A model generated the notes under the pieces. It did not search any database. It was not told the DNA's origin and worked only from the letters and a program-made list of their open reading frames with translations. A stretch of 64,000 bases of DNA. Source: the human T2T-CHM13v2.0 reference genome, Homo sapiens. The position numbers were made by a program, and so were the translations under genes. Positions 1 through 64,000 of the stretch are shown piece by piece. The stretch lies in the NCBI RefSeq assembly GCF_009914755.1, contig NC_060925.1; one strand, given 5' to 3'. Numbering within the stretch: the stretch's first letter is position 1; each line of letters begins with the position of its first letter.

Positions 1-234
1 TTCTTTTCACTTATCCTCAATGCCTTATGCACACATTTGGCTTCAGAACCACTAGGAAGGAGGCAGAAGGCTGTACATGACACAGATGGCAATGGACTGC
101 AACAGGATTCATCCCATGTCTTAAAGCAAGTAATGAATAATGTTAAGATCAGGATGCCAATATCCCAGGCTCCTCACTTAGTCCTGCTCTAACTGCATCC
201 TTTTGGCCCTTTTTATCTCATAGGTCAGCAAGAA

Positions 235-595
235 AAAGAAAGACACTACCGATACATGCAAACAACATGGATGAAATTCAAAAACATCATGTTGGCAAAA
301 GATGCCAGACACAAAAAAGGATAATCCCATCTTTGTGAAGTTCTACAACGGGCAAAACTAATTTATGGTGAAAGAAATCATAACAGTGGTTGCCTTGGGG
401 TGGGGGACTGGCTGGGAAGAGACAAGAGAAACTTTCTGAGGCAATGGAAAGATATCTCTTATCAAAATATTTATTCTATATCTTGACATAGATTACAAAG
501 ATGTACAAATTTGTCAAAACTCTTGAAACTGTAACACTTAAGTTTAGTTACTGTATGTAAATTATACTTCAAAACCATATTGAAAGGTACAAAAA
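235..595 (+). mobile_element. L1M (MC/ME) 3' end fragment
   Basis: Runs ctaccgatacatgcaaacaacatggatgaaattcaaaaacat...ctgtatgtaaattatacttcaa. Confidence 0.7.
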
Positions 596-1267
596 GAAAA
601 ACCGATCTTAGCTTAGATGATCATCTTCCTCCTCTTTCTATTCCTTTCTTCCTTCAGTAAACACACTATGTGCTCAGCTATATATTAAGCACTGGAGGCT
701 ACTAAGGTAAAGAAAACTCTTGGTTCCTGCTCTCACAGAACTTAACAGATGAGACTGAGATCTTCCTCTGTTCATAGTACAATGGCTCACAAACACTTTT
801 TTGACTCCCAACTCACAATAAGAAACACATCTTCTATTGTCACACACTCCCCCATAGGATGTACAAGTGTGTACATACATATCTAACATAAAAGTTTCAC
901 ATAATCTTACCAATGTGATGTACTCTAATATTTTCTTTCTTATTCTAGTCTCATCTAGTCATCTGAAAACACAGGTTAAACCAATAAAAGTGATTTCCTG
1001 ACTTTCTTAAGGGATCTGACCAATGGTTTGAAAAATGTTGTCTTACAGCCTATGACTACCTCTAGGGTGAGAACTACTATAATCCATTTTTACCCCAATA
1101 CTGAGCACGTGGCTTCTCCCTAAATAAATATTTACTGAACATTTATAGAGCAGAATAATACAACTTTAAAAAAAATAATGAATGTGTCCATATCCCAGGA
1201 AAAACAACAAAAACCCAACCAACCAACAAACTAAAACAAGACACAACCAAAACAGCAGCAAAGAAAC

Positions 1268-1540
<273 letters not shown>

Positions 1541-3108
1541 TTATTACTACCTATGTAGCCTTTTGATCCCAGTGATCTAGACCCACACCCTGCCAAGTAC
1601 TAAGGCAGCCTCTTTTTCAATGGCATGTCACACCACATCCTGTGAAATTAGGCTCTTAGCAGACGTTTTTTTTTTTTAAATGATGAAAATAAGGTACAAA
1701 ATACCTCGCTTCTTGGACTGATTTTAAAACGCTTGGTTATACCTGATGGAGAATCTATGGATTGCAAAGGTTGTGGCTGATACAGCAGTAACCCCTCCCT
1801 TCCCCTGAGATCAGTATTTTGGTGAAAAAGGTAGGGAAGTTGCCTTGAGTACAAAAAAAGAGAAGAGGGCTAACCAATAGCAGCGGTGTGGCAGACAGCA
1901 CAGTCTGAATTTTTACCAAATGCGAGATAAATAGCAGAAATTGTGCATAAGAAAGAATGGATTCTCTTCCTTATGCTGAGAACAGGCCTCTCTCCCAACA
2001 ATGAGGAGCTCTTCCCCTGAGGAGGAGAAAGGATCTTGTTTAGGGCTTTGACCTCCATTGAAGGACAGTGTTCAGATTGTCATCAACAAGCAGAGAGAAC
2101 AAAGAGGTACCAGAACAGGGAGCAAGGCTCTACTAACCCAGTGAGACAATGACACCTAGGGCATTAAGTGGCTGAAATCTACTGAATCAAAAATCCTCGG
2201 CTAAAGGGAGACAGGAATCTGTATTTTAGAGAAGTTCCCCAAGCAACTCTTACGTGAGGCCAGATTTTAATACCAGGGAATTAGTCCAGTTCTTCAGTTA
2301 GCTAGAGGAGCTTGGGAGTGGGTGAGAAACAAAGCTGGGTTCCAGAACAATTCAGTGACAAGCCTAGATGACCCAGGTGGTGATATAACAGCAAGACTCG
2401 GACCCAAATCCCATATGATGTTGTGAGGTGTGGCAGGTTTGCTTGTGGAGAAACCAAGGCAGGAAAGCAAGAGTGGTCGGGCCAGAGTTTTGCAAAGCCC
2501 AACTGCTGCCAACAAGACCCTGAAACAAATGGCAGGCCTCCAAGATGAGATACACTTGAAGCCCCAGAGACTGGGATGCTAAATTGGCTGGCTCCAGATG
2601 CCTCACTTTGATGACTGGAAGGAGAGGTGAGAAAGGGTGTAATTACATAGCTTCACTTAGGTGTGGCTCAGGACCTGGGCCAGATTGGAGTCTGTAGGTG
2701 AGAGGGCTTGTAAGACCCAACTGTAAGGGGAAGCAGCAGGAAAAACAAGGTCAAGAATAACTCACAGGCAAAAAACAAAAAGCTTATCCCTGCGCTTGCC
2801 CCTTGCAAAACACATGTGCCTATTAACCGCTTTCCTCAATCCCCTTTGCATCACATATTTTTAAAAATGGGCCAGATGTCAGGGGGAGCTGGATACCTTC
2901 CTGACAGGACCCTAATTTGCGCATAACCTTGGACAAGTGAGTCTCGTAGTCCTCTGGACCTTGAGCTTCCTTATCTAGCAACTGGAGACAGCAATGCTTA
3001 CCCATAATGGTGATGTGAGAGTCAAATGAGTTAACACCGAGAAACCTTAAATGCTATACAAATATAAGGGATGGCATTGTAACTCTTTAGTTAAGTTCTT
3101 GCCACTCA

Positions 3109-3473
<365 letters not shown>

Positions 3474-3838
3474 GGAAGAAAGTATTTCCTGGCAGATAGA
3501 CGAGTGTAGTGGTTATGAGCCTGGGTTGAGTCATCAGGCCTAGGTGCAAATTTTGCCTCTGTCATTTGTTAACTGACTCTGACTAAGTCATCTAAACTCT
3601 CTGTTAATCTGTAAAAATATAGATAATAATGCCTTCCTCCCAGAATTCCAGTTAGGATTGAATAAGTGTGAAGTGTTTCACTTGGTGCTTGGCAAGCACC
3701 CTGTTGGATCATGGCTGCTATCTTCCTAATTGTTCTCAAAATGCACCAGATTCCTGAACAATAGTATCAGGGAATGTCTGACGAGTATTCTGAAACCAGA
3801 AAAGAGGTGCCCTCAGGCCCTTGGCTTTAAGCACTTAC

Positions 3839-3967
3839 ATCAATAAGGTCAGATAGGTCATGGATGTAGTACTTGAAGACAGATGCATTGGTTGCCTCCA
3901 AAGCCAGCAAGTACTCATTCCGGGCTTTGATGGCCTTCAGCTTATTCTCCGTGTACTTGGCTTGGCG
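3839..3967 (-). CDS. SRGAP2: SRGAP2 coding exon 6 (129 nt): RQAKYTENKLKAIKARNEYLLALEATNASVFKYYIHDLSDLID
   Basis: Lies within ORF 3827..4051. Acceptor is tttccttttcag|CGC and donor is GAT|gtaagt. Residues 235-277. Confidence 0.97.
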
Positions 3968-4606
3968 CTGAAAAGGAAACAGAAGTTCACTTTTACCTTT
4001 TTTTTTTAAGGGGGGCTTGTTCTCTAAAAGATAAAAGTACAGTGTATTCAAGAACTACAATTGTGTTGCTACTCCCTATGCGCATCTGCCTTAAATTGGG
4101 TTCTAATTCTGTTTAATGAGATTCAAGGGCACAATGTAGATCAATTCAGGAAAGGTTAATGAGGCTCCCTACTTAAGATGTGTGCCCCACTTTGATTCTA
4201 TCTTCAAATATCATTCTTCATTCTTGCAATGCCACTCTGAAGGAGGTACCACTACTCTTGCCCCTGAACACCTGATACCTGAAACCAAATCCTGGGTTTA
4301 CAGTCACCCCCAACCCCTCCAAAGCAATAGGATATTGAGCTCTATTTGGAAAATGGATTGGGAAAGGTGACTGCTGTTTCTTGGTTTTCTGCTAGAGGCT
4401 AGAAACTTGGAACCCACGTGCCCAGTTCTTCCAATACCTAGTATTCCTGCCAGGGCACAGAGCAAGGCCTCATTTTCAGTCATTAGGCACTAAAAGAACC
4501 CAGAGCTTCCTCGTCTGCTCTTCCCAGTGACTGTTGGGAAATTCCTATCAGCCATGCCTTACCGAATGTTGCTTCCCAGCATCTACAGCTGTGGGAGCCT
4601 ACATAC

Positions 4607-4822
4607 CTTCTCCTTCATCTTCTCAATCTTCTTCACTGAGCTCCTCCGGACATGTTTCTCCTCAATGCGAACGTTGGCCGTGGAGTCAGGGGAGCGTGGG
4701 GTCTGCCGGTCCTCCTGCTTTACCGATTTACCAATTTGCTTCTCCTCCTGCTTCTCCGCCTCCTTTAGTTTGCTCTGAGCACTGATGCTGTCGGCATTGT
4801 ACATGTGATATGTCTTCATGAC
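4607..4822 (-). CDS. SRGAP2: SRGAP2 coding exon 5 (216 nt): VMKTYHMYNADSIS...KKIEKMKEK
   Basis: Lies within ORF 4583..4846. Acceptor is tcttgcag|GTC and donor is AAG|gtatgt. Residues 163-234. Confidence 0.97.
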
Positions 4823-5873
4823 CTGCAAGACATCGCCCACCCCCACCCCCAGAGGTCAAGCCAAGGGTGTCATTTCTCTGCTTTACAGACTAACAGACTC
4901 AGCTGGAGCTCTCCCCCATGAAGCAATATCCTCACACCCCTAAGGGAAAAATCCAGAAGTGTTTGGTTCAGCAAACACAGATTAAAGACCACTCCAAAGC
5001 ACAGGAAAGCAATATGTGAACTGAGCCAACATTTCCTCTTATTGAAATAACTTAATGTCTATCCATCATGTATTATTTATTTCTATTCATTATCATTTGT
5101 AATCACTTCTCTTTAATATTGGCCAGGTGATTTCTATCACTTAGTCACCTCATAATACTGAGTAGATGGGAAACAACACCACCACTCTCAGGCCCCAAGG
5201 GCAAAGCCTTTCTGGGCTGGTCAGGAACCCCGAAGAGGGCAGTGCAGCCTATGGAGTAGCCTATGCTTTCTGTTACCTTTCAGATATAAAATAGGGAAGA
5301 GGAAAAGCTTCCAAAAGCTCCTTTTACTGGCCTGGCATTCTGGGGATCTGTCTGTTCTGCTTTATCCAGATCAAACACCCTCTCACAGCAACTAAAGCAG
5401 CAGCAGCAATTGCAATGCCAGTTATCATTTACTGAGCACTTAGTATATTCCTGGCTTTATGCCAAGTACCACACAACACATTTTCTCATTTCATCCTTAG
5501 GACAATTCCACAATCTAGACAACAACCCTATGAAGACTGTAAGCCTTCAAAACAATTCAGGTAAGAGTCTGGGAAGGAATAAAATCCATATCAAGTATAA
5601 CTGGAATTGCCACAGGAGGGAAGTAGTATAAAAGGTGAAGGATGATTTTCCATCAAAGCAACCATCTAGGAGTCCAATCCTTTCTCTTAACAGGGAAGCC
5701 AGGAAGCCTAGAACTCAAGCTTGTTTCCAATCCTACTAAACATACTACTTCCAGCCACCTAGTGCCTGCTCTACTCTGTGGGAACTTTCTGTTTCCACAC
5801 AGGGAGTTCACGAGTGCTGAAAGTGTGATGCCATAAGATTTCTTTGAGAGGGAGAATTAGAGAGTAGAAGTTG

Positions 5874-5879
5874 GGTGTG

Positions 5880-5911
<32 letters not shown>

Positions 5912-5924
5912 CATGTGTGTGTGT
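5874..5924 (+). repeat. (TG)n microsatellite
   Basis: An interrupted TG run of about 50 nt. Confidence 0.95.
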
Positions 5925-5959
5925 AACACAGGAGTGCAAAGGTACAATATTATTATTAA

Positions 5960-6190
5960 TATCTACCACTTAATAAACATTGTGTACCATGGGCTTTACG
6001 TACATTACCTCATTTAATTCTTACAATAACTCTGTGAAAGACACTGTTATTATTTCTATTTCTAAAGATAAGGAAATAAGGCTCAGAGAGATTAACTATC
6101 ATACCCAAGGTCATACAATGAGTAAATGGTGGAATCAGGATTCAAACCCAGGTCTGTCAGACTCCAAAGACCACATTCTTAGCCATTAAG
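5960..6190 (-). mobile_element. MIR
   Basis: Reverse MIR core: aaggaaataaggctcagagag...cccaaggtcatac...ggattcaaacccagg. Confidence 0.75.
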
Positions 6191-6304
6191 CAACACCGAC
6201 TCTCCTCTGGATAGGACTGGAGCTGAACTGGTTGGGAGGAAAGGTTAAATATGGTCAAGATATTCCTGAAAAGAGAAACTGGTTCCGTGTATGAACCTGA
6301 GTTA

Positions 6305-6515
6305 GAGAAGTGTCTCAACCTGGGGCTATTTTGGCCCCCAGGGGAAATGTGGCAGTGTCTGGAAATATTTTTGATTGTCACAACTTGGGGATTGCTACTG
6401 GCATCTAGTAGTTAGAGGTCAGGGATGCTGCTGAACATCCCATGCACAGGACGGCCCCCACAACAATTAATTATCTGGCCCAAATGTCAATGGTGCTGAC
6501 GTTGAGAAAATCTAG
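6305..6515 (+). mobile_element. MER20 (hAT-Charlie)
   Basis: tctcaacctggggctattttggcccccagggg...cccaaatgtcaatggtgctgacgttgagaaa matches the recalled MER20 consensus. Confidence 0.85.
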
Positions 6516-7409
6516 CTTAGAAAGACTTTGTGGGTATACTAATCTAGCCCCTACGATCAGCTAGAGGCAGACGAAAGAATAAAGAATACTGGGACACTGA
6601 CAAAATCAAAGTACATTAGAGTCTAAATTATGTCTCATTTTGAATGCAGAATGTTTTAAATCAGTTTCACCTCATTCTGAACCTAACACTACTTCCCGTA
6701 AATTTTACCAGGATAATACTCTTCATATTTTCTATACAGAAGAAAAAATACTTAACAACTAATGGCGTTTAAAAGCCTTTCTAAGTAATTCGAACAGACC
6801 CCCAGCTTTCCAGGTTAACTAAGAAGTGGAAAAGAGGCATCTGTTATCTCAGCTGAAGAAGTGTAGATAGGAGGCTCCTCTTTTTTTTCTCTTTTTCCAC
6901 CTGAATCTGACCATGGGATTCAAAAGCTTAGTGAGAAGTTACAAAAGTGAGTGCTTTTTTTCTTTTTGAAAGTGATTTCCTATTTCATGAAGGTGCATGA
7001 TAAAGAGAAAACGTTATGAATAAACATGAGATAAAAAAGAGGTCAAAGAATAGCACTACCAAGTCAACAAATGAAGTAACAAAAATCAACAATTTACAAT
7101 GTTACTTTCCCCTAAAAAACTTAAAGAACTTTCTTGTTAAAAGAGAGTAAAACGCTACTTTGCCTAAGAAACTATACATTCTTCACACTAAGCTCTACTT
7201 CTTTTGTGTTTTCTTCTCACAGTGGAGAAATATGTCATATACACAATGGTAGTTTTACAAAGTGGTTGCCCAAATGACTGAATGACACTGAATCTCTCTT
7301 CTGGGTAAATACTGGAGAAGCTTTATTAGTGCCTTCCAGCTCAAGAGAAAACTGAGGTACCTAGAAGCTGAAGCTTAAATAAGTGATGCAAAAACAATTG
7401 AAAAAATAG

Positions 7410-7670
7410 GAAAGTCAAGACAGGACTTAGAAATGTATATAGATACAGATATACATGTTAAATATATATTTATAAATATATATTTATAGTCAAGATAGGA
7501 CTTAGAGAAAGCCAAGATAGGACTTAGATATATATATCTATGTACATATACATATGTAAATATATGTATATCTATATATCTATGTCTTAGACATATAGCT
7601 ACTCATATATGTATATATAGATATGTATACATAAAGATATACATATACATACTTCTATCTATATATAGAT
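7410..7670. repeat. (TA)-rich low-complexity region containing three copies of a ~19-nt motif
   Basis: ag(t/c)caaga(c/t)aggacttaga at ~7413, 7488 and 7510. Confidence 0.85.
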
Positions 7671-8037
7671 AGGCAAATGCAAACTATGGGGAAAAACTGA
7701 AAAGTCTAAATTCTCAGTTCTGCAAAGAACATTCCACTTTACTTTGAAAAACTAAACACTGAAGTCACATATTTAGCTCTGCTCCCTCTGACAGCCACAC
7801 TAAAATAATAGGAAAAAAAAGGTTCTAAAATGATTATCATTTAGGTATAAATTGAGAAAAACAAAAAGAATGGAAGCTGAAGCCGAAAAGCGGGTAGGCA
7901 AGCAGTAACTCATCTACTTGAGTCCTAAACCAAAACCAGAGTGAGCCAGGAAGCAGCCAGATTTATATCACAGAAGCCCGAAGAGAAATAAGTAGCAGTG
8001 GGATGAAGGTAGAGCTAAACACAAAATAAGCTATTGA

Positions 8038-8415
<378 letters not shown>

Positions 8416-10347
8416 TTATTCTGTTAGAGAGGGTCCATGGACTAGGGGATACAAGGTTCAGCTGAGGATACGGGTATACTGAACTTCAACAGGAGGATTA
8501 GCTGAAGTCTATGTTAAATTTTGAGATGGTCTAGGCCTCTTCACAACTCAGCTCCCAGACATGAGTGGGAGATCAAAAGTGTGATCTCTCAGCAATCTGA
8601 CCATCCAAGATAAGAGACCTAGAAATACTAAAGTTGGGGCTTCCACAAGGACACAGCCCAGTTAGAACACCCTACTGTGAAGGCCACAGCTGACATAGAA
8701 TCTTTTAGTGCCTCACTTTAAAATGTGAATAGGCAGCTAAGAATGACCAGGCATTTAAAGGAAATGTCTAATATGAAAGACCAAGACCAAAACTAGCAAT
8801 TTAGAAGAAATATTATACAACAAGAAGAAAAGTTTGAAAACAATATATCCATAATAGCCCTGGAGAGATAAATGAGAAATAAAACGATACTGCATCATGA
8901 AACAAAAGTTGGATGCAACAAAAAAGGGAACATGTAGAGAACAAGAAAAGAGTTCTTGGCAATAAAGATTCAATTCAAGTATCTCTTCAAGGAGCCTGAC
9001 TTCATCCCTGTCCTCTGTGTAGACATGTAAATGAGTTCTTGTCACTTCATTTTTCACTTGATGCTTTACTTTTCTGTCTCTCCCTATTAAAACTAAACGC
9101 CTTGAGGTCAGAAACATCTCTTATTTGTTCTTGTCTCCCTAGTGCCTAGTGCCAGAGTCAAATAGGCAAGCAGAGTTGAGGGACTATTAAGTGCCATTGT
9201 TTCAAGGGAACAGGTGCTAAATACCAGTCTGAAGTAGCTCTGCCAGCACACAGCCGATGCTCCAAGCCAAGGGGATATAAATTTAGGGGGAGTACAGAAG
9301 CATAAGGCCTCTGGAATAACAACAGCCCCAAAGTGTCCCAAAGCCTCTTTTTTCTCAATTCTAGAGCTTCCTTGACTCTTCATACTCAGCCAATCCACAC
9401 TGGCTTCAGTGCCTCCATGTACACTCCTTCCTGTGGGGGTTTGCTGGGTTTTTCCAGACACGACCTCTGAGTACAACTGAGGCAAAGAATCCCAGAGTTC
9501 TTTGGGAAGCAGTGTGTTCTGACTTCAAAGGCATTCCCGGTGCATCAGTCAGAAAATGAAAACCACTTATGCCATGGCTTACATACAAGCCAGCTCATTA
9601 TGGGGGGAAAACACGTGGAGAAGAATGCTCGCTAGGATTGCTCTCTGAATAGCAGCTGTGGGAAGCAGGCCCCAGCACAGAATGCCAAGTCAGGGAAATC
9701 AAAGGCCCTTCAGGCAGAAAAGAGGAAGGTGCAGAGGGGCAGCTGGCCACTCATGGCGGCATTCTGGGCCCGGTGCCCAAAGGCATCTTTATTTGGGAAC
9801 ACCTGGGTCCTGCTCCTTGGATCATCAAGGTTCAAAGGTACTAAAATTACCAACCCTTGGATAACTAGTCCCCTAAAAAAAGGTATTCATGGGCATTAGG
9901 AGCAGATGTGAAGGACATGAAAAAACTGGGTGGGTTTCTTATATCCTTGGTTTCCTTTTTCCAGTGACCCCAAATAACTTCTATTGCCTACAACGTCATT
10001 GAAATGAGAGGCCCTTCCCTGCCTTCCTGACAAGCAAATAATGGGAAAGCTCCTTCTAAGAAACTCTCCCTTGTTCTCTTCTTGACTCCTCAAAGGTGTG
10101 CATACAGCAAGCAGCTTCCCAAAGCTAGCATGTAACAGGCCCAGCTTCCCACCTGATAAAACCACTCTCCCATGCAAGGTGACCAATTAACCCTTTTTAA
10201 CCTAGAACTTTTCCAGTTTCAGCACTGACAATTTCATGTCCCAGGAAACTCTTCAGTACTAGGCAAAGAGGGACAGTTAGTCACCGTAATCCCATGGTGC
10301 CTTATTCAGACCAGTCCTAAACCTATCTTAATCTCCAGAAGAAATAA

Positions 10348-10990
<643 letters not shown>

Positions 10991-11235
10991 TCACTGAACT
11001 TTCTAATGGCCTACAGACTCTGGAAACCTATTTGATCCTTAGCTATAGCCTAATATTTCAGGAAGTATAACTCACCCAACTACTCCACCCCCTAGGATAT
11101 AGAAATACCAGTGCATGGAGTGTATGCAGACACTAAGGTCATAGAGGTTTGGGGTATCCCTCAAGCTCATACAGCTAGTAGTCAAGACAGGGTAGAATCT
11201 AGGCTGCTTAATTCAGGAGACTCTAGTCACTAGAC

Positions 11236-11478
11236 CAGCATTTCTCAATCTTGTGGGTCAGAAGATTCTCAATGTCTCTATATTGACATTGTGGGTCAGA
11301 TAATTCTTTGTTGTGGGAGCTGCCCTGTGCACTGTAGGATTTTAGCAGCACCCCTGGCCTCTAGATCATTAGATGTCAGCAGCACCTTCTACTCCTCCAG
11401 TCGTGACAATCAAAAATGTCTTCAGGCATTGCCAAATGTCCTCTCGGGGTAAAACTCCCTCTGCTTAAAACTCCATTT
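11236..11478 (-). mobile_element. MER20 (hAT-Charlie)
   Basis: Reverse MER20 motifs (gataattctttgttgtggg; gtgacaatcaaaaatgtcttcaggcattgccaaatgtcc). Confidence 0.8.
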
Positions 11479-13439
11479 GGACCAGAATGTTTTGACTTCT
11501 CTGAAACTTCCTAGTGCCTCTACTCTTTTTTCCCTCTTTCCATTGCCTACTAGAGGAAAACATCACATTTTAATTTTGGCCTTTAACAGATTATGAGGGT
11601 GTATTCCAGCTCACCTTATGGCAGGGGATACCACACTCAGGCAATTCTCAGTTTGAACATCAATGGGAAGATGTTATGCTCTATGTTGACCATGGCCTCA
11701 CAATGGCCAGTAAAGTAGTTGGCCAATATTGGGCTGTCTTAAGTCTGCAGTCAGAGGTAGCAGCTCGGCCCTCTGCAGACCAGAGAAATAAGTTCCAAGG
11801 TTTTCTTCCTCACTCAAACACAGCTTACGCCCTTTCACTTATTTTTTTTTTTTTTAAAGCACAGCATATGAAGAGACATAGGACCCTGGGTAAAAGCTAA
11901 CAGATCCTTAGACAGTAGTCTTCTTCTGCTGCCTTGAGTCCCACTGAAGAAGTGGCAAGGTTTGTTGGTTATCCAAACTACTCCTCCCCAGAAACAGCTG
12001 CAAATAGTAGAGGGTCAAGATGCTTACAGGAAAATAAAAGAATTTATACAATGACTACATGTGTCATTTTCTATCTTAGAGAATTCTCTGCTAGGAGAAA
12101 GGAGTAATAGCTCTTCTTGGCGCTTAGAAATTGATCTAAAAGAGCAGAAGTAAAGCATTAAAAAGACAAGGTTCAGGAAACCCATCCAGTCTGAAAATGG
12201 CTCACATCGATGTGTTTCTATTTTAAAAACCTCTTAACTTCATTTGAGAGAAATGAAAACTTGGGAGTTGAACGAAAGGTACCATCTATCTATGCTTGGC
12301 TTCAGAGCAGAAGTGTCACAGAGTAGAAATTCAAAACAAACTGAACATCGCTGGAGATAAGTCAGATGACTACTCTACCCTATTTACTTGCTTAACAGTT
12401 GCCATGACAAAATGGCCACACCTAGGCTTCTGGATCAGCAACATCTGATCCCAAATGCCTGTCATGCATGTCACCACTGCCTGTTCTGTGAATTAAAAAA
12501 AAAAAACAAAGGAAGAAAAGAAAAGAAAAAATGCAGCAAATAAGCAAGTAAACATCAGAAATCAGTATCACCTTCAAACAGGATGGAGAAACCCTGGAGA
12601 ATGACATAGTAGGCTGGCACATCCAAGCTGGAGAAGGGGCCCCTGAAAGGCATTAGCTGTATAACTTAAGTATTCCCTGTATAGCAACAGGAATTTCCTT
12701 GGTGTGTATGTGTGTGAGTGTGTGTTTGTTTTCATTATAATTAGAAAAACATGGCTGGGGAACAACCACCACCACCACCTCTCTGCGCATGAATTAACAC
12801 GCACCAGCCACAGGCATCATGTGCCTGAAGCGCCAGTCATCTCAGAACAGATTGTGTTCTCTTCTCCAAGCCCGCAGCCTGCCTCGTCACTGAGGTTTGG
12901 CTTTATAAAACTCCAGGAAGCCAGTGCAAAGCTCTCTCTGCTCAAACTGGTCCCTCTTACTGGGGGCATTTAGGACTCTGTGCTGCCCTCTAGAGCATTT
13001 GTTCTAGTCTCAAAGCCATACATCAATCCAAGATCTGATGAAAAACCTAGAACAATAAAGCCTTTCCGACAGGCACATATTAATAGTGCAATGCAGGCTA
13101 CGTTCCTTGCCATTAGTTCAGGGTCCCTGGTTTGCTGCTAACGGGGTCCATTGTGCCAATGACCTAGACTTTGGCTGGTCTCTAGTAATTATGCCCCAAA
13201 TAAAGCCAGGGTGAGCTTGCATAGCTGAGGAGAAAACTTATTTTGAGGAAGTATTTTTTGACTCATTCCGTTTTGAAAAGACGAGTGTGAAAAAAGAGAT
13301 GGGTGGGGTCACCCCCAGTGGGGACCATGCACTTGTCCTCAACCTCAGTTCAGTTCTGTTGCTGATGTACTATGGCTGCAAGCTGCCAAATGCTGCTTCC
13401 CTCTGCTTGTTAAAGAGCCAAGCAACCCATCTGATTTAC

Positions 13440-13502
13440 CGAGTAGAGCTCGTTCAGGACCTTCATCAAATCATCTTGGAGCTGCTGGCCGACTTCTTTA
13501 CT
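13440..13502 (-). CDS. SRGAP2: SRGAP2 coding exon 4 (63 nt): SKEVGQQLQDDLMKVLNELYS
   Basis: Translated by hand (not in the ORF track). Acceptor is ttcctctttccttgcag|AGT and donor is TCG|gtaaat. Phase 0/0, continuous with exons 3 and 5. Confidence 0.97.
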
Positions 13503-14191
13503 CTGCAAGGAAAGAGGAATGAAGGTTAATTGGGAAACAGAAGAGAGAGGAGGGAGCAACGAAGGCAAAAGCCACACTGGCTCTACAAATAACCCAGACT
13601 CAATTAAGGCCCATTATTTAACCCAGCAAATCAGATAACCACTCCAATCAGACCCAATTATGGTCAGATTACTCAAAGAGTTTTAATAAAATGAAATGTG
13701 CCCTCTCTATAGCCTAGCAAAGGCAATTGCGTAGAGGGAAAAAGGGTGGTAGCCTTTGGTTTTTCTATTGGTCCCCAAAGAGCAGGCCTGAAAGCCACAT
13801 CCTACCTAGCAACTGTTGTTAGGTGGAACATGGTTTCTCAGATACTTGCAGTCAAGCATTCCAGAAGATTTCAAAGGAAAGTAAGATGTGTAATGGGATG
13901 AAATAGGAAAAAGTATATAAACATTCAGGGACTTCAAAGTCCCTAACTAAATAGAAAACTCCAAGCAGGATGGAACTATATTTCTTACTTGCTTTATTTC
14001 TACCCAAAACTCACAAGGCAGCGGTATCTCAATATTGACTGCCTGAGAGATTAGCTGTTACTAGATGCTGAAAATATATGTTAAGGGGTCTCCAACTAGT
14101 TAATCTTGAGCAGTGATGGCTCCTGGGTTCTTTGCTGCTGCCACCCAGGGCTGACATCTAACTACATAGAGCAGTAGAAATAAACAATGAG

Positions 14192-14542
<351 letters not shown>

Positions 14543-14829
14543 CTAAGTGTTCTATGCCAAACCTAAGAGAGCTAAAACTGATTGGCAGCATGGGTCATTG
14601 AGAGGGAAAGCCCTTGTTTTATCTTTTGCCAGCTCCTTCTAGATCTTTCCTACCAGAAATTCGGGTATCAAAATGCCATCCTAACAGAAGTTATAATACT
14701 GTTTCCCATCCCTCCCACCATAGCTGCTAGCTCCCAGGCAAAAAAAGGAAGGACTTTCATGTCAGATACACAATCATTTAAGATCTTGCTTTTTTTCAAG
14801 GTACATACATCTCTACTTAAAAAATACTT

Positions 14830-15500
14830 TTTTTTCTGATTACAAAAGTAATGTATGTTTATTATAATAAGGAAACTAGAAACCTCAAAAAAGAAAACAA
14901 AAGTAACTCTTAAATTCCTACCACTAAGAAATCACCACTCTAAGTGTTGTTATGTATTTTTCTAATCTTTTCTAGTTTTACAAAATTGGGATTGCATTAT
15001 AAATCCTGTTTTGTAACTTATTCACTTAAACATATGTTGTAAACATTTCCACATGTATTATTGTTCTATAGCATTATAATACGTTCTATTGATGTAGCTC
15101 CCATTCTTGGACATTTACTTCACTTCTAAATTTTTGTGATAAAAAATGCCATATCACATTACTTTGTATATGATCTAATGCACACACCTTTCATTATTTT
15201 TTCCTAGAAATAACATTGCTGGGTCAAAGACTACCATTTATACCACTAAAATGCCTTTGAGAAAAACGGTACCAATTTAAAATACCACCAATAGCATATA
15301 TGAATGTTTATTTCACATTTTTTTGTCTTGACAATTTGATGTGGTATCCTATTGTAATTTGCAATCCTTTGATTCTAATGAGCCTGAGCATTTTTAAAAA
15401 TGTTTATCAGTCATTTTCATTTTTCTTTTATAATCTGCCATTTTCTTATTAAGGTGTTCTCTGCCCATTTTTCTATTAAGGTATTCATTATGGAATATAA
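14830..15500 (-). mobile_element. Old L1ME fragment
   Basis: AT-rich reverse L1 3' motifs (ctgattacaaaagtaatgtatg; attgctgggtcaaag). Confidence 0.6.
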
Positions 15501-18500
15501 CCTATGTGTGGCCTCTGTCATGAGTAAGCATGAATTTTTACATCTGATAGTGGGGAAAGGGGTGGAAGGAGCCCTAAATTAGCAATCACAAGATTCTCTT
15601 TCTATTCCTGGCTCCTGCATTACCAAAGAGGTAACTCTGGACAACCTGGTTAACCTCTCTGGCCCTCTGTTTTCCCTTCTATAAAATGAAAAGCTTCAGC
15701 TAAAACATTTCTAAAGTCTTTTCCAACCTCTGCCATTCTATGATTCTACATGATCTTCTGCCTGGCTTCTAGAGTCCATATTAGCTTCAAACATCCCTCC
15801 CTTTAGTGTATGGCTGGTTGGCTAGAAGATAATGAGCAAGTTCTCCTCGGGGACCCAGATGCTCTACAAAATGGACGGGTTCAGGGGATCTTGCCAGTCT
15901 TAAATTTATCATTCCAGGGTCTCTCATCCAATGACCTCAACTGCTGGAAGAAGCCACAAGAGGGAATGCCTTTCATCTGTGATCTCACATACCAGCCTGT
16001 CCTTTCCATTGAGAGGAAAGCTGAGCTCCACTGAAGCAACAGAGGCCCAAGGAGGTGAAGTGAGGCAACATGACTCACTCTGAGCCCCAGAGTCAGCAAC
16101 AGGGTCAGGAAGTGACCATGAGTATCACTTCCCACCGCCCTGCCCTCCTGCCTCCGGGCCATCTCCCCCTGCCAGCCTATCGTTTCTTAACTCCTCCTTA
16201 TGTTTGAATGGCAGAGGTTAAAGGAGAAAGCTCCTATTCCTCTACCCTGTTGCTTACCCATGACTTAAATAACCTAGCCCCAGAGTGGGGGATGGGGGAA
16301 GAAGAGGAGGGAAAAGTGTAACCAAAAAAAACAGCAATTAAGCCCAGGCAGATGTTTCCTTTCATGTACTGATGAGTTGGGAGGACCACTCAACTATTAT
16401 CCCTGTTTATTTGAACAGGCTGCTGAAGTGATCTGACTTACTGCTCCCTCTGGCTGAGGGTTGGGCTGGGAATACATGTGTAGCGAGCCCACTTAAAATG
16501 TGCAATACAGCCTCTAGCAATCAGGAGAAATTCTGACACTAGGCCAGAGGCAGGAAATTGCCAGTGTCTCTCCTTTCACAGATGATAAAAGGCCATTCGT
16601 TCTCTGTTTCAGAAACCTTAACTGTGTGCCTTTGGGGGAAAGCGTGGCCCCAGGAAGGGCTTCCGTGCTGGCCACTGCAGTGGGGTTGACAGAGCTGGTA
16701 AGCCACAAGGGGGCCCCACCCAAAGACAAGGGGGACATTTATTCCTGGGAACAACAAAACCTGATGAGGCCGAGTACATGACAATGAAGACTGTAGAGCT
16801 TTTCCGTTCTCTATAAAAAGGCAAGGGGTTTCTAGACAGGGAAGAAAAAGAATTTACAGAGCAGTCTTTGTGTACTAACATACAGCCTGCATCTCTTTTC
16901 TTTAAAATTTCTTGGAAGAGAATGAGTCATCTCAACATTGCAGGAAACCAAATAGAAGTTGGGGGAAAAAATTACTTTGGACAAAGTTTTTCTCTTAAAT
17001 GTTTGCATAGTAATCTTTGCCTGGAAAAAAAAAAGATGCCTAAATTTAGAATAGAGATGTGGTACAGTTAACAATGCTGGTTCTATCGGATGGGAAGTGT
17101 GATGGTGTGCTCAGGCTGGGATCTCTTATTTTGAAACTCACCACAACCATTTGGCCAGAGTGCTTCACTGGCCTCCACTCTGACTGCTGCCGAGGGGCTG
17201 ATCAGAAGACAATGAGATTGCAACAGCTTCTACCAGTTGTATGCTGACAAAATGGGTAGGAAAGCTTCCTTTTTCCAACAGATAACAGCATTGGAAACAG
17301 AACTGAAATGCACTGTGTCATCTCATCTCCCCAAGACAAGACTGTAATGTTCCAAAGCCTCCTTGCTCACAGAAAGGATGTAACAGCAGATATGTACGGA
17401 AACATAAGGATCCTAGGCATCCGGGATGCCTGGCCACTGGGCTGGTCACTCTTCCTTAGACCTCTTTAAATCAGTACATTTCCTGAGCTTGGATGGGTTT
17501 GTCTATTAGCGTTTCCCAAAGAACACCAATTATGAAAGAGGTTTCAGACCTGTTCTCAATAGGGAGGTTACTTGTTACCGATTCTCTAGTTATTTAGATC
17601 AGCACTCATGTGCTTTCCAAGTTGGGGGTGGGACTGTTGTTAATTGGTTATCTACATTTCAAAGCTGTATTTTTTGACAGGCACAAAAGTACCCCCTATT
17701 TGTAAGAAAGAAGAATAAAAAGAGGAAGGCATGTCTCTGCCATGTGGCGAGAGCTCATTTCAGCCCCATCCCAAGGCTGAGCCTGTCAGCAGGTAGGAAC
17801 AGTAGGGCCATTTAGTTCTCTGCCATTTAGCCTGTGTCAGCAGTTTTCCAAAAAAGAATCCAGTTTTCAAGGGCACATATCTCCCCAACAACCACTACTA
17901 TCCCCTCCCCACCCTAAAGATTGTTCAGAGACCAACTGTTAAAAAAAAAATCCAGTTTAAAACTGAATTTATGTTACAGATTTCAGAGGAAAGGAACATG
18001 ACCCTGTATTAAGCTCTGGCAGCAGAAGCACCACCATACATAAGGTGGTGGTTTCAGGGGCATTCACTAACCACTTCAAAGAGGCCACATTTCAGGAGCT
18101 GGCACTTTGCCTGAAATGCTTTTGGTGGGGAGGAGAGGGCTAAAAGGAATGACTGTTTGGTAGCAGGGCCAGTGCTAGGTGATGGTGGGCACTGTGTCTG
18201 GTCCTCTCTCTCAGCTAACTTGGGCCACCAAAATAGGTGGTACAGTGTGAGGCTGTATGCCGAGGCTCTGGGGGTTCAGGGGGTGATGATCCAGCAGGTC
18301 AGAGCTCAGAAATGACTTCTAGATTTCCCCTCCACCATACTACCTGCATATATGCAAGCAGGGCTCTTTCTATTCAGCATTCATTCATCGGTGAGGATAC
18401 CATGAGACGGCTCTGAGAAAGACTGAACTCCAGTTAGGACCTTAAACTATGAGAAGCCCAAGGATGTATAAAACACAAATATACTTAATTGCAAAACTTT

Positions 18501-18641
18501 TATAGAGAGGTAGGCTAGGAGATACCACAACAGGGACACCAGAGGTGCTTTTGCCTTCTGAAGATAGGTAGACTAGGATGTTCAAAAAATACATTTTTTA
18601 TTGCAATACAGCATAATAGGTGTCTATAATAAAAGTACTTA

Positions 18642-18961
18642 TGTGTCCGGAGTTGGTTCCTTCTGGTGGGTTCTTGGTCTCACTGACTTCAAGAATGAAG
18701 CTGTGGACCTTCGCGGTGAGTGTTACAGCTCTTAAGAGTGCTGACTGGTGCATTTACAATCCTTTAGCTAGACACAGAGCACTGATTGGTGCATTTTTAC
18801 AGAGTGCTGATTGGTGCATTTACAATCCTTTAGCTAGACACAGAGCGCTGATTGGTGCGTTTTTACAGAGTGCTGATTGGTGCATTTACAATCCTCTAGC
18901 TAGACAGAAAAGTTCTCCAAGTCCCCACTCCACTGAGGAAGTCCAGCTGGCTTCACCTCTA
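18642..18961 (-). mobile_element. Solo LTR12 (ERV9; LTR12F-like) with an internal deletion
   Basis: The reverse strand begins AGAGGTGAAGCCAGCTGGACTTCCT, has repeated CACCAATCAGC units, and ends GGAACCAACTCCGGACACA. 4-bp TSD ctta. Confidence 0.88.
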
Positions 18962-18999
18962 CTTATGTGCTGTCCACTATGATATTTCCTATTTTTTTA

Positions 19000-19447
19000 T
19001 CTTCTTTTTTTCTTTTCTTTCTTTCTTTTTAGATACAAGGTCTTGCTCTATTGCCCAGGCTAGAATGCAGTGGCCTGATCATAGCTCACTGCAGCCTTGA
19101 ACTCTTGGGCTCAACTGTCACGTGATCCTCCTCCCTCAGCTTCCCATGTAGCTGGGACGACAGATGTGTACAAACACGCTGGTTAATTTTTGTAATTTTT
19201 GTAGAGATGGGATCTCACTGAGTTTGCTCAGGCTGGTCTCAAACTCCTGGCTTCAAACAATCCTCCTGCCTCAGCTTCCCAAGTAGCTGGTAACAGGCAT
19301 GCTTGGCTAATTTTTAAAAAAATTGTTTTCAGATATGGAGTCTCGTGATGTTTCCCCAGGCTGGTCTCAAACTCCTGGCCTAAAGATCCCTCCACCTCAG
19401 CCTCTTAGAGTAGCTGGGATTATATTCTCGAGCGACTGTGCCTGGCC
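19000..19447 (-). mobile_element. AluJ with an extra monomer (three arms)
   Basis: Three diverged reverse Alu arms separated by T-rich linkers. Confidence 0.75.
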
Positions 19448-20017
19448 TTTTCTATTTTTTTATATTGGTCATAACTCACTACATTTATTTTACAACTCAT
19501 TAATGAGTCATTATACACAGGTTTAAGAAGACTGGTTACATACAAAAGTCTGTACTTGAGGAATTAATAAAGAAAATAGTGGTTTAAGGACTGGAGCCCA
19601 CTAACTTAGTTAGACAGGAGCTAAAATAACTTGCCGTCTTGAAGTGGCTGATCAGATGTTTCAAAGCAGGTTCAATTATTGAATGCTGGCAAGGGAGAAA
19701 TGGCTGGATTTTAGGGAGTAAGCAATAAAGAGTCCATCAGCAAATATTTATAGAACATTTATTAAGTGTCAGGCACTTGTGGTCTGAATGCAAAACAGAA
19801 AGTTTAAAAGTTTACAACCTGTTGAGAAAGATGGACATTAATCTAACGTCTGGGCCCATCAGAATGCAATTCTTCCAATCTCAAAGGTATTACTAGAAAT
19901 GGAATATCTTAAGTTAGTTTTTTTAGTTTAAGATCAATTTTTTTTCCTGTCCCAGCCAAGAGGTTTCCACACCATAACCTAATTCCACAGCAAGCTAGAT
20001 ATTGAATCTAGCTTGCC

Positions 20018-20049
<32 letters not shown>

Positions 20050-20769
20050 ATTTCAAAAAATCCAGCTATTACATAGTAAATTCTTTTTCTTTGGGTTTGT
20101 CTTTCTAAGTTACTAATGGATATTTCAGGTTATAATGATCCAGCTTCAGTATTAGTGACTCCCAAAGCAGTCACATTCCATTTTTAAAGAACCCCTTGAG
20201 CTTGTAAGCACCATAAAAAACAATTTCACCAGAAGCTCCTTCACTCAGGAGTTAATGGATATAAACTATCCTAGTGACAAGTTATATTTTAAAAGAAAAT
20301 GTCAGAAACTTGACTAGTCTAAGGCCCAATACCTGTTTCAGGATTCCTCTTCTGGAATATGAATAGTTTTTGAATTTGATTCCTGTTTAATTATCTGAAA
20401 AACTTAGTCTAAAAAAATCTCAAAGCAACTACAATATGAAACCATCTAAAGCTAATGGAAGAGATAGGTTTTACCTTTTTAAGCATTTTTCTGAATCCTC
20501 TGTGGTACCCAGCCCATTGCTTTGTGCACAGTGGCCATAAAATAATCAGTTGCTGAATCAATGAGATCAAAGTTTAAATACTATGCTTTCACATAATGAC
20601 AAGAACTAAACAATATAGCTGCATTTCATCATATAAATTATTAAAAGTGGAAACTCCATCAGAGGTTAGCCACAATGAGCTCCCTTTGGTTATGGTTCAC
20701 CAATGAGCCCTAAAAGTTGAAATGACTTTTCCAGGGTCAGTAGCCTATCAAGGACCACATGCAGTATTA

Positions 20770-20975
20770 AAAGAGAGCTGAACATGCAGGCTCTGGAGCA
20801 GGAATTGAATCCTACTTCTACTCCCCAATTGATGACCTTGGGTAAATTATATTTAAACCCTCTATGCTTCAGCTTCCACATCTGTAAAATAGGATAATAA
20901 GAATAGTGAGATAATCCACATAAAGTGCTTTAAACAGAATCTAGCACCTAGCCTGTTCAATAAATGTTGGCTAAT
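20770..20975 (+). mobile_element. MIR
   Basis: MIR core: gaccttgggtaaattatatttaaaccctctatgcttcagcttccacatctgtaaaatagg. Confidence 0.75.
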
Positions 20976-23206
20976 ATTAATATTAGAATCCAGCCCCCTC
21001 AACACTCACTTGAGTGTTCTTTCCGCTGCACTATGCTGCCTCCTTACGTACTCTCAAACATGTTAAAGATGCTATGTGGAATTGCGAAGGTCCTGGAAAC
21101 TACTTCCCAGGCAGGATTGTAGCTGAATTCCTCCAATGGGCTCTGTGGGCCCGAAGGGAAGAACGTTCTCTGTTTTTCCTTATGCCTGCTGTTGCATAAT
21201 CTTTTTCTTCCCCAGTTTCAGTAAGAACTAAATGACTCTGTAAGAAATAATTCAGCTTTCCTGAGGAAAGAAAACAAAAAAACAAAACTCCCAAAACGAA
21301 ACAAAGAAAGATGATAAAAAGTGCTTAGCAGAAAGGAAGAAATGATGAAGGTAGGGGTGGCAGAATGAAAATAAGGAGGATACAATTACCTTCTATTCCT
21401 CCAGATAGATTAAACAGAAAAGATCCTTCTTGGCTGTACAACTAGGATATGGTTCGACTGTGGGCATAAAGGAAACATCCAAAGGAAGGGGCTCCCCACT
21501 ACCTAGGTCACAGAATACCAAAACCACCCATCAAGTTCTGGTTCAGTGAAATCCAGGACCTCTCTCCTCTAGGACAGAAATGGCTTTCTGAAAGCCATTT
21601 CCTTACGGCTTTTCTAGAAGCTCTGGAATGTGTGAGCAGTAACACTTGATAACCCACAAGTAATGCTAGTGGCCCTGGGAGGAAATCCATTCCTTGGCAT
21701 GATGTGAACTTCGTGGACTCAGCTCCTACCCTCTGTGAATGCTCACTAACAAAGCTCACTTTGGTCCCTGACCAAAGTCTCTTGTCAGGGACAGGCATAC
21801 TCGGGACAAGGGTGGGAGTTCAGGGGAGTTCAGGGTGGGGTCAGGAAGAGGATAACGGCCCTCTGCTCTCCCAGTCTGAAACACAGTCCTATAATAATCT
21901 GAATGTTCTTCCATGGTTGTTCCAATCTCTTTGAATGACCTATCCTAATACTAAGAAAATAAACTCAAAACAACATCCCTTAAAACAGACAATCAAATCT
22001 AAGCTTTCATTTCTTAAACTACCACTGTGATCTTTGTCTTGGCAAATTTCCATCTTTTACCCTTTTGGATAATGATTTGGCTGGGGGCGTAATGTCTTCA
22101 GGCCCTGATCTCTCATGCCAAAGCATTTCTTGAGGTCATTCTGAAGATGAGTGATCACCCCATTTCCCAAGCAGGACACTAAAAGCACAGAGTAGAAATG
22201 GTATCTAGGTGACTGTGGGTAACCTTGAGTAGACTGGGACATAAGGGACAAAAGACACAAAAGCAAACAGGCAACACGAGAGCTCAAATCTCTCAGCAGC
22301 TGTAAAATGAACTAAGGAGGAAAAACAATCAATGGCTTGGAACTGGGAGAGAATCGGGGGAAAGAGCCAGAATGATAAGGTACTTGAAAACATATGCCCT
22401 TCTACAATAAGGAAATCTATGAGCTGGGGGATGGAAAGAATGCCTGTGTGGCTCCCAGATGGCTGAGCCAGGCGGAGGCTGGAAGAACAGGAGTTAATAG
22501 AGCTCATCTGAAAGTTGGAAGTGTGAATGCCAAGAGGAGGAGGGCAGCCTGGTAGGAAGTAAAACAGTCAGCAGCACTCGTACAGGAAATGCCTGGGGCA
22601 CTGGGAAAATCGCTGATTAAATACTTTTAAGAAAGAGGAACCCAGCAGCAAAGCCAATTCATCGAGAGATCTGTGTAGTTTTAGAACACTGGGAGTAGCC
22701 TTTAGAATCGAGAGGAAGAGGCTCCAGTGAGTTATGAAGACAGCATTTTCTTGACACCTCAGGTGCCAGGGTTGGACCTAAGAGGAGCACAAAGCCAACT
22801 TTGGGAGAATGAGTAGAGCCCTTTACTGACAGAAATTAGAATGCATTGCCTAGGGACTGGGATGAAGATTTGAGCCTGTATCAGCTTTCGTCAGCTACAA
22901 TGGTGGTTTGAAGCCTCTTGTCTTTGTCCACAGTAAACACATGGGTAGCCATTCCCATTAGTCATGGCCTACATACAGTTGAAAAAAGAAAAATCAATAT
23001 TCTTGGGGGAGGATACCTTCCCTCTTGGCCAGTACCCCACTCCTACTGAAAAATCATGGAATTGTGAGAAAAAGAAGGTAGACTTTGGAAATGGAGATTT
23101 CCAATCTCCAGCTCTAATTTCTCCCCTAAGCTCTTCGATTTTTCCTCCCCATTTCAGGTTTAAACTTTGTAAATGTTCCACGTACACTTGAAAAGAATGT
23201 GTATCT

Positions 23207-23544
<338 letters not shown>

Positions 23545-23694
23545 TCATTTAGGTCAAGTTTGTTGTATTTTTACTGACTTTTTTGGTCTAGTTGTTTAAT
23601 CATTCACTGAGACAGGTGTGTTAAATCTCTCATTAGGGTGATGATTTATCTAGTTCCCATTTTAATTCTGTCCCATTTGATTTACATATTTTAA

Positions 23695-24570
<876 letters not shown>

Positions 24571-25326
24571 CTACCTGGCCTGATTTTATTGTAGCTATCT
24601 TTTCCTATCACTTTGCTTTAAATCTTTCTTTATCCTTATATTTAAAGTGTATCTGTTCTCTTACAAGCAACATACACTCTAGTTTTGCTTTTTAAAAATC
24701 TGTCTTTAATTTGCATAAGTCAATTTACACCTTATATTATGGTTTAAACCCACCAACTTGCTAATTGCTTTCTATTTGTCCTGCCTCTTCTATTTTCCTC
24801 TTTCCTCTCCTTTCCTACCTTCTTTTTTTCTTCCATTTACAAAACATTCAGAAAATTCACTCTTGTTGGCATACAGTTCCATGTGCTTTGGCAAATGCAC
24901 AGAGTTGTCTAACCATCACCACAATTAAGACACAGAACAGTTCCATCACCCACCAAAAACCTCTTGTATCCTGCACCTTTAGAGTCAAACTCTCCGCTAC
25001 CCTTAACCACTGGAAGCCATTGATTTGTTCTGTATCTCTATAGTTTTGCCCTCCCCAGAATTTTTCTTTCCTTCTTTTGAGTTACTTTTTTATTAACTGA
25101 ATTTGTCCCTTTCTTAGATTGGTACAATACTATTCTTTGAGTGGTTACCAAAAATTACAACATATATCCTTGAATTGCCAACACCTAATACAAATTACTA
25201 CTTTTACCACTTTCTGAAAATATCTTTAAACCCATTTCCCTACCCCCACCCAGACACAGATTCTATTGTTGATTTCATTGTTGCCATTTATATTAATTTT
25301 ATACATATTTAAAACCCCACAGGGTT

Positions 25327-25632
25327 GGCCTGGTGTGGTGGCTCATGCCTGTAACCGCAGCACTTTGGAAGGCCAAGGCAGGAAGATCACTTGAAGCCAG
25401 GAGTTCAAGACCAGGCTGGGCAACAGATAGACCCTCTCTTTACAAAAAATAAAAAATAAGCCAGGCATGGTGGCACACACCTCTTGTCCCAGCTGTTATA
25501 CTTGGGACGCTGAGGTGGGAGGATCATTTGAGCCCAGGAGTTCAAGGCTGCAGTGAGCTATAATTGTGCCACCGCAGTCCAGGCTGGGCAGCAGAGCAAG
25601 ACTCTGTCCCTCCCACCCACACATCTAAAAAA
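25327..25632 (+). mobile_element. AluJ
   Basis: Diverged dimer with the J-type motif ttgagcccaggagttcaaggctgcagtgagct. Confidence 0.85.
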
Positions 25633-25687
25633 GGAAAACCCCACAGATGATTATTAGTGTTGTTTTTAACAGTGATTATTCACTTAG

Positions 25688-26001
<314 letters not shown>

Positions 26002-27131
26002 AATCTATATTCTTATATATAGTTGCTGTTGCTCCTCATTCTTTACTGCATTTCTAAGATTCTATTTGGGATCATTTTCCTTCTGCCTAAATAATGCCAT
26101 TTAGTATTTCTTTTAGTGCAAGTCTGCTGGTGATATATTTTCTCATATTTTTCTTGTCTGAAAACATCTTTAGTTCACCTTCATTTTTGAAGGGTATTCC
26201 TTTCTACACTTTCATTCCACTGTCATCTGCTTTCCATTGCTTTTGTCCAGAAGTCAGCTGTCAACCATGCTGTTGCTCCACTGAAGATAATACGTCTTTT
26301 TTACCTCTAGCTGTTTGTATTTTCTTTGTATTTCTCCTGTTTGGGGCTCATAATGCTTCAGTCTGTGGCTTGAAGTCTTTTATAGTTTAGGGAAATTCAC
26401 AGCCATTATCTCTTCAAATATTGCTTCTATCCCATTCTCTTTGTTCTCTTCTTCTGAGACTTCAAGTAGAAGCATGTTAGGCCTACTTACCCTATCCCAT
26501 AAGTCTCTTATGCTCTTTTCTGTATTTTCCATCTGTTTATCTCTCTGAGCTTCAGTATGCATTGTTTTCTGACGTTTCAGTTCATTAATTATTTATTCAG
26601 CACCATCTAATCTGCTACTTGATCTACACATTGAGCTCTTTTAGTTACTGCATTTTTTGTACTAAAATTTGTTTGATTTTTTAAATTATTGAGATATAAT
26701 TCACACACTGTACAATTCACCACTACAAGGTACACAATTCAGTGGCTATTAGTATATTTGCAAGGTTGTACAACCACCACCACTAAGTCCCGAATATTTA
26801 ATCATGCCAAAAGAAAACTCAAACCTGTTAGTAGTCACTCCCCATCTCTCCTTCCCCCAGCTCCTAGCAACCACTAATCTACTTTCTGTCTCTATAGATT
26901 TGCATACTCTGGACATTTACTATAAATGGAATCATATAATATGTGGCCTTTTATGTTTAGCTTCTTTCACTTATAATGTTTTCAGGGTATATCCATATTG
27001 TAGCATGTATCAGCACTTCCTTCTTTTTTATGACTAAATACTACTCTATTGTATGGACATGACACATTTTGTTTAAATTGTATAGGTATGCCATACTTTG
27101 TTTAAGTTTGTTCCATAAATCACTTCATTAA

Positions 27132-27482
<351 letters not shown>

Positions 27483-30400
27483 GGTTATTTTGAATAATGC
27501 TGTTATGAACATTTGTGTATAAGTTCTTGTGTGAGCATATGTTTTCAATTCTCTTGGGTATACACCTAGATGTGGAATTGATGGGTCACAGGTTAATTCT
27601 ATGCTTAAGTTTTGGAGGAATTTTCAGTTTTCCATAGCATCTGCACCATTTTACAATCTCACCAGCAATGTATGAGGGTTCTGATTCCTCCATACCCTCT
27701 CCAAAACTCTTCTTTCCTTTTCTTTCTTCCTTTTTAAAATTATAGCTATCCTAGTGGGTGTGAAGTGGTGTTTCATTGTGGTTTTGATTTGCAGTAGCCC
27801 AATAAATAACAGTGTCAAAAATGTGCTTGTTGGCCATTTGTGTATCTTCTGTGGAGAAATGCCTATTCAAGTCTTTTGCCCATTTTTAAACTGGACTGGT
27901 CATCTTTTTGTTGCTGAGTTGTAAGAATTCTTTATATATTCTGAAAATTAGACCTTGATGAGATATATGATTTGAAAATACCTTTTCTCATTCTATAGCT
28001 GTCTTTTCATTTTCTTGACAGTGTCCTCTCAAACACAGAGGTTTCTGACTTTGATGAAGTTCAATTTATTTATTTTTTCTTTTGTCGCTTGTGCTTTGGT
28101 GTCATATGTAAGAAATCATTGCCTAATCCAAGATCACGAAGACTTACACCTATATTTTCTTCTAAGAGTTTTATAGTTTTGGCTCTTGCATTTATGCCTT
28201 TGATCCATTTTGAGTTAATTTTTTTATTATTTCCAGGTTTGTTTTTATAATTTAATCTCATAAACATATTAAACATAGTTAATTTAAAGTTTGCATCTGT
28301 TAACACCATTACTAGGATCTCCTGTGGGTCTAGCTGTTTCTCTTAGCTTTTGGTCACAGTTCTTATTTCCTCATAGGCCTAATTATTTATAACTGAGTGC
28401 CAAACATCATAATGAAAAATGATGAGAGATATATTAGGTCTAGGATGATAGTATCTTCCACAGTATCTTCCTCTAGAGAGGATTTAAATTTGTTTCTAGC
28501 CACTGGCTATCCTAAATCACCTTAATCCAATTAGAGGTTAAGATAATTTGAATCCAGGCTTCAGTCTCTATGAAACTGCCTTAGTCTATTTCTGGCTTAT
28601 CTTTCCTTCTTAATTGTATCCCTTTGGTGTCTCAAAGCCTGGGGAATTTTACCAAGGCTACCCATCCTGGGCCCCTGGGCCTTAAATTTCCATATTTGTC
28701 CTGCTAGCCCTACAAGTCTATTAAACACTCTGCTCAGCTTTTTGACACTCAGTAATATTTTCTAAAATGGCAGAAGCCTCTTCAAGGAAAGCAGCTCCCA
28801 TGAAGCAAAAGGATTGGTCTGAATTTTCTTCTAGAAAAGCTTCCATTTCTAGAAGCACAACTCTAAGTTTAAATTTTGAAAACAGATTATCTTATGTTTA
28901 TTTGTAGCCCTCACCAGGCCCAGTGCAATTCTGGAAACCTAATAAGAATGGAAATATGCTTTGTTTGATACAATGAACAGATACTGGTGATAGTGAAGGC
29001 TTGCCACACTTACGTTTTAAGTTGTTCATTTCCCAGGACGTGGTAACCAAAGCATTCTGGTAAAACAAGAGAGAAGCAAGCCTGAGGTTTCAAGTATGGT
29101 TTCACATTACTTCCTTAGGGACTTTTCAAAAACCACACTCCATCAAACAGAAAAAGGAGGTTAAATCTACCTCAAATAAAGGACATCTCTGAAATTAGCT
29201 GAATGATTAAGAATCCAGATACTAATCTCAGAGATCCTCTGGTGACCACCAAATGGAGGAACTCTACAAGAAATTCTAAAAATTGGCACGTATAAAAGCT
29301 CTATATGGGGCCATCTGGGGTCTGAGAAAGATTTGGGCATCTAGTTCGTGAGACATGTGAAAATGTCAGCTTCACCAGCCACCTCAAATTCTGTAACAGC
29401 ACACTGGCTTTTCCTAAGTGACACTAGCATAAAAAAATTGAAAGAAGTAATCACTGACTTCGAATTCTCTTTCCAATAAGTGGCCATACGCTGTTCATTT
29501 CTCCTTCATGATATGTCTGGCATCTGTCTCCTTCTTTTCATTCCTCCTGTCACTGCTACCACATCTCAGGCTCTTATTACCCTGTCCTGGAATTAGAGGC
29601 CCAGTCTTTCAGAAATAGCAGCAATATTTTATCATTTCCCTATGAGTAGGTCTTCCATCGTTCCCTAGTGCTCTCAGAATGAAGTTCAAACTCCAAGTTT
29701 GGCATTCGAGGCTCTTTTCGGCTTTGTTTCAAGCTGCTCTCCTCATTAACACTCTGATTTAGCCAAACTATTTTTACTCACCACCCTCTGAAGAGTCCTC
29801 ACACATTCCGGTGCTCTCCTTCATCCTGAAGCCTGTTCTTCCATATGGAATATCCTTTGACTCCAGCTCCCCCTCCATGCTCACAAACTCCGTACTTTTT
29901 CATCTTTAATTACTGAAATCATTTTCATTCACTAAAAATCCAGCTCAAATTTCACCTCTCTACATCTCTCTGCACAAAAAGCACTTAGTACTTACAGACG
30001 CTAAAGCTTAGAGAGGTCAAAAAATTTGTCCATGAGAACAACTATTAATTGGTGAAGTTGGAATTGAACTCATAAACTCCTTCAATGCTATTTTGTCTTA
30101 TCTGTATTCTCCTAATCTTATACAATGCCTTGCATATAGTAAGCACCTAATAATTACAGAGCGAAGATAGGGGGAAGAAAGGCCATAAATTTTCACAGCA
30201 AGAAAGACATATACAAAAGAATATTCTTGATGTATCAGTTTTTAAATTCATCAGATATATTCTGCAGAAAAGGTTGTGATTCCATCTGTTAAAAAGAGAA
30301 TCATATAAGCAGAACTATAAAAATAAGCTGCTAGAATATTCTGGTTAAAGGAAAGAAATCTAAAACTCAATCAGCTTTAGATTTGCTTTAAATCCCATTT

Positions 30401-32866
30401 GCTACATTGGGATTGTTGGCAGTTCAAAGGGCAAATGGCAAAAGCATGTCTCACCACGCACCCTGGCCACAGTGCAGATGGAACTCAGCCAAGGGGTTAC
30501 CCAGCTAGAAAGCATTACTGCTTTCCCACTGACCAGGGCAGTCCTGTGGAAGCCTTCAACAGCCCATGTGTTCTTTGCTTTGGTCTTGGGACTTAAGGAT
30601 AAATGAGATGAGGATGGTGGGTAAATGACAAGGGTAGGCACTGTCTTGGGGGCACTGCTTCTCATTCTTGCCCTACAGAGTTCAGGCAACAATCTTCTTG
30701 GGGAGCCCCAAGGAAGGGGGTGGAAAGAGGCTGAAGACAATGGGGGCTTTCAGGAGTCCCCTTAATACCCAGAGAAGCAAGGAGCAGAGCAAAGGTTCAA
30801 ACACCCAGGGGAAAGGAAATCGCTTCTTGATCCCTTCCAAACACAAGGACCATGATCAAAGAATTGCTTGCTGTAGTTATCGCAAAAAGAAAACAACAAC
30901 AGGCCTTCCTGCATTCCTGCCTTTCCATGCCAGGCTGTCCTCTCCCCATGATCGTCCCCACCCCCCAAATCCTGGGGACAATTGAGCTGTGTCTCTGGCA
31001 TGTGTGGAGCTGCAGGTCACGGCCATATTTAACAAGAACATTCATTCTCCACAGGCGCTACAGGGCTCCTCAAAACACCCTTTGTGTCACTGTGCCTTTC
31101 TCTCCACTGCCCTTGACACTAATTTAATCAAGATGTCCTTCTAGCTTGTAGATGGGGTGGACTCGTCAGTTCCGCATTCCTCCTGGCATTAGGGCTTTGC
31201 AGCCAAATATGTAGACTTGAAACCAGCAAGTTGAGATGGGGTCAGGGTCTCCAAGCCAGAGCATGCAGACCTTTTGGGTAAACCCTAGGCATAAAGAGTG
31301 GACTAGCTCTGTGGTATGTTTTTATAATTTTTAGTTAACCCTAAATATTCTGGAGGAGTTGAGAAATATTTTCTTAGGCAAGTATGTAGACATTTAGAAG
31401 CATTTTTTTTTAAAGCAAGAAAAAAGACAAAATTTTATCTCTATATTTTTGGACTCATCAGTACTGTTTCTAGAATGCAGAACTAGAAAAAATAGCTCCT
31501 TGTCACAACTATGCCTGTCCTTTTTCTCCTAGTCTGCACTCTCCATAATTTTGCAAAATCTGAAAACTTCAGTTCTTTCCCAAGAACCAGATTTTAATTC
31601 AGATTTGCCTTCCTTAGCTGTTTCTCTAGACCACAGTCAGTATCCAGAAGAGAATGTCAAAACTGCGGTAGGGAATTTAACCAATAAGGAAAATAAAAAA
31701 ATAAACCATCTAGAGCCCTGGGTCCCCAACCAGGTTACCTGATTCCTGGTCTAATGTTCATTTCCTATGCTGTGGTAGCTCCCAAAGAGGGCATCACTGC
31801 TCATCAGTACCCCTACCCCGGCCCTGAGTTGATTTGTGGACGCCAAGCCAAACATTTGAAGTGTGAGTATTACGGGCCAGAAGGAGTCAAATGCATTTGA
31901 GGAGGGCATGAGGCAGGCCCAGGGAACTCAGACAATCTATCTTAGGAGCTGATTTGAATGTGTGTTGAAATTCTTCTGTCAACCACAGATCCAACTGTCA
32001 TGACCTCCCGCCTGGGACATGTAACTATTCCTTCCATCATCTGCCTGCCAGTTTAATCAGCTCACATCAGCAGCGGCAGAAAAATATTCAAAGGGCTATG
32101 TTTCATGACCCACAAGGGCATTTTCAGAAACCCAGTAAGACTCCAGAATATAAGAGGGGTGTACCCTCTATAGATTTTGGAGCAAAAAGCTCAACTCCCT
32201 ATCCTTAACTCTTTCTCCTCTCGCCTAGGTCAAGTAGGCCATTGACCTGGGGTCAGGAACAACCCTAAGTTCTTAGACCAATTTCAAAGTTATCTTTAAG
32301 TAATGTTATAAACCAAATTAAACTCCCAGTCATGAAAAACTGAAAGGCTCTTTCCAGCTCCCTCACAAAGCTATAGTGCAAAAATTCACCACCCTCAAAT
32401 CAACAAACATATCTTCCATGTTGTTTCTTAAAGTAAGAACTGAGCCACTTCCCTTTTCCCCTCTGTCTTGTTGCCGGCTTGCTTATTTTCTCTCTTTCTC
32501 TGGAAAAGTCAATAAGAAATGCTTCCCTGATACTGTCAAATCATAAGAACATGGCCTACAGCTCTAGGTTTTGTATTAGGGCAAAGAGCAGGCATTCTGA
32601 ACCCAAGAGAGGATACTGCTAAGCCTGAAAGTGGCAAAAGTTTGGGGAAAGGGCTAATGGAAGCAGCCTCTGGGCTACGCAGAACACCATCTCATTTGCT
32701 CACATCCTATAACCAAATGATGAGCACATCCACACTGGAGATTAGAAATAGCTCTCAGCTGAACAACAGGAATTTGGTCCAGGAGAAGCAACACCTTGTG
32801 AAACATCATTTAATGAAACCTACAATATGTTTAATAAAGTCAGCTATTCTTAGAAGAGCAACCCAG

Positions 32867-33168
32867 GGCCGGGTGCAGTGGCTTATGCCTGTAATCTCAG
32901 CAGTTTGGGAGGCCGAGGCGGGTGGATCACCTGAAGTCAAGAGTTCGAGACTAGCCTGGCCAACATAGTGAAACCCTGTCTCTACTAAATATACAAAAAT
33001 TAGCCAGGCATGGTGGCACATACTATAATCCCAGCTACTCGGGAGGCTGAGGCAAGAGAATCACTTGAACCTGGGAGGCGGGGGTTACAGTGAGTCAAGA
33101 TCGCGCACTGCACTCCAGCCTGGGCAACAAGAGCAAAACTCCATCTCAAAAAAAAAAAAAAAAAAAAA
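32867..33168 (+). mobile_element. AluSq/Sx
   Basis: Dimer with TSD aagagcaacccag. Confidence 0.9.
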
Positions 33169-33489
33169 AAGAGCAACCCAGAGGTTATATAGATGCCTGT
33201 TAATCTATAAAAAATGTGATATTTCCCCCCATTTCAGAATTTTTCCAGCATTTAAATCTATAGCACAAAATGTAAACCCTGCTTATTGATTCCAAACATA
33301 GCCTAAATGGCTCTTCTGTCTTCTCTACTCCTCCTCTCACTGCCTTAGATCAGGGCCCCGCTCTTGAATGAACTACTGTAGTAACTTTTTCCCTGTTCTC
33401 ACATCTCTCTCACATCCAAACATTTCAGAGTAATCTTTCTAAAAGGCAAATCTGTCCATGGCACTCTCTTGGTAAAATCCGCTAGTAGA

Positions 33490-34170
33490 ATTGTTTCAGT
33501 TAACAAGCATGCTAAAAATTAGTAAGCAAAGGATGAGGAGAAATAGGATATTTACATAGTATCTTCACAAGACATTTATTACAGTGCAAAGGGGACACCC
33601 ATCCTCACCGAGTAATTAAAATTATCACCATCAGTAATGGGGACAAATCAACGGCAAGTGCCTCCTGATATAACGCACTAAGAAAAATATGACATCGCTT
33701 CTACGGTGTTCTTGCCAAAATTGCTTAAACTGAATCCAATCATGAGGAAACCAAACAAACCAAAATTGAGGAACATTCTACAAAATAACTGACCAGAACT
33801 CTTTAAAACCATGAAAGACAAAGCAAGACAGAGGAACTGTCAGAGATTAGAGGATACTAAGATGACAGTTCACCTCGACATCATGTGTGATCCTAAACTG
33901 AACCCTGAACCAGAAATTTGAATTGGACATTAGCAAGGCAACAAGTGAAATTTCAGTAAGATTGAGAGATTATAGTATTACCTCTGTGTTAATTTCCTGA
34001 TTTTGATCATTGTACTGTGATTATACGAGATTTTTTAAAAATCTCGCCCCCAAATATTGGAAAGATGGGATTTTAACATTTGGGGAATTTGGGTTAAGGG
34101 TACAGAGGAATTTCTGGACTACTTTGCAATCTTTCTTTAAGTCTGAAATTATCTCAAAATAAGAAGTTAA
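33490..34170 (+). mobile_element. L1MC 3' end fragment
   Basis: Typical L1MC3/4 3'UTR motifs (caaattgaggaacattctacaaaataactgacc; ctttaagtctgaaattatctcaaaataa). Confidence 0.7.
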
Positions 34171-36714
34171 AACAATAACATTACAGGGGCTTCTGCTTCA
34201 CTGGCTTCAGGGTATAAGCCCTTTGATGTGGCAGGCAAGGCCCTGCCCACCTCCTCAGCCTCATCGCTTGCCACTCCCCTACAAGGGACCTGTGTGCAGC
34301 CATCCTCACCCACACCACCTGTAGTTCCGGAACGCTTTTCACCTATTATACTTCCTTGCTTTCTGCATAAATGGTTTTATCTCCCAGAAATCCCCTATGC
34401 TCCCCTCTCCTACACTCCCATTCTTCCTAAGATACAAAGGACATCATAAGGCAAACCTCACCTCATATTTCCCTCCACCCAAGAACCCATTATTACACTG
34501 TATCATCATAGCTTATGTGCATGTCTATTTCTCCCACTAGACACTGTATTCAATATCAGGGGCCACGTCAGCCATCTTCATATTTTCAACACATGGCCCA
34601 GAAAGTCAGAAATCTATCTGCCCCAGAGAGTCAGAACTCAATTCACTGTGTATTGAGGAAACATAATGTTTCCACTTAGAACTATCATAATAGCCCAATG
34701 GTTTGCCAAGCACTTTCATAGAAATTCCCTCACTTAATTACAGAATTTCAGAGATAAATCTTAGAGAGATTAGTCCAAACCATTATCTTACAGATTAGAA
34801 AACTAAGTCCTAGACAGGTTACAAAGTTAGGCGGCATTCACAGTCAAAGTTAGGCTGTGAGTCAGTGTGAAACGTAGGATAAGATTCTCATTCCCAGATC
34901 AGGAATTTTTTTTCTTTAATTCATAAACTACAAGAGCCTCTTTCCTCCAACCAACAAATACCACAGGATGTGTACAGGCAGAATTGTCTGGGCCTGGTGT
35001 GGTGCTTGGGGAAAGCATTTAATAAACACTTGCTAAAACGAGCTGAATCACCAGGGAGCAGCACCTCAATTCCTTATTTCACTCAGGTTGAACCTGAACA
35101 AGGTGTGACTCTAAGGTCTAACCTAACCTGACTACATCTTGTGAGGAATGCGCAGCCAGAATACACTAGTCTTAAGTGAGAAGGCCTGATTTTCCAACTA
35201 AGAGATCTCTGATTCAGAGAGCAGGATCCTGGCTTTCCTCCAGGGCTGATGGGAGGATGAGGCAGACACTGCATAGCCCCGAGCTATGTGGTATCAGGCC
35301 AGAGGCAACAAGCTCAGATCACTTCCTTACATCTAACCTGGGGAGGAAGCCCATCCAGTGTGTCAGAAATCATCTGCTCTGATTACAACAGCCTTTTTAA
35401 TCTTCCTGGCCCAAGAGGGGATACGCACTGATAACTTTAATAATGCCAGCAGGTACAATTAATTTCCATTCCCACTATTTCCCACTCTTCGTATGAAGGG
35501 GACTGGAAGGATGGAATTAGATTCCACTGGGGCTTCAGCCTGCAGCTTGAGACAGACTGCCTGACACTCAGCAGGGAAAACCTCATCTTGTGTTTCATCA
35601 GAAGGACCAATGCTGATATATCAATGTTTGAAAAATCTGTGTGGCCTTAAGCACAGGGGTAATTCTTTTGTGGTTGGGTAACAATGACTACAAAATTAAA
35701 TTAAATTAAATAACAAAGCCAAGACAGGATTTGATATGAGTCTAATGAACAGTTATTAAGCAAGATTTAATCAAAATGATACTGAAGTATTTTCCATTGT
35801 TTCCAAGAAGAATATCTATTTTATCAGTCAACACGTCCTGCATTTAGTGTATCTCTAAAGTAAAGTTTTTTGTGACTCTTTCAAGAATTTTTCTTAAATT
35901 AAAAACTTAAAGTCAGCTAGAAAAGGATATCTTGATTTATGTAACATTTCTCTTCCAAAGCAGTTTCCTATCCTTTGTCATTGTTATCCTCACAGGATCT
36001 CCAGGAGGCAAAGTGGGCAAGAAGTATGCTTCTTGTTCAGTTTATAGATGGGCACATGGGAGTCTGGGAAAGTCAAATTTTTGTGTAGGATTCACAAGAA
36101 GGTAATGCAGGAGTTGGAAGTAAATTTGTTTTTAATTCTCTGTCTCAGGCTTACCCTGTTATATTCCTTCTCCTTATTAGCTGAAACGGCAAGAAAAGTG
36201 CTTAAAATTTTAAAGGAGGTTAAGTTGTAGGCACCACAGTTTCCCAAGATTCTAAAACCCAAATCTAATGACATTTGTTCAGTTCCCATTCTTCCTGACC
36301 CCTTCATAGAACTCATCATTGAGTCTTCTTCTCTCTTAAGTCCTTTGAGCCATATTACTCTCATTTTCCTTTTGCCCATTTTAATTTGTTCTTCTCTCTT
36401 CTTTGCTAGCTCTTCAAAGTCTTCTTTCTAGGCCTCAACTACCCTTTACTCTGAATACCCTTTCATGACCTCAACTGGTCTTTTGTGTGGTTAATTTTCA
36501 AGTCTTCTTCTAGCTCTTGCCCTCACTAAACCTTCCCTTTACCATGTCTAAAGCTGAAGTCAGAAATATGGTATGTACTGGACAGAGCAGTGAGTAGAAT
36601 TTAGAAGACCTGGTAGTTTCAGTCACATCTCAACTACTACCTAACTGGGTAAACTAAGGCAAGTTACTTCTCATTGGCTCTCAGATTCTTCATGAATTAC
36701 AGGGCTTGACTAGA

Positions 36715-37590
36715 ATCAGTGGCTCTTCCACACACTTCCCTCAATAAATGGCAATTCCAACTTCGAATCGTTCAGGCCAGAATGCTTGGGGTCATCTTTG
36801 ACTGCTATTTTTTTCATACACCATATCAATCAAGCAGCAAATCCTATTGGCTCCATCTTCAAAATATATCCCAGAATTTGACCACTTCTCACCATCTCCA
36901 AAGCTCCACCCTGTTTCAATCCACTATGATTTCCTGCCCTAATTATTTATAGAAGCTCCCTTAATTGGTCTTCCCTTGCTGCTTCCACCCTACTCCTCCT
37001 AAAGCACTCTCTTCACACAGAAGCTGGAATAATCCCATTTAAACAGAAGTCAGACTGTATCATGCCTCTCCAGTCCTCCAGTAGCCTCCAAGGCCCTTCC
37101 TGAAGAAACCTGCTCGCTGCCCCAGACCACATCTCCCACCACTCTTCCTCTTGCCTACTCTGTACAAGGTCTCCTTACTGTTTCTCAAACCAGATAAGCG
37201 CATTCCCATCTCATGGCCTTAGATGTGCACTATTATCTCTGCCTGAAATACCTTCCTCAAAGAGCTAAACAGCAAAATCCCTCATTTCCTCCAAGAATCA
37301 GTTCCAATGCCAATTTATCAGTGAAGCCGTCTCTGACCACCCTATATAAAAGAGCAATATCCCTTGTACCCCATCCTCTTTGCCCTGTTTCATTTTATCA
37401 TCATCTGATATATTATATATTTACTTTTTTATGTATTATCTGTTTCAACTATTAGAATATAAGCTCCATGAAGGCAAGAACTTTTTGTTATCTGCTATAT
37501 TCCAGTGCCTAGCACAGTGCCTGGAACATGGGAGGCACACTGTAAATATCTGCTGAATGACTAAGTGAACTGCTGAATGACTAAGTTGAA
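36715..37590 (+). mobile_element. L2 3' fragment
   Basis: L2 3' terminus cctagcacagtgcctggaacatgggagg...tgctgaatga, plus upstream L2 motifs. Confidence 0.75.
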
Positions 37591-39217
37591 TGACCTCCTC
37601 CCACCTCATGTCAGGCCACTCAGTCCTGTCTATAATGTCTTTCCTCTGCCTTCTGGTAAATCTAATTCTTTTAGTTCCCATTGTCATTATCCAAGTTTCT
37701 ATTATCCCTCTGAATTATTGTAGCAGGCTCCTATATAGTTTCTTCCATGCTAAACCACACTGAGTACTGCTGCCAATGCCACTGGAAATCATGGTTTTCA
37801 AGATTTCATTGCCCTGCCTAAAATTGTCAATGGCTCTCTTTGACCTGTAGTTTGAACTCCTTGGACTGGCATTCAAAGCCTTCTATACTCAGGCTTCAGG
37901 CTATTTCCACATATTTCTCCCATTGCTGGTCAAAAGGAAGTCTCTGCTGTCAGACTGTCCTCATGAGTGACATCTCTAATGGGGACAAAGAGGCAGGAAA
38001 GGAACTTGGAATCAGATAATATGGAAATCTTCAAAAGATATTTCTGTAAGATAAGAAACAGATGGCTAATTGAGAATCCTGGAAGCAGGTAATTAAAATA
38101 ACATCGGCCCAATTCTTTCCCCTCTATGAAGCTCTCCTGACTTACTTTTCATGAATCTGTTTTTTTTCCAAGATCCTATAGACAACAAATTGTCTGTACG
38201 ACTCATTACATTGCTATCTAAATTGTAACCTGCTTTGGGAGTCTATGGTCTGTCTTTCACCTGAGATGTAAGAAATCTAAGATCTTGAACCATGTTTTAA
38301 GCTTGCTCTGCAGGCCTTTTATACTGCCAACTTGAATACCGAGCAATTACAGACAATAAAATAATATTATTAAACTCAACTGAATGGGTTGGTAGTGGTT
38401 ATTTGTGGTCCTGAATTTGAGTAAAGCAATACTTTTTTTTTTTCCTTCAGTCCCTGAAAGCTCAGGTAGACTATGTGGTTTTCCTTGCCTGAGAACTTAA
38501 AGGTCCAGAAAGACCACTGACTCTGAGAGCAGCAAAAAGAGAATGCTTTTTCTACTCTCCACCCTCAAAATGAACATCAAAAGAAAAACAAGGTCATGGG
38601 AAGAGGCAAGGCAGGAAGGGATGCAATGCTTATGTGGTCAGATGGCTTGGATTATCTTGGCTTTGGAGAAGAGATGATTAAAGTTGGAGACTGGATCGCC
38701 CAGTTTGTTCTCTGTATTTCCTTTCTAGCCTATATGATAATATACCGCTAAAAAAAGATTAGCTTAGAGATTGCAAAGACCACCCTAGCTGGGCGAAGGC
38801 ACAAGACACACGCTCTTCTGCATGAACACAACCAGATACCTTCTGACCATAACATAACTTTGCAGAGCACTTTGTTCCCAGGTTTTACTGATGCCTATAG
38901 CATTCTGAGAAGGAACAGTGAGGGTATGAGTAATTTCATTAGTGTAAAGATGAGGAAAGTGAAACTCAGCATGGTGAAAGAACTCCACTGAGCCAGCCAG
39001 GGCCCAGGCTCAGGCGTAGCACTGATTCTCAACTAAGCTCTAAGACAATGAGCAAGACAGAAGAGGAAGAAAAAGGGAAAGCAGCAGGGGGAAAAACCCT
39101 CTCTCCTTACCTTATATTAAATGGAAGTAGGGTATTTCCAAATGAAAGCCTTGGCTACCTAGTCATCCTAAAAATAAGTGATTTCCAAAAAGACAACGAG
39201 ATTTTTAATTGCTTCTA

Positions 39218-39602
<385 letters not shown>

Positions 39603-40729
39603 CTATGGGACAGCCAGACTACAGACTGCTGTATGATCATATAGGCAACATTTAAAAGAAGATGCAATGACATGATAAAAATGCTTCTCCAAATGTTAAA
39701 TGAAAAAAATTACACTAAGCTTAATATATAATGTAACTCTCATTTTTAAAAAAAATGTGTATAAAAAAGATTGGAAGGAAATACATCAAAATGTTAATCA
39801 TGATTCCAAGTAATTATTATTTTCTTTTTATTATGTTTTTACCCACAATATCTTGAAAAAAACACGTTACTACTTTTTAAAATTTTTTCTTTTCTTTCAT
39901 AGCCTTAACTGAAGCTCAGTATTACTTTAACAATTGAAAAAACCCTAAGCTGAAGGGTTTTTTGTTTGTTTGCTTCCAAATTAAAGGAAAACTGAAATAA
40001 AAAATAGAAGATGTTACTTCTCAGTCCTGTCCCTGGGCCTTACTAATAACTACTTAGCTTACCAAGAGGATGATTCTGGGAGCTCTTGAGACCATGAAGA
40101 GGGATGGTCTGAGGTTCCTATGGTCTTTTAAACAATTAGTGCAAAGAATTCAAATTAATCTATAACTGGAAGTTTCATATTGAGTAAATGCTGGGAGAAG
40201 CTGGATGTAGACCCAAATGATTTGTAGAGAACAGAGAAAAAGGAAAAAAAGAAAAAGAAAACAAAACAAAAAACCCCAAGGGCTGGGCTTAAAAGCAAAG
40301 AAAGGTAGGATCTAGTAGAAAAACTAAAAGACCAGAGAAAGTCCAGTATTGTAAGGAAAGAAGATGAAAATGAAAAAAAACTGAAGACGCTGTGTCAAAA
40401 GGAGGAAAACTTAAATTTTGTCCTCACTTTAAATAAAAATCATGCTCAGACAAGCAGGGAGGAATTCAAAGGAAAAGTCTTGACAAAGATAAATAGGGGA
40501 GTCAACAGAAGCCTGTCCTGCAACAAGGGAGGCTAAAGTCAAAGGTGTTACTCTCTCTCTGGACAAGCTGGGCAAGAAGCAGAATCAGAATAGCACAATG
40601 GAAATTCTGACCTGACAGAAGCACAGCAACGTATGACTGCAGAATGCATGAGTCATTAATTCCCTGCACAAGCACTGGTTCTTTAGCTTACCAATATGAC
40701 TGCCACCTTCCTACATGCAAGGCAGCAGA

Positions 40730-40965
40730 GCATGATGATGTGAAGAGATCAGGGGAAGCCAACTGCCTAGGCTTGAATCCCATTTCTCCCATCAACCAGC
40801 TGTATAATCTTCAGTAAATTGCTTAAACCCTTTGCCCATGCTCTTATCTACAAATGGGGATGATAAAACCAGTACTCATCTCAAAGTGTCGTTGTGATGA
40901 GATTAAATAGGTTAATACATGTAAAACACCTAGCACAGTCCCTAGGCATGGTTAGCATTCATTTA
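40730..40965 (+). mobile_element. MIR
   Basis: MIR core and 3' end (aatacatgtaaaacacctagcacagt). Confidence 0.7.
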
Positions 40966-41149
40966 GAATTATGCTTTTTTTAAAAAAATTATTGCTGTGA
41001 TTCTTAATAATAACAAATTGACACCTTGTCAGCTTGCACACTATTCGTGTGTGTGGTTTCTCCCAAGACTAATACGTTTTTACAAACTACTATTTGCATG
41101 GTGCCTGATGAGCTGTATTAACAATCCTCTCCTTTTCTCAGAGAGGCAT

Positions 41150-41479
<330 letters not shown>

Positions 41480-42257
41480 TAGTCAAGTAAGAGAGGTACA
41501 GAGATGACAAAAAGTAACTTGTCTAAAATTATCAACTGATACTAAAATTATCAGATGAATGACTGAACTGGCACCCAATATTTGTAGGCTGGCACCATGA
41601 ATAACACCTTACAATCAGGTTTCTATCATGTGATTTAAAAAATGTAACTAGAAAATGGAAGGGTCAGACTATCACAGCCCTATTCTAGAGGGTGCCAATA
41701 TTAGCATCACTATCGGTAGACTAACTAGATGTTATGTATTTCCTGCTCTGATGCTACATGAAGTACTAACATCACTTATTATGCATTCTAAGTCACTTGA
41801 ATCCACTTGGACCTTTAGAACCAACTTCCAATTTACAGGAAATATGGGATACGGGCAGAAGCTTAACAACACAAGTAAACAACCAGACAAATCTAGAAGA
41901 TGGGAGATTTTGCAGGACATCTGGCTTGGTCTCTTCAACAAATCAGTTTCATGGAAAGAAAATAATACTAGATTAAAGTACACTTAAGGGACATAAAACT
42001 GTGTGCATTAGATACTGGCTTGGACAAACTAGTTGTCAAAGAGATTTTTTGAGTAATTAATTAAATCTTTACATGGCCTGGGTATTAGATGAGACAAAAG
42101 TTTATTGAAATGTAAAGGAGAAGGTCTTGACTAAAACAGTAGATTACAAAATAGTATGTACAATAAATCTGTTTTTTATATCATATTTTTGCTTTCTGTA
42201 TTTTTAAATTTTCTATAACATACATCTACTATAAAATTTAAAAGATTATTCAAAAGA

Positions 42258-42420
42258 ATAGAGAAAAGGAAGGGAGGGAGGAAACAAGGAGAGGGAGAAG
42301 GAAAGAGGAAAAGGAAGAGAGAAAGGAGAGGGAAGAGAAGGCAGAGGGGAGAAGGAAGGGGGGGAGGGAGAGAGACAGAGGAGGGAGAGAAGGAGAGAGA
42401 GAGAGAAAGAGAGAGAAAAG
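42258..42420 (+). repeat. GA-rich low-complexity polypurine tract
   Basis: About 160 nt that are almost purely A/G. Confidence 0.9.
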
Positions 42421-43097
42421 GTTTTGAATTCACTATTCTTAAAGCCTGGCTTGTGACCAGGTTCAACCATACACTGGAAAGAATAACTTCCCATTATAAT
42501 GTTCATAGCAGCATTATTTATAACATACATAATAGCCTCAAACTGAAAACTATCCAAATGCCATCAACAGTTGAACAGATAAAACTAAAAGTCTCATGTC
42601 CTAGGAACCCCCTCAGCCCAAGGCAAACAGGATAGTTGGTCGTCTTAGGTGCTGCCCACTGTAAGGAAGATAGAATTTGGCATTCAAAGCCTGCCAAGTT
42701 AGAGGGGCTTGATAAACATCTTGGGTTTCCCATGGAAACCCCAGAAAGGCCATGCCTTAAGTATACAGTATTTTCTAAGACGAAGGGCAAAACCAAAATA
42801 TACCCACTGTAATGAAGTATAAAGCCAAGCCCCCACAAGATCAAGGTGATCAACCAGTAATTTAATAGCCTCCTAGAATAAAACTTCATAATCTTCAGAG
42901 GAAGATAAGTACATCTAGAGTTTCTATGACATATTATCTATGATGTCCAATATGCAATAAAAGATTAGTAGGCATGTAAAAAAAAGTCAAGAGGAAAATC
43001 AATAAACAGACCCACAGATAATGTCAATGTTAAAAATAGCAAACAAGAATTTTTAAGTAATTGCCAACTATGTTTTAAAAATATCCATACAATAATT

Positions 43098-43330
43098 TGG
43101 AGGCTGAAGGGGAAGGATCATTTGAGCCCCAGAGTTCAAGCCTAGCCTGGGCACCACAGCGAGACCCCATCTCTAAAAAAATTAGCCAAGCATGATGGTA
43201 CACACCTGTAGTATCAGACACATGAGAAGCTGAGGTGGGAGGATCACTTGAGCCCAGGAGTCTGAGGGTAGGGTGAGCTATGATCACACCACTGTACTCC
43301 AACCTGGGTGACAAAGTGAGTCTCCATCTC

Positions 43331-43358
<28 letters not shown>
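43098..43358 (+). mobile_element. AluJ, 5'-truncated
   Basis: Diverged dimer with poly-A. Confidence 0.85.
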
Positions 43359-43362
<4 letters not shown>

Positions 43363-43363
43363 A

Positions 43364-43807
<444 letters not shown>

Positions 43808-44178
43808 TAAACTTTAGAAATCATCTAAACTAAAGCATACAGAAAACAAAAATTTGAAAAAAATGGACAGAACATTAACAAGCTGTGGGACTGAATCAAG
43901 TAGTCTAACATACATGCAATTGATAACAAAGCAAAACAGGAAGGAGAGATGGGACAGAAAAAAATATTTGCCAAAAATTTTTCTCAAATTGAGGAAAAAT
44001 TTGATATTTTTCCTACAATTTCTACAAATTAGATATTTGACAGATCAGGGATTGTCTGGATATTATATTTAACCAAGCCAAAGGAATACAATGAAAACCA
44101 CGCTTACACTCTTATGATAATCAAAGAACTAAAAACCAAAGATAATGAATAAATATTGGAAGCAGCCAAATAAAGAAG

Positions 44179-44368
44179 GGCTGGGCATGGCAGCTCACGC
44201 CTGTAATCCCACCACTTTGGGAGGCCAAGATGGAAGGACTGGGATTGCTTGAGCACAGAAGTTTGAGTCTACAGTGAGCTGTAATCATGCAACAGGACTC
44301 CAGCCTGGGGGACAGAGACTCCATCTCTTTAAAACAAACAAACAAACAAACAAACAAACAAACAAAAA
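44179..44368 (+). mobile_element. Internally deleted AluJ with an (AAAC)n tail
   Basis: The Alu start is fused to the end of the right arm. Confidence 0.75.
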
Positions 44369-46689
44369 GATGATATATTACATACAAGTAAGCAATAATA
44401 AGAACCTAAGAACCACAGCTGATTTCTCATCAGAAATAATGGAGGCCAGAAGGCAAGTGAATTACATATTCAAGTTGTTGAAAAAAATTATCTGATTCCA
44501 TTTACACAAACAAATTTTTAAATGGGCAAATACTTATATTGTGTTAGAAGTCAGGATAATGGTTACCCTTCAGAGAGTAATGACTTGAAGTGGAGAGAAG
44601 GAGGGTTCATGGGATACTAGTAACATTCTTTCTTCATCTGGGTGCTGATTACATAGCTGTATTCAGTTTGTAAAAATTCATTGAGCTGTACACTTTATAA
44701 TATGTGTACTTTCTCTAAGTATTTTATACTTTCATAAATAGTTTAGGAAAAAAACTTTGCAAAAATAGATGAAAGGTTCAGAGAAAATACACATCTAGGG
44801 CCTACTACAGTGGGAGGTATTCACAGTGTGAATTTTACGAAAGGTTACTATTATTACTTTGTCATCATCATCATCCCACAGAAAGTTTTGAGAGACCTAA
44901 ATAAACCAAAAACCCCAAGCTCCCTTGGGAGGCAAATCTTACTCCTCAATTTGATTTTCAAGCTCTTTTAAGCACCTAGCAGCATAATGCTGTGCATGCA
45001 GTATTCACTAAAATACTTATTGACTGTATAATCTCCTAATTTAGGGTAGTATTCCAATACAAGGTTGCATATGGACACTTTTATTTTTTGTCTACTGCAC
45101 CTCTCTTTCCCATATTCCATTTCCCATATTCCATTCCTCGTCTTCAGATTCCCTTAATAATCCTTTGATTTATACAAATCGAAGTACTATTATACTTTTG
45201 AAAGTTCTAAATATAGCACCTTGAGCTCTTTTAGAAAAGGCAGATACCTAAGAACTAAAACACCAAAAAGGCAAACACACAAACTAACCTAAGCAAAAGA
45301 CTACAGACATCTTTGATGCACACATTCCCTTTGAGCTGCACCTTCCTAAGTCTAAATAAAAGCCTGGACCACCCAGAGAGCAGCCTCAAGGGAGAGCACA
45401 CAGATGCTGCTGACCCAGTGTCACAGAAACCAAAGCTAAAACACCCCCAACAGCACGAGCTGCAAAGCTCCCCTCGGTGTTGGCTTTGGCAGCAAACCTG
45501 ACGCCCCTTATCAGCAGAGATACCTTTGAAGTAGCTGGCAGCCTTCCATCCCCTACTCAAATAAGCTCAGCTTCACATTCTATTCTTTTCTCCAAAGAGG
45601 ATCTTTTCATCAGATATGAGAGAATAAAGCTCAATTAATTAGAACAGATTTTTGCTACCAACAAGATAAACTGGGCAACTGGAACAGCTGTCTGTAAAGC
45701 ACTGTGCAAACGCTGTTAGTGACCATGCTATAATGTGGAGGAAATTCAGTCCAATCACAGATACTGAGTTCAGACGAGCAGGAGGGATATGGTAGACGGG
45801 GAAGGGAGGGAGGGTTAAATCACTCATCTACTCCTTCTCCCAAAGAGTTAAACCCTTTCTTAAGGGGGCAGAGCACAGGGACACAACCTTTGGAAAACCA
45901 TTCTTTTCCTCCATTCATTCAATCCACAGCACTTACCAGGGACATTCAACTATACCAGCATTGTGGGTCACCACTTCTCCTCTTCTTATTTATGACCATC
46001 ACACCACCCAAAATGCCTTCTCACAGTTTCATCATCCACTCTTCTCACACATGCCAAACAGCTGGACTCAAGACACGCCATAGGAAATCCTATCTCAGTC
46101 CAAACGGATACCAAACAGATAGGTAACATGCACTGCTTTTAGTTTTAAATCTCATTTATCCTTTTTAACTACCAGATTCATTTCCTTCGTGCCAAAAGAA
46201 ATCTGACTGTTGTGGCAATTCTCTTGTGACTGATTCACTAATGGCAAAAGGACACGTTTAACATCTCCAAGACCCTGGAGAAAAGTATTAACTGAGCCTC
46301 TTACATTCCTTCCTCAGCACTCTTCTTGCATTCCCCACTTCCTGCAGTGTGAAGGAAGCCAGATTCACCCTTTGTCACCAGATTTATTTATCTGAAGCTA
46401 ACTTCACCCTTCATCACCCTCCAAGAATAAAGTAGGAAACCACAATGGGTTGCCTAGAGAAACTAGCCTAGATGCTTTAACACTGTCTGTTGCAGAGGCA
46501 AACATGGCTCACATACAGATAGACAGGATCTTAGGGCATCAGATATTCTCTGTGCTCTGCAGTTTCCCCAAGATGGAAAACAGTGCAGCAGTGATTCTCA
46601 GCCCTAGCTGTAGGCAACAATCACCCAGGCCCTACTCCAGAGATTCTGACTAAATCATGCTGGGGTAGGGTCTTGGCATGGGTATTTTT

Positions 46690-48340
46690 TAAATTAGATC
46701 AACTTTATTGAGGCATAATTTACATAATAAAATGTACACATTTTAAGTGTATAATATGATAAAGTCTGTCTAATGTACCACCATGGTCAAGATTATGTAA
46801 CATTATAAAAATGTTATAAAGCATTGTTTAAAATGTTATATAATGTAGGCTATAAAAACCCTACAAACTCCCTTGTGTCCCTTAGCAGTCAATCCTTCAT
46901 CCCCATCCTGGCCCCAAGGCAATCAATGATCTATTCTCTATCACTATAGATCAGATTTGTTTTTTCTAAAATTTTATAGAAACAGAATCATACAGAATGT
47001 ACTCATTGTGCTTGGCTTCTTTTTATCAGCATAATGTTTTTTGAGCTCATTTATATTGTATCAGCATTTCCCTTCTTATTGCTGAGTAGTATTGATATAT
47101 GGATACACTACAATATGTTTTTCCACTCATCTGTTGATGGACATTTGGGTTGTTTCCAGTTTGGGCTATTATGAATAAAGTACCTAAGGCAGCTGTAACA
47201 AATTACTGCAAACATGGTGGCTTAAAACAACATACATTTGTTCTCTTAGAGTTCTGGAGGTCAGAACTCCAAAACCAATTTCACTGGGCTGAAACCAGTG
47301 AGTCAGCAGGGCTGCTTCTGCTCCGGAGGCTCTCAGGAAGAATCCGTTTCCTTGCCTTTTCCAGCATCTAGAGCTGTATTCACTGGCTCATGGCCACTTC
47401 CTCCATATTCAAAGCCAGTGGCATAGCATCCTCTCTCTATGACTCTGTTTCCCTCTGCTTCTATCACATGACCTTCCTCTCTTTTATCTGTAATCTCCTT
47501 CTTATGAGGACACTTGTGATTGCATTTACAGCCCACCCAGCTAATTAAGCATAATATCCCCATCACAAGATCCTTAAATTAGTCATATCTGCAAAGTATT
47601 ACATGCATAAGGTAACATTCACAGGTTCCAAAGGTTAGAATATGGACCTCTTTTTTTTTTTTTTTTTTTTTGAGGGAGGCATTACTCAGCCTATCACAAA
47701 AGCTTTATGAATATTCAGGTGCAAGTCTTTGTTTAGACATATGCTTTTATTTCTCTTGGGTAGATGCCTATAAATACCTGGAATTACTGGGTCATATGAC
47801 AAGTACAAATTTAATGTCATAAGAAACTGCCACTATTTTCCAAAGTGGTTGTACCACTTTCACACTCTCACTAGCAACATATGAGGGTTCTGGCCAACTT
47901 CCTTAACACTTGGTATTGCCAGATGTTTTAATTTTAACCATCCTAGTGAATGTATGGTATATCTTCTTACAGTTTTAACTTGCGTTTCCATCACGAGTGA
48001 TGATATTGAGCATATTTTCATGTGTTGATTAGCCATTTGTATATTTTTATTAGTGAAATGTTTATTAAAACCTGTTTCCATTTTTAAAAATTTGGGTAGT
48101 TTGTCTTATTACTGAGTTCTCAGAGTTCTTTATTCTATAATCTGATATAAGTCCATGTCAGATACATATTACAAATATTTTCTCCCAGTCTGCGTCTTGT
48201 CTTTCATTTTGTAAATAAAGTCTTTCTAGGAACAAAAGTCCAAGACTTGATGAAGTCTGACTTATCCTTTATAAAATTTTATGGTTCATGCTTTTTATAT
48301 TCTAAGAAACCTTTGTTTATTCAAGGTCACAAAGATTTTT
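46690..48340 (-). mobile_element. L1MB 3' portion, inserted in a MER5-type element and interrupted by MLT1
   Basis: Reverse L1MB 3' end (aactttattgaggcataatttacata). ORF2 C-terminal remnant (IQMANQHMKICSISS, 47860-48081). Confidence 0.75.
47181..47698 (-). mobile_element. MLT1 (MaLR) solo LTR, MLT1B/C-like
   Basis: Runs gctgtaacaaattactgcaaacatggtggcttaaaacaaca...attactcagcctatcaca. Confidence 0.8.
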
Positions 48341-49597
48341 TTAAAACTCCCCAAGTAACTTTCATGCCCAGGCAAAGTTGAAAGCTACTGGTCTATAGGG
48401 AATCTGACTTGGCTTTTTCAATTTAACCTAAATTTTTGCCATAGAAACTTAAGAGTCCTAACAGCAAAACAGGAGTACAGTTCACTGCAGTGCTGTAAAA
48501 ACAAGGATGCAACTGAGCCTTAGCACTGTCTGAACTGACCAGCTTCCAAGCTTAAGTGTGAGCAGCTGTGAAGGGCTAGAAACAGTGATTTGAGAAAGCA
48601 AAGTCAGAGGTACTTTTAGTGTGTTCCAGCTAAGTAAAAAGAGAAAACAGGATTATCCTCTCTCCTGTAGGAAAAAGCACACCCAAGTTTATTTCAGTTT
48701 AAACTAAGCAAGTGGGAAAAATTATTTCTGTTCTTGGTGGGCTTCTTTAGAACATGCCCCTCATGGAGACCACAGGGAGATGGGAGTCAAACTTGGCAGT
48801 TTTTGCCCATGGTTTTTGAAGCCACCGCATTAAACAAATGAAGGTGGCAGCAATAATATTTGCCCAAACCCTGGTTCCAACAGAGGTTAGACAGACTGAG
48901 CTTTCATTACATGAAAGGAGATGTCAGGAGCACCAAACGGGCTCAATTTTCCCTCTCGTCCTAGACAAAGTCAGTCTGTTTTTAAGCTGTGAACAGGAGG
49001 CTACTTTCTCCAGATGTTATATTTAGCTAAAGGAATCTCCAACATGGCTTCATGCAAAATGTAAAATATGTCCCAGCAGACATTACCACAAACCAGAGGG
49101 CTAGCAAGGAGCCTCCCTTAAGGGGGTTCAATAGCATAGAGGGGCCAATTGTGCAGCCACCCTGACATCCCTAAATTAGCTAAATTAGCTGTGAGCCAGA
49201 TTTGGGGCCAATTCTCACATTTAATGAGTCCTTGTTTCCCTCTTACAGGGGGCAGAGATATTTTGCCCCTGAGGAGTGTAAACATGCTGCCCTATTTCAT
49301 TCCCAACTTCCAGCTGCTTGCCCCAACCCCAGGTAGGAAAAACAATCCAATGTTGATGTTCAACATCTCCATACCCTTTGAAGGTTTATGTGCAAAAGAA
49401 AAATTAGGTTAATTCTATAACTAAGTGAAATATCTGAATTCAATGAAACAGAGAAAATCCAGGATTTTCTCTTCTCTGTACAACATACTTAGAGAATCCT
49501 AATACAGTATGTAGATGAAAATGTTGGATTCTAGAGCCAGGTGACTGGAGTTAAACGTTAGCTTCATTTCGTTTTTCTTAATCTCTCTCTCTCTCTT

Positions 49598-49888
49598 CTT
49601 TTTTTCTGAGACGAAGTCTTGCTCTGTTGCCTAGACTGAAGTGCAACAGCATGATCTGTGCTCACTGCAACCTCCACTTCCCGGGTTCAAGAGATTCTCC
49701 TGCTTCAATCTCTTGAGTAGCTGGGATTACAGGCACTGGCCATCTTGCCTGGCTAATTTTTGTGTTTTTGTAGAGACGGGGTTTCACCATGTTGGCCAAG
49801 CTGGTCTTGAACTCCTGACCTCAGGTGATCTGCCCACCTTGGCCTCCCAAAGCGCTGCGATTACAGGCGTGAGCCACCGCTCCCAGCC
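49598..49888 (-). mobile_element. AluSx
   Basis: Reverse dimer, adjacent to the T-rich tail of the following AluJ. Confidence 0.88.
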
Positions 49889-49892
49889 CTCT

Positions 49893-50230
<338 letters not shown>

Positions 50231-51243
50231 TAATCTCTTTAAGCCATAGTTTCTTCCTTCATAAAACAGCGATGATGACAATAGTAACTACTTTATAAAA
50301 TTACGGTAAGGATTAAAGGAGATAATACATATAAAGTGCTTAACACGATACCTGGCACATAGAGGTTCAAAATATAATGACTTCTATTATCATAATTTTT
50401 GCAGTGAATCATTAAGTTTTATAGATTAAAAAAAGATTTTTAAAAATGTTGACTTTTGCTAGTGACAAACAGACCCAAATTCACATAAAGCACAGGTGTG
50501 TACAGCCATACCACAAATTAAGGTATCTTTTCTAAGCCTATGTCCCCAGAGAAATGGGTCCTTTTGCCACTGGAACCAAATTTACTGGTAAAACATATCT
50601 ATTTTATGTATTTGGATCCCAATTTGGTATTTCTTTATTGCTGACATTGTAGATATCAGCACCTGAAATAATCCTTCATTCTTCAAGAAATCTGGTCTTC
50701 ATTTGCTTAAGCTAGCCCTCTCCACACCTATATCCACTTTTGTTTGTCCTTATCTGTGGGATTAAAATTTACCTATCACAATTTAACAAAGGTAACCTAA
50801 CAACCAGAAGGAAGCCCCCAGTGTAGGATCCCCTTATCGTCACAGAACTGTGGTATCCTGAATTTGGAAGGCACCATGGAGATCACATAGACCACACTCT
50901 TTTTTTAAAGTTTAGGGAACTGAGGCACAGAAAGAAGTCATTGTCCAAGGTCTCAGAGTTAAGAGCAGAGCTAGGCCCAAGAGAAAGGGTCACTTGGAAA
51001 AGGCATCTCCTCTGATAGCACAAAGCAAATCCCCGGGAAGATTCATGTAACTACAGAATGGCTGAGGACATTCCTTAGGACTCTTATCTGATACTATATC
51101 TTAACCAGTAGGATTCTAATTCATGTGCAAGGACACTCTAAACAAAAGAGGTTAAAAAACTGGGGTGTGGTATGAAGAATGTTTGTTTGCCCATTACTAG
51201 AAAGCAGAGAGGCTCTTTACCCAGCCAAAAGAGAATGAATCAA

Positions 51244-51680
<437 letters not shown>

Positions 51681-51869
51681 AATCTATTTTTATGATCTGC
51701 CAACCAGCTCCTAATTTAAGAGTTTTCTGCCTACATGGGAATGCCCCAAGGGAGGGAGAAAAGAGATTATTCACCCTGTGGGATAGTAATCATTGGCCAT
51801 TCAACAACCCTGGGCATGTCTCTAATCAACTACAATTTAATTGATCCAAAGTTACAAAGATCAAGAGAA

Positions 51870-52215
51870 ATTCCTATGATCTGCAACTATACACAACAGT
51901 ATGAATAAATCTCACAAACATAATATTGAAAGAAACCAAACAAAAAAGAGTACATACTGTGCAATTCTACTTATATAAAGTATGAAACCAAGCAAAGCTA
52001 ATCTCTGCTGTTAAAAGTCAAGACAGTTGTTATCCTTGGGGATTTAGGGTGGGGAGATGACTAGAAGGGAATATGAGGGGGTTTCTAGGGTACAGAAATG
52101 TTCTGTTTCTTGATCTGGGTGCTGGTTACACAAGTGTGAATTCAGTTTGTGAAAATGCATATAGCTATTAAATTATAATAGGCATACTTTTCTTCAGTGA
52201 AATGTAATATATAAA
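51870..52215 (+). mobile_element. L1ME 3' end fragment
   Basis: Runs caactatacacaacagtatgaataaatctcacaaacataat...cttgatctgggtgctggttacaca. Confidence 0.7.
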
Positions 52216-53973
52216 CAGTCCTATGAGAAATAAGTTCTTCCTCACGCTCTAGCATAGTAATACACGGCTTAAGGAAGTCAACCCTGAGCCCATGGCTAGG
52301 AATATCATTCACAGACGAATTTTCTTCATGGATGTCATATGCCCCACACCTTGTATACATGCCATGTACCTACCTTTGGTGAAATATGCATAGGGCACTT
52401 GAAGAGCCAGGAACACTCGTGACTTTGCTATCTGGCTGCCTTCAGTATAAGCATCTCTGAGATCTGGAGAGGCTATTAAATTATCTAGCCTGGTTTTTCT
52501 CTAACCTTCTAAGGCTTGGTAAAAAGGGAGCTGAGAGACTGAGTGAAGTCTAGCTAGGTGAACAGATCTTATAAAAGTTGTTTTCTCGGATGAACAAAGA
52601 AAACGGAGGAGGAAACTATCAGTCAAGCCCTTTCCTTCTTGAGATAGTCTAAGTGGCTGTCAAGGTCATAGAGACGAGCTGTCAAAATTTCACCTAAATA
52701 GGTTTTAATTTTAGTCACACACATGCATCACCAAGTATTGCAGAATAATTCAAATTAATGACAACCAAGCTGAAGCTGATGCTGGAAACCATGGAGGAGA
52801 TGGTGAGAAGTACCCTCACTCCAAAATGAGGTGTGGCCCCAACCACAGCACAGCCGGGCTACTAATAATAGCCAGTGAGCTCTGGGAGGAGTTATCTTTC
52901 TCTGCCTTCTTTTCGTCGTCAGATGATTGTACCCTCAATATTCTGTCTCTAAGACACAGGGAAAGCACCTTCACGGATGCAATTAGGTAGATGGAAGATT
53001 CCAAATCAGTTATTTGATCAGGCTGGTAATTACAGAAAAAAAATGGGGTATTAATTCCAGATCTAGTGAAATCTGGAAAAATTCCTGAGAACTGGAAAGC
53101 TGATCAAGAGCTTTGACTGTATCGACTACAGTCCTGTTTACCAGTCTTTTCTCTCATACTTTCAAATTTTAATAATGGATTTTGTCACCTGGAAACTGAT
53201 GAATTCTAAATAGCCCTCTATAATCTTTTTCTACCTATAACTTTTAGGAAGATTATTTGCCTTCTGGAAAGTCTTCCGGGGATGTCAATGCTTGAATGGT
53301 AGACATGACATATCATATACAATGGTTGGGGCCTTCACCGCTGTCTGTAACCCAACCTCATGAATAAATGATTCCACTTTGAGCTCAAGCTGAGACAGCT
53401 TAGAAAAGAGCTTCCTGGATTTTCAAGAGGCTGGTTCCATCGTTGACAGGTAAGGTGAATTGGGTCCTTAAGATTATCATGATTATTTTGAGTTTTCCTT
53501 TGTCAAATTGTTCAACCTATACCCAAGGAAGTACGATAACAATTGAGTTCCGAAAGCATTCAGAGACCCAAAGACAAAGACATACCACGATAAGAATAAC
53601 CACACTTTTGAGTCTACCTTGGCCAAGATAAGACCCTGGGAAGAAAACTAAACTAAAAACATAAACGTATATGAGTTTGCTAAATGAACTAGAATAGGAA
53701 AACATAAAATGACAGTGTTGGCCCCTTAAGCTCAACAGCTTCAAAAATCACTTTAAGAAAACTTCCCAAAACACAGTTTTTGTTAATAGATGCAGATTAT
53801 GAATTATAGTACCAGCCCTGGGTTTATACCTTGCAAATGGTTCCTTTCCCAAGGCTACTATTAATTCAGCTCAGAAAGGAAGAAAGGAATGCCAATTCAA
53901 ATAATTTTTTTCTCCACAAGTATGTGGTAGGGAATGACTAGTGGAAAGCCTATGAAGTGGGCCAATAAGATAT

Positions 53974-54120
53974 TCTTTCTTTTATTTTTTCTTTCCAACT
54001 TTTATTTTAGGTTCAAGGGGGGTATATGTGCAAGTTTGTTACATGGGTAAATTGCATGTCATGGGGGTCTGGTGTACAGATAATTTTGTCACCCAGGTAA
54101 TCAACATAATATCTAATAGG
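53974..54120 (-). mobile_element. Short L1 3'-terminal fragment (old L1PA/L1PB)
   Basis: ttttattttaggttcaagggggtatatgtgcaagtttgttacatgggtaaattgcatgtc is a reverse L1PA13-16-type 3' end. Confidence 0.8.
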
Positions 54121-54179
54121 ATTTTAAAAATTGTGTCATTGCTCCACCCAAGAACCTCTGTGAAGAAATATCTCTGTAC

Positions 54180-54342
54180 CTTTTTAAAGAGTCTTCCTGA
54201 GTCCTCGCTGACTTGTACAAATCGAGGAATGATATTATTCAGGTAGATGTCACTCAGGGTGGTATGGTCCCTGCTTTCCCGCTTCACCTGGTTTAAGAGG
54301 AGATTCCAGCAGTTGACTGGAGAGAGAACATTCTGATCCTTC
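54180..54342 (-). CDS. SRGAP2: SRGAP2 coding exon 3 (163 nt): (K)KDQNVLSPVNCWNLLLNQVKRESRDHTTLSDIYLNNIIPRFVQVSEDSGRLFKK
   Basis: The translation matches the recalled SRGAP2 F-BAR sequence, residues 88-141. Acceptor is cttcacag|G and donor is AAG|gtacag. Lies within ORF 54039..54398. Confidence 0.97.
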
Positions 54343-55154
54343 CTGTGAAGAAACATCAAGGAAAAGAAGTCATTGTTGATACGCAGCCAGGGCAACATCT
54401 ACAACTATAGTCCGTGTCCTAAAATCACAGCAATCAAAGCCAATCCAGAAATAAAGATATTTTTCCTGAAGCTCACCTCTCTAGTTTTCTCCTTTTCTAA
54501 AAACTCAGTGGAGAAAAAAGGAGAAAATAAGGACAAGAAGGAGAGGGAGGGAAGAGGGGATGTACAAGGAGAAACAGGATTATCTGTTAGGCACCTACTA
54601 TGTTCTAAGAACTTGGTGAATGCTTTATACGTATTATCTCATCTCATCTAAGCTCTATCATTTCATTTTAAGGAAAGAACTACCATTATCCCCCTTCAAC
54701 TGATTAGAAAACTGAAGCTCAGAGAGGTTGTCACTTGTCTACAGCGAGTAAGACTAACACAACAAGTAAGAGGGCGCCAGGGACTAGAACAACAGTTCTG
54801 CATTGTCTGGCTAGACCAGGTCTAAGGTGATTCTGAAGTCCATCATTTTAGCCACTAAGTCATTTGGTTTGTCCCTAGGGTTAGAAACCAAAGTTAGAGA
54901 TTTTGTCTAGACACAAAAATCACTACAGCACTACAAAATCCCCACAAATGTATCCATTGTAGGATTTAATAAAGGCAAATTTGGAGACATATGCCATTAA
55001 AATGTTACTGAAAACTCTGGAGTTCCACAGAACACATCTAAGGAAGTTTTGATTTCATTTATTGAGCCATGATCTCATGTCCCATACAATCAAGAACACA
55101 AACCATACCTGAACATGTGTTCCTAAAATGTCTACAGCTTGAGTGGAGCAGTAA

Positions 55155-55490
<336 letters not shown>

Positions 55491-57101
55491 TAGATGCTCA
55501 TTTCTAATGAAAACATTGTGATCCAAAAGAATTATTGATTACCAACTCAGCATTAACTTAAGCAACAGAAAGTTCTACATTTGGAAGTTGGATTTCTTTA
55601 AGGAGAGAAACAAAAGTAGGAATAATTTGCAGTACTATTTATCAAGGGATACTGTACACATATCTGGGCCCTTTATACATGTTGTTTGACTTAAACCCCA
55701 CAACTACCTGATGAGGTGGGTGTTATTAACCACATTTGGAAGATGAGGAAAAGTAGACTAAAAATTTTTAAACACTTTGCCCAAGGTCATATAGCTAAAA
55801 AGTGGCAATTCCAGAATTCAAACCAAGCCTATAACTGCAAAGCGAGTACTCTCATTCACTGCAAATAATAACTATCTGTTTCTTTCCCCCTTTCCTCTCT
55901 TCTCCGCTCCAGTCAGACTCCTACTACAAGGAAAGTGAGTTGAGAGTAGCTTGGTTATTGAGTCAGTACTGCCTCCATTCAGCACTAAAGACCAGGCACT
56001 TGTGATTTGTAAACCATGAAGTTCAACTTAGAAGGCTTTTCCAATTCTATAGTAGTAACTATTAACAAATAATCATGCCATACTTACTTGGACTTCAGAA
56101 CACATCAGACAAATCAAATATCTGTCTAACCCAACCAAGAAGTTACTTCAAACCAATTAATATTAGAGTCCAAATTGAAACTGTTCTAAACCTGTATCCG
56201 GGTACCACTCACCCCCTGCCCCAGGCATCACTCTTCTGTAGCCAAAATCACTAACTCTTAAGCGTGCCAATCACTGTGACAACACTTACCTTTTTAGGGA
56301 AACTGAAAGATTTCTATGGAAATCAAAAATATACCAGCTGAGAGGAAGAGAGACACATAATTAATTTACTCCTTTCAAAATGTTTAGTATCTGGGGAAAA
56401 AAAAGTGAACTGGAAACAATCCTAAATTCAAAATGGTAAGATATTTGAACACATGCATTCCATAGCATCTGATGTCTCCATTGCAAGAAAACTTTCAAAA
56501 TGATTCCAATTAGATTTCAGTTACAAAATTCTAAATAACCTAATTTACATTTTAATCAAGTGGTGTCTCTCGGCAAGATACCCATGTCCTCAGTAAGCAT
56601 GCTTTTTAAAGGGGCAGATCTCATGAGACTTTACATTGACAATTGGTTTCAATCTATTTCTTAAGGAAGAAGATGGATTGGGGGGGATCTATACTGGTTC
56701 TTTCCCTATAGCACTTTACATACACACAAATAATGCCACAATTCAATTCCACAAATGTACACACATTTGTATCTTAAATGAACAAGGCATGGTGTTAGGT
56801 GCTTTAGTGGTTATAAAAGTGCAAATGCTGCAATATAGTAAGGGAGACAAAGAAAGACCTATAGTAAAGTAGAACTTTAATGGTGGTACAAACAAAAGGC
56901 CAGCTAGCTCAGAAAGGTAGACCGCAGATCAAAAGAGGAAGCAGAGGAGGCAAAATCAACCTAACACCATGGGAAAGGATGCAGAGCACATATCCCCAAG
57001 GTGTCCTCAAAAGAAAAGATGACTGAACAAAGATGGGTCAATAAACAGGATGGCTGGAAGTAGAAATCTTTTAAAATAAAATGCCTTACCACTTAATGCT
57101 A

Positions 57102-57422
<321 letters not shown>

Positions 57423-60400
57423 GAACTTGCAAGGTGCTATAAGTACTTTTCACATGTATTTATTTCCATCCTTACAGCATTTTGTGCGATAGTTACAGTA
57501 TTAGTATTGGTTTCAGAGAGCAGGAGCTTTTAAACTGTGTTCTGAGATACTCTGGAATTAGCAGAAAATCACATTTCAATTTAAAAAACGGTGACACATC
57601 CATTCAAATGAGCAACCCTCACTGACATGAGCAAGAGACCCAGGACCCAGTTTCCCTGCATTAGATACCACTGCAATGTCTCGCAGGCTGCTAGCATTGT
57701 TTTATGTAAACCCTGGAAGAAAGAATCACTGTATGCCTTGGAACTTCTGAACAATATGCTATTAATTAGAATACATGTAGCTTTGCATAGGTTTATTTTT
57801 TCATTCAAGCCTGTGTGTGCCTCCTCCAATAAAGCTGTACAGGTGAGCCTATAACTTGACACACAGCAGCAAGGTTCAATCACATGCCATAGAAGGCTCA
57901 AGGGCCTAGGCTGGGTTCATGTGAGACCGTGGTTGGGTAGCGAAAATCAACATGCTTAATATCATACCATCTCATCATCAGTTGTTGCGATGCCTATTAT
58001 ACATGTTGGGGCTTATCCAATTAATATTTATGAAGGGGAATAGCTGCTAGGTGATGATAGTGACTCAACTTTAAAACAAAAATATCTTCTTTTTTCCATC
58101 TAAATCAATTTAAAGCTCAAGATTACAATAACTTATCTATGCTAATCAGAATTTTCTTGATATTGGACTACCTAAACCAAAACCAGATGCTGAAATGAAT
58201 ATAAAACTATAACTGATTCATAATCCTGATCTCAATATTTTTAGTTCATAAAAACAGCCTCATTGTTCTCATTGACTGACAGTATAATAAGTACTCTATA
58301 AATTTGTACTTTAAAAGCAGATTTATACCAATAAAAATACTGCTTTGATCTGTTTCATATATTGAGGCTCTATGCAAGATTTTTATTTTAAAAAAGGAGT
58401 CTATGCTTAAAAAACCAGCACTAGATCCTGTTGGCTGTTTCTTCCAGGAGTTCTCAGCCTCTCCTACTATTAATGCAGCTTTTCACACAATATTTCTGGT
58501 CCTTTGAGTCTGTAAGCTTTCTCAGACATATTCTTCCTTTCAACTGAGGTGTTTCAATTAATTCATTTATTTATTTTTGGGTAGTGGTAGAGCAAGTAAG
58601 GTAGAGAGAAAGTGGGAGGAGGGGATCACAAATATACAGACAATTTTCCCAGCCAACACGAACAAAGATGAAACACACTTCAGGCTGGAAAATAAGCACG
58701 GCAACGAGACGTGATTTCATAGGGAGCATATTAAGGCTCTGCTAGAGTGGTTTCCTGCTCCAGAAGCTTTGCAGCCTCATTTTATTTGGGACCGCTGAAG
58801 CCAAGGGAACTTCGTTTGGTTAGGAGATTGAAATTTGTCTTTATATCTTTTCCATCTATCATTTGTTTGCACAGTCTCTTTACTTTCCCCACCCCCAGAG
58901 CCTTAGGTTGTATAATACTTGGGCCTTTAAAGGAAAGGGTCTGCATCCCTTAGGAATGTGCTGAGCAGCTGCAAACCTCCTCAAACACTAATCCCTAAAA
59001 AGCAGACAAAATACCTAGGAGTATTTTTCTTACTTAAAATGTTTTTCAGGAGGAAGATCAAGAAAACATCATACTATACCTGAGAGGGAATGACTCTGGA
59101 GTCGAAAGGAGACCCGGAAAGTCACATGCTGCCTGTACATCTGCAGGAGACATTATCACTGTAAATGCACTGAAAGAGATAAACCTGCATAGCTGAATCA
59201 TTAGCTTCGAAGACATTAGCCCAGCTTTTCTCCCTCAACTTGGACTATTTATGGACGTTCAACAAACTTAGCAACAAGCGCTTAAAGGGATTTCTCTAAA
59301 ATATCCATGGTGAAGAGCCAAGTCTATAAAGGTCCAAGTTGGCCTCTCTATTATGGTTCTTTTCCATATCACCTCTGTTTGGTTTTTATCATCTCATCTA
59401 TAAAATGGACACGTGCCCTATTGGTATACATCTCACTCCTCAAAGATCTTCAAAGTATGGCTGTAAAATCCTAGACGCTCTCCTGACCTAAGGTGCCATT
59501 TAATTAATAATTGCTACGTTCATGGCTGTGCAGATGGAATGCATGGCATGAGGCTGGCATTGCTGGAATATAGCTTGAGCTTCTGCATTGCTATAACGAG
59601 GTGTGTTTCCTTTTGGGCCAATAGTCTCTAAGTTGCTCACCTCTCAGGGCTGTTGTGTGGATCAAATGAAATGATGGATGCAAAAGAACTATGCCAATAG
59701 TTCAGCACTATACAAATGTGAAGAAATATTATTATTTTTATTTCCAAACAAACTAGGACTCAGCTTTCATCAATTTCCAACATGCTTCTCACCCGGCTCT
59801 GGGCCAGGGCCAAGATTGCTGCCTGCTGAAAATGCACAGCCTTCAGCAAATAATGGTTTGAGTAAGACAGCAGCAACAGGCAATTAACAAAGCAGCCGTA
59901 AGGCTCTGGGAAGACGTGAGAGAGATACCAACAGGAGAGCAGATTTTAATCTCCCACTGTCCTTTCCCTAAGGGACAAGGTAGAACAATCAGTCCTGCAT
60001 TCCACACTGGGAACTGTGTGCTGAGGTTGACAGAAAGGAATCCAAAGGGAGCACAGATTGCCCAAACCCTAGATGCTTCAGCAACTTATACTAAGCTCCC
60101 ATCCCCTGTCTCAGAATTCCTATCAAACCTGCCAATCTGCATAGAGAGATGGCAACTATCAATACATCTAAGCAGAATATAATTTCTCGCTTTTAAAAAC
60201 AGACCTATCTGTGATGATAGACAAAACTTAAAGAGTTAAATACATCATTCAATATATGTTATTGAACATACAAGTATGTGGTGAATAAAAAAAGGTACAT
60301 GCATGATAAAAGGAATCATTTAAGTGATGGTTGGACAGGGAACTTGTGACAAGAAGGAGGTTGGATTTTTTAACCTAAATTCCCTCCTGGCACCTTGATT

Positions 60401-63400
60401 AAAATGAAATGAACTGAGGCAGCCAAAGAGATTATTTTATTCAGATGAGTGTTATTAGCCTTTCTGGCTTATTTTCTCTATTATGCATTTTGCTGATGCT
60501 GACAGAAGCAGGCAGGCTGGATAGAGAGGCAAAGCTGCAGTGGATTTATGGTCTGACAGTGTCATGCATAAAATCAGACCCTTGCTGACCCAGATAAGCC
60601 AGAGGATGGATTGGATTTGCTGGGGAAGGTGTTAAAAGAAGGAGGGGGTAAAAATCACCAAGGTAGGAAATGACTTGAAAACGATTCTGCCTGTAATGGT
60701 GGATGCTGGTTTTGTGACCCAGTAGTACAGCGGCAGCCTGAAGGTATCTTTCAAAGACAGACGGGCAGGCAGGGGGCGGGCACACTTCTCTGGGCTTATC
60801 ACAGCTTTGGCTTCAGCGTTGCCAGCAATGAGATCAGAGGAGGAGAGTTCAGAGACAGAGAAAAGTGCCAAAGGCAAAAATAATATAGTCTACATATGGA
60901 GAAATGAACTTTCAAATTTTCAGGGACAAGTGAGTACCACAAATTGTCTTCGGTAGCCTAGACAGATGATTAGAAAGGATTCAAGCAGTGGTAGACCCAC
61001 CTTCTCAAAATAGCCTAAATTGTCCCCTATAATCAGGTTTGGGGGAAGGACTGTATGAAAATAAGATTCTTGTGGCTCTGGATTAGTTCCATGGAGCAGA
61101 ACCACACCCTTGAGAGAACAGCATGCCCAAGAGCCGGACCTTAGGAATCTGCTTTGAAGTAGAGAACTGGACTAGCACCATGTCTGACATCTATTAAGTG
61201 CTTAATCACGATTTCCTGAATGATTATAGGACCAAGGTTCTTGTGGGTTAGGTCAGAGAACTAGGAATGGCCCCCAAATTTAAGCTATCGTAGACACTAA
61301 CTGGAAATGTCTCCATCAATTTATGTTAAGTGAGAGATTCTGCCTTCCTTTCAACCACCCCTATGGCACGGTGCTCACAGCAGAAAGGAGGCAAATGGAG
61401 GGTCTTCATATCTCTTAAGATAGATCTATGGATCCCATAAGACCAGACACGGGGGTCTACACAAGATTTGAATCTCTGCCATCCACATTTCTTGCCTAGT
61501 TTCTGATATCTTATTGTCCAGGCTCCTTCTCTGAGTCCCTGATGTCTTCTTATTTCATTCATTCATTTAACAAATATTAATTGAGCCTCCTATTATGGGC
61601 TAGCCACTATTCTAGGAATAAAAGGATCAACATTCTTTTTTCTGACCTGCTTCTCCCATGTTTGCAGACTTCCTGGATCCAAGACATGGCTTTCCTGCTC
61701 CTAAACTGTGCATCAGCCACAACCCACATCTTATCCTGGTCTTGTGGCTTGTGTGTACATTGGCTTGGATGAACCCACTGCAAAACCCTGATTTGGCTGA
61801 CTTAGAAAATCTGCCTGCCCACCAGCTCTCTCTATAGCTTCTGTAGACCTGGGACCTTCCCTTTGTTTACATCCCATGTGTTAGCACTAGCATTCCCAGA
61901 ACTATAGGGAGGAATGAATAAAGAGGCTGTTAAACCCTCTTGGTACAATCTACATGCTACAATGCCACCCCAATATAATCCATAGAACTAAGGGCCTAGA
62001 AATGCACTTAGGTATTAAATATGCTCCCTGAAAGCCCCCCAAAATAGGCTGTGATCACATCAAAGGCCTGAGCTGACTCATTCACTCAGTTAAACTAAAA
62101 CACCATAGCAAGGGTAAAAGACAGAACAAAGGTGTGATCAATGACCGAGGAACATAAAATTTATACGTTTCTCAGCTTAAAAAGAATTCGTAACCATCAA
62201 TATCATGTTGACAGTTGGATCCACAAAGTCCATAGAAAAACCTGTGAACAACTCTACAATTATATCTTTGATTTTTTCTTCTCTAGTTAATTAAGATGTC
62301 ACCAGAAGCCCTATAAGTAATTATAGCACATGACAAACATACAGAGAAAAAAAAATACACACAGATGTGTTAGCAGATTTTTAAAATAAATGAAACCTTG
62401 GGAAATGACTGAGGCAGACAGTCTGGCTCACCCCTGGTAGTTCATTCTAGAGAAATAAATACCTGTCTGTGCCAAAGTGGAATGACGTCACTCAGAAATC
62501 CACACACTTATCAAAGCAGTAACCACCCCCTTAAGAGCAAGCATCTCTCTGGCACCAGGCATGAGCGGAGAAGTTTGATCTACAGCCAGAAACTCCTCCT
62601 GGCTAGCAAATTGTACTGTAGTATGCCAAATAGCAATAAGCCACTGAGAAGAAAGGGTATCCATAAAGATCTCCCCCTCCCAAACACCCGTCCCTGGGAC
62701 AATGAGTCCCCTTACATGGCTCATAACAACAATGAAAAGGAGGGAAAAAAAATAAAATTCTTGATTCTGTGAAACTATAGATCTAAATGGAATGAAGTCT
62801 ACACAGTCATCAGATTGGCTGCATGTGTCATTATCAGTTCTCATGTGTTATTTGGATATTTATCTTGCCTTTATTAGAAGGAAGTCTCTTTTTGTGTGGG
62901 GGTGCAGGAGGAACAACCCCCAGGCCCAGTAAGGAATTCTCTTGAGGACAGGGTATATTTAGAATGTTTAATGAACACCTATCACCAAGAATAGGTGGGT
63001 CCTTAATCAGTATTGACTAACAACAGATGCCAGAGCCAAAGCAATCCTGTAAATGTTGAGGACAGAAAGACCATGATTCATTTAATGACTAGTTAATATG
63101 TTCAGCCTCCACCAATCTTGCCAAATCAGCTGCTCCAGTGTGTATCTGTGCTCACTCTCTGGGTGGCTACTGAATGACCAAATTTGTATGTCCATTGGCT
63201 TGTGTACTCTAAATTACAGCATATTATTAACCATGTTGATACTTTACTGGCAAAACTTTAAAGGGCTGAGTGGTATAAGAGAAGCCCTAGTCAATTTCCA
63301 GGTTAGTAGATCAAATTAGCGAGTTCAGGTCCTTAAGGAATCTGGATGAACAATGTGAAACTCCATCTACACTCTGTGGAAAGCGCCTTGAACTATGCTT

Positions 63401-63513
63401 AAGACACAGAGTCTAGGCTTAGCTCTGCCACTTACTAGCCAGGTAACTTTGGGCAAGTCACAAATGCATTCTGGGTCTCAAAATCTCTTCACCTGTTTTA
63501 AAAAGTAAATGGA

Positions 63514-63675
63514 AGCCAGGTATGGTGACACGTGCCTGTACTCCTGGCTACTCGGGAAGCTGAGGTGGGAAGATCGCTTGAGCCCAGGAGCTTGAGGCCA
63601 TAGTGCACAATGATTGTGCCTGTAAATGACCAGCCTGGGTAACATAGGACCTGTCTCTTAAAAAATAAATAAATA
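63514..63675 (+). mobile_element. Old Alu monomer (FAM/FRAM-like); its A-tail is the target of the RAP1GDS1-L1 insertion
   Basis: A single diverged Alu arm ending in tctctt aaaaaataaataaata. Confidence 0.8.
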
Positions 63676-63878
63676 GAGACGGAGGTAGAGGGAGGACACA
63701 GAGCCGCGCCGCCTGCACCAGAGACCTTCGCCTCGCCCCGCCGGTTCCTCACCCTCGGGGAGCAACATGGATAATCTCAGTGATACCTTGAAGAAGCTGA
63801 AGATAACAGCTGTTGACAAGACTGAGGATAGTTTAGAAGGATGCTTGGATTGTCTGCTTCAAGCCCTGGCTCAAAATA
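63676..63878 (+). pseudogene. RAP1GDS1: Retrocopied spliced RAP1GDS1 (SmgGDS) 5'UTR plus exons 1-2, carried as an L1 5' transduction
   Basis: A GC/CpG-rich leader precedes an ATG at 63767 encoding MDNLSDTLKKLKITAVDKTEDSLEGCLDCLLQALAQN, the recognised SmgGDS N-terminus. No intron is present. The match stops at c.112 and the ORF ends K-stop at 63883. Confidence 0.9.
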
Positions 63879-63892
63879 AATGATTCAGTGTA

Positions 63893-64000
63893 GGGGGGAG
63901 GAGCCAAGATGGCCGAATAGGAACAGCTCCGGTCTACAGCTCCAGCGTGAGCGACACAGAAGACGGGTGATTTCTGCATTTCCATCTGAGCTTTGAAGAG
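63893..64000 (+). mobile_element. 5' end of a young L1 (L1PA2/L1HS-like) with a spliced 5'UTR (SpIRE 97/622 type); continues past the window
   Basis: GGGGGGAGGAGCCAAGATGGCCGAATAGGAACAGCTCCGG...TTTCCATCTGAG is L1 nt 1-97. It is followed directly by CTTTGAAGAG (L1 ~nt 622) instead of the unspliced GTACCGGG. Confidence 0.92.

What the first reader, a model, noticed from the sequence alone, without database searches (positions are those of the whole stretch)
63676..64000. Retrotransposed RAP1GDS1(exon1-exon2)-L1 chimeric mRNA: a spliced 5' transduction inside the SRGAP2 intron
Seen: directly after an Alu A-tail there are ~90 nt of CpG-rich leader, an ATG (63767) encoding MDNLSDTLKKLKITAVDKTEDSLEGCLDCLLQALAQN, a 14-nt linker (aatgattcagtgta, 63879-63892), and then nucleotide 1 of a young L1. 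Known: the peptide is the SmgGDS/RAP1GDS1 N-terminus, from a gene on another chromosome. As I recall the gene structure, exon 1 ends at ATGG and exon 2 ends at c.112, exactly where the match stops. Inference: transcription began at the RAP1GDS1 promoter, exons 1-2 were spliced onto a cryptic acceptor just upstream of a sense-oriented full-length L1 in RAP1GDS1 intron 2, and the whole mRNA was retrotransposed here. A host promoter would thus have driven L1 mobilisation and shuffled coding exons into the human-duplicated brain gene SRGAP2. 5' transductions are rare. I recall early human-genome analyses reporting one of about this length (~217 nt here), so this event may already be described.
Basis: partly seen in the sequence, partly recalled or inferred. 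Interest (0 to 1): 0.92.

Follow-up and report, generated by a model that had tools for sequence, protein, structure and literature searches.

The report
Host-gene-driven L1 copy carrying RAP1GDS1 exons
A jumping-gene (L1) copy with a crippled promoter was transcribed from the RAP1GDS1 gene, spliced to that gene's first two exons and pasted into an SRGAP2 intron before SRGAP2 duplicated; the reading is correct, but the event is already published.

Summary
After an Alu-type A-rich tail come 95 nt of RAP1GDS1 exon 1, 108 nt of exon 2, 14 nt of RAP1GDS1 intron 2, then nucleotide 1 of an L1.

The progenitor still sits on chr4, in sense orientation inside RAP1GDS1 intron 2. An acceptor-like TTCTCTTTTCAG lies exactly 14 nt upstream of it.

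- The 14-nt "linker" is the progenitor's own target-site duplication. It recurs after the L1 poly-A, followed by 105 nt of chr4 intron (a 3' transduction), a second A-rich tail and the real duplication.
- The L1 lacks 5'UTR nt ~98-622, with GT...AG borders. It is a SpIRE97/622 element.
- Sibling copies lie on chr10 (full length) and chr2 (5'-truncated).
- Three chr1 copies reflect the SRGAP2 duplications.
- All ORF-breaking lesions are private to single copies.
- The chr1 launch preceded the chr10 launch.
- The insertion is antisense to SRGAP2B, and nothing shows exon shuffling into its mRNA.

The event is Figure 6 of Law et al. (Cell Genomics 2026; bioRxiv 2025). Parent and daughters were also catalogued, with transduction scored "No", by Larson et al. 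2018. It is therefore already known, and interest is low to moderate.

The parts
63505..63659 (+). Alu-family element whose A-rich tail was the integration target
   Evidence: blastn finds 10 other matches in the window (79-90% identity); sequence.
63660..63673 (+). 5' copy of the target-site duplication of this insertion (AAAAAATAAATAAA). The next two bases (TA, 63674-63675) are ambiguous. The 3' copy lies outside the window, within extrapolated 69523-69561.
   Evidence: The same TSD is listed for the SRGAP2C-copy in Law et al. Table S5, with cleavage site TT/AAAA.
63676..63770 (+). RAP1GDS1 exon 1 (5'UTR plus ATGG), 95 nt; the start is ambiguous by 1 nt
   Evidence: matches chr4:101576430-101576528; on chr4 the block ends ATGG|GTAAGT.
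63771..63878 (+). RAP1GDS1 exon 2, 108 nt, ends at c.112
   Evidence: chr4:101608361-101608469, 100% identity. CAG|ATAATC...AAAATA|GTAAGT.
63767..63883 (+). 38-codon open frame (RAP1GDS1 N-terminus plus K) ending at a TGA inside the linker. It acts as an upstream ORF relative to L1 ORF1.
63879..63892 (+). 14 nt of RAP1GDS1 intron 2 lying between the cryptic acceptor AG and the progenitor L1. This is the 5' copy of the progenitor's own ('fossil') target-site duplication. Its 3' copy (ATGATTCAGTGTA) lies outside the window at extrapolated 69405-69417.
   Evidence: chr4 reads TTCTCTTTTCAG|AATGATTCAGTGTA|GGGGGGAGG; the same 13 nt recur after the L1 poly-A in the chr1, chr10 and chr2 copies; on chr4 itself 11 nt (GATTCAGTGTA) follow the poly-A.
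63893..64000 (+). L1 (L1PA2 per Law et al. and Larson et al.) from nucleotide 1. The element continues OUTSIDE the window (extrapolated coordinates, read from locus L007): ORF1 ATG at 64275; ORF2 ATG at 65356; L1 poly-A at 69388-69402; fossil 3' duplication at 69405-69417; 105-nt 3' transduction of RAP1GDS1 intron 2 at 69418-69522; second A-rich tail plus 3' target-site duplication at 69523-69561. Both ORFs are broken in this copy.
   Evidence: the first 97 nt match full-length L1 5' ends genome-wide (40 of 1499 candidates scored); the 3' transduction matches chr4:101640896-101641011 at 99%; it is contiguous with the L1 poly-A on chr4.
63990..63991 (+). Intra-5'UTR splice scar (CCATCTGAG|CTTTGAAGAG); 524-525 nt are missing
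   Evidence: in 4 of 5 unspliced genomic L1s the missing piece starts GT and ends ...TCTGACAG, at L1 nt ~98 to ~622; the chr4 progenitor already has the scar.

Best explanation
The window holds one of three paralogous copies of a single retrotransposition event.

1. An L1PA2 RNA had lost nt ~98-622 of its 5'UTR by splicing, which makes it a SpIRE97/622 element. It inserted in sense orientation into RAP1GDS1 intron 2 on chr4 and created the duplication (A)ATGATTCAGTGTA.
2. Transcription from the RAP1GDS1 promoter produced a pre-mRNA in which exon 1 joined exon 2. Exon 2 then joined a pre-existing acceptor (TTCTCTTTTCAG) 14 nt upstream of the L1.
3. The transcript read through the L1's own poly-A signal. 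It was polyadenylated about 118 nt further on, inside the intron.
4. This chimeric mRNA was reverse-transcribed by target-primed reverse transcription into the A-rich tail of an Alu in an SRGAP2 intron, antisense to the gene. It carries a 217-nt 5' transduction, a 5.5-kb L1 and a ~118-nt 3' transduction.
5. The SRGAP2 segmental duplications later copied the locus to SRGAP2B (this window) and to the chr1:121.3-Mb paralogue.
6. The same progenitor later launched a chr10 copy and, at an undetermined time, a 5'-truncated chr2 copy.

Shown by sequence: all junctions, the duplications, the source locus and the order of the chr1 and chr10 launches.

Inferred: that the host promoter was needed because the 5'UTR deletion disables the L1 promoter (taken from Larson 2018 and Law 2026); that the L1's own proteins did the work in cis; and, my own inference, that loss of the 5'UTR donor kept the L1 body as a terminal exon.
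For: Mapping of the 5' segment: the 217 nt map to two chr4 blocks, three chr1 copies and one chr10 copy, 6 hits of 6 candidates.

Splice sites: canonical GT and AG sites sit at both exons on chr4.

Source locus: one search shows a polypyrimidine tract plus AG, then the 14-nt linker, then the L1 on chr4. The progenitor has the same 5'UTR scar. One search places exon 3 at chr4:~101658106, so intron 2 spans 101608470-101658105 and contains the L1 (101635397-101640895).

3' side: the L1 poly-A is followed by the same 13 nt, then 105 nt that map immediately 3' of the chr4 L1, then a second A-rich tail and the target duplication.

Independent siblings: one search shows the chr10 copy has its own duplication (GAAAGTCTGTTT), starts at exon-1 nt 14 and ends at a different poly-A site. 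Searches show the chr2 copy has its own duplication (AAAATGCAGAAACTA) and a 202-nt transduction.

Splice scar: the missing 5'UTR piece has GT...AG borders in 4 of 5 unspliced L1s examined.

Coding state: all 13 indels outside the poly-A tract (11 in the ORFs) and all 6 premature stops are private to one copy each. ORF1 has 338 codons and ORF2 has 1275.

Polarisation: chr4 is the derived state at 31 of the 34 sites where it differs from all daughters. Five sites are derived in chr4+chr10 only.

Literature: Law et al. 2026 describe the same event and report three ONT reads with the exon-to-L1 splice. Larson 2018's table lists the parent and both full-length daughters as SpIRE97/622.
Against: - No empty allele or ape orthologue could be examined, so the integration is inferred from its hallmarks alone.
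- The chr1 target duplication lies in low-complexity A/T sequence, so its exact length is uncertain. It is 14 nt in Law's Table S5.
- Branch lengths are uneven. Since the chr1 launch, chr4 shows 36 substitutions against about 16-22 on the chr1:205.6-Mb lineage. chr10 shows about 50. Dating is therefore soft.
- The strong RAP1GDS1 start codon creates a 38-codon upstream ORF ahead of ORF1, which should lower ORF1 translation from the chimeric RNA.
- Mobilisation in cis is not proven.
Confidence: 0.95

Rival explanations
1. Same chimeric mRNA, but mobilised in trans by proteins from another active L1, in the way processed pseudogenes are made. The RNA's own ORF1p and ORF2p were not used.
For: The 38-codon upstream ORF with a good start context (AACATGG) precedes ORF1 by about 390 nt and should hamper ORF1 translation. 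Today every copy is coding-dead.
Against: No frameshift or premature stop is shared between copies, so the source showed no shared nonsense or frameshift lesion when it launched. There were three independent launches from one locus, two of them full length. That pattern fits the known cis preference of L1 better than rare trans events. Missense inactivation cannot be excluded.
Confidence: 0.12
2. Two independent insertions: an L1 with its own target-site duplication ATGATTCAGTGTA landed next to an unrelated retro-fragment of RAP1GDS1. This is in effect how Larson 2018's table scored the copy (TSD 14, transduction 'No').
For: The L1 alone is flanked by a perfect 13-nt direct repeat. Larson's table gives TSD 14 and EN site TCAT/T for this very copy, and TSD 16 for the chr10 copy.
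Against: - The same repeat flanks the L1 in the chr10 and chr2 copies, and 11 nt of it still follow the poly-A on chr4.
- The sequence after the 3' repeat is chr4 intron, not SRGAP2 intron.
- There is no poly-A between the exon 2 part and the L1.
- An outer duplication and a second A-rich tail enclose the whole unit.
- The identical composite exists on chr10 with a different outer duplication.
Confidence: 0.01
3. Template switching or trans-splicing: L1 reverse transcriptase jumped from the 5' end of an L1 RNA onto an unlinked RAP1GDS1 mRNA (the U6/L1-type chimera), or two separate RNAs were joined.
For: The RAP1GDS1 part runs to the mRNA 5' end, as the 5' partners of template-switch chimeras do (recalled general property).
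Against: - The junction is not exon-to-L1. It goes through 14 nt that lie in the genome directly between an AG acceptor and the L1, in the same gene, the same strand and the next intron.
- The break is exactly at the exon 2 donor.
- Two independent daughters have the identical junction.
- The 3' transduction ties the RNA to the same chr4 locus.
Confidence: 0.02
4. Serial model: the chr10 copy is a granddaughter launched from the chr1 chimeric copy, using promoter activity retained in the captured exon-1 fragment.
For: The chr10 copy starts 13 nt inside exon 1 and ends 6 nt short of the chr1 3' transduction, so it could formally be a sub-transcript of the chr1 copy.
Against: - chr10 shares five derived substitutions with chr4 that all chr1 copies lack. 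All 5 outgroup L1s support this, and 4 of the 5 changes are not CpG transitions.
- chr10 has none of the chr1-stem changes.
- Only 2 of the 34 chr4-versus-rest sites could be shared-derived in the daughters.
Confidence: 0.01

Closest known systems
RAP1GDS1/L1PA2 chimeric insertions of Law et al., 'Comparative genomics reveals LINE-1 recombination with diverse RNAs' (Cell Genomics 2026, PMC13174262; bioRxiv 10.1101/2025.02.02.635956), Figure 6 and Table S5
   Same: It is the identical event. The paper reports one chr10 insertion and three chr1 insertions 'owing to segmental duplication', a source L1PA2 in RAP1GDS1 intron 2, a cryptic acceptor about 15 bp upstream, a 5'UTR deletion of nt 99-624, and promoter co-option. 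I read section 14 in full, further passages, and Table S5 in passages plus part 1 of 3.
   Different: - The table lists the chr1:121.3-Mb paralogue; this window is the SRGAP2B paralogue.
- All eight 'transduction' passages of the main text concern 5' transduction or are reference titles. I saw no statement on the 3' transduction, on the linker being the source's own duplication, on the chr2 5'-truncated sibling, on launch order, or on shared versus private ORF lesions.
- Figures, the PDF supplements and parts 2-3 of Table S5 were not read and may cover some of this.
SpIRE97/622 elements (Larson et al., PLoS Biol 2018, PMC5860796)
   Same: The L1 lacks 5'UTR nt ~98-622 with GT...AG borders. The supplementary table lists this very copy as SpIRE(97/622)-6 (SRGAP2B, Opp.), the chr4 parent as -35 (RAP1GDS1, Same) and the chr10 copy as -79.
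   Different: - That table scores all three as separate elements with 'No' transduction. It takes the inherited 12-16-nt repeat as each element's own duplication.
- Here the splice happened once, in the RNA that made the chr4 parent, and was inherited by the daughters.
- Three of the 10 PA2 rows I read are therefore one family.
- The paper's abstract calls SpIREs generally evolutionary dead ends. This parent was not one.
L1 3' transduction (Goodier et al. 2000 and Pickeral et al. 2000; seen only as entries in Larson's reference list; mechanism recalled)
   Same: The layout is L1 poly-A, then unique source-flank sequence, then a second poly-A, then the target duplication. The flank maps immediately 3' of the progenitor.
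   Different: Here it is combined with a spliced 5' transduction in the same RNA, so both copies of the progenitor's duplication travel with the element.
SVA elements carrying a spliced first exon of MAST2
   Same: A host gene's promoter and first exon are spliced onto an intronic retroelement, and the chimera is then retrotransposed.
   Different: That case involves a non-autonomous SVA that then founded a subfamily. Here the element is an autonomous-type L1 with three detected daughters and no detected granddaughters.
U6/L1 and other template-switch chimeric retrocopies (mentioned in the Law et al. abstract; properties recalled)
   Same: Non-L1 RNA sequence is fused 5' of L1 sequence within one pair of target-site duplications.
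   Different: The junction here is genomic cis sequence behind an AG acceptor, not an RNA-to-RNA switch point.

Membership tests
Spliced mRNA/L1 5' transduction (cis-splicing class of Law et al.) | Non-L1 sequence contiguous with the L1 5' end and enclosed by the same target-site duplications | tested here: met
   the outer duplication AAAAAATAAATAAA sits at 63660-63673 and again within extrapolated 69523-69561. There is no poly-A between the exon part and the L1.
Spliced mRNA/L1 5' transduction (cis-splicing class of Law et al.) | The non-L1 part maps to the exons of one gene, joined at canonical splice sites and starting at the first exon | tested here: met
   there are two chr4 blocks. Exon 1 ends ATGG|GTAAGT. 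Exon 2 is bounded by CAG| and |GTAAGT.
Spliced mRNA/L1 5' transduction (cis-splicing class of Law et al.) | A source L1 in the same gene, in sense orientation, downstream of the last captured exon, with an acceptor at the junction | tested here: met
   TTCTCTTTTCAG lies 14 nt upstream of the chr4 L1. The L1 is inside intron 2, about 26.9 kb after exon 2 and about 17 kb before exon 3.
Spliced mRNA/L1 5' transduction (cis-splicing class of Law et al.) | The chimeric RNA is detectable | not testable with these tools
   No RNA data are available here. Law et al. report three ONT reads, two from brain and one from testis.
SpIRE97/622 | 5'UTR lacking about nt 98-622, with the missing piece bounded by GT...AG in unspliced L1s | tested here: met
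   524-525 nt are missing, with the donor CTGAG|GTACCG and the acceptor TCTGACAG|CTTTGAAG, in 4 of 5 L1s examined. The fifth lacked an exact 3' anchor.
SpIRE97/622 | The splice occurred in the RNA that made this particular copy | tested here: not met
   the chr4 progenitor DNA already carries the scar, so the daughters inherited it. The copy has SpIRE structure but is not an independent splicing event.
L1 3' transduction | Unique sequence between the L1 poly-A and a second poly-A plus duplication, mapping directly 3' of a source L1 | tested here: met
Target-primed reverse transcription insertion | Target-site duplication, 3' poly-A, and an A/T-rich endonuclease-type target | tested here: met
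   and Table S5 (TT/AAAA). The exact duplication length is uncertain because the target is a low-complexity Alu tail.
RAP1GDS1 processed pseudogene | Contains the 3' exons and poly-A tail of the mRNA | tested here: not met
   only exons 1-2 (203 nt) are present. The frame stops in the linker.
Template-switch (U6/L1-type) chimera | A junction between two unlinked RNAs, with no cis genomic counterpart | tested here: not met
   the junction sequence exists contiguously on chr4.

The most novel reading that the evidence does not exclude
The promoter-dead chr4 SpIRE acted as a repeat-launching source that depended on the RAP1GDS1 promoter, and it has at least three independent germline daughters.

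- It launched the SRGAP2 copy first.
- It launched the chr10 copy after five further substitutions in the source.
- It also launched a 5'-truncated chr2 copy, which I did not see reported.

The SRGAP2 insertion carries only about 3-5 stem substitutions in 5.6 kb before the first SRGAP2 duplication. It may therefore be specific to the human lineage and serve as a built-in clock and marker for the SRGAP2 paralogue family.
Probability: 0.3. Interest if true: 0.4.

Novelty: already known. Interest (0 to 1): 0.3.

Why it matters
The event shows that an L1 whose internal promoter was removed by splicing can still spread if it lies in sense orientation in an intron of a broadly expressed gene. The host promoter and the spliceosome deliver it as a terminal exon. 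That qualifies the view that spliced L1 copies are dead ends. It also shows how L1 can pick up new 5' sequence.

This has been argued in print by Law et al.; the present work confirms it independently on the T2T assembly. It adds a practical lesson. A progenitor's target-site duplication travels with a doubly transduced element and can be mistaken for the daughter's own. That appears to have happened in a curated catalogue, where three rows are really one family.

For SRGAP2 biology, the insertion is a shared neutral marker that predates the duplications. It sits antisense in an intron. Nothing found here suggests it alters SRGAP2 products.

Tried and rejected
- MAFFT alignment of spliced versus unspliced 5'UTRs misplaced the gap. 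I replaced it with exact anchoring.
- Searching for phrases containing a prime sign fails. One search gave an error, and one search returned 0 hits for '5 transduction' although the text has it. I listed all 'transduction' passages instead.
A search for '215 bp' plus transduction terms listed nothing relevant by title (listing only).
- Law's Table S5 has no lineage or age column.
- Rejected readings are argued under the rival explanations: two independent insertions, template switching, chr10 as a granddaughter of chr1, and a DNA-level duplication from chr4. The last fails because the introns are removed and poly-A tails and duplications are present.
- Dating with a fixed clock was abandoned as imprecise. 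Lineage counts since the same event differ about two-fold.
Outgroup L1 copies were used only site by site.
Those features are now described in text under the in-window L1 part.

Full report
**Observation.**
- An Alu-family element lies at 63505-63659. It matches 10 other places in the window. It ends in the tail AAAAAATAAATAAATA at 63660-63675.
- From 63676 there are 91 nt of CpG-rich leader, with 9 CpG by my count on the sequence.
- The ATG is at 63767. The frame reads MDNLSDTLKKLKITAVDKTEDSLEGCLDCLLQALAQNK and stops at TGA 63881-63883.
- The 14-nt linker aatgattcagtgta is at 63879-63892.
- An L1 5' end (GGGGGGAGGAGCC) starts at 63893.

**Mapping of the 5' segment.** I searched the window's own assembly with 63676-63892. 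This gave 6 hits from 6 candidates:
- the window itself;
- two more chr1 sites (205.60 Mb and 121.32 Mb, minus strand, 99-100% identity);
- one chr10 site (query 14-217, 98%);
- two chr4 blocks, query 1-99 and query 95-203.

On chr4 the first block ends ...ATGG|GTAAGT. The second is CAG|ATAATC...AAAATA|GTAAGT, 108 nt.

**The rest of the element.** Extending beyond the window (coordinates extrapolated):
- The L1 runs to a poly-A at 69388-69402.
- Next come GC and ATGATTCAGTGTA (69405-69417), the same 13 nt as the linker.
- Then 105 nt of unique sequence (69418-69522).
- Then an A-rich tail that contains a second copy of AAAAAATAAATAAA (69523-69561).

The L1 alone is thus flanked by one direct repeat. 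The whole 5.9-kb unit is flanked by another.

**The source.**
- The 105-nt segment maps to chr4:101640896-101641011. It also maps to the chr1 paralogues, to chr10 and to a new chr2 site, 6 hits of 6 candidates.
- On chr4 it directly follows an L1 3' end and poly-A.
- The 5' end of that L1 reads ...GTGATTCTCTTTTCAG|AATGATTCAGTGTA|GGGGGGAGGAGCC.
- I located exon 3 at chr4:~101658106 (TCTCTTTTAG|ATACGG..., continuing the reading frame, using a short recalled motif).
- Intron 2 therefore spans 101608470-101658105, about 49.6 kb. The L1 (101635397-101640895) lies inside it in sense orientation.
- The linker is the 5' copy of the progenitor's own target-site duplication. The daughters carry both copies of that duplication because they carry both flanks.

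**The 5'UTR gap.**
- Both the window copy and the chr4 progenitor jump from CCATCTGAG to CTTTGAAGAG.
- I examined five unspliced genomic L1s (these came from 40 scored of 1499 candidates). Four had both anchors. In these the missing piece is 524-525 nt, starts GTAC and ends ...TCTGACAG, at L1 nt ~98 to ~622. The fifth lacked an exact 3' anchor.
- This is the SpIRE97/622 structure of Larson et al. 2018. Because the progenitor DNA already has the scar, the daughters inherited it.

**Siblings.**
- The chr10 copy starts at exon-1 nt 14. It has its own duplication, GAAAGTCTGTTT, and its 3' transduction ends 6 nt earlier.
- The chr2 copy keeps only about 158 nt of L1 3' end and poly-A. It has the fossil repeat and 202 nt of chr4 flank (4 differences in 204 sites). 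It has its own duplication, AAAATGCAGAAACTA.
- The chr2 copy lies beside an exon matching Pfam IF4E (E 2.3e-5, below the curated cut-off because it is a fragment).
- The three chr1 copies share all junctions and the same target. They therefore reflect duplication of one insertion.

**Comparison of copies.** The comparison covered about 5,620 aligned sites.
- Pairwise divergence: chr4 versus chr1:205.6 Mb is 1.18%, chr4 versus the window copy is 1.69%, and chr4 versus chr10 is 1.76%.
- Site patterns: chr10-private 56, window-copy-private 41, chr4-versus-rest 34, chr1:121 Mb-private 32, chr1:205.6 Mb-private 17, chr1-stem 8, shared by the window copy and the 121-Mb copy 5, and 13 sites in other patterns.
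- I polarised two-state sites with five outgroup L1 copies.
  - chr4 is derived at 31 of its 34 sites. At 2 sites chr4 keeps the outgroup state, and 1 site is ambiguous.
  - chr10 is derived at 48 of 56 sites.
  - Of the 8 'stem' sites, 5 are in fact derived in chr4+chr10. All 5 outgroups are unanimous at these sites, and 4 of the 5 changes are not CpG transitions. Two are derived on the chr1 stem. One lies in the 3' flank, where the L1 outgroups do not apply.
- The daughters are therefore siblings. The chr1 launch preceded the chr10 launch. The sites that point the other way sit where the outgroups themselves disagree.
- With only about 3-5 stem substitutions against 13-17 private ones on the chr1:205.6-Mb lineage, the insertion is not much older than the first SRGAP2 duplication.
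- The chr4 lineage shows 36 changes since the same event. Using recalled rates and duplication dates, I place the insertion only roughly, at 4-8 million years ago.

**Coding state.**
- In the alignment frame, ORF1 has 338 codons and ORF2 has 1275. The natural stops are shared by all five copies.
- There are 13 indels outside the poly-A tract, 11 of them in the ORFs. Each is private to one copy.
- There are 6 premature stops, also each private to one copy.
- Every copy has ORF1 disrupted today. For the window copy.
- The source therefore had no shared nonsense or frameshift lesion at the time of the launches. That is consistent with mobilisation in cis, but it does not prove it.

**Relation to SRGAP2B.** The hub table puts SRGAP2B on the minus strand, while the insertion is on the plus strand. 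Larson's table also says 'Opp.'. No annotated exon overlaps the insertion. 'Exon shuffling' into SRGAP2 is therefore physical only.

**Literature.**
- Law et al. (Cell Genomics 2026, PMC13174262; I read section 14, further passages and parts of Table S5) describe exactly this event.
  - They report one chr10 and three chr1 insertions, with the chr1 number attributed to segmental duplication.
  - They place the source L1PA2 in RAP1GDS1 intron 2, with a cryptic acceptor about 15 bp upstream and a deletion of nt 99-624.
  - They report three ONT reads with the splice, and they interpret the event as promoter co-option.
  - Their main text does not mention the 3' transduction, the fossil duplication, the chr2 sibling, launch order or the lesion-sharing test. 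Figures and PDF supplements were not seen.
- Larson et al. 2018 (PMC5860796; passages, supplement passages and part 1 of 2 of supplementary file 2) list the window copy as SpIRE(97/622)-6, the parent as -35 and the chr10 copy as -79.
  - Each is scored with 'No' transduction, and the inherited repeat is taken as its TSD.
  - These are 3 of the 10 PA2 rows I read.
- Only Law et al. among the 9 papers holding both gene names concerns L1, judging by titles.
- Lander et al. 2001 could not be consulted.

**Verdict.** It is already published, so novelty is 'already known'. The increments here are:
- the double transduction with a carried-over duplication;
- a third daughter on chr2;
- the launch order;
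- the private-lesion test;
- the catalogue mis-scoring.

Noticed in passing
G000 chr2:233045837-233046247 (locus L015 pos 1328-1738): A third daughter of the chr4 progenitor. It has about 158 nt of L1 3' end and poly-A, the fossil repeat ATGATTCAGTGTA, 202 nt of RAP1GDS1 intron 2 and its own duplication AAAATGCAGAAACTA. It lies in sense orientation just downstream of an exon matching Pfam IF4E (E 2.3e-5). I did not see it mentioned in Law et al.'s main text.
   Followed up: partly
Larson et al. 2018 supplementary table (pbio.2003067.s005.xlsx), rows SpIRE(97/622)-6, -35, -79: The parent (chr4) and two daughters (SRGAP2B copy, chr10) are listed as separate SpIREs with transduction 'No'. Their TSDs of 14, 12 and 16 nt are the progenitor's inherited duplication. 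Other rows may hide similar parent-daughter sets.
   Followed up: partly
L007 / L009 / L010 (the three chr1 paralogous copies of the insertion): Private substitutions over about 5.6 kb are 41 in the SRGAP2B copy and 32 in the chr1:121.3-Mb copy, but only 17 in the chr1:205.6-Mb copy. Only 5 are shared by the first two. The duplicated pericentromeric copies seem to change about twice as fast as the ancestral-locus copy.
   Followed up: no
G000 chr10:45363570-45369400 (locus L008, minus strand): The chr10 daughter has the longest private branch (48-56 substitutions) although it is the younger launch. Its flanks look like the reverse complement of L1 coding sequence, so it appears nested antisense in an older L1.
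   Followed up: no
window-extrapolated 69523-69561 (locus L007 pos 6523-6561) versus L009 and L010: The window (SRGAP2B) copy has one more AAAT unit in the 3' A-rich tail than the other two paralogues. The two bases between the L1 poly-A and the fossil repeat differ: GC, GA and GG respectively.
   Followed up: no
chr4:101635370-101635382 versus chr4:101658095-101658105: The cryptic acceptor used by the chimera (TTCTCTTTTCAG) closely resembles the natural exon 3 acceptor of RAP1GDS1 (TCTCTTTTAG). It lies about 22.7 kb upstream of it in the same intron.
   Followed up: no

What the first reader, a model, noticed from the sequence alone, without database searches (positions are those of the whole stretch)
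63893..64000. The L1 5'UTR is itself spliced (SpIRE 97/622), so the inserted RNA shows three splice junctions
Seen: ...TTTCCATCTGAG|CTTTGAAGAG at 63990/63991. Known: in unspliced L1HS/PA2, CTGAG is followed by the donor GTACCG, and CTTTGAAGAG follows the acceptor ...CTGACAG about 520 nt downstream. Such spliced integrated elements lose most of the sense promoter, the antisense promoter and ORF0. Inference: the RNA had the RAP1GDS1 ex1/ex2, ex2/linker and intra-L1 introns removed. The copy should be promoter-crippled. Because it is antisense to SRGAP2, loss of the antisense promoter removes the element that would otherwise fire in the SRGAP2 sense direction toward exon 3. Only 10 nt past the junction are visible.
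Basis: partly seen in the sequence, partly recalled or inferred. Interest (0 to 1): 0.75.

Follow-up and report, generated by a model that had tools for sequence, protein, structure and literature searches.

The report
Inherited splice scar in hitch-hiking L1
The L1 retrotransposon at the window's end does carry the known "spliced 5'UTR" scar, but it inherited that scar from its parent copy inside the RAP1GDS1 gene, and the whole story is already published.

Summary
CTGAG|CTTTGAAGAG sits at window 63990/63991. The genome continues AGCAGTGGTTCTCCCAGC, and the ORF1 ATG comes 284 nt later. Three unspliced L1s carry a 524-525 nt block there, bounded by GT...AG.

The source L1 in RAP1GDS1 intron 2 on chr4 already has the identical junction in its DNA, and so does an independent chr10 daughter. 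The RNA that landed in SRGAP2 therefore lost two introns: exon 1/exon 2, and exon 2 to a cryptic AG 15 nt upstream of the L1. The third junction was templated, having been spliced one retrotransposition cycle earlier.

The locus is a promoter-dead SpIRE that the RAP1GDS1 promoter rescued. This is already in print. Larson 2018 lists the copy as SpIRE(97/622)-6. Cell Genomics 2026 (PMC13174262) describes the source, the cryptic acceptor, and the chr10 and three chr1 copies.

- An explicit ~120-nt 3' transduction.
- A third, 5'-truncated daughter on chr2.
- Evidence that the 2018 TSDs for two entries are the source's own TSD carried along.

ORF1 is broken in 5 of 5 copies.

The parts
63660..63673 (+). 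5' target-site duplication AAAAAATAAATAAA, in the A-rich tail of an Alu and preceded by tt (TT/AAAA endonuclease site). Base 63674 (T) is listed in print as untemplated.
   Evidence: sequence. The same TSD and cleavage site are given for the paralogous SRGAP2C copy in Table S5 of PMC13174262. The exact extent is ambiguous because the target is A-rich.
63675..63770 (+). RAP1GDS1 exon 1 (96 nt), retro-copied. It begins AGAGACGG and ends ...AACATGG.
   Evidence: chr4:101576429-101576524 matches at 98%; on chr4 the exon is followed by GTAAGT.
63771..63878 (+). RAP1GDS1 exon 2 (108 nt), retro-copied.
   Evidence: chr4:101608361-101608469 matches at 100%; the exon is flanked by ...aagcag| and |GTAAGT on chr4.
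63767..63883 (+). Upstream ORF of the chimeric RNA. It runs from the RAP1GDS1 start codon for 38 codons (MDNLSDTLKK...ALAQNK) to a TGA inside the linker.
   Evidence: translation.
63879..63893 (+). 15-nt linker AATGATTCAGTGTAG. This is chr4 intron sequence between the cryptic acceptor tctcttttcag| and the source L1, and it contains the source L1's own 5' TSD.
   Evidence: (L005 1490-1515). The published mapping is chr4:98320417-98320431 in hg38.
63894..63990 (+). L1 5'UTR up to the splice donor (L1 positions about 1-97).
63991..64000 (+). L1 5'UTR resuming just after the acceptor (L1 position about 622). The SpIRE97/622 junction lies between 63990 and 63991.

The element runs on beyond the window. 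The places below are window-equivalent (L009 coordinate + 63000):
- About 64001-69402: the rest of the L1PA2 (remaining 5'UTR, ORF1, ORF2, 3'UTR and L1 poly(A) of about 15 A). Both ORFs are broken. The longest ORF1-frame run from the ATG is 142 codons and the longest ORF2-frame run is 1012 codons.
- About 69403-69522: a 3' transduction of about 120 nt of chr4 flank. It starts with the source's 3' TSD copy (GC)ATGATTCAGTGTAG and ends ...AATAACTGTTTATCTTTT.
- About 69523-69561: a second poly(A), decayed into A/AAAT repeats and merged with the 3' TSD. The exact TSD position is ambiguous.
   Evidence: Junction. Parts outside the window: L009 (chr1:144089001-144098000). Table S5 of PMC13174262 covers the paralogue.

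Best explanation
The junction at 63990/63991 is a SpIRE97/622 splice scar, and this L1 copy inherited it rather than acquiring it.

Shown: the order of structures.
1. An L1PA2 RNA was spliced inside its 5'UTR (GT at 98 to AG at 621). It then inserted, in sense orientation, into intron 2 of RAP1GDS1 on chr4, creating a promoter-poor SpIRE with its own TSD.
2. RAP1GDS1 transcription later ran through it. Exon 1 was spliced to exon 2, and exon 2 to a cryptic AG 15 nt upstream of the L1. The transcript read through the L1 poly(A) signal and was polyadenylated about 105 nt further on in the intron.
3. This chimeric RNA was reverse-transcribed into the A-rich tail of an Alu in the SRGAP2 intron, antisense to the gene.
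4. The segmental duplications of SRGAP2 then made the SRGAP2B copy (this window) and the SRGAP2C copy.

Inferred: the element used the host promoter because its own was crippled, and its own or other L1 proteins did the integration. The same chr4 source made at least one more full-length daughter (chr10) and one 5'-truncated daughter (chr2).

Today the SRGAP2B copy is an inert relic. It lacks the usual L1 promoter region and has broken ORF1 and ORF2.
For: - Source carries the junction: (L005) shows cgttacgtgattctcttttcag|AATGATTCAGTGTAG|GGGGGAGGAGCC...TTTCCATCTGAG|CTTTGAAGAGAGCAG on chr4. One search lists chr4:101635481-101635502 among the 59 exact junction hits.
- Direction chr4 to SRGAP2: the linker and the roughly 120-nt 3' flank are contiguous with chr4 sequence. 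The SRGAP2 copy holds exons 1 and 2 without introns. Blastn aligns L009 879-6522 to the chr4 locus at 98.0%.
- The chr10 copy is independent. It has TSD GAAAGTCTGTTT, a 5' end 14 nt shorter in exon 1, and a poly(A) site 6-7 nt earlier.
- No intermediate shared by the daughters. Of 34 sites where chr4 alone differs, the chr4 state is the derived one at 31, 3 are ambiguous, and at 0 is the state shared by the daughters the derived one.
- The copy is present at the same place in SRGAP2, SRGAP2B and SRGAP2C, with flanks aligned over 8.7-8.9 kb at 98.6%.
- In print: Larson 2018 S1 Table lists SpIRE(97/622)-6 (SRGAP2B), -35 (RAP1GDS1, same orientation) and -79 (chr10). Its Discussion predicts rescue by a cellular promoter. 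Cell Genomics 2026 / bioRxiv 2025 describe exactly this mechanism and report three long RNA reads joining RAP1GDS1 exons to the intronic L1.
Against: - Nothing in the calls contradicts the parent-daughter order.
- Branch lengths are uneven. Private substitutions are chr10 56, SRGAP2B 41, chr4 34, SRGAP2C 32 and SRGAP2 17, so dates from divergence are unreliable.
- The polarisation used only six outgroup L1s, and it is meaningless in the non-L1 parts.
- Use of the RAP1GDS1 promoter is inferred from the exon 1 content. The exact transcription start was not checked against any expression data here.
- The 38-codon upstream ORF should hamper ORF1 translation from this RNA. Whether integration was cis or trans is therefore open.
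Confidence: 0.95

Rival explanations
1. First reader's version. The source L1 was unspliced, and a single RNA underwent three splicing events (exon 1/exon 2, exon 2/linker, and intra-L1 98-621) before inserting in SRGAP2.
For: The junction coincides with the GT-AG pair that L1 RNA is known to use (Larson 2018). Seen from the window alone, it cannot be told apart from inheritance.
Against: The chr4 source DNA has the identical junction, and so does the independent chr10 daughter. The rival would need the same rare splice in two separate RNAs plus a matching deletion in the source.
Confidence: 0.03
2. One daughter is the parent of the other (chr10 to SRGAP2, or SRGAP2 to chr10), rather than both coming from chr4.
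For: They share the same exon 1-exon 2-linker-SpIRE-3' flank layout.
Against: The SRGAP2 copy carries 14 more nt of exon 1 and 6-7 more nt of chr4 flank than the chr10 copy, so it cannot derive from chr10. Of the 34 sites where chr4 alone differs, at none is the state shared by the daughters the derived one. At 5 of the 8 sites that split the SRGAP2 trio from chr10 plus chr4, chr10 shares the derived state with chr4. That argues against chr10 deriving from the SRGAP2 copy.
Confidence: 0.02
3. The 524-nt gap is a DNA-level deletion (for example microhomology-mediated at the repeated AG) and not a splice product.
For: AG is repeated at both edges (CTGAG|GT...ACAG|CT), so the breakpoint is ambiguous by 2 nt in the alignment.
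Against: The identical junction is found 59 times in the genome, against 0 for the control. The boundaries are GT...AG. Larson 2018 found 116 such elements and traces them to retrotransposition of spliced L1 mRNA (abstract).
Confidence: 0.01

Closest known systems
SpIRE97/622 (spliced integrated retrotransposed element; Larson et al. 2018, PLoS Biol, PMC5860796)
   Same: It has the same junction (L1 nt 97 joined to 622) and is otherwise full length at about 5.5 kb. This very copy is entry SpIRE(97/622)-6, PA2, SRGAP2B, opposite orientation. The 5'UTR is promoter-poor.
   Different: SpIREs are defined as products of retrotransposition of a spliced L1 mRNA and are described as dead ends. Here the junction was templated by a SpIRE parent, so this is a second-generation copy. 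The table gives 'Transduction: No' with TSDs of 14 nt (TCAT/T) for -6 and 16 nt (ATTT/A) for -79. Those fit the chr4 TSD carried inside the 5' and 3' transductions, not the real target sites.
RAP1GDS1/L1PA2 chimeric insertions by promoter co-option (Cell Genomics 2026;6(5):101165, PMC13174262; bioRxiv 10.1101/2025.02.02.635956)
   Same: It is the same locus family. The paper gives a source SpIRE in RAP1GDS1 intron 2, a cryptic acceptor 15 bp upstream, exons 1 and 2 transduced, one chr10 copy, and three chr1 copies made by segmental duplication. It also gives TSDs GAAAGTCTGTTT and AAAAAATAAATAAA. My coordinates and junctions agree.
   Different: The passages and table rows I saw do not describe the 3' transduction in words; it is implicit in their TSD coordinates. 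They do not list the chr2 5'-truncated copy: 'EIF4E2' and 'chromosome 2' have 0 occurrences in the main text, and 'EIF4E2' has 0 in the 4 supplementary files held. Their table row for chr1 is the SRGAP2C paralogue, not the SRGAP2B copy of this window.
L1 3' and 5' transduction (Goodier 2000, Pickeral 2000, Szak 2002; known to me from the reference list of Larson 2018, and from recall)
   Same: Flanking DNA of the source is carried to the new site. A second poly(A) follows the transduced 3' flank.
   Different: The 5' part is not contiguous flank. It consists of spliced host exons, which marks host-promoter transcription rather than an upstream start just outside the L1.

Membership tests
SpIRE97/622 | L1 5'UTR position about 97 joined directly to about 622, with nothing in between | tested here: met
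   A 524-525 nt block present in 3 unspliced L1s is absent here.
SpIRE97/622 | The deleted block is bounded by GT...AG in unspliced L1s | tested here: met
   GTAC follows CTGAG in 4 of 4 elements. CTGACAG precedes CTTTGAAGAG in 3 of 4; the exact 10-mer was not found in L022.
SpIRE97/622 | Otherwise full-length L1 with ORF1, ORF2, 3'UTR and poly(A) | tested here: met
   About 5.5 kb of L1 is present, with both ORFs interrupted.
SpIRE97/622 | Integration hallmarks: TSD, endonuclease-type site, poly(A) | tested here: met
   Searches show TT/AAAA and an A-rich TSD. The extent is ambiguous in the Alu tail. It agrees with Table S5 of PMC13174262.
SpIRE97/622 | The junction arose by splicing of the RNA that was integrated at this site (first-generation product) | tested here: not met
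   The parent DNA on chr4 already has the junction, so it was templated.
Host-promoter-driven chimeric mRNA/L1 insertion (5' transduction by splicing) | Host exons joined at annotated or canonical splice sites, upstream of the L1, in the same orientation | tested here: met
   GT donors after exons 1 and 2; polypyrimidine tract plus AG before the linker.
Host-promoter-driven chimeric mRNA/L1 insertion (5' transduction by splicing) | A source L1 lies in an intron of that gene, in sense orientation, downstream of the transduced exons | tested here: met
   The L1 lies 26.9 kb downstream of exon 2 on the same strand. Larson's table says 'RAP1GDS1, Same'. I did not locate exon 3 myself; 'second intron' comes from PMC13174262.
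Host-promoter-driven chimeric mRNA/L1 insertion (5' transduction by splicing) | Transcription really starts at the host promoter | not testable with these tools
   This is inferred from the presence of 96 nt of exon 1. RNA reads are reported in print. No expression data were available here.
L1 3' transduction | Source flank downstream of the L1 poly(A) is carried along and followed by a second poly(A) and the true TSD | tested here: met

The most novel reading that the evidence does not exclude
The RAP1GDS1 SpIRE was a repeatedly active source and not a one-off.
- Besides the published SRGAP2 and chr10 daughters, it left a third germline daughter on chr2 that is probably unlisted. That copy has 142 nt of L1 3' end plus about 205 nt of chr4 flank. 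Its own TSD is AAAATGCAGAAACTA, and it sits in an intron next to an eIF4E-family exon.
- The three daughters use three different poly(A) sites in the RAP1GDS1 intron.
- The SRGAP2 daughter left before the chr10 one. The source gained about 5 substitutions in between.
- Consequently at least 2 of the 116 catalogued SpIRE97/622 entries are not independent splicing events, and their published TSDs and 'no transduction' calls need correcting.
Probability: 0.55. Interest if true: 0.3.

Novelty: already known. Interest (0 to 1): 0.15.

Why it matters
As a finding it is ordinary. The junction type has been known since 2018. This exact copy is catalogued, and the promoter co-option story was published in 2025/2026.

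The value of the check is a correction. That inheritance is what makes the locus a documented exception to the rule that spliced L1 copies are dead ends.

The small additions are bookkeeping for people who curate L1 source-offspring relations. These are the 3' transduction, the chr2 offspring, and the misassigned TSDs in the 2018 table. They do not change the biology of SRGAP2B.

Tried and rejected
No earlier notes were used.
- The genome search was busy twice. The same request was answered.
- In the first look at the alignment junction, MAFFT had shifted the gap by the 2-nt AG ambiguity. One search resolved it.
- Dating from divergence was rejected as unreliable. Pairwise differences to chr4 are 66/5619 (SRGAP2), 87/5621 (SRGAP2C), 95/5621 (SRGAP2B) and 99/5622 (chr10), so the branches are clearly unequal. 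On the SRGAP2 lineage before the duplications, 1 site polarises as derived and 2 more are unresolved. This could mean the insertion came shortly before the first duplication, but rate differences between the loci prevent a firm date.
- No ape genome is available here to test presence or absence.
- I looked for insertion time points in Table S5 of PMC13174262. It has no such column.
- I did not test CAGE or methylation because no such data were available.
- The idea that the retro-copied 96 nt of RAP1GDS1 exon 1 could act as a promoter at the new site was considered but not tested.
They are now described inside the last part's text.

Full report
**1. The observation**

One search shows ...atttctgcatttccatctgag|ctttgaagag at the window's end, with the junction between 63990 and 63991. 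The window's own genome is held, so the sequence past the window could be read (L001). It runs on as agcagtggttctcccagcacgcag..., and the ORF1 start (caaagATGgggaaaaaacag) begins 284 nt after the first base past the junction.

I fetched four unspliced L1s from the same genome (L019-L022). CTGAG is followed by GTAC(C/T) in 4 of 4. CTTTGAAGAG is preceded by ...CTGACAG, 524-525 nt downstream, in 3 of 4. In L022 the exact 10-mer was not found within the 1.5 kb fetched.

In an 11-sequence alignment, a block of 524-525 nt is present in the 3 unspliced L1s (L023-L025). It is absent from the five copies of this family and from 3 unrelated spliced L1s (L026-L028).

The exact 22-mer spanning the junction occurs 59 times in the genome, against 0 for the reversed control. 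Larson et al. 2018 found 116 such elements with a 100-nt probe (passage).

**2. What lies around it**

A search with window 63700-64000 (40 of 1620 candidates scored) returned four full-length matches:
- the window itself;
- chr1:205.6 Mb at 99%;
- chr1:121.3 Mb at 98%;
- chr10:45.37 Mb at 97%.

It also returned two partial matches on chr4. One is at 101608361-101608469 and covers query 71-179 at 100%. The other is at 101635380-101635502 and covers query 180-301 at 98%. The second chr4 match runs across the L1 junction.

Reading that chr4 locus (L005) gives ...cgttacgtgattctcttttcag|AATGATTCAGTGTAG|GGGGGAGGAGCC...TTTCCATCTGAG|CTTTGAAGAGAGCAGTGG.... So the L1 inside the RAP1GDS1 intron is itself a 97/622 element, and the 15-nt linker of the window copy is the chr4 sequence just upstream of it, behind a polypyrimidine tract and an AG.

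Exon 1 maps to chr4:101576429-101576524 at 98% and is followed by GTAAGT. Exon 2 is flanked by ...aagcag| and |GTAAGT.

The window therefore reads as follows:

| Window position | Feature |
|---|---|
| 63660-63673 | TSD |
| 63674 | T |
| 63675-63770 | RAP1GDS1 exon 1 |
| 63771-63878 | RAP1GDS1 exon 2 |
| 63879-63893 | linker |
| 63894-63990 | L1 positions about 1-97 |
| 63991 onward | L1 from about 622 |

**3. The 3' end (outside the window, L009)**

After the L1 poly(A) come GC ATGATTCAGTGTAG TTGTAGTGC...AATAACTGTTTATCTTTT, then an A/AAAT-rich tract, then unique SRGAP2 intron sequence. The roughly 120 nt after the L1 poly(A) are the chr4 flank of the source. This is a 3' transduction that begins with the source's own 3' TSD.

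Blastn aligns L009 879-6522 to the chr4 locus at 98.0%, and L009 689-6516 to the chr10 locus at 97.7%.

**4.

The source DNA already carries the junction. The RNA that integrated in SRGAP2 therefore had two introns removed, about 31.8 kb and 26.9 kb on chr4. The intra-L1 junction was simply transcribed from the source. It had been spliced one retrotransposition cycle earlier, when the chr4 element was made.

**5. Relations among the copies**

- The three chr1 copies share flanks over 8.7-8.9 kb at 98.6%. This is one insertion that was later copied by the SRGAP2 segmental duplications. The dates of those duplications are recalled from Dennis 2012, which I did not read.
- The chr10 copy has its own TSD (GAAAGTCTGTTT). 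It starts 14 nt further into exon 1, and its poly(A) site lies 6-7 nt earlier. It is a separate event.
- A search with the 3' transduction found 6 places: the five above plus chr2:233046010. Read in L034, the chr2 copy holds the following:
  - 142 nt of L1 3' end, then a poly(A);
  - GAATGATTCAGTGTAG and about 205 nt of chr4 flank, at 96.4% over 361 nt;
  - a second poly(A);
  - its own TSD AAAATGCAGAAACTA at a TT/AAAA site.
- The chr2 copy is a third daughter. It is 5'-truncated, with a poly(A) site about 86 nt further downstream than the SRGAP2 daughter's.
- The chr2 copy lies downstream of an exon that hits Pfam IF4E (E 5e-6, 26.8 bits, below the 28.7 cutoff). The name EIF4E2 is my recollection only.

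**6. Site patterns** (5.6 kb; 206 variable gap-free columns)

| Pattern | Sites |
|---|---|
| chr10 private | 56 |
| SRGAP2B private | 41 |
| chr4 private | 34 |
| SRGAP2C private | 32 |
| SRGAP2 private | 17 |
| SRGAP2 trio versus chr4 + chr10 | 8 |
| SRGAP2B + SRGAP2C shared | 5 |
| all other patterns combined | 13 |

I polarised these against six other L1s.
- Of the 34 chr4-private sites, chr4 is derived at 31, 3 are ambiguous, and at 0 do the daughters share the derived state. No intermediate common to the daughters is indicated.
- Of the 8 trio-versus-rest sites, chr4 and chr10 share the derived state at 5, the trio is derived at 1, and 2 are unresolved. This suggests that the SRGAP2 daughter left before the chr10 daughter.
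- Branch lengths are too uneven for dating.

**7. Coding state**

From the ORF1 ATG, the open frame runs 142 codons (SRGAP2B), 109 (SRGAP2), 208 (SRGAP2C), 129 (chr10) and 270 (chr4). ORF1 is therefore interrupted in 5 of 5 copies. An ORF2-length frame of 1275 codons is open in 1 of 5 (chr10). In SRGAP2B the longest is 1012 codons.

The chimeric leader carries the RAP1GDS1 ATG and a 38-codon upstream ORF that stops in the linker.

**8. What is in print**

Larson et al. 2018 (PMC5860796). I saw passages, supplement 2 part 1 and supplement term hits.
- S1 Table lists SpIRE(97/622)-6 (PA2, chr1:144965102, SRGAP2B, Opp., TCAT/T, TSD 14, transduction No).
- It lists -35 (PA2, chr4:98320362, RAP1GDS1, Same, AATC/A, TSD 12).
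- It lists -79 (PA2, chr10:44482732, ATTT/A, TSD 16).
- The three cleavage sites and TSD lengths fit ATGATTCAGTGTAG, GATTCAGTGTAG and AAATGATTCAGTGTAG. These are all the same chr4 TSD seen in three places. [quoted passage not shown] - Promoter activity was about 7-fold over an empty vector, against about 267-fold for the wild type.

Cell Genomics 2026;6(5):101165 (PMC13174262) and its preprint 10.1101/2025.02.02.635956. I saw preprint passages and its whole section 25. I also saw journal passages, the whole of section 21, and supplement 4 passages and part 1.
- They describe the source SpIRE in RAP1GDS1 intron 2 and the cryptic acceptor 15 bp upstream.
- They describe one chr10 and three chr1 insertions, with their TSDs.
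- They report three long RNA reads supporting the chimeric transcript.
- They call it the first case of a transcriptionally disabled intronic L1 co-opting an external promoter.
- 'EIF4E2' and 'chromosome 2' have 0 occurrences in the main text, and 'EIF4E2' has 0 in the 4 supplementary files held.
- The only paper-library search aimed at this was RAP1GDS1 + LINE-1 + retrotransposition. It found 4 papers, of which 2 were listed after merging versions.
- I did not search older transduction catalogues.

**9. Verdict**

The feature is already known at this exact locus. Interest is low.

The antisense-promoter remark is a reasonable counterfactual. It rests on recalled positions of the antisense promoter and ORF0 within the deleted block, which I did not test.

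Noticed in passing
L034 1343-1723 (T2T chr2:~233045852-233046232): A third, 5'-truncated daughter of the RAP1GDS1 SpIRE. It holds 142 nt of L1 3' end, a poly(A), about 205 nt of chr4 flank and a second poly(A). Its TSD is AAAATGCAGAAACTA (L034 1328-1342 and 1724-1738). It lies downstream of an eIF4E-family exon (L034 149-286). It was not found in the Cell Genomics 2026 text or the supplements I searched.
   Followed up: partly
L009 6403-6418; L012 (reverse strand) near 6820; L034 1499-1514; L013 6384-6407: The SRGAP2 and chr2 daughters keep GAATGATTCAGTGTAG after the L1 poly(A). Today's chr4 source has only GATTCAGTGTAG there. The source's 3' TSD was therefore longer (16-17 nt, reaching into the AG of the cryptic acceptor) when the daughters left, and it has since been eroded.
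   Followed up: partly
window 63879-63893 and L009 6405-6418: The TSDs and 'Transduction: No' entries for SpIRE(97/622)-6 and -79 in Larson 2018 S1 Table fit the source's TSD carried inside the transductions. The true target-site duplications lie further out.
   Followed up: yes
window 63767-63883: The chimeric leader contains the RAP1GDS1 start codon and a 38-codon upstream ORF that ends at a TGA in the linker, 10 nt before the L1. This should reduce translation of ORF1 from the RNA that nevertheless retrotransposed.
   Followed up: partly
L009, L010, L011 (about 5.6 kb of the insertion in SRGAP2B, SRGAP2, SRGAP2C): Private substitutions are uneven among the three paralogous copies: SRGAP2B 41, SRGAP2C 32, SRGAP2 17. 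Only 5 sites are shared by B and C. The duplicated copies have changed faster than the ancestral locus here.
   Followed up: no
window 63497-63674: The insertion went into the A-rich tail of a partial Alu (gccaggtatggtgacacgtgcctgtactcc...aaaaaataaataaa). This is why the TSD cannot be fixed to the base.
   Followed up: no
Table S5 of PMC13174262, row hg38 chr2:169308224-169313831 (MAP3K13 chimera): Another published mRNA/L1 chimera also shows a ...CTGAG|CTTTGAAGAG-type junction in its L1 part. A second spliced L1 with host exons at its 5' end may therefore exist.
   Followed up: no
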